Positions 1 through 64,000 of a DNA stretch of 64,000 bases are shown here, in pieces. The DNA is from Sphaerodactylus townsendi (Eukaryota), in NCBI RefSeq assembly GCF_021028975.2, contig NC_059427.1, forward strand, positions 71,548,001 to 71,612,000, in the 5' to 3' direction. A model generated the notes under the pieces. It made no database searches. It was not told the origin of the DNA and worked only from the letters and a program-made list of their open reading frames with translations. Both the position numbers and the translations under genes were made by a program. Numbering within the stretch: position 1 is the stretch's first letter; every line of letters starts with the position of its first letter.

Positions 1-4564
<4,564 letters not shown>

Positions 4565-4599
4565 CTAGGGACAATGGAAATAAGGTGTCAGAAGTAGGG

Positions 4600-5350
4600 A
4601 ACGCGGGGCCCGAGGCTGTTCCTCCTGCCTTCTTCCTTCCTGGACACGCGAGACTTGCCAGAGGAATCTCAAACTCGCGGCCCTGAAGATCTCCCTGACT
4701 CAAATTCAACCGGATCCCGCCCCCCGCCCACTCCGGATTCTCACCTGCCCTCGCCGACCCAGCGCAGAGGCTCCGCCCCGCCCGGGATGGACAGCTTCAG
4801 CCTCCACAACATTTCCGTCAATCTCCCGTTCGAACTAACTGACCAATCAGTTTGCTTAACGTGTCCCAGCGGTCCAGGGAACCAATGCTGACCCAGACTC
4901 ATCGGATTTGCTGGCCAATCACTTTGTAAGCTATCCTGTTCCTACAGCAACGCGGAAACAACAAAAAAGGCGACGTTTTCGTCATATTATAGCGCCAGCA
5001 TTACTCTAGTGGACACGTCTCTCCCGGTGCCACGAAGCGGCGCTCAGGTTTCAAAGTATAAGCCCCGCCCTTCCAGGCTCCGCCTCCGAATGTCTTGTGA
5101 CGTCATCAGTGTGCGCTATGACGGTGCGCCTAGCAACAAAGGTTTCCCTGTGGAAAAGCCCCGTTTTGTTGCGGCAGCGTTTCTCTTACGTGATGCTGCC
5201 ATTCTTGGAGAAGCCTCGTTGATGCTGGATGGCATCTGTGGAGGTAGCCAATAAGCGAAGTGGTGTCTCCTTCCCTGGTTGACAGCGGAAGAAGGACTGG
5301 AGAGTCGCGATTTGGCCAGGAGCTTCTCTCGTGATTTGCCCAGGTGTTCT
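4600..5350. promoter_or_regulatory. CpG-island bidirectional promoter GMPPB/NICN1
   Basis: CpG-rich; three CCAAT boxes (4843, 4882, 4915), GC boxes (about 4717, 4773, 5063), full CRE TGACGTCA at 5098-5105, RFX-like GTTCCTACAGCAAC (4938-4951) and CCTAGCAAC (5129-5137). Probable non-coding GMPPB exon donor (minus, CAG/gtgaga) at about 4744. Confidence 0.75.
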
Positions 5351-5878
5351 GTTTCTTAGTATTGGTAGCTCCAATTAGAATTTTCCTTTGCTGACTGTCT
5401 GAGGAAGTACCGAAAGAAATGTGCATGCAACACAAAAACTTATATCAGGAATAAAACTTTGTTGGGCTTAAAGGTGCTACTGGACTTAAACTCTTGTCCA
5501 TAAGAGTATAAACGCAAGTTGTTAAACCGTTCTGCAGCATGTCCGAGTTTATTTCTGTGCATACTACCGTAGTCGGGGTGTGTGTCACAATGGGTTTAGT
5601 GGAGTTTACTCCGGAGTAAAGATGCATAGCTGTGAAGTGACTTGGTTATTGAAGTCTAAGCTTCCATAGGCTGCATTGAGACTTCCATCAGCTGCACAGA
5701 GAGCCATCAGGTTATGGGCTGTTCTGTGAAAACTTCCAGTGTTGGTAATGCCTCCCCCCTTACTGTGTGTATGGGTTATGGTATTTAGTAGTGCAGAATT
5801 TCCTGTGTTTTGATATGTGGATGTAATTATTATGATCCACTGAACTGAGCCTATGGCTATTTTTCCAGTATGGGGACC

Positions 5879-6010
5879 ATGACGCATGAGCCTGCACTAT
5901 GCACTATCAAAAGCCCTGTCATGCTGCAAGTGGGTGACATGAAGACCGAGCAAGGCCGACCAGGTGTTGCAGTGATTGATGTGATGCTGCCACACTCTCA
6001 GACCATTGAT
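5879..6010 (+). CDS. NICN1: NICN1 coding exon 1
   Basis: MTHEPALCTIKSPVMLQVGDMKTEQGRPGVAVIDVMLPHSQTID/gtgagt; acceptor cag at 5866-5868. Confidence 0.9.
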
Positions 6011-9000
6011 GTGAGTATAAGCAAAGAGGAAGCATAAATAATGGTGTAATTATAAACCTGTAATCCAACTTTTATCAATTGTATTGTTAGTTCTATACCT
6101 GAACCTTGCTGAGCACTTCTCAGCAAAGTTACACCCGTCTAAGCCCATTGAGTTTAATTGCTTTAGAAGGGTGTAATTCTGTTTAGAATTGTACTATAAG
6201 AGTTTGAGGCATTCATTTCCTGCTTCCAATCTGTATGTTAAAGAATAACTTCAGTTCCTTTAGCTTCTGGCTGAGGAACGCATGGCTGCGAACATCAAGA
6301 CTAGCAACAAACAGTTCTTCAAGTACATCAAAAGTAGGAAGCCAGCTAGGGAAGCGGTAGGCCCGTTAGATGACAAAGGAACAAAGGGTGTGCTAAAAGA
6401 TGACAGGGAGATTGCAGAGAAGCTGAATGAATTCTTTGCATCTGTCTTCACCCAAGAGGAGGTGAGGAAAATTCCTGCACCTGAACCAAGCTTCTTAGGA
6501 GGTGAATCCGAGGAACTAGCGAAGTTAGTGGTAGACAAGGAAGAAGTTCTGACAGCCATTGATAAACTAAATGCTACCAAATCCCCTGGCCCAGATTGCA
6601 TTCATCCAAGAGTTCTTAAAGAGCTCAAGCATGAAATTGCTGATGTTCTCACATTAATATGCAACTTATCCCTGAAATCTGCCTCCATCCCTGAAGACTG
6701 GAAGATGGCCAATGTCACACCAATCTTTAAGAAAGGGTCTAGGGGGGACCCGGGAAATTACAGGCCAGTCAGTTTGACATCTGTTCCTGGTAAATTAGTA
6801 GAATCTATCATTAAAGATAAAATTATAAAACATGTAGAAAAGCGAGACCTGCTGAGGAAGAGTCAGCATGGCTTTTGTAGAGGCAAGTCCTGTCTTACAA
6901 ACTTACTAGAGTTCTTTGAGGGTGTAAACAGACATGTGGATAAGGGGGAACCGGTGGACATTGTCTACTTGGATTTCCAAAAGGCTTTTGACAAAGTTCC
7001 TCACCAGAGACTGTTGAGAAAACTCAGCAATGAAGGAATAAGAGGAGAAGTCCTCCTATGGATTAAAAACTGGTTGAGGAACAGGAAACAAAGGGTGGGT
7101 ATAAATGGGAAGTTCTCACAATGGAGAGATGTAGGGAGTGGTGTCCCCCAAGGATCCGTTTTGGGACCAGTGCTCTTTAACCTATTCATAAATGACCTGG
7201 AAGTAGGGGTGGGTAGTGTGGTGGCCAAGTTTGCAGATGATACCAAATTATGTAGGGTGGTAAGAACCACAAAGGATTGCGAAGAGCTCCAAGCGGACCT
7301 TGATAAATTAGGTGAGTGGGCTAAGAAATGGCAAATGCAGTTCAATGTAGCAAAATGTAAAGTGATGCACATAGGGGCAAAAAATCCAAACTTCACATAC
7401 ACGCTACAGGGGTCAGTGCTATCAGTCACAGACCAGGAAAGGGATTTGGGCGTCTTAGTTGATAGTTCCATGGGAATGTCAACTCAATGCATGGCAGCTG
7501 TGAAAAAGGCAAACTCTATGCTGGGGATAATGAGGAAAGGAGTTGATAATAAAACTGCAAGGATTGTCATGCCCTTATATAAAGCAGTGGTGCGACCGCA
7601 CTTGGAGTACTGTGTTCAGTTCTGGTCGCCACATCTCAAAAAGGATATCGAAGAGATAGAAAAAGTGCAGAGAAGGGCAACGAGGATGATTGAAGGATTG
7701 GAGCACCTTCTTTATGAGGAGAGGCTGCAGCGTTTGGGACTCTTTAGTTTGGAGAGGAGACGTCTGAGGGCGGATATGATTGAAGTCTATAAAATTATGC
7801 ATGGGGTAGAAAATGTTGACAGAGAGACATTTTTCTCTCTTTCTCACAATACTAGAACCAGGGGGCATACATTGAAAATGCTGGGGGGAAGAATTAGGAC
7901 TAATAAAAGGAAACACTTCTTCACGCAACGTGTGATTGGTGTTTGGAATATGGAGGCCACAGGAGGTGGTGATGGCCACTAACCTGGATAGCTTTAAAAA
8001 GGGCTTGGGCAGATTTATGGAGGAGAAGTCAATCTATGGCTACCAATCTTGATCCTCCTTGATCTCAGATTGCAAATGCCTTAGCAGACCAGGTGCTCAG
8101 GAGCAGCAGCAGCAGCAGAAGGCCATTGCTTTCACATCCTGCATGTGAGCTCCCAAAGGCACCTGGTGGGCCACTGCGAGTAGCAGAATGCTGGACTAGA
8201 TGGACTCTGGTCTGATCCAGCAGGCTAGTTCTTATGTTCTTATGTTCTTATGATTTGTTTATTGATCAGCAATTGCAGGAGAAGTTGCCAATTGTTATAT
8301 ATTGGCAAGTTCTAATTTCACCCTTTGACCATAAGTAATTTATACATATTTAATTTATACATATTTAGTACGTTATTGATCTACTAATACACATCTTGAA
8401 GTCTGATTGGTTACCATTATTAATTATGAGGCAATTGTGCATGTATATTATTGACATTTCAGTAGTGAACAAACATATTATTACAATCAGTTATACTTAG
8501 TCTTAGCTAATATATTCCATTTAGTGGCTCACCAACAGAACAAAATATCTTTACCTTCAGCATTTCTTTCTGCTTCATGTATCATTTTCTCCATGATATG
8601 AAATCCTTTGATATATATCATTACCCCTGGTTTTCTACAGATTTGTCCCCCTCTCTATTAATAATACAGGTCCATAGTTAGAAGTGGAATGCGTGCAGAA
8701 CTTCAACTTTTTGGGGAAAAAGTAGTATAAAGATGTTAGATCATATGCTTAGTATTATCATTACTATTTCCTAAATGTACCATTACTTTTTACTTTATAT
8801 CTGGCATTAATTAGCCCAGCATTAATGTATTTTAGTTAATTTCTTTTCTCATAAGGTAGGGGAGATCTTGGCTCTCCTTGACTGCTGTCTCCCAAAACTA
8901 TCTGACTTGCAAGAAATTCAAAGTAGCTGGTCAGGTTACAGGCAGTATTGATTGCAGTTCTCTCCTACAGTTCTATGGCCTGGACTTGGAGGTCAGGGAA

Positions 9001-12000
9001 TATGTAACAATATGAAGAAAAGGGGCCATAATTATCTCCTAGCTAGATGGATCATGTACATTGCAGGCTATGCTAGTAAAAGATATATAGAGTTATCACA
9101 TGGGACCTTTGGTGTGGGAAGGGTTCATTTCAATTTACACATTTACTGAAAAGAAATACTACTGAGTTTTTTTGTAGAGCTCTCCTGCGGTTTGTATCTT
9201 ATGTTCCTTAGCGTCTACAAGTTTTTGACTTCATTCCATGAGTCTACCTGCCTTGGAGGTGTCAGGGTTCTTTACATAGCTTCAGGAAAAATATTAATGA
9301 CCTGAAGTGGCTGTCATACAGATAGATGCTTCTTTGACCCTAAGGTCACTCAGGTGAATAGGTGAATTCAGTAAATTATATCCCCTTTCTGTGGGATATA
9401 ATTAATAGTTATTAGTTAAAATAGTTAATAGTTAAAAAGAGTATTATAAAAATATCTCATACAACCAATTGAAACCAAAGCTATAAAATACACACAGAGA
9501 AACAAAAAATGTTTGCCTGCTGGTGGAAGATGACGGAAGGGAACAAACAAATATCTCTAGATAGGGAATTCCTTAATTGTGGTACTATGACCAAGAAGGC
9601 TCTCTTGGGTTGCCACTCATCTAGCCTCATGTATATATGAAGAAAAGGCTTTAGCAAGATATAGCAATCCCTTGTCGAAGGCTTTCACAGCCGGAATCAC
9701 TTGGGTGCTGTGTGGTTTCCGGGCTGTATGGCCGTGTTCTAGCAGCATTCTCTCCTGACGTTTCGCCTGCATCTGTGGCTGGCATCTTCAGAGGATCTGA
9801 AGATAGCAATCCCTAATTACGCCTGTTCCATCTTTTTCCAGACTGTCTTTATATGTTTTGTGAAAATTAGTTTCCTATTCTAAATACTTCACATAAACTG
9901 TCAACTGGTTTTCCAGACATTCATGCTGGATTCTTTGCTTCCAAATATTGATCCGAGTGTAGTTTAGTCACTGACTATGTCCTTAACTTCAATTTAAAAA
10001 CTTCCCATTTTTGACCCAAGATGTGGGCATTCTTGAATCCCTGGTGTTTAGGTGCACCCATTACACGATAGACAATGGAATGGGCAGGAACTCCATAAAT
10101 TGCTCTTTTTCTGGATATTCTATTTCTGTTCTCTTTTTTTTTTCAGTTGCAGGAAATTGTATTCAAGAACTATTACACAGCTTTTTTGAGCCTGCGGGTG
10201 CTGCGCCAAAGCACCACAGATGGTGGAGATGGAAGTCCTTCCAAATGGGTTACCTGCCTGCGAAACTATTGCTTGATGCCTAACCTGCATGCAGAGCAAG
10301 GTTCACAGGACTACTTCTCTGTTTCTAGGCATCAGGTCAGAATTTCAGCTTCTATTGGCATTTCAACTTATGCTGATATTTGATCTTCTTTACTTTAGTG
10401 CAAGATTTTTCTTGCCTGACACTCAGCCTGTGCTCTGCATGGTGTCCTTACTTTTCCTACAGCCTGACATAAATATTGCTCAGTAAATGTTGAAGGTTTC
10501 CATTCTAACTGCCTACTGTGCACTTTTCAACTCAAGGCATTAATGATGCTGTTCTGGCCCAGCTGCGATTTTGCTCATTAAGGCCAGTGTGAGTTCATTC
10601 TCTAGGGAAATGCAGAAAGCTCAGGCCTAGTGCACATAACCACTGCTAATAGCCTGGCACTTCCAGAAAAAGCTACTTATTAATGATGGGGATCACAGCC
10701 AAACTCCATTTTGCACTCTTGATGTTTCTGTGAGCTTTGTTACTCCTCACTGTCTTGACCTGGGGTTGTCTTACTGATGGATAAACTGATCCAGTCAAAC
10801 AGTTTATGATGGGTGAAAAGAATGTGCACTATTTTGAAACGAATATTCATTTATATAGCATTGACAGTGTGCAAGAGATCCGTTCTCTCCTTGCAGGATC
10901 TCTTTGAGGTAAATTGTGGTAGTTCCTGTAACTAAGGAAACTGGCAAACTATGGCAGAGAGCTGGCACTATGATTAATGAAGGACTGTTACTCCCTGATG
11001 GGAATCTATGTGGCAACTGTTCACTTTATTGCAAGGTGAACAGTTGCCACATAGATTCCCATCAGGGAATCCTGTCAGTACCCTCTGTCAGTTATGGCCA
11101 GAGCCTTTTCTGTTGCTGTGCTGCAACTGTGGTATGCATAGCTCCTCAGAAGGGATAAGGCAGGTGTCTTCCAGCAAGTTTGTAAAATATCTATTCAAGA
11201 GAGCTTATGGTACAGGGACTCTGTTCCTTTTAGAGACTGGGCTGGAAACCTTTTCACGAACTGTTTTTACCTGTAGAGCTGGGTTTCTAATAAAGTCTCC
11301 CTTGAAGGGCATGCTGCAATTGCCATGCACAACCCCAGAGTGCTAACATTCCCTTGCCCAGGGAACTGTACCAGCTCCAGCAAAAGTTGGATGGGATCTG
11401 GTACAGTTCACCCCACTCCATAGTTGTATTGTAGTAACCCTTGTTCCTTTCCCCCCTTCTTTAATGCAGAAGTGCTTCTGCCTTATTTCCATCTATTTCT
11501 TCCTGCAATTGTGTTCATTTCTTGCCTCTCTTGTTTTGCTAGATGCTTTGTGATATGGACCAGGTGGCTGCCATACGTCTGATCCTGCGTCAGCCTTCTC
11601 CAGTGTGGCTACATTTCAGCATTGAGGAGCTGCAGCTCATCCCTGCAAGTCAAAAGGTGTGTGCCCAGCCCCTCGTCAAAGCACATTTCTCTTACATAGC
11701 CATTGTTTTCATCCTTGTTGAGTCTTATGATGACTTATTGACTTACAGGGTCAGGGAAGGCTTTTTCAGGAGGCCCTAGAGCCTGACTTGTTTGTTTACC
11801 TGTTTCATATGTACCCTCGAAGATTAAAAAAATAAGGCCAAGACCGATGATGCAAAATAAGGTCAGAATATATTTTATTACTCACTTAAAACTCCCTAAA
11901 CATTTTGCCCAAGGGGCTTCTTCACAGCAGTCTGCTAGTCTTGCAATGGTATAAGATCTCTGATCTTATTCTCTTTGAAAAACCACTGCAAGACTAGGAA

Positions 12001-15000
12001 GCCCTTTGGGTGAAATGCATAGAGAATTTTAGCTGAATAATAAAATATATATTTTACCTTATTGGCTTTGGGCTTTTTCTTCCTATGACTGGTGTGGCTC
12101 TTTTATTTCTGCTTTCATTTATACCTGCCTTTCTCCCCAGTGGGGACCAAAATAGCTTATGTCATTCTCCTCTCCTCTGTTTTATCCTCACAACAATATG
12201 TGAGGTAAGTTGAGGGTGTGTAACTGGCCAGGATCTCCCTACAAAGCTTTCATGGTAGAGTCAGGATTAGAATCTGTGTCTCTCAGATCCTTGTCTCACA
12301 CTAACAACTAAAACACACTGGTTCTTTTTGCACAATTTGCTGCTCTTCAGCTCTGTTCAGTTTGCCTTCATTCTAAATTTGAGAGGGTGCTAAACCTAAA
12401 TATTTTCCTAAACCTACATATGTTTCAAAGCTTCCAAGCCAGTTCTGATGTTATTCTGCTTTTGTGGAATGAAATCTTCATTCTGACTGCCTAAAATGCA
12501 CATTTCATCTTAAGCCATTATTGATTACTGCTTGAGTGTTATTCAGCTGCTTGGCCTGAATATTCCTTTGAGTTTTCTGTAAGATGCAGTTGGCTTTTCC
12601 TCAGACCAACCTCCTTCCCTCTCCCCATGCCCAATGATCTCTCACCAGTGAACCATATGAGATATTAGATAGTTTCTGGAATACATATCTAAGAATGAAT
12701 TCAGTATCTCCTTGGGAACAGTTGAGGAAAATATTTACAGAGTTCATAAGAACATAAGAACTAGCCTGCTGGATCAGACCAAAGTCCATCTAGTCCAGCT
12801 CTCTGCTACTCGCAGTGGCCCACCAGGTGCCTTTGGGAGCTCACATGCAGGATGTGAAAGCAATGGCCTTCTGCTGCTGCTGCTGCTCCTGAGCACCTGG
12901 TCTGCTAAGGCATTTGCAATCTGAGATCAAGGAGGATCAAGATTGGTAGCCATAGATCGACTTCTCCTCCATAAATCTGTCCAAGCCCTTTTTAAAGCTA
13001 TCCAGGTTAGTGGCCTTCACCACCTCCTGTGGCAGCATATTCCAAACACCAATCACACGCTGCGTGAAGAAGTGTTTCCTTTTATTAGTCTTAATTCTTC
13101 CCCCCAGCATTTTCAATGTATGCCCCCTGGTTCTAGTATTGTGAGAAAGAGAGAAAAATTTCTCTCTGTCAACATTTTCTACCCCATGCATAATTTTATA
13201 GACTTCAATCATATCCGCCCTCAGACGTCTCCTCTCCAAACTAAAGAGTCCCAAACGCTACAGCTCTCCTCATAAGGAAGGTGCTCCAATCCTTCAATCA
13301 TCCTCGTTGCCCTTCTCTGCACTTTTTCTATCTCTTTGATATCCTTTTTGAGATGTGCAGTACTCCAAGTACGGTTGCACCAAGTTCCTGCACCATCTCT
13401 TGCTTTTCTGTACATAATCTGTTCTGAGAGTAAAAGTTAAATACTAAAATGGAGGGAGGTGCCTTAGGATGCTTGGTTGTGTATATGTTCATGTACTCAC
13501 AAGTATGCCAGAGGAAGCTTTGCATCAACCTGGATCTCAGGCTGTTCTCTCTTTTAGAGCCCACAGAAAGGCTTTCCAGCCTGGCTTTCATGCCCATCTC
13601 AGGAACGTCCAGCCATTCTGCATGATGTGAGTACTGCCACTGAGACCAGGGCCTGCCACCATAAGACCTCCCTGCTATGCTTTACGAACTTTAGTCTCTT
13701 CCTACCATTGGGGATTGCTAGTTGCATAGCTGCCACGGGGCGGGGTGGGTGGCACCGCACTCCAGGCGCACACCATTGGGGTCATTTTCCACCCCCCAAA
13801 CCCTTCCTCCCTCACCCTGCCTCACCAGGGCCGGCAAAAGCTGCTGCAGGGCGCCCCTGCCCAGCCCCACCCCACCAGCCAGGTCCCGCGGTCCGGAGCA
13901 GCCTGGCGGGGCTGGGCTGGGTGGTGGCCCAGCAAGGCTGCTTTTTCTGCCAGCTGAACTAAGTGGGGGCGGGGGAGAGGGTGATGCCCTGCACTGCCCC
14001 TGCGCCCCTTCCACCCCTGCCCCCACGCTTACCTTAGTTCAACCAGTGGCCTCTCCAGGCTGCTCTTTGCAGTTGGCTGAACTAAAGTAAGTGGGGGTCC
14101 CCCATGGGGGTGGGGCCCAGGTGCCATTTCCCCCCTTATGCCTTGGGGATTCTTAATGGGAAATTGGGGCAGCCAGTTAATTCCTTGAAGATCTTAGTCT
14201 TGGATGAGTGAAGGCTGCTATTCAGTTGCATCCCTTTGACTCCTTCTCTCTGCTTTCCCCTATCTGCAAAGCCTTGGCAAACCCTGATGCCATTAGCTGT
14301 GCCCCACCTGCCATGCTACGCTCACATTGCCTATGGATCATTTGGTTGTATCCTGAGCAATCAATTTTAATATCTCTTAACTTGTTTTGGAAGGGCTGCT
14401 GGATATATTACTGTAGAATGATGTGCGAGGTGCAATGGCAAATTGCCCCCCCTCCTCTGCTTCAGCCAGCACAAGAATAGTAGGGAAGGACAGAAAAGGA
14501 GCAAGACTAAGCTGCGGTGTGTGGCTAATCAGAGACATGATTCCGTAGAAGTTCCTAGTCTGGTGCTGGTGTATGTTCAGCTCCTGGTGGGGAATAGCTT
14601 CTGAATGGATATGTTGGATTAAGAAAAGCAGGGGGGAAGATTTAAATAACTGTTCTCTGCTTTCAGGGACTCCCTGATGCTGACAAAGTGTCTTCTGAAG
14701 TGCAGCAAATGTGGGTTCTGACGGAGATGCTTCAAGCCAGCCAGCCAACAGCACAGATTGGACGCTTTGATGTTAGTTTTCTCCTGCTTCTGCTTAATGC
14801 TTTGTGGAAAGGTGTCCTTCACTGGACTCCAGTCAGAATCCAAACACAAAAAGTGTGATTAAAAGTGATGCCCCTTCCAAACCATAACTCCTTTTAGCTG
14901 TATGCATAGAACATAAGAACATAAGAAAGAGCCTGCTGGATCAGGCCAAAGTCTATCTAGTCCAGCACTCTGCAGAAACAGATGATTGATTGTAGGACCT

Positions 15001-15706
15001 TTCTAAGAAGTCTTCTGGGTCAGAAGGCCAAAAGTCTTTTCTGATCCATCATCCTGTTTTCAGCAGTAAGTAGCCAGGAGCTGTGATGAAGAAACATCCT
15101 AGACGAAGAGAGTCTCCAGCTAGTTTAATTATTTATTGCATTTCAAGGATACTTCTTCCAAGGATCTTGAGATGGCAATCATGACACCTTCATATTGATT
15201 CAAAATGGATTAAGCTGTGTGGAAAGCAACTGACTCAGGGTCAACCTTCATAGCTGGGTGGAAATTGGAATCCAGTTCTTCTTAGCCCAGTATTACATTC
15301 ATTACTCCATTCTGTGTCTCCAGCTACTGTGGCCAGAGGGATAGGAATAGTGGCTCAGTTCAGATGGGATGTAAATTAAATTTGAGCAGCAAGCCTAGGA
15401 ATGGTCTGGTTCTTGGGGTCTGGGTTTGTAAGAAAATGTTAGTTTAGTTGTAATTGCAAAAGTGGAAAAATCTATTAGCTGGCCACACACAGGCGAAAGG
15501 GGGGTGGGCGGTTACATGAGCCTAGGGTTGACCTTGGATCCGTTCATATAATGCCAAATCATGGTTTTCTTTACATCTGTAGTAAGCCAATATGGGGGAG
15601 GGGGACAAACGTGTCCCCAGCTTGCTGTAGCTTTACTAAAAAGAATTATTTGTGTCTGTTTTAGGTGGATGGCTGCTATGATCTCAACCTGCTTTCCTAC
15701 ACTTGA
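5879..15706 (+). CDS. NICN1: Nicolin-1 (tubulin polyglutamylase complex subunit), complete spliced CDS, 216 aa
   Basis: Exons 5879-6010, 10147-10335, 11543-11656, 13558-13626, 14667-14771, 15665-15706, all phase 0 and GT-AG. Motifs LQVGD..QGRPGV, LQEIVFKNYYTAFLS, KWVTCLRNYCLMP, LRQPSPVWLHF, and C-terminus IGRFDVDGCYDLNLLSYT* match NICN1. An in-frame upstream ATG at 5870 is an alternative start. Confidence 0.95.
6270..8252 (+). mobile_element. CR1 LINE, 5'-truncated, young; RT ORF 6282-7982 (566 aa)
   Basis: ORF has the CR1 RT motifs [51 protein letters not shown]; 3' UTR ends in (TTCTTATG)3. An apparent 1-nt frameshift near 7953 relative to the sister copies. Confidence 0.96.
9672..9802 (-). 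mobile_element. Penelope-like (Poseidon-type) retroelement terminal fragment with flanking direct repeat
   Basis: Flanked by direct repeat ATAGCAATCCC (9661-9671 and 9803-9813); sequence resembles squamate Penelope terminal repeats as recalled; contains a hammerhead core. Confidence 0.75.
9753..9795 (-). ncRNA. Minimal type I hammerhead ribozyme motif (Penelope-associated)
   Basis: Minus strand reads UCCU-CUGAAGA-UGCC(agccacagaugca)GGC-GAAAC-GUC-AGGA: both conserved core boxes, helix II, palindromic ACGU helix III, GUC cleavage triplet, helix I UCCU/AGGA. Confidence 0.75.
10147..10335 (+). CDS. NICN1: NICN1 coding exon 2
   Basis: LQEIVFKNYYTAFLS...YFSVSRHQ, 189 nt. Confidence 0.94.
10992..11068. 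repeat. Perfect 33-bp inverted repeat with 11-nt spacer
   Basis: TCCCTGATGGGAATCTATGTGGCAACTGTTCAC (10992-11024) and its exact reverse complement (11036-11068). Confidence 0.95.
11543..11656 (+). CDS. NICN1: NICN1 coding exon 3
   Basis: MLCDMDQVAAIRLILRQPSPVWLHFSIEELQLIPASQK, 114 nt. Confidence 0.94.
11835..12075. mobile_element. Degenerate fold-back MITE (about 240 bp)
   Basis: Long imperfect inverted arms: aataaggtcagaatatattttattactc...ggggcttc versus gaagcccttt...gaataataaaatatatattttaccttatt. Confidence 0.6.
12108..12324 (-). mobile_element. Squam3/CORE-type tRNA SINE, degraded
   Basis: ttatcctcacaacaa..tgtgaggta CORE block and reversed tRNA head ctaacaactaaaacacactggttc. Confidence 0.65.
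12745..13383 (-). mobile_element. CR1 3' fragment, same young subfamily as 6270-8252, inverted
   Basis: Reverse complement of about 7590-8245 with few differences; (CATAAGAA)2 tail; ORF 12937-13254 matches the RT C-terminus. Confidence 0.95.
13558..13626 (+). CDS. NICN1: NICN1 coding exon 4
   Basis: SPQKGFPAWLSCPSQERPAILHD, tag/..../gtgagt. Confidence 0.88.
13718..14145. mobile_element. GC-rich non-autonomous hAT-like element
   Basis: Degenerate TIRs (tagttgcatagct ... ttatgccttg), imperfect 8-bp TSD gggattgc/gggattct, shares the internal cttaccttagttc...gaactaaagtaag motif with the element at 47867. Confidence 0.55.
14667..14771 (+). CDS. NICN1: NICN1 coding exon 5
   Basis: GLPDADKVSSEVQQMWVLTEMLQASQPTAQIGRFD. 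Confidence 0.93.
14906..14973 (-). mobile_element. CR1 3'-end stub
   Basis: (AACATAAG)n followed by agcctgctggatcag..tctagtccagcactctgc. Confidence 0.75.
15665..15706 (+). CDS. NICN1: NICN1 last coding exon
   Basis: VDGCYDLNLLSYT-TGA. Confidence 0.93.
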   Translation: MDGCYDLNLLSYT

Positions 15707-18654
15707 ACTGGGCTGAAAACTGACTGGGTTCTCAGGAGCTGGACTCACTAGATCCTCATTCCTGCCTTACTGAATCAACTTGAGACAGGAAGAAATGGAC
15801 CAAGTTTGCTCCCTTCATGTCCTGGCTCTTCTCCTTCCTACTGTATTGGAGTGGCCTTTCTAGGCCTTTCTTCAAACTGGGTTCCATCCTTTCTCCTCTG
15901 TCCCTATAGTCCTAGGTCCTATGTGGAGAACATTCTTAACCCTGCATTTTGCACTGGAGCTTGGAGGGTTGGGTTCCTCTTCTCCAAACTGCAGCTGCCT
16001 AACTTGGGCTTATTTTTATCTCCTGTTCTTCTCTTCCAACCTCTCTTCCATGTTGCATGTTTCCAACAGAGCAAAATTGAACATTTTCTTTCATTAAGAA
16101 TATGTCTCTGTAGGAAGAGGATGACCTGGGATGTTTGGAAATGACCAGATGGAAAGTTTGAGAAAATTGGTGAAAGTAGAGCTCAGTTAAAAGTTCGTTT
16201 GCTGTGGCTACCTCACAAGAATCCATGTGGTTTTTTTAATGCCTGAGTGGAAAAAGAAAAGGGTATGTGGATAAGTTTTCAGAAGGCCATCTCTTAACAG
16301 GTCACTTTTCTTCTCTAGAGGAATACAATTAGCAGGTCTGTTCCTGATACCGTCCTTGAGCTGGAAGTGGGGATGCTTACAAGACGGTGAACATTATACC
16401 CAGAAGGCAGTATTCTGCACTCATATGCCCAGCTCTGTGCAGTTCATAATAAAACTGTAGTGGTACATGGCCTCAGCTGATTACTGGAGTATCCTGCCAT
16501 GTTCAGCAGGCACCACGCTAGAGACTTCAGGACACGAAGATTGTGTTGTGCTGGGAAGTTTAAGCTCAGCTGTGCAGTAGAGCTGCCTGCTAGACTAAAT
16601 ATTTTCTTGTTTGTTTCTGTCTCTCCTCGTCAATTCATTCTTGCATAGCTTTAGCTCTTAAATGCCACTTATTCCCCTCGGGAGTTGAGCAGTTGAGAGA
16701 GCAAATGAACATGGTCAAAGTCTGGGGTGAGATTCATGGTATACAAAGAACAGACTTGGCTGCCTTTTGGAAAATCATTTTCTGTCAATTCCCAATTTGC
16801 AAAGTGAGATTGCAGTTACACTCTAAAAAGACTGTTAATAAAAGATAGTTTCGAAGAACATCTGAGCATCTCACTTTTGGGGCACATTGTGTGATATTTA
16901 TGTATCTGAATGGCCTAAAGCTACATGGCTTCCACAGATACCTTCTTTTTGGCCAGGACATTTCTAGCAGTACATGCGTGATTGACAGCCGTCTGATAGA
17001 GGAGGCTGTACAGTGATCAGAGTTGTTGGTGTTGGATGTGAGATGACATTTAATGTCTGTTGTTGGGAGCAGACATGTTGTTGTAATGTTTCCTTTACCT
17101 CTACATCATTTCCTTCTTATTTATTATGAACTAGTTCTGTTATTTATAGTTGGAGAATGGCCTTATGGTCTTTTATCCTACTGCACTGAACCAGGTTTGG
17201 TTTACCAAATCTTTCTCAATAAACGTTTACCTAGTTCAAATGACTTGAGCATTGTGTATAGTGTTTATTGAGGGAAGAGGGAATAAGCACTATGCAAAAT
17301 AGTACTGCCTGTGCTGTTAGTGAACCCTCATTTAGATTGACTCATAAAAGCTGTCTTGAGTCAGAAGAGAAGACTTCCAGGCTACACAGCAGATATGTAC
17401 TTTTCCACATGCTGCTTGTCCAGTGGGAATGAGGTTGCAAGTGAATTGTCACATTCTTGAGTCAGCATACTAACTACATGCTAATCAGAAAAATTAAGGG
17501 GTGAGAGCAGAGATGGATCAAGATGAAGATGTTTGGAAGCAGCCCATTTTGGAGAACACCTACAGAACAAGGAAGAAGAGCATCAATACCTCTTCCAGTT
17601 ATCCAGTTCACTTTGCTTCTGGTTGTAACTGCTTCTGTTCAGAGCTGGATTTCTCTATTTTTTCACTCATTCAGATGATGTGTTCTAATGTTACACGTAA
17701 GAATTTTCCTATCACAATTCTGGATTCAAAGCCTTGCTTCTAGCACTCCTCTCTTTATCTCATAGTCCCTGGCTATGTGAAGAGTAAATGTTTCAGAGAT
17801 CTCTAATTGTTTTTGGTATCCTCTGGGGCTATTGATCAAATTAGCCAGCCTCCCTGTAAAGTGCTCCCCTTGCTGTTGTCTTCCAAAGCTGATGTTGCAA
17901 TATATACTCCATTATTTACATATTGATTGTATGAAGTTTCTTCCGATGTAAAAGGTTCATTAGGATGGACTCTCTCCAGGTTTTTTAAATTAGTTTTTAA
18001 GTGGCAGCCTGAAACTGAATATGAAATTTAAGAAAGGCTTGTCTTGCTAATATATGGGCATTGTCTCAGTGTTTATTATGTATACCCAAGTAATGATCAG
18101 GGCCATCTTCCCAGCCTTGCTTTTGAGTGGTTTCCTAGATCCCAGTGTGGTATACTAACCGTTATATCATGCTGGCATTTTATTACAGTATTCTACAGCC
18201 TAGTTATAGACAATAAAATGCACATGCCCAATGGTTTCTAAGTTCCAGCAAAGAGTATGTTCTTTATACAGCATAAACTTATTAATGCAAATATTTTAGT
18301 TGTTTCAGGTAATGGCACATTCTGAAAACAGCTTGTGGGTAATATCTGGTGAAATCTCAAAAACTTGGCAGCACTGAATAATAATTCTAGTTTTAATGGA
18401 GCAAAATAGAGTCCTGACTTTTTGTTTGATCCTTTCCATCACGGTCAGGACAATGTTGAGTAGGCTGGCATTTTGTAATAATACTGGCATCAGTAATGCA
18501 GATCTTGTTGTATTTTTACTTTTGGTTAATTCTATTTTAAAATGATTTGAAAATTGTAAGCCTCTTTGGGTCCTGCGTACTGTTGGAGAAAAGTGGCCTA
18601 TATTCAGAGAGAGTGGTGGGATCACCCAGTACATTCGATTAATTAGATTAGTCA

Positions 18655-19862
18655 CAAGGCCGTAGGTAAGGGGGGGGGGATTTCTCGGGTTCAACCCCCC
18701 CCCCCATTGCATGTCCGAAGCTCTGTCCCCCCCCTGTTTGTGGCTTTTTTGTAGTTTAAAGTTTTGGGGTTTTTTTGGCCTGCAGGGGACGCAGTTTTTA
18801 GGTTAGTGGCACCAAAATTTCAGGCTATTGTCAGGTGAAACTCCTGATGATACCAGCCAGGTTTGGTGAAGTTTGGTTCAGGGGGTCCAAAGTTATGGAC
18901 CCCCAAAGGGGGTGCCCTCCTCCCCCATTGTTTCCAATGGGAGCTAATAGTTGATGGGGCTACCTTTTTAAGGGTCCATATCTTTGGACCCCCTGAATCA
19001 AGCTTCACTAAACCTAGGTGGTATCATCAGGATAGTCTCCTGCTGACACCACCCAAGTTGCTTCAGGGGGTCCAAAGTTATGGACTCCCAAAAGGGGTGC
19101 CCCATCCCCCATTGTTTCCAATGGGAGCTAATAGAAGATGGGGGCTACACCTTTGAGAGTCCATAACTTTGGACCCCCTCAACCAAACTTCACCAAACCT
19201 GGGTGGTATCATCAGGAGAGTCTCCTAACGATACCCTGAAAGTTTGGTGCTGCTAGTTTAACAATTGCACCCCTGACAGCAGGCACCCTCCAAATTTCCC
19301 CAGATTCTCCTTTTAAATCACCCCCCCCCCTTTGGCATGGATTTAAAGGGAGAATCTGAGGTCCCCAGATTAAACATTGAAAGTGATGCTGTTTCAGGGT
19401 GGGGGAAAACCCCAAAACATCACTTGCAATGTTGTTTTAACTGGGGACCCCAGATTTGCCCTTTAAGATGGATTTAAAAGGAGAATGTGGCCTCCCTAAT
19501 TTAAACACCATTGAAAGTGATGCTGTTTGGGGTGGATTCCAGCATTACACCAGCCGCCCATGGGGTGTGTGCAAACCTCAGATTTTGCACCAGACTCCAT
19601 TTTCCCTAGCTACCACTCTGCCTGGAGGGAAGGGAGAAGGGACTGTTGGCTACTAGCTGGGAGCCCAGCTGGTGGTGGGGCGGGGGGGGGGCAGGGCAGG
19701 GCAGGGCAGGGGAGTCTGCTGCCCCTGGCCTTGGAGAGCTGCTTTTATAAGTACTGAGGCCAGGGGTGGGGATTGGGGAGGTGTGGCCATGCCCCCAGGG
19801 GCGGGCGGGGGCGTGGCCTTGCCCCCCAAACCCCCCATAAAAAATCTATACCTATGTCACTG
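18655..19862. mobile_element. Non-autonomous hAT element (1.2 kb) with internal tandem palindromic units
   Basis: Perfect 8-bp TSD ATTAGTCA (18647-18654, 19863-19870); imperfect TIRs caaggccgtaggta / tacctatgtcactg; two roughly 200-bp self-complementary units at about 18835-19040 and 19045-19225. Confidence 0.85.
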
Positions 19863-20211
19863 ATTAGTCACATAATTTAGCTTTGTTGGCTGAGAGTTCA
19901 GGATATTAAATCATAATTAGTAGAGCTAAATATTGTAACACTCTGCCTCTGTACTGTGGCTGTGATAGGATCTTGTGCATGAAGTAAGTGTGATATAGGG
20001 ACTAGAAATTAGCATCTTCATGGTCCATATGCAGAACTGATAATGATGTGTCTTATACTTGTCCACAGACTTCTCCAGAGTATCCCCTTTGCATCTGCAA
20101 GGCTGTAGTAATGGCAGAAAGTGTTGTTGAGTCCCAGCCAGCTTACAGCAACCCTGTGGCATTTCCAGCACAAGAGACATTCAGCAGGGGTGATTTGCCA
20201 TTGGGTGCCAC

Positions 20212-20320
20212 TCTAGCAACCCTGGGCTTCTTTAGTGGTCTCCTATCTAAGTACTAACCAGAGTTGACCCTGCTTAGTTTTCAAGGTTTGACAATATCAG
20301 GCTATTGTAGGCCATTCAGG
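20212..20320 (-). pseudogene. 5S rRNA-derived pseudogene / SINE3 head
   Basis: ggtctcctatctaagtactaaccagagttgaccctgcttag is a degenerate reverse complement of the 5S internal control region (CTAAGCAGGGTCGGGCCTGGTTAGTACTTGGATGGGAGACC). Confidence 0.75.
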
Positions 20321-21299
20321 TCACAGCTTGTAGGGCTGTATGGAATACCAGACTAGGAGCTCTGTATAGGATTTCCAGAACTACAAAGAACAATTTGAAG
20401 ACCTTGTGGTTTGGAATTAAGGACTTCTCAACCTGCAGGCGTAAGGTTTCAACACAGCAATGCAGCGTGAAAGTTTCATGTTCCCTTATTGGATTGGGAT
20501 CTCCCAGGTTACAGTGTGGGACCTCCCTTCTTCATACTTTAGCTACAGAGAAAGTAGGGATGTGTAGATAGTACCAGAAATCCAGTTTTAATCGGTTTCC
20601 ATTTTGTTTCCAGGATCAGTTGAAAAACCTTTTAACATTTTTAAACTGTGGAGAACTGACATTCATCCAGTCTCACCTCTTGAACCCACCTAGCAGCTAA
20701 GAACTTCCATATCTTTCAGTGTGAATGGAACACAGAAGCAAGTGGGTTTCTACCAGAGATGGGGCTTTTTCTCTGGAGGTCCCCTAAGCTCTGTTTCTGG
20801 ACATCTTCAGCCAGTTTCATCTCTGTTAGCATCTGGCAAAAGTCTTTCTCCTCTTGTGTTTTAATAGTATTTAACATTTGTCCATCTGGGCTTGCTTATT
20901 TCAGTGCCTAGCCCGCTGTTTGCTACAACCACCGCTAGCAAATATAAAAAACAGATAGAAAATAAAATCAATAATAAAACGATACAATTATGTGTATAGT
21001 TTTGTTTTTACTTTCTGCTTGTTTTGTACTTTTCTGTTTTGTAAACTACTCTGAAGGATCAATGTAGCAAAATGGAATATAAATGACAAGTGCCCCTACG
21101 CTGGCCTCTTTCAAATGAAGGATGTCACAGAGAGCTGAGTGGCAGAGCACTTTCGTCGTCTGAAGAAGCTCTCGAGCAAAGTCACAGGTCGGTAGTTCAG
21201 AGGATATCCGGAATGCTGACATAGGACCGCCGCCTGCCTGTCACAACACTGAGCTAGATGGACCAAAAGAAGCCAGCTTCCTCGGTTCTTTGCATAACT

Positions 21300-21830
21300 A
21301 CGTAGTTGAACATAACTATGAGCGCCGGGGCAGCAGGGAGTGGCAGGTCCGCTTTCAGCAGTGATCCACTGGATCGTCCCCGATCTAAGAAAGCCTGCAC
21401 CAATGGTCTTGAGAAGTGCTTGGTTGCCCCCTTGGCTCGTGCAAGGCTTCGCTCGGTCGCCGGGGTTGGGACTACAGTTCCCAAGCTCCTCCTGGGAATC
21501 GGCCGCCGAGGACAGGGTCCGAGTGGGTGGGAGGGAGGCAGAGAGGGGAGGGAAGGCGTTCCCCAGCCATGTCGTCGGGGCGCTGGATGGCTGGACGGAT
21601 GCTGCGGGCTGGGGCTGCGGTGCGGGGGGTGCCTCCGCGCTTGGGGATCGGCGTCCCCACTCTACGGGGCAAGCGGGGCTACGCTGCTGGGCAGGTGAGC
21701 AGAGGGGCCCCTTCTCCCACCCTTGGGCGAGAGCGGGACAGTCTTGTGCAGGGTTGCTGCTGCTGGGGAAGACGCGAGCTCGGTGGCACTCCTAAGAGTA
21801 TTGGTGTGGGAGCAAGCGCCGCTCCATAAC
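21300..21830 (+). promoter_or_regulatory. AMT CpG-island promoter
   Basis: CpG-rich; GGGACTACAGTTCCCAAG (21468-21485) is the ACTACAnnTCCCA ZNF143/THAP11-type motif; CCAAT at about 21400. Confidence 0.7.
21569..21694 (+). CDS. AMT: AMT exon 1 (mitochondrial presequence)
   Basis: gccATG; [20 protein letters not shown]...YAAGQ/gtgagc. Confidence 0.88.
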
Positions 21831-24800
21831 ATTTATGAGATATTTTTTTTAAGTGTTGCATTGCTAAAGCAGGAGGCGGGATGCTACTTCTGTTTCGACA
21901 GGACCCCGTAGCTGAAGCGGTCCAACACTTTGTGCTGGAGGAGGTCAAAGGGAGGAGGGGGATGTCGCCCGAGAAAATTTCCAAAATGGCATAAATCCAG
22001 ATATGTTAGATGCATTCTTGCCCGAGGCTGTATTTGAGTTTGACACCTGTTTAGACACTCCCCGGTTGATCTTTGCTTCGCCGAAAACGGGAAGACACTC
22101 TGGGCAGGGAGCGTTGCCTTCACGCTGGCAAACTTCAGACAGCGCTGGCAAATGCCCCTGTCTGGACTTTCACCATCTGAACTGACTGCTATCTTGTGAG
22201 AGTTTCCTGCGGTTTTGCTGAGATTGCTGATGTCCCTTGAAACAGATATTTGACCAAGGAGTCTTCCACTGAAGATGGAAATGCTGCAAGCACCCAAAAG
22301 CAAGCAATCTCTCCCTTTCTTGTAGCATGTTCACAAGTTGCAATGAACATATGTACAATCTGTGTATAGTGTACAATTGATATTCCTTTCGATATGTGCT
22401 GAGTTATCCTGTTGTGACATTCAGTGTATGTACAGCTGAGTGTGTGAATTGAAGCTCTCATTTACCCAGGTACTAGTCCCTGGATTCATCTGAATCTCAG
22501 CTCTTTCTTATGGACGGGGATATACAGTACATGCAGGATATACATGTTCACTGTAACATACAAATTGGGCTACAACAGGGAAAGTTATTCTTCTTGTAGC
22601 CTTTCAATATCAGAGGGAGTACCTGTTTACATCTGCCCAGGGGGTATATTTTGTTAAGAAATATTTTGCTCAATGGTGCAGAATCAATAGAATGGCTGAG
22701 CGAAGTATTTACAGGCTTCAACTGAAGAAATGACCAGTGTTAAGGGGTCGTATGAATTAAAAGAAGATGCCTTCCACATATAGTCCCAACTAGAAGCACT
22801 ACTAGTAGCCTGCAGCACAAACACTCAAACTATCCCCATTAATCAGTATTTGGATAATCACGATTTCTCACTACTAATGCAAGAACATTGGGAATAAGCA
22901 TAGGGACAGCTCACTTTACATGGCTGGGCATTTGTCTTGTAGAAGTACAGATCTACACTATCCATTCTTTCAACTGTAAGCAATTTCTCTCCTGTGACTT
23001 TTTTAAAACCATGAATGGTGCTGCAGTAAGAAAGTCTGTACACACAGGCAGTTGTCATTACCTGCTATACTGAGGAAAACTGAAAATAGGATTTATCTGG
23101 AGATAATCACGACTTAACTTTCAGCCATAAACACGTAGCCCAGAGCTTAACTGGCTGAGAAAGTGTACCTGGTGTGCTGGCTGAGGTACCTGGCTGAGAA
23201 AGTGACAACAGAGGAGACTTGCTTACCTGTGAGGGGTCCAAAGGGCGGGCTCTCTTTTCCCTCTTGATGTTGGCCTTGTTATAAAGCACTAAGCAAACAC
23301 GGCTCACTACAAAGGTCAGAGGCACTCCGACAGAGCTGCCCCTTGCCACCAAAGTATTCTTTATAGTGAAATATGCCAAGGTTAGCCTTTGGTATATTTT
23401 GTTGTAAAACATATGGAGTGGTCAGATGTGGGCATACTGCCACCCTCTTCAAATATTGTAATGCCAAAGGTTTTGAACTTATTCCAGCTTCTTTCTGAAG
23501 ATAGGGCTGGGTGTGTGGGTCAACAACTGTGCTGCCCCTTATGTGGGGATGAGATGGTAGCCTTCTGGATTGTATATCTCAAGGCTGCAAATATAGGGGC
23601 AATTTTTAAAAAATGTACCATGATTACAAAAAATCCTCAAAGTATGGAGAAAGTTAGCATAGCCCTTTCTGTCATGTGCTCATTTACTGTAACTGAAGAC
23701 TATACTGTAGCCCTCTGGCTTGCACATTATGGTACAACACTTGAGCCATGTAGGTTGGTAGGGTGGAATCCTGGGTGTGAAGCCAACATATCAAGATTAT
23801 CCCTGAAAGCAATTCATGCCAGAAAGGAGCCCCAAGACACCTGTTGGCAGGCACATCTTGCCTTCTGCTCTTTTTTGCCCTCTGGACTTCTTTCTGACAC
23901 CACTTGTTCCTCTTGGTTACCTTTCTCAAGGACTGTGTGAACTCTGAGACAGCAAGAGGGTGTAGGGGTGAGCCTGTGAACCCGGCAGAACCGTAGAAGG
24001 AGCGCTAGGCATGCCGGTGCCTGCTACGGCCTTCCGGGCGCACACGCTCCCCCAACCCCCGCTCCCCCATGAGTCACGGGTCGTGAACTGCCTGACCCGC
24101 GGTCACCAGGTGTCCCACACAAAGGGACACAACGGCTCCTGCCCTCAGGTGAAGATTAGGCCCAGACATGGATGCTTCCTCCCGCACGTAGCAGCCCGAT
24201 GAGATCATGCATCACATGATGATCTCCCGCTCTCCCGCTCTCCCGACCTCCCGTTGTCCCGCCTGCCCGACCCCTTTTACACGCCCCCATTGAAACCCTA
24301 ATAAAAGGTGTGAGGGGCGAGCGCACGGCAGAGTTGCCAGGATCACGGGATCCCGCACTTCCTGCTTGCTGGCTCTCTCCACCAGATGAAATCTCCGCAT
24401 GTCGTCTCTTCCCTGGGACCTCGTGGGTACGACTACAGAGGGTCCTGCAGATTTAGCAAAATCAGCATTGTGAGCCTTGAGCAATCCAGGACTGCACCCA
24501 GAGGGGTCAGCATAGTTGGAAGCTGGGGAGGGCAAGAACTGTGTTGTGCACATTCCTGGAACAGGACTGAGATGGGTCTGGTATGGGAGTAGCTATGATG
24601 TAAGTAGACAAATGTGCTGGACTGTGATGATTACATGTGGGTGACTGACCATTGGTGCTCACTTCCTCTGTAGGACAGCCTGAAGCGAACACCTCTTTAT
24701 GACTTTCACCGGCACCATGGTGGAAAGATGGTGGATTTTGCTGGCTGGAGCCTACCTGTGCAGTACACTCGCAGCCACTTGGAGTCCCACCTGCACACGC

Positions 24801-27800
24801 GTCAGCAGTGCTCACTCTTTGATGTGTCTCACATGCTGCAGGTAAGGTCTGAAGGAGCGGCTGGCCACAGAAGAAGGACCCTGCCTTACTGCCATAGCTT
24901 CTCTTGTTCTTCACCACATTTAATCCCCAAATACATCACTAGTGACCAATTTTAAACCTGACCAGTGTTGATCAGCCATGGCCCATGCAGATACCTTTCA
25001 AAATGTGGTGATCCTTATGGTCCTGCCCCTGTGCCCCACTATGTTGAGCAGGTTTTTTTTAATTAGTCTTCAACAAGTGCTTTGGGGGAATTATAGCAGC
25101 ATTGTGAGAGGTCTGAGCTGATTTGCAAGGACTTAAGAGAGCTGGGGAAGGATGATGGATGCCAACTGAATGGGCTGACTTAGCTCAGGGCTGGTAAAAT
25201 ACGCTCTGCGGTGTGATCCATGTATGCAGAGGTGGGTATTTAATTCAGACAGCAGAGCAGTAGGCATTGTGTTGGTAATTTGTACCACGGTCTCTGCTTT
25301 TCATGGAAACTTTTAGCGGAATTAAAACATGGTCTGACCTTTTAATGATATTGCCGGACTCCTATGGTTAAATGCAGTTGGCACCACATTTAAGTGGTTC
25401 AAACAGCAATGAAAACTAATTGTGACACAGTACATTTTCCTATCACTAGGACTTGCTGCATGCACTCCTGGACTAATTAATGCAAGCCAGTTCATATTCA
25501 TATCATTAGCCATTGTTGATGATACCTGCTAGTCTGAGACCTAGCACTAATTTCTGCTGATGGCATTCTGACCTACTAACTTCTGCTCCAGTTCAAAATA
25601 ACTTCTCACCAGTGCTGCTCTTGGAAAATGGGAACCCCCAGGATCATGGAGGGGGGGGGGGGCTGGGAAGGCTGAAGAATGTAGCAAGCAAAGGAAACAA
25701 GCAAAAATCATCCCCACCTCCATCAGCAGAAATACTGCAGGAGAACTAACCTTACATTTGGACTTTTTGCTGGCAATTCTTGCCATATTGTACAACCCAG
25801 CTGCACCAAACCATGCAGTTGCCGGCTAGGCAGTAGTCCCATGCCCAGCTCTGGAACCTGACCATGTCCTGGGTACTACATAACATGTGGGCAATGTGAC
25901 TTTATTGTCCTTCACAGACTAAAGTGTTTGGCAGAGAGCGGGTGAAGTTCCTGGAGAGCCTGGTAGTTGGGGACATTGCAGAACTGAAGCCAGATCAGGT
26001 ATGTTGGAGGCCTGTGAGTTCGAGACAGATGTGGTCCAATGGACAACATGCTGGGATTATAGATGAGACTCTCAAGTTCACATACTTCTTGACCAGATTT
26101 TTTTAGCAAGTTGGTTCTGGTCATGATGCTGTAAGATGTGGAATGGAGGTCTCTTGCTTTAAGCAGCAGGAAACCAGGAGCCCAATTCAGATTGAGATTG
26201 TGATGTGAGGTTTAAGCCTCCTCCCTCATGCCATTTTTCTGACCTGAAAGAGCCACATTCATGTATCTGCCACAATAGGGCAAACAGCATCTCCATGCAG
26301 TCATTTCAGTTGAGGAAAACAGTTTGTACCACGGTCCCAACCAAGACCCTGTTCACATGTTCCTCTAAGAAAATGGAGTGCTGACTGAGGGCTCTGTTCA
26401 TGGAACTGCCATGACTAGTCTGGTCTTTAGACTGACTGATCACAGGGCAACTGAGAAGGCAAAATTAGGCAGTGATATATTGTAACCTTCCCTGAGCCCA
26501 CGAGATGGAACAGGGGAACAAATGTAAATAAACATAATGCATGAATTTCTAATTACGATCAACTATAGTGTGCCTGAAGCATTTTTCATTATTTTTTGCA
26601 AGCTGTAACCCAGCATTGGATTACCGGGGGGTGGGGTGGGGGGAGCAGTACTGTACTACAGTTTGTAGTACCTCTGTTTCCAGAATAGATGGCACAAAGG
26701 TGTACTGCCCAGTACCCAAAAGCAAATTATTAAAATGATCACAGAATATCCCTGTGGCTCTTAATCTCTTAAAAACAACAACAACACACTAGGGCTGGTG
26801 GCTTTGTTATCACACAAATATAGGAGAAACCTTGAACAAAAATCTGTGTAGTAGGGGGGAGTTGATGTCACAGTCCATGATTAATGGGTGTCTGGAATTT
26901 TTGCGCATTTACACTCTGCACAGCAATAGCCAACATAAGTGATGCACCATGGTGGCTGCGAAGACAATGGCTGCCTTTCCTGCCCCTGACTTTGATCCTT
27001 TATTATTGAATTTCTACCCATGACCGATTGTCCAGTGACACTTTTTAGTCTAACAACTGCCCATGACACCTATTTCAATATAAGCTTTATTCTTGTTGTT
27101 AGTCTTTAAGATGCCAGTAGACTTTTGTTTTGCTGCAACAGTTGACTTAAAAAGGCTGGTCATTAGAGTCAGGCTGAGACCAGTTTTATTTCCAGGGCAC
27201 TCTGTCTCTATTCACGAACGAAAAAGGAGGCATCCTAGATGACTTGATTGCGACAAGCACTTCAGAGCAACACCTCTATGTGGTCTCCAACGCAGGCTGC
27301 AGGGACAAAGATTTAGCCCTCATGCAGGTATGTTTCCAGCCAGGTTCACCCGGGGAGGAAGCAACACAAAAAACTGGGATGACAGGTAAGCAGTTACTTC
27401 TGTTATTCTTGGTGACTTGATTTGTCTCTCTCCTGCAGATGTTGAAGTCTGATTACAGGAAGGATGGGATGGGATGGACGAGGAGAGACTGTCCCTAGGT
27501 TGTATGATCTTGCTGCCTTTCTTGTTTCTTCTTGCAGGACAAGGCAAAAGAAATGAAAGCTGCTGGATATGATGTCGATGTAGAAGTTTCAGAGAATGCT
27601 TTGCTTGCTCTGCAAGGTACATCTAACCTCTGCAACTATCATGCTAACAAAACTGGAGAAATGTGTATTCCAGTAACAGGACCAGACACTCACCTTGTGA
27701 AAGAATGCACTGAACTTTCAGTGCCTATTGTTCTGAAAGAGTTGGAGTTTGTGGCTACTTTTCTCAACTGTAAGGAGTCTCAAGAAAGCTTACAATGGCC

Positions 27801-30599
27801 TTCCCTCCCCTCCCCACAACAGCCACCTTGTGAAGTAGGTGGGGCTGAGAGTGTTCTGAGAGAACTGTGATTAGCCCAAGGTCATCCAGCAGGCTTCATG
27901 AGTAGCAGTGGGGAAAACTAACCTGGTTCACCAGATTAGAGTCCTCCACTCTTAACCATTACACCATTACAGCATATTCCAAACACCAATCACACGTTGT
28001 GTGAAGAAGTGTTTCCTTTGAATTAGGACTAATAAACGTGTGATTGGTGTTTGGAATATGCTGCCACAGAAGGTGGTGATGGCCACTAACCTGGATAGCT
28101 TTAAAAAGGGCTTGGACAGATTTATGGAGGAGAAGTCGATCTATGGCTACCAATCTTGATCCTCCTTGATCTCAGATTGCAAATGCCTTAGCAGACCAGG
28201 TGCTCGGGAACAGCAGCAGCAGAAGGCCATTGCTTTCACATCCTGCATGTGAGCTCCCAAAGGCACCTGGTGGGCCACTGCGAGTAGCAGAGTGCTGGAC
28301 TAGATGACTCTGGTCTGATCCAGCAGGCTAGTTCTTATGTTCTTATGTACTGGCCATGTTTCTTCTAGCTTCAAGTCATTTGTTCTGTTGCATTTGCTGT
28401 ACTCCCATCTAAAACACCCTATTAGTTTTGCTTTGTTAGGCTCACTTGGGTCTTACAAGTCTAGTTCATGATCAGCTGAAGGGACACTAGTTAGTCTTGG
28501 GCCTGACTTCAAAAACTCACTATAAGTTGGTACACATTTCTATGCTCCCCTCTACCCTTGATCTCTAATCAAGACATGGTTAGGCTTACAGAAGGAAGCA
28601 TTGGGTCCATTATGTAGTTAAAACAACATCTATAGCTGAAATAGACAATTCTTCCATCACTCAATTAGGATTTGTTTTGGGAAGGATCTTTGGAACTTAC
28701 AGACGCTTGCAGATCTTTCAGCCTGCTATTCTGCTTCCTTCTTCCCCTACCAGGTCCTGCCATGGCCCGTGTGCTGCAGGCTGGGGTGTCAGACAGTCTG
28801 GCTAAGCTGCCCTTCATGAGCAGTGCGGTGATGGGTGTATTTGGCGTGCAAGGCTGCAGGGTCACACGTTGCGGCTACACAGGCGAAGATGGCGTAGAGG
28901 TACCACATAGTCACCTCACCCAGGGGATAAAAGGGAATGGGGCAACATGACAGCAGAAGTCATGTGGTTTGATGAAGTCAGATTGCATGGGGGAAGAGTC
29001 ACTGAGAAGGGAGCAGTCAGCTCAGGCCAGACAGAAGAGACCGCACCAAATCAAGCTGGTTGGGATTGAGGAGTCAGACCAAGTGAATAACAGAGGCTGG
29101 CCAGGAGTGAACAAGGCGAGTAACCAAAATTGGGTCAGGAGGGTACAAAGCCCACTGACCAAATAACAAATGTTTTTCCCTACCCAGATCTCTGTCCCTG
29201 CAAGCCAAGCAGTAGAGCTGGCTGAGAACTTGCTCAAAGATCCAACTGTGTGGCTGGCAGGACTTGCTGCTCGAGATAGTTTGCGTCTGGAGGCAGGGCT
29301 CTGTCTCTATGGGAATGACATTGAAGAGAGCACAACTCCTGTGGAGGCCAGTCTGACATGGACCCTGGGTAGGTGTTTGCTGCATCTCTGGATTTGTGCT
29401 GCCTCCCCCTCCCCCTTTCCTCTCTCAATGCAGAACTTGATCAAACTCCTCCCCTGGGCCACTCAAATCAACTACTGTGTTTACTCAAAAGGAAGACAAC
29501 CCTGAATGTAAGACTATCCCTCTTTTAAGAAGTCACTCACAAAAGGTGTTACTTTACATAACTGTAACTTAAATACAAATTTAAGATGGCCCCTTACGTT
29601 TCTTGGTAGCTTATGTAGACAAAACTTTGCCTTCCTTTTGGGAAAACAGTGTACTCCCAGGTCCAGGGTGTGCAGGGCAGGAAATACACAGAAATAATAA
29701 ATTGGCAAAGGGAAGGAAGTTGTTAAGAGTTTTCAGTGGCATGAATGAAAGCTTATGTAACATATCTGCCCCCAAGTGCAAGGTCATTTGAATTAGGGCA
29801 GTGGGATTCCCAATCTGATTACTAGCAATAACACTTTCCTTTTGACTGGTTCTCAGGGAAACGCCGACGTATTGCCATGGATTTTCCTGGTGCGCAGATC
29901 ATTGTGGCTCAAATCAAAGAAAAGCCAAAGAGGAAACGTATAGGACTGATTTCCACAGGTCCTCCTATCCGTCAACACATGCCGGTCCTTGGCCCAGAAG
30001 GCAAAATCATTGGTAGGTGGAGCATCAGTTTGGAATGTTTCATTCCCCCCCCCCCCCCGCCTCCCACTGGGCAAGTTAGCTTTAGAGATAAAGGAAAATA
30101 GTTCCAGCTTAAATGACCGTGTCTGGCCCAGGACCCAATGTGCTTTACCATCCTAGCAGGGATCAGTTTTGTCTTTAAGTGCCACTGGTATTCTTTTTTT
30201 CATTTCATTGTTTAGAAGTAGCTTCCAATAGATGCCTAATGCTTCACAACCTAGCAGTTCAGTTACTGCAAATAACATTTGAAGAACTCTGCTGGACACC
30301 AAGAACAGCAGCCAACTGCTTGATCATGCATAGCTTATCAAGGTCACTACTAGAGCAAAACTAGAGCCATTAAGGGTGGTTGCATGTCTCTCATTAACTT
30401 ACCTTTCCTTCCTATTCAAGGTGAGGTTACAAGTGGCTGTCCCTCACCCTGTCTGCAGAAGAACATTGCCATGGGCTACGTGGAGAGTGAACATAGCAAA
30501 CTGAATACAGACCTCATGGTAGAAGTGAGGAAGAAGAGCTGTCCAGCTCTAGTGACCAAGATGCCCTTTGTACCCACCCACTACTACACAGTGAAATGA
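21569..30599 (+). CDS. AMT: Aminomethyltransferase (glycine cleavage T protein), mitochondrial, complete spliced CDS, 415 aa
   Basis: Nine exons: 21569-21694, 24674-24841, 25918-25998, 27196-27327, 27538-27616, 28754-28899, 29188-29368, 29857-30012, 30421-30599 (1248 nt). Arg-rich presequence; motifs [69 protein letters not shown]. Confidence 0.98.
23961..24437. mobile_element. Solo LTR (477 bp)
   Basis: TGTAG...CTACA termini, perfect 5-bp TSD GAGGG (23956-23960, 24438-24442), CpG-rich, AATAAAA at about 24300. Confidence 0.85.
24674..24841 (+). CDS. AMT: AMT exon 2
   Basis: [25 protein letters not shown]...FDVSHMLQ. Confidence 0.96.
25918..25998 (+). CDS. AMT: AMT exon 3
   Basis: [27 protein letters not shown]. 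Confidence 0.95.
27196..27327 (+). CDS. AMT: AMT exon 4
   Basis: [18 protein letters not shown]...[19 protein letters not shown]. Confidence 0.96.
27538..27616 (+). CDS. AMT: AMT exon 5
   Basis: [26 protein letters not shown]. Confidence 0.94.
27735..27966 (-). mobile_element. Squam3/CORE-type SINE, interrupted in its tRNA head by a CR1
   Basis: Typical body ccccacaacagccaccttgtgaagtaggtggggctgagag...cttaaccattacacca; the remainder ctggc follows the CR1 at about 28350. Confidence 0.8.
27970..28347 (+). mobile_element. CR1 3' fragment with 5' fold-back inversion
   Basis: 28035-28347 is near-identical to 7927-8245; 27970-28019 is an inverted copy of the overlapping upstream CR1 segment. Confidence 0.92.
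28754..28899 (+). CDS. AMT: AMT exon 6
   Basis: [12 protein letters not shown]...[15 protein letters not shown]. Confidence 0.96.
29188..29368 (+). CDS. AMT: AMT exon 7
   Basis: [13 protein letters not shown]...[21 protein letters not shown]...LTWTL. Confidence 0.96.
29857..30012 (+). CDS. AMT: AMT exon 8
   Basis: [16 protein letters not shown]...GPEGKII. Confidence 0.95.
30421..30599 (+). CDS. AMT: AMT exon 9
   Basis: [21 protein letters not shown]...[13 protein letters not shown]; candidate polyA signal ATTAAA 30879-30884. Confidence 0.95.
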
Positions 30600-32978
30600 G
30601 CTGCTGCTGCTGGCACAAACTGTTTTGTACTGTCAACCTGTGTAAAAAGTCATTGGGACTTCCTTTAAGAATGGTGGCTGCCAGAACCAATCAGTACTTA
30701 AAAAGGAAGACCAGTTTAATCTGCTGAAGAAATTGCCTTAGCAGCTAAAAAGAGCAGCATAGACTAGTCCCAGGAGATGTGTGCCTTTAAACTAGTACTG
30801 ACGTAGCAATAACTTGAGCTGCCACAGTCCCTGCACAGAGCCTGCCTAGGTCTGTACTGGTTTCCAGTTTAATCAAAAATTAAACAGTACCCTTAACTTC
30901 TCTGCTGCCCTCTACTTATTTGAGATGCAGTCATAAATAACATTCCTGCGATCCGATATGTGCTCAACTAGACCTTCTAGTAAAGTTGACACCCATGTTT
31001 ATTGTTTCTGTTCTTGAAGTAGGAAGAGGTAAGCACATTGCTTATCCCTTTGATATATTTCAACATCAGAGCTAGGTTTTCTTAATTATACAAACATGTT
31101 TTGGTCCCAACTGGTACATTTTAACAAGCTTTTATTCCCTTGGGTAATAATGAATGGGAGATATCTTCTACAGATGGTCTCTGAGAGACAATGGAGTCCA
31201 CCATTCCCAGTTCCAATATGAAATGTACATTATTGGTGTCAGGACTTCTAATTCAAAAAGGATGCTGGTCTACAAACAAGCTCCATGATATGGGCAGTCA
31301 AAAATGGACCTGGCTTCATTCACTGCACTAAATGACTTCTTGACTAGTTCTCTTCTTTTCAATTACGCACACAAACCATTTTACCTAAGTCAGTATTAGG
31401 TCTCGAAACCTTTAGTCAATACTTTGAAGTATTGATCAGTAGTGTTTATTGAAGAGGTATCAAAGCACTATATGTGGCAAAACCAGTTCTCATGAAGCTG
31501 GCAGAACGAAGCTCCCCTGTTGAGAACCCCCCTCCTGTTTTCCCAAGAGGTTGTGAAAAACAGTCTTGGGAGCTGAGGCGCCTCAAGGTCAGCAGCAGAC
31601 AGCACGAGATCACTTCCTGCCCTACGAAATAACGGATGTAATACAGTTCTCATGGGACAGAGGTACTAGGGAAAGCCTAGTTGTCTACAAACCGTGCAGA
31701 GCCACAAAGTAGAGATCAAGGAAAGAATACACAGATGGCAGTGGATACATGTAGCAGCCTGATCATATATATGGTCATATATATCTTTCTAGCAGCAGTA
31801 ATTGGTTATTTTAAGAAGTTACATGGATCTGGGAATGTATTTCAATCACATAGATAGCATCCTCCTGACAGGCAGACAGCTGTTTTTCTAAAGAGAATTC
31901 CTGGGGGGGTTCTAGAAACACCGGATCAACAATTCTAGAATTTGAAAAAAGGCAGCATTCTGGTCAAATTCTTCTGTTTGGGTGAATTCCTCCATTTGTT
32001 TCCAGCCTAGATAATTCATAAGGTAGAACCTGAACATGCTGCTTTGGGCTGTAAAGAATGCAAATTATCTATCAGAAAGTAGCCTAGGTTTAAGTAACTA
32101 CATATCTAAAAATGTTCATGAAGTACCAAGAAGATCAGTTAATGCAAAAAGAAACACATGATTTGCTTTGGCCATTATCTCTTTATAATATGTACATTAT
32201 ACACAACCAACAAGGAGGCAGCGTTTGGCAGAATGAAGTGCTAATCAGTACCTCTAATACCACACAGCTGCAGAGCACACTCTACATTACTCCTCCAGGG
32301 AATGAGCACCAAGAACTATAGTTTGGAGCGGGAACATTTGTAGAAGTTGGTGAGCTCGTAGATCTCAGTTGGGGACACACAGTGCAAAGACTTATTGAGG
32401 CAAGGAACGAGAAAGGATTTCAAATTTCTTGGACTAGGCCACCACAGCTTGCTAAAGACAGCTTTCGTCTGATACTAGCAAGGGTGACTTAAACTCTAAA
32501 GAAAAATCTGAGGCTCTCCCCAACATCAGTGTTCTTCTTCATCCTTGAGATTTATTTCCCTTGAACTGTTTTAAACCAAGAGGAGTTCAAACACAACTGC
32601 AGAAAAGAAAGCAAACCCAACCCAACCAACCCAATAAGCTACCTTGATGTTGAACAGAAGGAGACTCAAGGCTGGTTTGCAGAATGAATAGCACTACAGC
32701 AAAAAGAAGAATGCTAACAACTTAAAGGAGGGAAACTGCAGCTTCCCCAACCTGAGTAGAGCAACCCTGAGACTCCACACTTGATAACTGGAGGGATCAG
32801 AGCAGTCACAGGGGAACAATCCTTACAGCACCAGTGTTAGCCAGCAGCCAGGCCACAGGGCAGGAGAAAAGGCAAGCATGGCTGCAGTTTCCTTAGCACT
32901 GACGGACCAAGGCCTCTTGCCCAGCAGGCATCCTCTATGCTCCTGAGCAGCAACAGTCTGGTTTTGTTAGCTCCGTTA

Positions 32979-33021
32979 TTATTCCCGATGGGTTTTCACA
33001 GTTTCATTGCTTGAGCTCTCC
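32979..33021 (-). CDS. TCTA: TCTA exon 3 coding part
   Basis: [16 protein letters not shown]. Confidence 0.93.
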
Positions 33022-36000
33022 CTGAGGAAAATCAAATACAACACATTAGTAAATCAGAGGCTATAGGTAAAAATCATCCTGTTTTCTCTGGCATTTGGTG
33101 TTCAAGCTGATGCTGATTCCGTAATGGAGACAGGGGGATCCAAGTCAGAAGCACAAGACACTTACCACACTGAGAAGTGGGAGGAGCCATCAGGAGTCCC
33201 TCCATTCTGTCCTCCAGGACCTGGAAAGGAGAAAGCAGTCAAACAAACGTTTTCTCTGAAACTGTCCCACTCCACAAAGAGCTACCAATGCTTTTGCCAA
33301 TGGGTTGTAAGATAAAAACTGGTTAGGGAAAATCATATAAATTTCACTCTATGCAATTTACAACTCACCAACTAGGGCAAAGCAACTGTCCCTGGATCTC
33401 TCTCTGTCCTTTAAATTACACTGATCAAAAGTAACAAAAAAGGGTAATCTGATAGAAAATCTTGGCAGCTGTCAGCAAGCTATTGGGCCAGCTGAAGATT
33501 TCTTCCTAATGTGAGTTCTGCAGCAGTGCTTCTTTGGCTTCTATTTCTTGCACAGCTTCACTTCCTCCCTGGGACAGTGGATGCAAGCATACCCCTTCTC
33601 ACAGTCTTTCTGCCCACTCTAATTTCTTAGTTGTAGAGGAATTTTTCAGAAGAGTGGTGCATGATAACAAATCAGTAAAACCAAATAGACAATGTTTTTT
33701 TACTGAGCCTGGAACACAAGTAGATCAAGATCAAAAGCTAGGAAATTGTGGGAATAAATTAAGTATACACAAACTCTTTAGAAGGTATTTCATAGAAACC
33801 ATATTTAGAAAGGCACCTGATAAAAAATCTCAGTAATCTAAAAAAAGACTCCTAAATACGCAACCATAACATTAATCCCAGCAATTACAGAACAATCTGT
33901 TTAGAAATAATGTCACTGAAATAAATAAAATGAAGGCCATATATATTGATCACTTTTAGATCCAATAAACTTAAAAGGATAAAAAGAAACCACTGCTATG
34001 TAGCTGACAAAAAATTGGAGAGGTACAGTATTTGCAAGCAAGTCCTTTTCAACTATTTTTATTCAAGTAGGAATACACTAACAAATAACAATTAAAACTA
34101 ACAGTGGCCAGAAACTCTCCTAGTTGAAATCAAATAACAAAGCTGATTTGGGTACTTAAGGTTTTGTGAACTGTGCAGTAAGGGCTTCTGAGTTGGGTAC
34201 TTGGGGGGGAGGTCAATATTTACAGGGCCTTACATAAATCATTTTGGGAACTCCTGTATATTGCAGGAAAGGGAAACAAGTAATTAAGAAATCTGGTGGA
34301 CTAGTCTGCCCAGCTTAACCAAGTGGATAAGCTTTTCCATTGCAAAGAAATGCCAGACTTTTTCAGGACACTGGCTTTTCTGGATGAGGGCTTCTGTTTT
34401 CAAGTGTCCACCTAATCAGAGGCGTAGCTAGGCCAGAGTACGCCCGGTGCACACTCTGGCTTTTCCGCCCCCCCGTGGCCCCCCCTGAGGCACCCCATTC
34501 CACTTACTTTTAGGAAAGGAGAAGGCCTGCATTGCCTGGGCCTGGTGGGAACTACATTTCCCAGGAGCCCCTGGGAAATGTAGTTCCCATCAGGCCCAGG
34601 CAACGCAGGCAGGCTTCTTCTCTGGGATGTTCCATTCCTAAAAGTACGTGTGGGGGGTGTGCCGTGGGGGGCCATGGGGGGACTTTTCTGCCCCCCGTGT
34701 GACTAGAAATGATGCGCCCGGTGCGTTGCGCACCCCCCAGCCCCCTGGTGGCTTTGCCACTGCACCTAATACTAGCACAGCTGCCATCAAGACACAAATA
34801 TAATTCTTTATAAATGGCATGTTATGTCCTCATACCAGCAACATTCCAGATGCTTTAAAATCTAGGCCCCAGCAATTCGATTAATGTTAATCAAAGTAAC
34901 CACCTACCAAATGTGAAACTTTAGACAACTGCACCAATTGCAGCAGAAGGTTCCGCTGTTCTCCCACCCCTGTTGGCAGGGCCCGTTTCCTGCAATATGA
35001 CACGTTCTGTTGGGGTAATATTCTGGTAAGCCAGAATTTTAGGGATGCCTCCACAGCTCATTTACCCCATAACAATGCTGAACTCATTAGAAAGTAGATT
35101 CTTGACATTAACCAGTTAGCCTTTGAATGACTTTCTGGACTTTGGCACCATTCCAGCAAGACTGAATAATCTTTCTAGCTCTCAGACAACAACATAAAAC
35201 GTCTCAGTTTTCTGGAAACTATCCAAAGGAAAAGTTCAACAAGCAGAGATCACTTAATGTCTTGTTTGGGCTCTGGTAACTCTTATGTATAATTCATGCA
35301 CAAAAAAAGTCTTAACCAAGTATTACAAGGAGAAGGGAGATAAAGGGGGAGGGGAGTGTCAGTGGTAGATCCTGTACTTTGTCCAGCTTCACAAGGATTC
35401 AGCCCCCAATATATTCAGTAACAGGATCCCAAGTAAAAGGTAACATGAAAGCAGACTAGGTGAGGGAGGCTTGGACAAGTACCAAGTTCCCACAGTTTGT
35501 CAAATCTATCACAGGGCACCACACAAGGCCCTTTTCAATTTTCCTCCTTGCAAAAACTCAGCAAGGCAGGCAGAGAAAGAGTGTGTGTCTTGCTCAAGGT
35601 CATCTCATAAGTGTAAAGGTCATCTCATAAGTATAATGGTTGCATGGTGATTTGAATGCAGATCTTGACAGTCTGACGTAACTACCCCAACAGTGCTCTC
35701 CTCTGCAGAGTGATTCCAGTCTAGATTGTACTGAAAGCTAGCTTTCTTTAAAGATATTTTACTCGCAAAAGATGCTTACAATGTCACTCTGGAAACAGCT
35801 ACCATCACAACACCCATCTAGCCAACTATTATGCAGTCTTGGGGGAGGAGAAGACCAAGGAGTGGGGAGTCAACAAGATCAGACAACAGGGAATACTGCA
35901 ACTAATGTCACAAAAACTATACTTTTCAGACACAATGAACGGCCACCTACCCCCGATCTATGAACTGACAGCAAAGCCATATAGGCCAACCTCAAGTCAC

Positions 36001-36600
36001 AGCCTTGTTGCCACTACGTTTTGGAGGACATCGATTCATAGCATCGCCATGAGTTGGAAGAGACCTGACAGCACTTACATACACACACATGTTTAGTTTA
36101 AGACTCCATTCCAGCCTCTAGCGGCTGGTTTCTACCCGAATCCAGGCTTCAGATGCTGCTACAAAACAGAGGCCGGGGACTGAAGGCTTTGAAAGACACG
36201 CGCAGGGCTGAGGATTTGGGGAGAGAGGCAGGAAAGGTCATGCAAGCGAAGTGACGATGCCAGAGGCAGCCAGCGGAGAAGCCACGGTGAAAATGTCCAC
36301 TCTGTCCGCGCGGAGGCGGCCCCATGGGCGGCGGGGACGGCAGTGTCGCAGGGCCCCCAGCAGGAAGCGAGGCCTACCTTGCCGGTAGTAGAGGCCGGTG
36401 ACGGTGTTCCCGTAGACGCGCCAGGCCACCTGGATGCCCACCAAGCTCACCAGGAGCCAGAGCACGAGCAGCTGGAAGAGGGCGGCCCGCAAGTCCTGCG
36501 CCTCCCAGTCGGACACGAACTCCTGACCCAGCCAGGTCAGAGCCCGCAGCGCCCGCGACGGGCCCCCCCACTCCTCGCCCCCCGCCGCCGCCGCCGCCAT
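32979..36600 (-). CDS. TCTA: T-cell leukemia translocation-altered gene protein, complete spliced CDS, 106 aa
   Basis: Exons (minus) 36378-36600, 33166-33220, 32979-33021 (321 nt): ...[83 protein letters not shown]. Confidence 0.96.
33166..33220 (-). CDS. TCTA: TCTA exon 2
   Basis: [19 protein letters not shown], 55 nt. Confidence 0.94.
34417..34762. mobile_element. Non-autonomous hAT MITE with central palindrome
   Basis: Perfect 8-bp TSD CACCTAAT (34409-34416, 34763-34770); TIRs cagaggcgtag / ctttgccactg; central inverted repeat 34525-34610. Confidence 0.88.
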
Positions 36601-37640
36601 CCTCCCCCGCCACCTGCACCCGCACCCGCACCCGGGCGGCAAGGCCGAGCGCGGCACCGGCAGCTCCTGCTGCGCAAACAACGCCACGGGATGGCATATG
36701 GCGCATGCGCTCGAAGGGAACTCTCGGGCCCCGCCTCCACAGCCGGGTTCCGCTGGGTGTTTGTTGTGACTGAAATATTCCACTACTCGAGTAAAAGTTT
36801 CCTGCGCAGCCAGAGCGCGTTGACTCCGAAGAAGTAATGCCCTTTGCAGTCAGTGGAACTTACTTCAGGGTGAATGTGGACTAGGTCGTCCGTTTACACC
36901 TAGATCACTGACTAAATGACATTTAGTAAATGTGCATTCGATTTAATTGCTCTGCTGGCCCAAGACTCCTCGTGCGAAAGGCTGCCTTACTCCCCACGAA
37001 CCGTGTTAAAATGGGAACATTTTCTTTTCTGACAATTTTTGGCGACCTACCCCAAGGGAAGGGTGGATTCTGCAGCCTTTCCAACGATGAGGACATCCGC
37101 ACTAACCACTAAGATCCATTAGTTCCTAGGCAAGGCAAGCAGAGTACACAACTAATAAGGATCGTTCAATTAAAAAGAGAAACAGAAGTGAACAAACAGT
37201 CCCTAATCCCGCCCCCTCAGCAAGGTTGCACCTAACATTATAACCTATCGTGCGGATTTCGGGGACGAGATGCTGAGAAGTGGTTCTGGCGTTTCCCGGC
37301 CACTTTGAAATGCTGCACGAAAGAAAGCTGCAGAATTCTTTTAGCGGCAACTCGTGGCGGAACATGACAATAATCATCATAATAATGCGTAGTGTCGCCC
37401 AAGATTATTAAATCGCTCTTTCGAAAGTGACTGCTATACACAGAGGTGCCGAAAGGGAGTTGAGAATGCTCCACTTTTCCGGAAAGCGATTGTCCTTCAC
37501 TTTCATTTTCGTTTTCAAGGGAAGGAAAAACCAGGCGTTTCCTAGGGTCGGAGGCGGAGCAAAACCTTAGCACTGCTCTGTTCTTAGCGTTGGAGGTTCA
37601 GGTCGGGTACTGGAGGCAGCTCTCGGTTTAGGTAAGATAT
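36150..37640. promoter_or_regulatory. Divergent TCTA/UBA7 promoter region: CpG island, NRF1 site and tandem ISRE
   Basis: NRF1 palindrome GCGCATGCGC 36701-36710; ACTTTCATTTTCGTTTTC at 37499-37516 (two overlapping TTTCNNTTTC ISRE cores); ETS-like TTCCGGAA about 37477; probable non-coding UBA7 exon donor TAG/gtaaga at 37631. Confidence 0.7.
36378..36600 (-). CDS. TCTA: TCTA exon 1
   Basis: [12 protein letters not shown]...[11 protein letters not shown], donor G/gtaggc. Confidence 0.93.
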
Positions 37641-38466
37641 GTAATTTCTCCCAGCCCGAAAGAATCCTGAAACTTACACATCTGCATTCAGAGAAATCTC
37701 GTGGCTGACATTCTGTGTGATAGTGTACTTCCTGTGGGCAATGTGTCTCTTGTTGGCATTTATGCCCTTTCACAGGTGAAATTCAGATGCTGTGCACCTG
37801 TCCGTTGGCCTTCTTTAAGGTTATCTTCTTGTTGACTAGTCAGGTGAGAGCTATACTAATGTGTGGATTATTGGAGAGATGTAATGGATTTGTTTGATGT
37901 TCATATAGAATTGAATTGCATGTGCATACACCAAAGACTTCAAGTGGCTCATCTCGACTTGTAAGTCATCCTTTAGATATGAGATTCCCAGCAAAATCCA
38001 AAACATATGGCATAATGCCATTTTCTCATTCTAATACACTGGTGTTCAGTTGACAGGTTCAGCCTTAACCCCAAAGTAGTTCACTTCTATGTATCTGCCA
38101 TTGACATCTGCCTTTTTAAGCACTGTTTTTTTTTAAAAAGAAAAGATAAAAGAAAAAGGAGGAAGTGAGAGAAACAGAAAGATGGGCATTCTTAGGCAAA
38201 ATAATGAAAAGTGGATCCGGTATATTAATTGGGCTTAGAGGTGCCGTCTATCATGCATAATGTGGATTTTTGAACTTTCCTCACTACCCACTGGTTGTAC
38301 ATGAAAAAGGACAAAGAGTAACTTGATATGTTTGCAAATAGAGTATGAGGAAAAGTCACAGTTTGGAAACCTTGGAGCTTAAAGCGAGCCTAAATTCTTA
38401 GCAGAGAGAAAGGAGTTTACTTAAAGGTATTGACTCATCCCTTTCTGTTTGATGGGCAGGAGCAAA

Positions 38467-38522
38467 ATGAACACCTTAGAGAACCTTCCAGAGATTGATG
38501 AAAGACTATACTCGCGTCAACT
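38467..38522 (+). CDS. UBA7: UBA7 coding exon 1
   Basis: [19 protein letters not shown], 56 nt, /gtgagt. Confidence 0.9.
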
Positions 38523-41500
38523 GTGAGTTTTTGGTTTTGTTTTATAGATAACGTAGATAATATGTTTTATAGATAATATGCAGGCAGGAGATATCCTCAC
38601 AGAACAAAGAGGGCAAGTAGGGTAATGGTTCAAGGGGCCAGAGCAGAAGGTTTCAAAACAAGCAGATGTAGTTATTTATTTTGGAGGAAGGCTGGGAGAA
38701 GGGCAGCCTTGTCCTTAGACCCTGATACTGATGGCACACTCACAAGGATGTGGTCTGCTAGTCGGTATGGTGTAACCCTTCCCTAGCGGGAAAATAAGTG
38801 ACACAAACATCATTTGGTAAGGCTCTGACTTCATCAAGGGCACAATTGAGTGCATAGCAATCGTGACAACATCCACCAGTCACAGAGCAGGGCACTGCCA
38901 AGGCTCCTGAGAGTGGCAGTCTTGTCACAGCCAACTGCCGCCCCTGGTTTGGCCACAGTTTGATATCACACAGCTGCCAGCCACAGGAAGGGCTGTGGCT
39001 CAGTGGAAAATATCTGATTTGCATGCAAAAGATCCCAGTTCAACCCTCAGCTTCTCCAGTTAAAAGATCAGGTGCTCTTCCTGACACCCTGGAGAGGAAT
39101 TTACCTTTATGGACCAACAGTCTGATTCAGTGTAAAGGAGTTTCATGAATTCACATGCAGAGTTCTATAGGGAGAGTTCTGGGGAAGAAGAGCAGCTAGC
39201 TCTTTGACCCTACAGAGGCTGGTGGCCCAAGTGGTAGAAACCTGAGATATATATTTCAGGGGGCTCCACAGAGAAGAGTTTGAGTCCCTGTGTGCAGTCA
39301 AATTTCCTTTTGCCAGACAGATATGAAGGGGAGTCCTGTGGTCACCAGTTGGCCTGGTGAAAAATGTCTTGTCCTGTTATCAGAAGCTTAGGGTATGGAA
39401 ATGGACAATTGAAGTGGACAGCTGGAGGTAAATAGCATCCCATTAAGCCTCTGTTAAAGGGGCAAGATATTTTTCTGGCAACCCTATAATCCAGCTGCAG
39501 CATTCCTGCATTCTTTTAGTACATCAAAGGCAACTACTATAGACTGCCCAAGACTTCTCTTGCCAAGAGTTTAGATTCAAGTCAATGGAGGACATGGAGG
39601 AAGCACAAGCCTTTTGCCAGGAAAGGGAAACAATGTACTCTGTGCCCAACATGGACCAGAGATGGGTCTGTGTTGCATGCCTATGTAACCATATGGATAT
39701 GGCCCTCTATTGAGGTTGTGGGGAAAGGCATTTTATTCCTGAGCCATAGGAGAGTCCTAAGGAAAATGAATCCTGGGGGAGGGGAGAGTTCTGAGGAGAA
39801 AAAGGAGAGAGAAGCCATGTGGGCAGTGGTGGGATTCAAATAATTTAACAACCGGTTGTTTACAAGCACTATTTTAACAACCGATTCTGCCGAAGTGGTG
39901 CGAACCTGCTGAATCCTACTACTGCATGTGGGACTGAGGGCAAAGAACAGATTGAATGGAGAAAGAATTTCAGCAGCAGCACACACACAAACATACACAC
40001 ACAAGCACCGCCACAGAAACCACCACAGACAGATGGGTAGAGGACACCACCAGGTTTGAAAGACGTGCAGAAGGTCTTAGAGAGACCGTAAAAAACCCCA
40101 AATACTACATCAATCCCAACTTTAAGTTGAGTCTTTTTATATATGCATCCTGCTTTGATTGCCAGTCCTTCTTTGTTGAATTAAACCCCACTTCTGTTTT
40201 AAGTTCTACTTGTGTATAGGTGACTGGAGGATGTGGTAGTTGGGTTTGAATTTCTCTTCTGTTTTTCTTTCCCTACCAGCCATTCCTCCTATTAGGAAAT
40301 GGAAGCCAGTGAGCAGGAAGCATATTCTGGGATTGGAGAGGTTTAGGAAATTGGCTAAATCCTGCTTCACCTGAGGTTGCCCAGTTCCGCACTATCATAG
40401 TGGTCACACTGATGTGGCATTGCTGTGATGTTGGTGGGTCTGGCTGAAGAGTATCTTCAAAATTTTCCACCATAGGTTTAGCCACCATCATAAACCCTCA
40501 CAAGTTTCAGATAAGATCACACTGTGTGACAGCTAAATATGAGACTAAGGGGTATGTTGGGGTCTGTTATGGCATGAGGTCAGGAAAGTCATGTTTGGCA
40601 AGGACATCACAGGGGGAAGTTAGGGGGAAGTTTGAGGAGAGCATGTGAGGAAGTGAATTGTACTGGCTATTTATTCTATTTATCCTGTATTACATATTCA
40701 AGTTTTTGCTCTGGTATGCCTTTTTCTAGCTTTGTGCTGGGCCGTGAGGCCATGCAGAAGATGGCTACAGCTGCTGTGCTGGTCTCTGGCATGAAGGGGC
40801 TGGGTGTGGAGATCGCCAAGAACATCATTCTTGCAGGAGTGAAATCTGTCACTGTCCACGATCAGCATGATGCTCAGTGGAGTGATCTCTCCTCACAGGT
40901 ATGCTTGTGGGAGCACAAGTGCCAGACATGTAGCGCAGTTTTTGCCATTTATTGGCATAATATGCACATCCTGGAAAAGGCAATCATATTTTGCCTTCCA
41001 AAGGCTATATGGGTACTCTTCCTTCCACTTCCTTTTTGTATGCTTAAAGGTAATATACATTTTGAGGTTTATTTTTCTTTTTAAAATCCTTAAATTCCAG
41101 TAAAAGATTACTTTTGTTAGTTTACACAAATTATACTTCAGGTACATTTCATGTTCCACCATCTCTAGTGTCGTCATAAGTCATCTGAACTTTTGACTAG
41201 TCCTACTGTTCTTATAGTGGTGACTAAAGGGGACCTCCGCTTTCAGAGGCGGCAAACCTCAGGGGAAGGCTTTGGCCCCTATGTCCTATTGCCTTCCAGG
41301 GCAACTGGTTAGCCCCTGTGAAAATGCTGGACTGGATGAACAACTGGGTTGATCCAACCGGGCTTTTCTTATGTTCTGCTACAGCCAGACAACAGTTAAT
41401 AATAACTGTTCATACTTTAACTACTTTCATGAGCTATGATGTAATCTAGGCATGAAATTCAAATGAGGTTGTGCAGTTTGGGAAGTTGGATGAGTCAGTT

Positions 41501-44500
41501 TATTTTGCTGTTAAAAATAGTCTGAAGAGAAATGGTAAAGTGCCACCAGTTTAGCTCATTAGCAAAAAAAAAAAAGAGCAACTCCCCGCCTCTAAAACAA
41601 TGAAGTGTGGGAAGTGAGTGAAATCCCTGCCTGCTCTGTAATGCGGTACTTATCCCTGCCCTTTCAAAGCTGTCATACAATAGCCTGCTAGTTTAATTAA
41701 CAGTTCAGGAGTTGCTGCCTTCTTATGTAGCTGGGTAATACTGTAAATGCTTTGCAGTTTTTTTCCTTTTAAACATTTTATTAGGTTTCTGTACTGCCCT
41801 CCCCTTTCATGCTAAGGCGGGTTTCCAGCCATACAAACATTATTCCAAATATAATAAATACATTAAAATCAAGTTAAAACAATACAAATTCTATACAAAT
41901 CCTGATGGCAGTAATATATCCAAATTCACCAGAGACCAATTGGAAGGTCAGAAGGGGTCAGGAGGGGGAGGTCTGAGAAGGTAACTGTCACTGCCTCAAC
42001 TGCATGCTTGGTGGACCAGCTCTATCTTACAGACCCTGCAGAACTACATCAGATTGGGTGCTGATTTACCTAAGGGGTCATCTTAAAACTCATAACCTGG
42101 TACCCGCATTTTCAACCTTATCACCATACTTTGGAAGCTCTGTATGAAATTGAGAAAGCGGGTCTGGTCCACTCAGCTTTGCTTCTCTGCCTGAATGTTA
42201 ACATTCCCCCTGAAAATGGAGGAGGAAAGGGAGGATAAAATGGCTGAAGGGGAAGTTGGGGGGTTATACAGGGGCCTGAATAAGGGGTCAATGATATTTA
42301 GTGGGGCAGAGACATAAAGACAATTTCAACATGATTGCATGCTTACGGAAAGCTAGCTTGGAAACAGGGCAAAACACTGCAGAAAACATTTTTGTGAACC
42401 TAGTAGAGAACAAGTTAACTAGAAATATTTCTGGAACCAAACCGGGGGAGGGGGTGGGGGAATATTTCAAAGTCCATAGAAAAAATGTAGCATTTGCCAG
42501 CAGGTTATGTAGTAAACAACTTGTGCAGAAAAGCCGTGAGTCTTCACTAATTGTTGTGTCTTCACAATACCAGGGTAAGAATATGTATACTCTGCTAAGA
42601 CTATCTATCTCCCTGCTCTATTAAAATGAAATTTGGTGATCTGGATAGATTAGTTCATTTGCATTTAAATAACAAACAATGTAACAGTCTTATGCATCCT
42701 TTTGGCTATATGGGAAGAGTAGTAAAACCTCTATGACAGTTGTGCAGTCTCAAGCAGAGTGACCTCTTTTTGAGCTCATGACTTTCAGTTCACTTAGTCT
42801 TAGAAGGATATGCACTCTCTGCACTGTGGATCACTGAAGTCTTGCCTCTTGGTACTGGCCAAGTTCCCCTTTGACTTCTGAGATTTCCTCAGGCATTGCA
42901 GGGCCCATATATTATCAAGCCCGTCTTTTCAGTCATAAGGAATTAGAAACGTATTTGTTTTTATAAAGTAAATGAATGTTGATATATTCAGGATGCTGCT
43001 TACTACTCCCAGTACCAAATTCCATACTTGCATGTACAATTACAGAACGCAAACAACCCTGGTACTATTCTGCTGATTCAGCGGTTGGTACACCCTATTT
43101 TTAATATGTATTTGATGGTGTATAAAGTCTGGGAATGGTACTATCAGCCAAATCTTGTGTCTGACCTCAGGCAATGTACTGAATCTGGGAAGAGGACTAG
43201 CAACAAAAGAGTAAATTCCCTGCTTTTTTGGGTTACGTGTGCCTGTGACAAAACCATAATAACCTTCCCCCTTAACATTGCTGTCTCTCTTCAGTTCTAC
43301 CTGTCTGAGAAAGATGTGGGCCAGAATCGAGCTGTGGTTTCACAGCACCGTCTTGCAGAACTGAACAGCTACGTGCCTGTGCTAGCCTATACTGAAGCGC
43401 TGTCTGAGAGTTTCTTGTCTGCCTTCCAGGTATAGACAGATCTGCATATATCACACCATACATCATCCCAAAGAGAGGGAGAGGGAGCAGTTTTGGCGTC
43501 ACCTCTGTAAGGCTTCACAATAGCATGCACCCTAGTGTTGCACTGAGCAAATCTTCCTCCAGCCTAAAGTGCCTTCCTCCCACTGATCCCATTGGATGAA
43601 GAGCCCCTTAAGTTGGAGGTAGACTTCTTAGGCTGAAGAAATTTCTTCCAGCCTAAGGCTGAATATAGGTCAGTATCTGGTGTTTACACAAGACTTTATC
43701 CAAACCTACTGTAGTGGCTTCTGCTTCTTGTGCTGCAGCTACAGGCAAGCCTATAGGCCTGTGTCCAGGTATTTATGATAGTGGCAGTACGAGGGCTAAT
43801 TATCCAGGGTTCAAATGTCACACTCCAAAACACTTGGTCAAAATCAGACTGCTCAGCTCATGTGGCAATGGGCTGGATTAGCTGTATTATACCATGCCTG
43901 AGCCACCCAAGTAGCTGTCACAATCAACACAATGAGGAAGGTGCTAATGTGCCCTCACGGGCTTAGCTCTCTTGTGGCTGCTGGTGGTGTGGGAGGAGGG
44001 AGCGGAAGCACCCTTTACCTGTCATCAGCTTCTGGATCCATCTCACCAGTAGCTGGATCCAAGCCAGCCATAAGGACTCAGCTTGCTCCCAGCCAACAGC
44101 AGCACAAAAGGAAGGGACGACCATGGCTTGGTTTGGGAAGGGCTGCTGCTGTGTTGTTTCTTATGGCCTTGTTTCTTATTCTGTGAGACCCTGATCTCAT
44201 CCAGCAGTAAACTCCAACTTTTGCTGCAGGTTGTAGTCCTGACCAACTCATCCTTGGAGGAGCAGCTGTGTATCAGTGATTATTGCCACGCCAACAACAT
44301 TTGCTTTGTCATTGCTGACACCAAGGGTCTGGCTGGGTATGTGTTGAGTGAATGCTGTCCTGTGCCAAGAAGGGAGTATTGTGGTGGTGGGGTGAAGTGA
44401 TATCCCAGTTCAGAGGAACGCTCAAATAGATTTTCAGTGGGGACCTGGGGGATACTTGTGGGTGGAGGGCCTGTGTGAAGAGATGCTTTTCATGATAGTG

Positions 44501-47500
44501 AAGGAGAACTTGAGTGTGGTGCAGTGATAAAGTGAACCCCTGTGGGAAAGAAGTATTAACTCTTTTGCCTTCCTTCTGAACTCTAGGCAGCTCTTCTGTG
44601 ATTTTGGAGAACACTTTGTGGTATATGATCCTTCTGAGACTGAACCTGTCTCTGCTGTCATTCAGCACATAACCCAGGTAATTAAGTTCTTCTGACTTTG
44701 CCTAGTGAGTTTTGATGCCCTTCCCATGTCCCACTTCTTATGCTTGCCTTCTTTATCATCTGGATCCAGTCTGTATATTTCCATGGAGGCTATAACTTTT
44801 TCATCTAGAAGTAAACACTTTCCCCTGTATCTTTTTTTCAAAGGGTAACCCTGGTGTGTTGACAGTGGCCTGTGAGGATGAGCAGGGACGAGGCCACCAG
44901 TTTGAGGATGGCAACTGGGTGACATTCTTAGAGGTTGAAGGGATGACCGAAGTTAATAACCTTGAGCCACGTCCAATCTGTGTGACTGGTAAGACTGCCT
45001 GTTTTCTCCCTTTCCACATTTCTGTGTGGGCAATACATTTCAACCCACAGAAGATAGTGTGATGAGGGGTAAAGGACTGTAATAGGAAGGAATGGCTTAT
45101 GAGGAAGAACTCTGACGGAAAGGTGGGAGAGGTGCTAAGTATACAGAGGACTGCATCATTCCTCTCACATCAGAAGGATGCTGCAAGACTTCAGTATGGG
45201 TGAGATTCCTATGTTTGGTTGATCAAGATGGCTTCAGAGAGGCTTGTGTTGTGAAGGCTGCATCAGTAGCAAATGCATTGCTTGCTTTTATTTTACTCCA
45301 GTCATATTGATCTACTCAGAAACATAATGGAGTCCTATACTTGTGCTTTTTATCTAGGACCGTACACCCTGGAGATTGGAGACACATCTTCCTTTTCTCC
45401 ATATAAAAGTGGTGGGAACATCACACAAGTCAAGATGCCCCAACTGCACTCCTTTGTATGTATTAATTTCAAAACCTGAGGGATTTAAGGAGGTTAAGGA
45501 GGAAAATAAGGTTATCCCTTTCAAGCTACATCATAGATGCCTTCACAAAGGGCGTAATGGGGCCTGTGTAATCTTATTACCTGGCAGAGCTTTTTAGTTG
45601 GAGGACTCGCCTGAGGTCAAGAACTCCATTTCGCTAGGGAAGACCAATTGGAACTATATTCTAGAGCATGGGCCTGGTTCTCTGAGATAAAGACTTACCA
45701 AAAACTAAGGTTGCCATCTTCAGGTTATGAACTACCTGGAGATTTTGGGGGTGGACCCTGAAGAGGGTAGAGTTTGCAGGAGGAGGGACTTCAATAGGAC
45801 AATATGCCATAGATTCTACCTTCCAAAGTGGCAATTTTGTCCAGGTAAACTTATGTCACCTGGTGATCTGTTGTAATAGTGAAAAATCTCCAGCCACTAG
45901 CTGGAGGTTGGCAACCCTATAGAAAATGATAGAAGGAGTTCAGTGTTCTTGAGGTGGTTGCCTTATAAGAAAGGACATGAATTTTGTACTTTCCATTTAT
46001 TTCTGAATTGCCAGGAATCCTTGAGGGTCTCCATGAACAGTCCCAAGATCAAAACTCCTGATGCAGGGAAAATGTCTCGCTATCACACCCTTCACAGGGC
46101 CTTCTGGGCACAGCATTTATTCCAGAGCAAAATGAAGCGTCTGCCTAGGCCTAGAAATCAGGCAAGACCCTCTAGACTTTTTCACCTCTGGCAACTCATG
46201 CTCTTCTTCCAGCTTGCTTCATTTCCTCATAACCTGTCCTGAGCTTCCCTACATTTTCTCATAACCTGACCTTTCCTACAGAAAGTTTCTTCTTTCTGCA
46301 AATTATCTCGTTACCTCTTCTCCAAGTAACCATTATGGTCATCCTCAGCAAGATACCTTGCCCAACTTCATCCATCATTATTTCTTGGTAGGCAGATGCG
46401 GAGGAGATGGTGAAGCTAGCACAGGCCCTACCTATGGGTCAGCACCCCCTGGCTGAGGATCTGGTGCGGACATTTGCATATGGTTGTACTGGGGCCCTGA
46501 ATCCAATCAATGCCTTCATTGGAGCTGTAGCTGCTCATGAGGTGCTGAAGGTGAGTAGTGAAGAAACTACACAGGCAGCCTATTATGTTTGGAGGACATT
46601 TCCCATGGTGCATCTGGGCCCTAAGAAGCCCTAAAGTGGTGGTGGTGGGAATACCAAAGGGGCACAGTCCTCTTTTAATACCATTGATGATTAGGGATTC
46701 TAAGTTTGGTAGTTGAAGCTGTAACTGCTGTACAGGCCACTGATCTTTCTCATATAGACTGTTGAGGCCACAGGTTGCAGCATCAGCAGCAGCCCTGGAT
46801 TAACCAGTAAGCAAAATAAGCATGTGCTTAGGCCTCAAGTAAAGAGAGCCCCATTGAGTTTTTTTTCTCCTTTTCTTGGCTAAACGTTGAAGCAGATTTA
46901 TTACATCAGATTAATTTTGAGGATATGACCTAAGACTCTGTGATTAAAAAATGCAGGAGAAAACTTTTTATAGTTTAAAGTTATAAGTAAGCAACAGTAA
47001 ACATTATTTTGCATCTTTGATTCATGTAAGTTAAAATGCTATGTATCTTCAAGACAGGAAAGCAGTGGAATAATACGTGTTTTGTTTCTTACAAATAATG
47101 ATATTTATTCATTAGAATATATATATATTATGGTTTACTATTGTTTTTGTTTTGAATTACATATACAGTATTGGGGGAGGAGGTTGTACCACAATCTTTT
47201 CAGTGCTTAGGACCTCTAAAGGTCTTAATCTGGTCCTGATTAGAAGGATTGTGTAACACTTTTGTTCTCTGCAAGAAGCAGCAATACATTTAATTGGTTA
47301 TTAAATAACAAACAGGCAGAAACTGCCTAAAGGTAGCAATTATGACTGAGTTACCAGGACATTTCCCAGTGGATCCCAGAAGTGGCAGCTTCCTTTCCTA
47401 CTTAGAAAGGCAAGTATCCCATCTCCATGATCTACTTAACTCTGTATCACCATTGACGTTTGGGATGTTGCCTGTCCTTTTTAAACCAATCTAACTGGTT

Positions 47501-50500
47501 TTCTTTTGGAATAGCCAGATATGATTGTCAATTGATTATTTAAACAAACAAACATACTAACAATTACGGTAGGCAATTTTAAATGAGTGCAGAGAGGAGG
47601 CAATTCACTCACATTTTTCAAGGCCTACTTCTTCCGATTTTTATATTTATGGAACATAAAAACTGTCATTAATTTCAGTGGTCAGTTATACATCTATGGT
47701 GTCTGGTTTAGTTCCCAGAAACAGGGCTAGAGTACATGATATAATAACAAGTTAGGCTTAGGTTTTGGGGACACAACTTGCATCCGCACACAGTAACTGT
47801 TGGGAATGGGTTTTTCAAAGTCTGTGGGGAAGGGTAATTTGATGTGGTGCTGTGGTGTGTGGAGAGCAGAGGTGTAGCTGGGCCAAACTGCGCCCGGTGC
47901 GCAGTCTATATTTTCCACCCCCCATGCCCCACACAGTGCCCCTCCCCCCCCACGGCTCTCCCTTCCCCCCTTCTACATTTACCTTAGTTCCTTTCCTTTT
48001 TTCCCTAGAACTTTTTCAGGCTGAAAAAAAGGCCTATTCACAGTTCAGGCTTAAAAACGGCCTGATGGGAACTATACTTCTCAGGAGACCTTGTGAGCCC
48101 CAAAGTCTCCTGGGAACTAGTTCCTCAGGCCGTTTTTAGCCTGTACTGTGAACAGGCCTTTTTTTCAGGCTGAAAAAGTTCTAGGAAAAGGAAAGGAACT
48201 AAGGTAAGTGTGGGAAGGGGGTGGGGGGTGCCGCAGGGGGGCACTGCGGGGGAGAATGGGGAAGGGGGAGGGGTCAAGGGGAATTTTGCACCCCCATGTG
48301 ACCCAACACCGTGCGCCCGGTGCGTGGCACACACACACACACACACACTCCCTGGTTGCCCTGCCTCTGGTGGAGAGGAAATTCCTGCCTTCCCTCCTGC
48401 ACAATTTTTCCTGAGCAGAAGCACCCCTGGCGCAAATAACTCTGGACTGAACTTGTTAGAAATTGTATTGTGTAGTTTGGCACTATGATATGCATCAAAT
48501 TTTTCCACATTATCAAGATGTGCACCTCTGAGCTCCTTCAGACTTTATCTGAGGTGTCAGTAACGGAACATGTAAGTGCCTTATACTGTCTGAGATTCTG
48601 CTGTTTGTGGTTCCGATATGAGATCTTAAGAAATTTACAGGAGGGAGGTTCACGTGCAGTTTGTGACTTTTCCATGTGCAAGTTCTCCCTCAGGCATTAC
48701 ATTGAAGCTCAAACCCTAGAATCAGGAAGTATTGACACATCTGTTTCTAATAATATTTGGAGCCACTCCTGCATGTATACATTTTAAAATAGGAGCCATG
48801 AAAAGACAACACAAAACAGAAAAACATATAACCCCACCTCCCCTCCCCAAAACCCAAGCACAACCTATTACACATCATAAGGTGACTTCCAGCCATCTTA
48901 CCTTTGACTACAGGTTAATTTTAACTTCAGTGTTTACGGTTAGCATGTTCTTTCAGTAATTCTTTCTTAAATATATTCTGGTAATTACAGTCTACTATTT
49001 TCTTTAAATTTCAAACCCTAACACTACTTCTATGTTTGAGTAGCTTTTCAAAAGGTAGAATCATAGAGTTGGAAGAGACCACAAGGGCCATCAAGTCCAA
49101 CCCCCTGCCATGCAGGAACACACAATCAAAGCACTCCTGACATATGATCATCAAGCCTCTGTTTAAAAACCTCCAAAGAAGAAGACTCCACCACTCTCCA
49201 AGGCAGTAAATCCCACTGTCAAACAGCCCTGACAGTCAGAAAGTTCTTCCTCATGTTTAGGTGGAATCTCTTTTCCTTCACCTTGAATCCATTACTCCAG
49301 GTCTTAGTCTCTGAGGCAGCACAAAACAACCTTGCTCTCTCTTTGACATGACATCCCTTCCAATATTTAAACATAGCTATCATGTCTCCTCTTAACCTTC
49401 GCTTCTCCAGACTAAACATTCCTAGCTCCCTAAGTCTCTCTTCGTAGGGCATGGATTCCAGACCTTTCACCATTTTGGTTGCCCTCCTCTGGACACGTTC
49501 CAGCTTGTCAATATCCTTCTTAAATTATGGTGCCCAGAACTGAACCCAGTACTCTAGGTAAGGTCTGATCAATGCAGAGTAGAATGGTACAATTACTTCC
49601 CTTGATCTAGACACTATACTCTTATTGATGCATCCCAGAATTGCATTGGCTTTCTTGGCTGCCATATCACACTGCTGAGTCATGTTCAGCTTGTGGTCTA
49701 CTAAGACTCCCATATCTCTTTCACATGTACTGTTGTCAAGTCAGGTGTCACCTCTCCTATATCCATGCATTTCCTTTTTTCTGCTGAAGTATAGAATTTT
49801 ACATTTATCTCTGTTGAAATTTATTTTGGTTGTTTTGGCCCAGCTCTCTAATCTGTCCAGATGATTTTGAATCGTGCCCCTTCTAATTTGGTATTATCTG
49901 TAAATTTGATTAACATGCCCTCTATTTCATTTTCCTGGTCATTGATAAAAATATTGAATAGCACTGGGCCTAGGACAGAACCCTGTGGCACTCCACTATT
50001 CACTTCTCTCCAGAATGAAAATGAGCCATTGATGAGCACTCTTTGTATTCGGCCAGTCAACCAGTTACAAATCCATCTAACAGTTGCATCATCTAGTCCA
50101 CATATTTCCAGCTTACTTGCAAGAATATAATGGGGCACCTCGTCAAAGGCCTTACTTTACAGGTATTCTGTAAAAGGTTTCCTGTTTTGTGAAAAATTGT
50201 TCAAACTATTATCTCTTAATGATGATGTCAGTTTTGCCATTTCTGCATATTGTGTAACTTTCAAAATCCAGACCACTTTTGTTGGTATCTTATTGTCTCT
50301 CCATTTTTGTGCAAAGTTGTCATATACATAAACAGTTCTACATCACTTAGAAACGTCTTCACCCATTATTCCCAACAGAAAGGTGTCAAATTTTTTCACA
50401 ATTGTTATTTTCACATTTTTTGCAGTTCCTTGAGTATCATATCCCAAAAAATCATAGCCTCTTTTCATGTCGACCACATATGAAAAAAGACCCCTCTTGA

Positions 50501-53500
50501 TGTTGACATTTCCAGCATCTATTTGACAAGCCTTTATACATGTTTGCCATTTTTTTGGTTTCAAATACTATCTATACATCATTTTGCAACAATTTTTGTT
50601 CAAATTGTAACATGCTATAAACGATAATAATCTGAAACAAAACATACAGCTACACACTGTCTTGGACTTGTTACAAAATATAAAATATAATACCTAATTT
50701 CATTTTCTGTTCCACCTCCATTAATTTCATGTTCCAACTCCTGACTGTATATACTTTTTATTCATTCAACAAGAGCAGGTAGAGTAACACATGGCAAGGT
50801 ATGCATAGTCACTTTTGAACTTGGGTGTAAACCTTTCTTTAATCACTTTCACATGGAGGTTTGTCTCCACTTTGGTTTCCAAACTGGAGCACTTTTGGGG
50901 GACCATCTGTACAATGTCATGTTCAGCTTGTGCTCAAATTATCCTTTTCCTGTTCTTTCCAAATCTGCTTTTCAACATCCTGTTTGAAAAGAACATATTC
51001 CAAGCACCTAATCACACCATCTGGATGGGACATATGGATTTTTAAAGGTCTCGCCCACATCAGTGCTATTTTCCTTCTTCCAACCCGTGATAGCCACCAT
51101 TTTCCCTACTGCACAACCTCCTGCTTTGTGAGGCTTTAAAAAAATTGGTAGTTGCTATAGCGCTATAATATTATAGCACTACATCATTTACTAATTTTAA
51201 AAAGATCCTTAAAAATGCTCACCAGGGGCTTGGAAGGGGGGGGGGGATGCAATCAATCAATCAATAAATAAATAATGCAGTATGGAGAGTCTCTGTTGTG
51301 TTGGATGCATCCTTTTTTGTTTGCTGGCAAATGTGTGGGGTTTTTCTTTCTGTTTTGCAGATTGGCCACTAGATGGCATCTGAAGCTTTGGGTCAGTTTT
51401 TTTTAAAGTAGGAGACTTCTCTGATTTGAAGATAGGTTTGTCCCACAGTCAGTTTTATCAATAAGCAAGCAAGACCACCACCCAGCAGGAATTGTTATCA
51501 GGGGAAGGGCCCCCTTAAGAGTACTCTAGTTAAGTTTAGTTAGTGCTTGCCTGCTTGTCTTTGTGTTTTCTGAGCCACATCTGAAAGAGGTCTGTTGCCA
51601 TTTGATCTTAAAGTTTGATTTAGTGCTTTATGGTGAAGAGCGGAATGATTGCATTATTATGGGCCTCTTTTCCCTGTTTTTTTGCTTTAATGTGATTGAA
51701 CGTTCTGATTTTAGCATTTGTTCTGTCAGATACCTCCTGTTGTCCATGAGCATCGTTCAGGTCCATTAAATGTAATTACACAGCATGAAAGCTAGTATAG
51801 CACGGTGCCTAAAGCCCTTTTCCTTCATTTGATCAACTTGTGGGTAAAGGGAGATTGCTCAGAGTGCAGTCTTCTTGATATGTGTGGTTACCAGTTGTGT
51901 GAACAGGGAATGTTTGTATTTTCTAACTTTAATTTGTGCAAATAGGTTCTCTAAAAACTAGGGTTTCCAGTTGCACAAACCAAAGCAAAAATAAATAAAT
52001 ACCCGCATTACCCTGCTTAAGCAATATGGAAGCCATTTGGAGGATTGTACTATGTGTGTGTGACCTCTCCTTGCACACAGTTAATAGTAATGACTGAAAG
52101 AGGCTTAAGAGACTGACAGTGCAGTCCTAAATCCTTGGTTCAAATTTTGCCTCAACTATTAAATTGATAGAGGTCTTTAGGCAAAGCACTAGATCTCAGC
52201 TGTAGTCCCTTCACCTGAAGAATGGAGGTGAGAATACTGACCTTAGAGGTTACAATGTGAAGCGTTTTGAACGTGATTAACACATTTGTATACAGTATCT
52301 GAAAAGTGTTGTTAGACCAGGGTCTGACATTGGTGCTGAAGATTCCAAACCTGGGGGATAATTTGGGAATATTTTGTGGCTCAGGTTAGGCAAGATCTCA
52401 GCTGGGTTCCAAAGGGGAACATTGTTAAAAGGCAGGATGGACTGATTTCCAGCCCTCCTGCAGCACCTCAAGCCTGTCTGCAAATAAGATCAATCTTTAC
52501 CAGTATGAAAACGAGTTATCTCCTAGCTAGCTGGCTGAAGTGCTCTGCAGGATTAGATGGTGAACAGAATAGGGGATGGATTGGCTTACCAAAGTTATTG
52601 TTATTATTAACTTTACCAGATGTCAGTGCAAGAAAGTTAACTTTGCCTAGAACTCCCCATCTCTTGTTCCCAGGCTTCTCAGAAAGATTTGGCTCCAACA
52701 ATTTTTTTTCCTGCCAATTTTTCCTCTTCTTTCCTGCCTGTTCTACCTCCGTTGGCATCTGAGCACAAGACTTGATCCAATGTCATTTTTTAATTTTTAT
52801 TTTACTTTCTGCTGAAGAAGATGATTTCAGTAATTTATATAACAAATGGAAAACTCCTTCTTTTAGTTGTAATCAGGAATTTGGTTATTCAGACCTATGA
52901 GATGTTCATTTTTCATGGGATGGTCTCCAAGCACAGTGGAGTATGAACTAGCCAAGTTGTGAGTTGCAACCGATATCTGAGGATCAGAATTTCTGCTGTT
53001 TTTCACCTGTGATTTTTAGTGCTGAATAAATTGATTTCTGGAGGCAGGGAGCTCATTAGGGTTCCATAACAAGTGGCTGGCCAGCAGGGTCTGCTGCCAT
53101 TGTGACCTTACTGAAGTTGAGAAGAGTGATGAGGTTCTTGTGCCCTGGTTTATGACAGGCAAGAAATGAAAAATGCAGCTCTTGCTGGCATGCAGATGAA
53201 GGCATAAGGAAGCTTTTCCTATTGAATTTCTTTCTGTTACTTATTTGTTACAGGCACAAGAGCCTGCTCAAGGAATAAAGGTGGTAAGCGTCATGGTATT
53301 GTTCTGGAGGCTTTTGTGACCCTTGAGAGAAACAGCTTTCTGCCCCCCACAAACAAAAAAGTGCAGTTCCTCCAAAGTAAAATTTCTCCCTCTTGTTATG
53401 CCTGCAGGCAGCTTCTGGGAAATTCACTCCTCTGGACCAGTGGCTATATTTTGATGCCTATGAATGTTTGCCTGAGGAAGATCATGGTGTGTTGCTGACT

Positions 53501-56500
53501 GAGGAAAACTGCACTCCAGTAAGTGATAAGCTCTTCTGTTTGTATTTTTCCATCACAGTATCTCTGCTTGGATGGGATCAGAGCTCTGTTTATATGTATC
53601 CCCCTCCTTTATGTCAACTTTCAGTCTGGAAAAGGTTCTGGCAATATATATGTCCCCTCCCCCACTGTCTCTCATGTACTGGAAAGAGTTAGAGCCCAAA
53701 GCTGACATGATGTAGACAGCTGCTGTGTTTTCCCCATTCTCATAGCAAGTGAATGTGAATGTGTGTGGTGGTGGTGGATGTCTGATATTGGCATCCAAAG
53801 GGGCATACAATAAGGAAGAATCAAGTCTGTAGCCACAAATAGGCCTGTGAGGGTCTTGTCCTCCAAATGTTGTACCAGGCACTTCCTTTTGTATTAAATT
53901 CATTTGTTAAATACCTTTGAATACATCAGATGATGTGTAAAAACTCAAGTTACTAGGCCCAAGCCAAAATGTTGGCACTTACCTTTTACAGCCATAAATG
54001 GCTTGGGATCAAGGTGCCTGAGATGTCCTCTCCTGAGTCCCTTATAATCCTACCGACCAACCATAGAGCCCTGAGCCCGGCTCTCTATTCTCTTGTAAGC
54101 ATAAGTGAGCCAAGTGATTAATAGAGAATGAGGGCTTTCCTCAGGGGTGGCTCCCTGGTTGTGATATGCTCTGCCGTTTGCGATGCACCTGCCGTTTACT
54201 TTTATTACTTTATTGACTTTAAGGCACCTGGCAAAAACGTTTCTTATCACCCAGTCTTTTGGCTCATTTTCAATCCTCTTGGTATCTGATGTTTTACTGC
54301 ATCCTCTCTGTTTTAAACCATTTTATGTTGCAGATTGTGTTAAACATATGCTGCTTCCATGTGGAGGTTTTGCCTTCTGTGGCCAGCTGGATGCTTCAGC
54401 TTTTTTGAGGGAGCTTCCATACAACACCATACCCAGAACATGATACAGTTTACTTTCCCATTTTGAATCAGAGTTGACTCAACGGGAAACTGTGGGTTGA
54501 GTTTCCTTGTGGACCCTCCCTGCCACTAGTGAGGGGTCAGAGCTAAGGTCCACAGTTGCTTCCCTTCTAAGCTCTTTAATGAGACACCACCACCCAACCA
54601 CCTGGCAAGCTGACCTACAGTGCTTTGAGCACCACAGTTCGACTGTGGAGTAAGGATTGTTGCCAGGTGGTGGTGGGGATTCCATTGCTTCCTGCACCAC
54701 CAAGAGTGGGATAGTGATGGAGATTATTTTATTTCACCCATTATTTACAAAGCTCAAAGTGGCATACACGGCTGGTCTCATTTTATCCCTACAGCGATCC
54801 TGGCAGGTCGATAAGGTAGAGGGAAAGCAAGTTACATGGTTGACTTGGATTTGAACCCAGATTTTCCAAGTCATAATCTAACACTCTAACCACTGTATAT
54901 CCCTGATATCCACATTGTGCCTGTCTTTTTTTCCTTTTTGGGGTTTAAAGCATCTATTTGTGACTGGGCAAACAGCATAGAGGGAAGAGTTAATTCTCCC
55001 CCTGCAGGCCTGATCCGTACTGGGGGCCTCTACAGGATGCTTTTTGTAACTCAGTTACACTTCTGGTAATCTGGCCATGGATGCTCAACATCATGTGTAG
55101 TTTGGCCCTTATCTGTAGTGTGTTGCTTGTCATATTCTTAGATCTGCCTACAGACAGCTTGCTGTACTTTCATGCCCCCTTTCATGTTAAAATAAGACAT
55201 TCTACCCTCAACTATATGGTGGAGTCCACCAGAGTGTTTTAGCAGACAGAAGAATTTCTGTCCAGGAAGTGTGATGTTCTTACCTTCCCCTCCTGCACAG
55301 CTCCAAATTCCCCCAAGTGCTGTTCCTGTGGGTTTCCTGCCCCCTTGAGCAGTGTTTTTTTTTTGGGCATTTGGATCTGCAAGGGAGGGGAGTACAAAAG
55401 TCATACAGTTGAAAATCCTTCCACCCACAAAAATGTTCTGGTGGATGAAAGCCAATATATGGTTTGATCAAGCACACAGATAAGCAAACCTTTCTCATCC
55501 TGACATATCTTGTTTAGCCATTGAGTCTGCTCATAGTGGACTTACATGTTGTGCTTCTTCTGGCAGTTCATCTCTGTCAAACTCAATCACTTTTGGCTGT
55601 GAGGAAGCTCTTTTTCTTCTTGATTGAACTCCTGTTCAAAAGGAGTCCAAATTCTGAACCTATTAAAGCTGATCGTAACTGTCTCCTTAAAAACCATATT
55701 AACCTCCTATTTTCTCCTGTTTGGAGCATTCCTTTTGGATCTCTAATGCCTGCCATCTCTGTTCTCTGACAGCATGGCAGCCGCTATGATGGGCAAATTG
55801 CTGTTTTTGGTGCTGATTTCCAGGAACGGCTTGGAAAGCAGAAATACTTTGTGGTGAGTTTGGCCAACTGTATGTGACATCAAGGGGGTTGAATGAAGAT
55901 GATGAAGAGGTCCTGAGAGCAGAATAGCGATTGGGGAGGGGGGATGTGACTTATGAGGGCTATGCTTGTAAGAAGGAACAGGAATAGAAGGCCTAGTATG
56001 TTAGTAGTAAATGGGACCCACAGATTCAGGGAGCTGGAAAAATCCAGTGAGTTGTATAGTTACGCCCTTTGCTATAAAGCAGTGCTGACAGTACTGTTGT
56101 TTGTACAGCCATAATTGTAGTTGTTTGTACAGCCATAATTTTGATGACATTTTTACAATGTTCTGTACTATTCATGGTATTTTCCACAACACACACACCT
56201 GGACAGTCAGTAAATCCTTGGAAATGGAGGAATTCTTGGGGGTATTCTTACTGACCAACTCTCTCTCCTAAATAGCTTCTTATGTAAGTTCCTTCAAAAG
56301 TGCTGGTAGATCTCTAGCAGCCTGGGCAAGTCTTTTGAAAGACTCCAGGGGCTTCTTCCATAATTAATGAAGGAAGTACAATGCAGCTTTTCTAATCACA
56401 GGAGTTGCTGAGATCTTTCCACTTATGGTAGTAGTTGAAACGTGGAGGGGTGGGGAAGAATATATTTACTAAACGTGATGGCTGCATTGGTTGTTGGTGT

Positions 56501-59500
56501 AAAGTACATTAATATGAAATAAATCAAAGGCCTGGCCCAAGAGGAGCAAATGTGCAGGACTGCTTGACTTTGGTATTTGGCAGAGAGGCAACATGAAGGG
56601 TAGTGGTGGGACTCAGCAGGTTCGCACCACTTCGGCAAAACTGGTTGTTAAAATGGTGCTTGTAAACAATCATTTGTTAAATTATTTGAATCCCACCACC
56701 AGAACCGGTTGTTAAATTATTTTAATCCCACCACTGATGAAGGGGTATAGTTTGGGGTAGCCCAACTAATATTGACTCCTGCAGACATGCTGCTTGCTTT
56801 TCCCAGTCAGTCAGGCATGAGAACAGGACAACTGGTTCTGGGCAATGACAACGACAATACTTCTTGGATTCCTTCATATCATCCCACTGAAGTGCAGGAT
56901 GGTGGTGCATCTTCATTTTGATTCCCTCTCTTGGAATGATGTATTGTGTTTGGTTTTGGACACGACAGTTTAAGAAGGATGTAGACAAGCTGGAACATTT
57001 GCTACTAATCTCAGGGAAATGGCATGTTTTTTGTTTGTAATCAGTTTAAACGTGCCAGAATTTCAGCATTTACTTTTACTTTTACATCCATTCATTATTT
57101 TTATCTACTCTCTAACTGATAAAGACCAGCTTGATGCAATATAGCAGTCATCAACAAAGCATCATTGTTGAGTTCTTCTGGGAATAATAAATTTATATTG
57201 CTTAACGATAGGCACAATTTCAAGAGGGCCTCTATGATAAAATCCTAATCTCCTTCATATCCTGTAATTCTGGTTTCATTTGTCTTTGAAGCAATTAGAA
57301 AGTCACAGTTGGTGTTGTTAAAATCGTTGTGTCAAATTCTTCTGTTTCAAGACAGAGGCTAGATCGCCATCCGACAGTGCTGATGATTCTGTAAACTTGA
57401 GCATGTCATGAGAGGGAGGGCAGGAAGGGATGGGTCCATGCTTGACTTTCATGACTCTTTGGGTTCAGGAAGCAATTTTCTCCAGGCCAGATTGATCCGG
57501 GAGGGTTCCCCCCCCCCCACATCTTCTGGGCATGCAGCAGGGGTCACTGGGGTGTGGGGGAGGAGGTAGTTGTTTCCTGAATTGTGCTGGGGTTGTCCCT
57601 GGAGGTCCCTTTCATCTCTATGTTTCTATGAGGTTTCTGCCTGTATTTTAGCAGAGGAAAGGATCAGTGTTGCCTTGGATCTCTTTTGCTCGGGCAGGCA
57701 TGAAGGCACCCAGTCTGGTACCTTGCATGGCATGTTTCAACCAATTTGTAGCACATCTGTCTTTTCTGGCTGAAGTTTGGGTGTCTCTGATAAAGTCAAT
57801 GATGTAAAGAGAGGTGGGGTGGAGTGCTTTGGCAGATCATGGAGGAGGCAGATAAGGAAGAGAAGTAAGGTGGGATGGGACACCCCCTCCTCTGTCTCCA
57901 CGGTTGCTTTCACCCTGCTTTGCCTTCACTTATGGGCTACAGAGTAACTAGTGCTCTCTGCCCCATTCTCCCTATTTAGATGCTGTTCTTTGTTAAATTT
58001 AATTTAGTCTTGTGCAGTGGATCAGAGAGTATATACCCATTTCCTTTTACGCTAGTTACAATCGTCTGGAAGCCTGAAGCCTGTTTTGTGCCTCCTCATT
58101 TTCAGTTGTTTGCCATGGGCACTGCTTGTTTTTATAATTTTTGCAAATGTTAATAGCTTTCACAGAAATCTGTAGGTTTCTCAAATGACCTGCCTGGGTC
58201 TCTTGTGTTTTTTTAAAAACCACATTTGTTTAAAATAGTCCCCTTCGCTGGTCCGGAAGTAGTTTATTCATTTGGGCATTGATGACATGAGATTAGGTTG
58301 ACTTTTCCCTTGACTTCAGTGCCTATTTTTCCAGTGCTTTGTGATGAAGGAAATGTTGACTCCACCAGAAGATGAATAATGATTTTTGTATGAGTAACTA
58401 ATCCAGATCTGCTTTGCAGCTGTTGCTGGAGTTTCTTTGTAAACATAACATTTGCTCTCATAGTTGTCTGTGAAGAAACCTGGAAGCATTTCACCCTAAA
58501 GTGTAGCAAATTTTTAAAGGTGGTCTCCAGACTTTATTACCACAAAATAAAAGTGTTTGGATTATGGTGTAAATGGCAATTGCAATGGTCAGTAATGTTT
58601 ATATCCAAGGGTGTCACCATCTGCAGTTCTGCATGTGTAACTTTTATGGGAAATTTGGCATGGATTCCTAAGAATCTTTGCAGTTATTTTGTGGCCTCTG
58701 TGGCTTTGTGGTAGTTTTTAATATCTACATGCCTAGCTACCTCAGCTCAAATCCTGGGGTAAGAATAAACAATGCAAATTGAGTGTTTCTAAAAGAGACT
58801 CAGATTTACATAATGTTTCTTGATTTGCTTTATCTGTTTTTAGTACAGCATTCAAGACTTCTGGGTGTACTATTTGGAATCTTTTTGGCACAGGTATAAA
58901 AGGCTCCTGATTGTATCTAATTAGTGTATAAACTCTAATTTGATTAAACATTTGCAGTGCTTTTTTATCCTGCAGTGCTTTGACAGCCTTCCCTAGAATA
59001 CATTCATTGTTAGGCCCAGACTTGCATCATTTACATTCTTGAAATGTATCTTACGGAATAGTCTAAAGCAGAATTCCACCCCTCTAAGTCAATTGAAGTC
59101 TGCTTAGAATTTCACTTCTTGTTGATTTTCAGCTCCAATCTAAGCATGTTTACTTAGAAGCAGTCCCGATGAAGTTTGATTCAAAATAGCCAGGCTGTCT
59201 TGGACGGAAATAACTACATAAACAAATTATAGGGGAGAATTCCAGTGGGTTCCTGACAAACAGCTCTAGACCAGTGTTTCCCCTGTTGCCTTTTGGATTT
59301 CTTCACCAGACATNNNNNNNNNNNNNNNNNNNNNNNNNNNNNNNNNNNNNNNNNNNNNNNNNNNNNNNNNNNNNNNNNNNNNNNNNNNNNNNNNNNNNNN
59401 NNNNNNNNNNNNNNNNNNNNNNNNNNNNNNNNNNNNNNNNNNNNNNNNNNNNNNNNNNNNNNNNNNNNNNNNNNNNNNNNNNNNNNNNNNNNNNNNNNNN

Positions 59501-62500
59501 NNNNNNNNNNNNNNNNNNNNNNNNNNNNNNNNNNNNNNNNNNNNNNNNNNNNNNNNNNNNNNNNNNNNNNNNNNNNNNNTCAAATTGAAACACAAAGTGC
59601 TACTTATGCTCCTGGCAGGAGAATCAGGTTGTAGATAGCACCCCACCATTTCTTGGTTTCACAGATAATTAAATGGCTTAGAGCACTGACTGGATTAGGA
59701 TTTTGGATCAGGACTGCAGAATGTATATGCTGTCTCCTCACACTTTTACTACTTGGGGCAGATAATACCTCTAGATGGTCAAATTGCATCCGAACAATGG
59801 GAGAAGACTAAAAGTCACCCTCTTCCTAGTGTTACATTCCAGATCTGGGTGGGGGTGGGTGTCTACTTATGGAAATATAAAGACATAGCAGTTTTGATCA
59901 AGAATTTCCAATATCTATTCTAGCTGAATTTAAGCAACTGAGAGGCAGATTCTGAAATTTACTAGCTTGGTAACCTTTCCCATTGGCTAGATAATATTTC
60001 TCTCACTTCAAATCTAGCAGGCCCTGGAGGGCTGTTTCTTGTCTTTCTTTGTTCCTCTCCTGCTCTCTTTAATGTTTCATGCACTAAGCCAAGTTAAACA
60101 TTTTCCCAATCCATCAAACATCATTTTGTTTGTGTATGCTTTTTAGCTCTGCAGGTTCTCTCCAATGAAATAGCCATACTGACAGATCAATTAAAAATGA
60201 AATGAAATCAAGAGCAAATTGTGGAATTACCTTTCCTAATGATATCAGGAAATGACTGATTAAAGGATTAATTGTGATGCTGCCAGTTGCTGGAAGAAAC
60301 AGTTCCATTCCTTTAAATTATGTGGGACATTATTGAATAAATATACTTCTAGTACCCTGTTATAGTGACTCTGCATAGGATTGCACAGTAAGAATCTCTC
60401 TTAGGATGGGGCTTTGCAGGATCTGAAAAGGGGACAGAATACTGTATTTTTCAGTATAGCACTGAAGTTGTAAATCCACATCTAGCTGATTAGAGAATCA
60501 TGCTCCTCAAGTTCAACAGGATTTACTTTCAGTACCATTGGATGGGATTGGCATTTTAGTGCTGCTTCTTGACTGTTGTGGCATTTGTCTTTCCCCCACA
60601 AAGTTCATCTGTGTGTTCTTAAGTAGGGCATTTTTTCTAGTTTTCTGGTTCAAACTTCCACACAGGTCTCTTCTTGTGTAGGTGAGAGCATGAGGAGGTC
60701 ACTAGTGTGTTGACAGGCAGTGTGTTGCTGAGTCATATACTAGTAATCTTAGACCAAGTTTCAAAAAGGTTTGGAAGATAGTTGATTTATGTGATAAAAG
60801 AGGGTTGGGTTGATATTACATCCTGGTTTTACTCCTTTTTCTTGTTTGAACGTCTCACATTGTTCTCTATGTGTTACACACATTTGATGAATTGGCACAC
60901 AGATCGGATGAGGTTTTAGGTTTCCTTCAAGTTCTTGTTTTGTTACAAATTATGGTTTAGTTCATAATGCCAGATGGAAGCAAAAAATGTATTTTGAAGA
61001 CAAATATTTTCCCCTTTTCACAAGTGTTTGCTAATGAGCATCTGTAGTACAAAATGTGTCCAGTGAGTCGTTTTTCACAAAGAGTGTGAACTCAATTTGT
61101 TTTTCCTTATAATGTGGAAGTCACGGCCCTCAGTTTGCAAGACCTGAGGCCCCTTCTGCACGTGCAAAATAATGCATTTTCAAACCACTTTCACAACTGT
61201 TTGCAAGTGGATTTTGCCATTCCGCACGGCTTCAAAGAGCCCTGAAAGCAGTTTGAAAGTGCATTATTCTGCATGTGCGGAATGAACCTGAGCTAGGCTG
61301 TTAATGATAGGACGCTTTGGAGGAGTTTGATTCATAAGGTTGCCATGAGTCAACAGTGACTTGGCAGCACTTAACATACATAATGTGTGTTCCATACACT
61401 CCCTGAAAGAGGAGTGTGAAGGACTACAAGTAGGAAATACCATGTTAACACTGAAAGGTAACTTAAGTTTCCCAGGAGAGAAATGCAATCGAAGGCTATA
61501 GGAATCTAGTTTCCTATTTATGAATCATTCCTGAAAAGAACATGTATATGTTTCAATTCTGAATAACAGCATTCTACATATATTCCTGAATTGGAGCCAA
61601 TCCAGTAGACTGTGAAGGAAAATCTTATACCAGAAACAGGCTTGTAACTTGAAAATGTCACCTGTTCCCTTATCCCCTATCCTACCCCAGGAAATGCTGA
61701 GAGCAACTAAGCTCAGGGCTGCATCTAGAATGCCACAGGTATTGTGTCAATCTTAGTGCTTCTTCCTCAGGTAGGAGCGGGTGCCATTGGCTGTGAACTG
61801 TTGAAGAACTTTGCAATGATTGGCTTGGCTGCTGGTGAGGGTGGGAACATCACTGTGACAGACATGGACACAATTGAATATTCCAACCTCAACCGTCAGT
61901 TCCTCTTTCGACCACAGAATGTGTCTGTAAGTTTTGCAGAGATGATGATGAGGCTTGGGGAAGTGTGTGTGTATGGGAGGAGGGGCAGTTTGACCAAGCT
62001 ATGTGTCTCAAGTAGTACTAAAATGCCATTCATTATGCTGAAAAGCATAATCTAGGCTCTGGTATGGCTAGTCTCATGCCACCTTAGCTAATGACTGAGC
62101 AATTGACCAAATGAAGTAAGTTCTGTTGATTTCCATTCTAGCTCCTCTTAATAATATTCTCTTTGTCCCTATAGAAGTTGAAATCACAAGTGGCAGCAGC
62201 TGCCATAAAGCTCATGAATCCCTGCGTCAGTGTAACAGCTGAGCAAAATCAAGTTGGACCTGATACCGAGTGCTACTATGGAGATGAATTCTTCCTTGGC
62301 GTGGATGGTGTAGCCACTGCCCTGGACAGCCTGCAAGCCAGTGAGTGTTCCAGATGGCATGCCAATGGCCTTTCCACTGTACTGTGGGTTTGGTCATTCC
62401 ATGTTCAGAATAAAATGTGTAAAGTGGATTTCTTTGCAGGCATTGCCTTAATAAGAATTATCATCTGCTCAGTGTTTGTAAAATGTTTTCAAAGCATTTG

Positions 62501-64000
62501 ACAGACAATGTTTCAGTTCCAACAGGGCTTTTGCTTGTTTTGTACCATAAGCTAGGGTGGTGAAGAGTAAGGAAAGATGGAACACTGAAAAAAGAAAACC
62601 ACAATCGAGGGTGTGGGTTATGGCAAGAACAGAGAACTGTGTAGATGTGGACACTTACCTTTGTGGTGACGGAAAGCTCTGTCTTTTGCTTGAGTCACTA
62701 ATACCAGCTGATAGACCTTTCAGTATGACCTTGTGGGTGAAAAAGAAAGAAGCTACATATTTATTTAATGTAGATCCCACCTTCTTCTATCATGAAATTC
62801 CATCATGACCAGACCCAAACTTCTTTAACTTCAGAAAGTCTGTTAAGTAGCTTGTGCCTTCCATCCATACCCTGACACTCAGGACATCACCTTTTGGAAG
62901 GAGAGGGGAAGAGCATTGTAAGGCTGACTATTGGTTGGATGCATGATAGATCTTGAGGGTCTGCTTTGTGCTGGCCACCTGGTGCCTCTTGGATGAAAAG
63001 TTAACAAGTTGTTGGAGGTCAGGAACACTTCACAAAGGGTTTGTACAGTGAACTGTCAGTGGAAAGGCTATGGCTGAATGGCAGAGAATCCGCTATGCAT
63101 GCAGAATGTCTCAGGTTCAATTCTCAGAATCTCCATTTAAAAGGTAACAGGTGATCTGGAAGACCTCTACTTGAGACACTGGAGACCCACTGCCAGTCAG
63201 AGTAGACTGTACTGAGTTTGCTAGATAAGTTCATACCACAAACTGAACGTGACTCAGCAGTGTGATGTGACAGCCAAGAAAGCCAATGCAATTCTGGGCT
63301 GTACGAACAGGAGTACAGTGTCTAGACTGAGGGACATAATAGTACCACTCTATTCTGCATTGGTCAGATCTCACCTGGAATACTTTGTCCAGTTCTGGCC
63401 ACCAAAATTCAAGGAGTTGTTAGACTCAGTATAAGATTACTTAATTTCTTCTTGTGAATCTTATGTATGTTTACTTGTTGCATAAGGGATTTTGGTCCTA
63501 CTCCCAGGTAAGCATGTATAGGATCGCCACTGATTGATGTTAACATCAGGATCGAGAAAGAGCCAGCGGAACCACCTCAAGGAGCAAGAAGGCTTGAATA
63601 AGTAGTGGGGGATGATCCAATTCGTTGCGGTGCTGAACTTTCCATTGAGGGTCAGTGGCTGCAGAAAGTCCATAATTACTGTTCAAATAATGCCATCAAT
63701 TCAACGGTTCCATTTCCCCTCCTGCCATAATGTTTTTTGTTGTCAGTTCAGGCACAAATGAAAGCAGGAATCTGCAGAAGGAACTACATTCCTTGTAGCT
63801 CTTCATTTTTCTTTCTCTGCAGGAGCATATGTGGGTAAACAGTGCACACAGTACCTCAAGCCTCTGCTTGATTCTGGAACGCAAGGCACCAAAGGACATG
63901 TTCAGGTGTTTGTGCCCTTTCTCACGGAGACATATGGCCATGCTGAGGACCAGGATGAAGAACAGTATCCTCTTTGCACCCTGCGTCACTATCCCACTAC
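38467..64000 (+). CDS. UBA7: Ubiquitin-like modifier-activating enzyme 7 (ISG15 E1, UBE1L), spliced, 3' part outside window
   Basis: Exons 38467-38522, 40730-40898, 43295-43429, 44230-44336, 44587-44677, 44844-44988, 45358-45455, 46015-46161, 46392-46550, 53408-53518, 55773-55853, 61771-61926, 62175-62340, 63823->64000 with consistent phases. E1 motifs [66 protein letters not shown], catalytic [10 protein letters not shown] (Cys codon 63975-63977). Short N-terminus, divergence from UBA1 (PICTLKNFP), ISRE promoter and 3p21-type neighbours favour UBA7 over UBA1. Confidence 0.9.
38985..39155 (+). mobile_element. tRNA-derived SINE (Squam2-like)
   Basis: gggctgtggctcagtgg...gcatgcaaaagatcccagttcaacc head; related copies at about 63061-63228 and 21128-21290. 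Confidence 0.7.
39824..39924 (+). mobile_element. 101-bp hAT MITE
   Basis: TIRs CAGTGGTGGGATTCA / TGAATCCTACTACTG, perfect 8-bp TSD CATGTGGG. Confidence 0.9.
40730..40898 (+). CDS. UBA7: UBA7 coding exon 2
   Basis: [11 protein letters not shown]...[22 protein letters not shown]...DLSSQ. Confidence 0.94.
43295..43429 (+). CDS. UBA7: UBA7 coding exon 3
   Basis: [13 protein letters not shown]...[10 protein letters not shown]...FLSAFQ. Confidence 0.94.
44230..44336 (+). CDS. UBA7: UBA7 coding exon 4
   Basis: [13 protein letters not shown]...ADTKGLAG. Confidence 0.94.
44587..44677 (+). CDS. UBA7: UBA7 coding exon 5
   Basis: [30 protein letters not shown]. Confidence 0.93.
44844..44988 (+). CDS. 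UBA7: UBA7 coding exon 6
   Basis: [12 protein letters not shown]...[19 protein letters not shown]...PICVT. Confidence 0.92.
45358..45455 (+). CDS. UBA7: UBA7 coding exon 7
   Basis: [33 protein letters not shown]. Confidence 0.93.
45707..45919. mobile_element. MITE with TAGGGTTGCCA-type TIRs (hAT-like)
   Basis: taaggttgcca ... tggcaacccta termini; no clean TSD. Confidence 0.6.
46015..46161 (+). CDS. UBA7: UBA7 coding exon 8 (GC donor)
   Basis: [10 protein letters not shown]...[11 protein letters not shown]...LPRPRNQ, 147 nt, ends CAG/gcaaga. Confidence 0.82.
46392..46550 (+). CDS. UBA7: UBA7 coding exon 9
   Basis: [11 protein letters not shown]...[18 protein letters not shown]. Confidence 0.92.
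46790..47238. mobile_element. Older non-autonomous hAT element
   Basis: TIRs cagccctggattaa / ttaatctggtcctg; TSD atcagcag / attagaag (6 of 8 match). Confidence 0.65.
47867..48369. mobile_element. Palindromic non-autonomous hAT MITE (503 bp)
   Basis: Perfect 8-bp TSD GTGGAGAG (47859-47866, 48370-48377); TIRs cagaggtgtag / ctgcctctg; long internal inverted repeat about 47977-48210; related to the 34417 element. Confidence 0.88.
49057..50155 (-). mobile_element. Older CR1 LINE fragment (different subfamily)
   Basis: Broken RT ORFs 49219-49473, 49525-49713 and 49848-50138 ([32 protein letters not shown]); agaatcatag tail. Confidence 0.92.
50160..50760 (-). mobile_element. Degraded L1/Tx1-like ORF2 3' fragment
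   Basis: AT-rich; minus-strand remnants resemble the zf-RVT region (..[13 protein letters not shown]); flanks the CR1, with a similar AT-rich segment at about 48780-49050. Confidence 0.4.
51363..51379 (+). promoter_or_regulatory. Candidate CTCF site
   Basis: TGGCCACTAGATGGCAT closely fits the CTCF core consensus. Confidence 0.5.
53408..53518 (+). CDS. UBA7: UBA7 coding exon 10
   Basis: [24 protein letters not shown]...ENCTP. Confidence 0.94.
53955..54370 (+). mobile_element. Degraded L2 LINE 3' fragment
   Basis: ttacctttacagccataaatggcttggga...agggctttcctcaggggtggctccc...aaaacgtttctt resembles an L2 RT C-terminus. Confidence 0.5.
55773..55853 (+). CDS. UBA7: UBA7 coding exon 11
   Basis: [27 protein letters not shown]. 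Confidence 0.94.
56601..56736 (-). mobile_element. hAT MITE, same family as 39824, with duplicated terminus
   Basis: Perfect 8-bp TSD ATGAAGGG (56593-56600, 56737-56744); ttgttaaattatttgaatcccaccac occurs twice. Confidence 0.88.
59314..59579. other. Assembly gap (266 N)
   Basis: Run of n in the UBA7 intron between coding exons 11 and 12. Confidence 1.
61148..61288. mobile_element. PIF/Harbinger-type MITE inserted in a Sauria-SINE/BovB-like tail
   Basis: About 40-bp imperfect TIRs ggccccttctgcacgtgcaaaataatgcattttcaaac / gtttgaaagtgcattattctgcatgtgcggaatgaacc; 3-bp TSD TGA; followed by ...gttgccatgagtcaacagtgacttggcagcac tail. Confidence 0.72.
61771..61926 (+). CDS. UBA7: UBA7 coding exon 12
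   Basis: [19 protein letters not shown]...[15 protein letters not shown]. Confidence 0.95.
62175..62340 (+). CDS. UBA7: UBA7 coding exon 13
   Basis: [16 protein letters not shown]...[12 protein letters not shown]; tag/AAG NAGNAG acceptor. Confidence 0.92.
63061..63228 (+). mobile_element. tRNA-derived SINE (Squam2-like)
   Basis: ggctatggctgaatggcagag...caggttcaattc head; gagacccactgccagtcagagtagac body. Confidence 0.7.
63235..63418 (+). mobile_element. CR1 RT fragment
   Basis: [16 protein letters not shown]...[19 protein letters not shown]. Confidence 0.85.
63823..64000 (+). CDS. UBA7: UBA7 coding exon 14 (partial, catalytic Cys)
   Basis: [38 protein letters not shown]...[11 protein letters not shown]. 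Confidence 0.93.

What the first reader, a model, noticed from the sequence alone, without database searches (positions are those of the whole stretch)
9661..9814. Intact minimal hammerhead ribozyme carried by a 130-bp Penelope fragment in NICN1 intron 1
Seen: the minus strand of 9753-9795 reads UCCU-CUGAAGA-UGCC..GGC-GAAAC-GUC-AGGA, with every conserved core nucleotide, a 4-bp helix I and a loopless palindromic ACGU helix III, inside an insert bounded by an 11-12 bp direct repeat. Established: Penelope-like elements carry minimal type I hammerheads that can only fold well as dimers. Inference: this is a young, precisely duplicated-target insertion that is little more than the ribozyme unit, possibly a non-autonomous retrozyme-like family. 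It lies antisense to NICN1, so the pre-mRNA is spared but antisense transcripts could be cleaved.
Basis: partly seen in the sequence, partly recalled or inferred. Interest (0 to 1): 0.7.

Follow-up and report, generated by a model that had tools for sequence, protein, structure and literature searches.

The report
Penelope stub; siblings record ribozyme cuts
This is one of at least 9,000 short copies of a known lizard jumping gene that carries a self-cutting RNA motif; this copy is likely silent, but a small class of its sister copies starts exactly at the predicted cut site, which likely records the ribozyme cutting in living cells.

Summary
The motif, the 130-bp insert and the 12-bp target duplication are real. 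The copy is not a retrozyme. It is bases -17 to about +114 around the start codon of a Poseidon-type Penelope-like element, 83% identical to Anolis PAc. Its 3' end is PAc's known internal reverse-transcription start. The genome holds 8,991 exact copies of the 43-nt motif. This copy lies antisense in NICN1, has no partner in the window, and its catalytic box is predicted to be locked in a hairpin, so it is likely inert.

The family is the interesting part. 5' ends pile up at -12/-13, likely the transcription start. In 50 of 95 head-to-head junctions near the ribozyme, 42 of 100 arm ends fall on +30, the first base after the predicted cut. Both arms do so in 17 of 50, none with microhomology. 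A second subfamily repeats the peak more weakly (17 of 100). This is likely a fossil of in vivo cleavage, about 1% of insertions. I did not find it in the papers searched; this scan's notes report it in other genomes.

The parts
9661..9672 (.). Target-site duplication, left copy (12 bp); its inner 1-2 bases also fit the element's 3' end
   Evidence: family D2
9673..9802 (-). Poseidon-type Penelope-like insert, element positions -17 to +113 (to +115 with overlap)
9673..9701 (-). Optional tail between the two family 3' ends (+85 and about +113 to +120), matching PAc's two reverse-transcription starts
   Evidence: (bimodal 3' ends)
9673..9785 (-). First 37 codons of the element ORF; ATG at 9785-9783
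   Evidence: continuation into the ORF in L148; PAc text
9753..9795 (-). Minimal type I hammerhead motif, all core bases present
   Evidence: definition
9756..9757 (-). Predicted cleavage site (+29/+30); sister copies start at +30
9784..9804 (.). Fold-back hairpin at the 5' junction (9-nt arms, 3-nt loop) that pairs the CUGAAG box
   Evidence: (I2)
9796..9798 (-). Family hot spot of 5' ends (-11 to -13), a predicted transcription start
9803..9814 (.). Target-site duplication, right copy (12 bp)
5870..6013 (+). NICN1 first coding exon (tblastn match; host gene)
10147..10335 (+). NICN1 second coding exon (host gene)

Best explanation
The insert is a 130-bp copy of the ORF-start region of a Poseidon-type Penelope-like retrotransposon, likely made by target-primed reverse transcription that began about 114 bases into the ORF and ran to the likely capped start of the RNA, and it is predicted to be inert in NICN1, while a minor class of sister copies likely came from RNA that the hammerhead had already cut. 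Shown: family membership, fixed 3' ends at +85 or about +118, paired long/short arms with target duplications, a pile-up of 5' ends at -12/-13, and a sharp second end at +30 without microhomology. Inferred: both ends of the cut target prime cDNA on element RNA; the cDNAs stop where the RNA stops; that is mostly the promoter start near -12, and in about 1% of insertions the ribozyme's 3' product. In this copy only one arm survived, and its cDNA end likely snapped back on a short hairpin and joined the target through a 2-base match. The template was uncut at this site, since the copy spans it.
For: 8,991 exact copies of the motif. Longer copies carry RVT_1 upstream (L133) and continue into the ORF downstream (L148). 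19 differences in 113 bases to PAc, counted by eye. PAc starts its ORF in stem II, cuts 26 bases after the start codon and starts reverse transcription at +111-118; all fit. Of 101 arms picked by a 3' anchor, 41 end at -19..-10, 4 at -49..-20 and 1 at +29..+31; a TATA-like box lies at -41 to -48. Cut-site class: 42 of 100 arm ends at +30, both arms in 17 of 50 junctions (strict recount 38 and 13); microhomology in 0 of 25 junctions with a +30 arm against 16 of 25 others (Fisher p 8e-7). Wider control: +30 is the top single position, 11 of 100 (3 loci shared). Second subfamily: 17 of 100, microhomology 0 of 16 against 13 of 34. L205 has two tandem arms that both start at +30, and L204 jumps template after +30.
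Against: No RNA data: no start site or cut was seen directly. Genome-wide apparent starts at +30 (215) are only 1.4 to 2 times the neighbours (150, 109, 108), and 4 of 20 inspected were explained by microhomology. Other junction clusters exist at +37 to +40 and +44. In the second subfamily only 1 of 50 junctions is +30 on both arms. The -12 hot spot sits on a GATC palindrome, and 15 of the first 50 junctions listed there are perfect folds on it (by eye). The test for a start shift with TATA spacing was inconclusive. Folding gives helix I a probability of 0.02 or less in every context tried. Frangieh et al. found no RNA-seq reads ending at the PAc cut site.
Confidence: 0.72

Rival explanations
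1. Same element and same inert locus, but the +30 ends come from the reverse transcriptase stalling at the folded ribozyme core or its dimer helix, not from a cut RNA.
For: The helix III palindrome ends at +28, next to the stop. Junctions also fold on that palindrome (15 of 100 arm ends at +24 in the second subfamily). No cut ends were seen in Anolis RNA-seq.
Against: The stop lies after helix I has already been copied. Ends are exact to the base, lack microhomology, and carry A/T-starting fillers or template jumps, which for R2 go with synthesis across separate templates (PMC8857657 abstract; the link to template ends is recalled).
Confidence: 0.15
2. The -12/-13 pile-up, and so the 130-bp size, comes from annealing or snap-back of cDNA ends on the GATC palindrome and the short hairpin, not from the RNA's start.
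For: 15 of the first 50 junctions are perfect GATC folds; palindromes at inverted junctions are described (PMC3846280); 27 of 101 arms run past -20.
Against: Single-arm copies that need no annealing also end at -11 to -15 (L033, L041, L075, L113). The drop upstream of -19 is steep. TATA spacing fits in the short-spacer subfamily. Some junctions end at -12 on both arms with A/T fillers.
Confidence: 0.3
3. A non-autonomous retrozyme-like family whose unit is the ribozyme.
For: The insert is little more than the ribozyme; many copies share its size; retrozymes are thought to derive from pLTRs (bioRxiv 10.64898/2026.07.22.740005).
Against: It is not a tandem of ribozyme units, its ends are not at the cut, its ribozyme is minimal rather than canonical, and it is continuous with the coding element on both sides.
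Confidence: 0.03
4. This copy cleaves antisense NICN1 transcripts or has been co-opted.
For: The core is intact, and the insertion is shared with a second organism.
Against: Intactness reflects youth (1 difference from sister copy L053 over +1..+113); there is no partner in cis; the core is predicted hairpin-locked.
Confidence: 0.04

Closest known systems
Poseidon_Ac / PAc of Anolis carolinensis (Frangieh et al. 2024, PMC11167929; parts 1-3 of 4 read, supplementary figures not visible)
   Same: ATG at stem II, cut 26 bases after the start codon, two 3' ends bounding a tail, A/T-rich targets, 83% identity over 113 bases by eye.
   Different: N7 is A rather than G and helix I has 4 rather than 3 pairs. 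The text read does not report genomic copies that start at the cut site and reports no RNA-seq reads ending there.
Minimal type I hammerheads of metazoan PLEs (Cervera and de la Pena 2014, PMC4209133; parts 1-2 of 4 read)
   Same: 4-bp helix I, unpaired base between A9 and G10.1, G10.1-C11.1 pair, palindromic loopless helix III, thousands of dispersed single copies.
   Different: Helix II is shorter here (3 bp plus 2 bp). The paper had no in vivo evidence of cleavage.
Inverted pLTR insertions with a one-sided tail (Arkhipova et al. 2013, PMC3846280; Craig et al. 2021, PMC8557442; passages read)
   Same: Head-to-head arms, tail on one arm, palindromes at the junction, short target duplications.
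   Different: This locus keeps one arm with only a 2-4 base fold-back. Base-level junction peaks at -12 and +30 are not in the passages read.
Metazoan non-LTR retrozymes (PMC7229834, passages; bioRxiv 10.64898/2026.07.22.740005, part 1 and passages)
   Same: Type I hammerhead, no intact protein, dependence on a PLE enzyme.
   Different: Retrozymes are tandem units with canonical ribozymes and circular RNAs; this is a single piece of the coding element.

Membership tests
EN+ Penelope-like element, Penelope/Poseidon clade | Reverse transcriptase ORF in longer copies | tested here: met
   RVT_1, E 1.9e-08, above cut-off, in L133
EN+ Penelope-like element, Penelope/Poseidon clade | C-terminal GIY-YIG endonuclease | tested here: inconclusive
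   A GIY-YIG-like stretch follows the RT in L006 and L133 (motif recognised from recall), but Pfam gave no hit on the broken pieces
EN+ Penelope-like element, Penelope/Poseidon clade | pLTR that includes the ORF start, with a hammerhead | tested here: met
   The same 130 bases end L133 and open the ORF in L148
EN+ Penelope-like element, Penelope/Poseidon clade | Optional 30-40 base tail, inverted 5' copy, target duplication | tested here: met
   Bimodal 3' ends; 64 of 101 arms with an inverted partner; long/short pairing in 42 of 50 and duplication of 7 or more bases in 42 of 50
EN+ Penelope-like element, Penelope/Poseidon clade | Placement in the Poseidon clade by RT phylogeny | not tested
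   Only the direct by-eye match to PAc
Minimal type I hammerhead ribozyme | Conserved core, helices I and II, palindromic helix III | tested here: met
   definition
Minimal type I hammerhead ribozyme | Self-cleavage after NUH | not testable with these tools
   Indirect family-level footprint at +30 only
Rfam hammerhead families | Covariance-model match | tested here: not met
   No match at E<=10
Non-LTR retrozyme | Tandem units each with a hammerhead | tested here: not met
   Single copy at the locus; sampled sisters are mostly single or head-to-head; no genome-wide tandem scan was run
Non-LTR retrozyme | Canonical hammerhead with loop 1-loop 2 contacts | tested here: not met
   Minimal form with a 4-bp helix I
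Non-LTR retrozyme | Circular RNA intermediate | not testable with these tools
   No RNA run available

The most novel reading that the evidence does not exclude
The insertion record of this family maps both natural 5' ends of its RNA to the base: the promoter start at -12 and the hammerhead cut at +30. The minimal Penelope hammerhead therefore cleaves in the germ line, and its 3' product, which keeps the internal priming sites, is still copied by both target ends, giving short dead hairpin insertions. The ribozyme would then act as a brake that removes the start codon and diverts templates, not as a maturation step.
Probability: 0.55. Interest if true: 0.72.

Novelty: new member of a known kind. 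Interest (0 to 1): 0.45.

Why it matters
The locus itself is ordinary. But whether Penelope minimal hammerheads cut in vivo is open: PMC4209133 says in vivo evidence is absent, PMC8557442 calls the function unclear, and PMC11167929 found no cut ends in RNA-seq. Junction positions in assemblies give a cheap read-out of cleavage that can be run on any genome with such a family, and they predict a clean mutant test in the published PAc system. The -12 pile-up would also explain why reptile genomes are full of ribozyme-sized stubs without invoking retrozymes.

Tried and rejected
Rfam: no hammerhead match. Whole-insert folding is not unusual (z -1.8). Pfam and PDB did not identify the NICN1 exon; a protein search did. 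Sequencing runs: no RNA holder listed. Empty site: no joint skipping the insert among the 15 of 63 joints shown. A contig of organism E runs 939 bases past the right flank without breaking, where organisms A and B break about 26 bases into the insert; this is only a hint that E lacks it. A C-to-T variant at +29 could fake +30 junctions; it is 1 of 86 in this subfamily and defines the second subfamily. The +84 marker test of a start-site shift was inconclusive. Core conservation above the neutral rate was not tested properly: copies are too young, CpG core bases decay (7-14 of 86) and the motif overlaps the ORF. The first variant scan had a faulty pattern and was redone. Literature; none of the texts or passages read reports genomic copies starting at the cut site. 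Subscription papers and PAc Fig. S2 (an image) were not seen and may bear on novelty.

Full report
Observation. The minus strand of 9753-9795 carries a complete minimal type I hammerhead inside a 130-bp insert between exact 12-bp repeats. A descriptor finds it once in the window and in 0 of 200 shuffles. Rfam does not detect it. The host gene is NICN1: the downstream exon matches nicolin-1 proteins, best 98% to a gecko record, and coding exons map at 5870-6013 and 10150-10338. The insert is antisense, about 330 bases before the acceptor.

Identity. The 43-nt motif has 8,991 exact matches in G000 and a 28-nt stretch further 3' has 15,469; arms of one insertion count separately. L133 is a 2.2-kb copy that ends in the same 130 bases and carries a reverse transcriptase domain. 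L148 continues past the insert's 3' end in an open frame that matches, by eye, the PAc template printed in PMC11167929. The insert differs from PAc at 19 of 113 bases from the ATG (by eye). In PAc the ORF starts at stem II, the cut is 26 bases after the start codon, and reverse transcription starts at +111-118 and at a second site that bounds the tail. Here 3' ends are bimodal, at +84-92 and +111-125 as scored, and this copy ends at +113 to +115. So the insert is the ORF-start region of a Poseidon-type element, not a retrozyme.

Age. The copy differs from sister L053 at one CpG base over +1..+113. Contigs of organism A (sample S2) and organism B run from both flanks into the insert; B's flanks differ by about 1-2%. 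The insertion is therefore young but older than that split, assuming vertical descent.

The 5' end. I took arms matching a 3' anchor in loci L031-L132 (101 arms, essentially the first 100 listed places of 15,469, all on contig C1). 41 end at -19..-10, 22 of them at -12/-13; 4 end at -49..-20; 23 run further; 64 have an inverted partner. Genome-wide, 5,203 arms appear to start at -12 and 3,079 head-to-head junctions lie around it. A TATA-like box lies at -41 to -43 in one subfamily and -48 in another; the bases around -13 fit an initiator consensus (recalled). I infer a transcription start, so the insert would be a complete run-off copy from the internal priming site. The rival is annealing on the GATC palindrome, and my test between them was inconclusive. 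This copy's junction is a 2-4 base fold-back; L075 has the same junction.

Is this copy active? Probably not. The fold-back lengthens a native hairpin, so CUGAAG is predicted at least 99% paired in the antisense context. There is no second copy in the window. Single minimal motifs did not cleave in PMC4209133, and PAc's needed protein. Folding also disfavours the ribozyme in native contexts (helix I probability 0.02 or less), so any activity in the family likely needs a partner or the protein.

The cut-site footprint. Apparent starts at +30 number 215, against 150, 109 and 108 at +29, +31 and +33: a modest excess. Head-to-head junctions are sharper. A pattern for arms meeting between about +20 and +35 found 95; I fetched the first 50. 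42 of 100 arm ends are at +30, against 8 and 7 at +29 and +31. Both arms end there in 17 junctions, 8 blunt and 9 with filler; a strict recount gives 38 ends and 13 junctions. No junction with a +30 arm shows microhomology (0 of 25) against 16 of 25 others (p 8e-7), and the two arms are coupled (p 2e-6). These are true insertions: 42 of 50 pair a long with a short arm and 42 of 50 have a duplication of 7 or more bases. A wider pattern (first 50 of 354; 3 loci shared with the first set) again has +30 as the top single end, 11 of 100, all without microhomology, once 9 ends scored at the anchor edge are set aside; other peaks at +37-40 and +44 lie on or next to short native palindromes. A second subfamily with a GUU triplet (first 50 of 86) gives 17 of 100 ends at +30 (p 3e-4 against an even spread over +26..+34), but only 1 two-armed case. 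L205 has two tandem arms that both start at +30, L204 jumps template after +30, and L148 has a jump at -10 followed by an arm from +30. Scaling 17 of 50 to 95 gives about 32 two-armed cases against 3,079 junctions near -12, about 1%.

Mechanism. Shown: positions, counts, junction types. Inferred: both target ends prime cDNA at +85 and +118 of element RNA, and each cDNA runs to the RNA's 5' end. That end is usually the promoter start and rarely the ribozyme's 3' product, which still holds both priming sites. Untemplated additions and jumps are known for R2 reverse transcriptase (PMC8857657, abstract and opening only). Stalling at the folded core is the main rival.

Comparison and novelty. Minimal hammerheads in pLTRs, tails, inverted arms and junction palindromes are all described. 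The locus is a new member of a known kind. The cut-site footprint was not in the texts or passages I read; PAc Fig. S2 was not visible. I reached it, which shows unreviewed notes of this scan reporting the same two ends in other genomes; these are not independent support. Interest is 0.45: an inert ordinary copy, with a testable family-level answer to an open question.

Noticed in passing
L004:2403-2647, L096, L218; A second Poseidon-type subfamily (about 82% identical) keeps the core, has GUU at the cut and lacks the GATC palindrome; its junctions often fold on the helix III palindrome.
   Followed up: partly
L148, L204, L205, L099, L102: Complex insertions with ORF pieces ending at +160 to +290 joined to a second arm, which looks like template jumping between RNA fragments.
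   Followed up: partly
L154-L203: 42 of 50 head-to-head insertions pair one +85 arm with one +118 arm; none was scored long/long and one short/short (7 unclear), suggesting each target end uses a different priming site.
   Followed up: partly
G000 listing: Among the first 100 apparent -12 starts, 19 are preceded by AT (by eye), a recurrent addition that I could not explain.
   Followed up: no
window 9755-9791, + strand: In the NICN1 sense direction the insert has a branch-point-like motif about 33 bases before an AG; a weak cryptic acceptor is possible (consensus recalled).
   Followed up: no
window 4950-5350: CpG-rich stretch about 500 bases before the NICN1 start codon; a non-coding first exon could change the intron number.
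   Followed up: no
P0002: A gecko record joins NICN1 and aminomethyltransferase domains in one protein, as do two mammalian records: a read-through or an annotation merge.
   Followed up: no
L036, about 900-1500 bases upstream of the copy: An open frame rich in Gly, Tyr, Cys and Pro that resembles a corneous beta-protein (recognised from recall).
   Followed up: no
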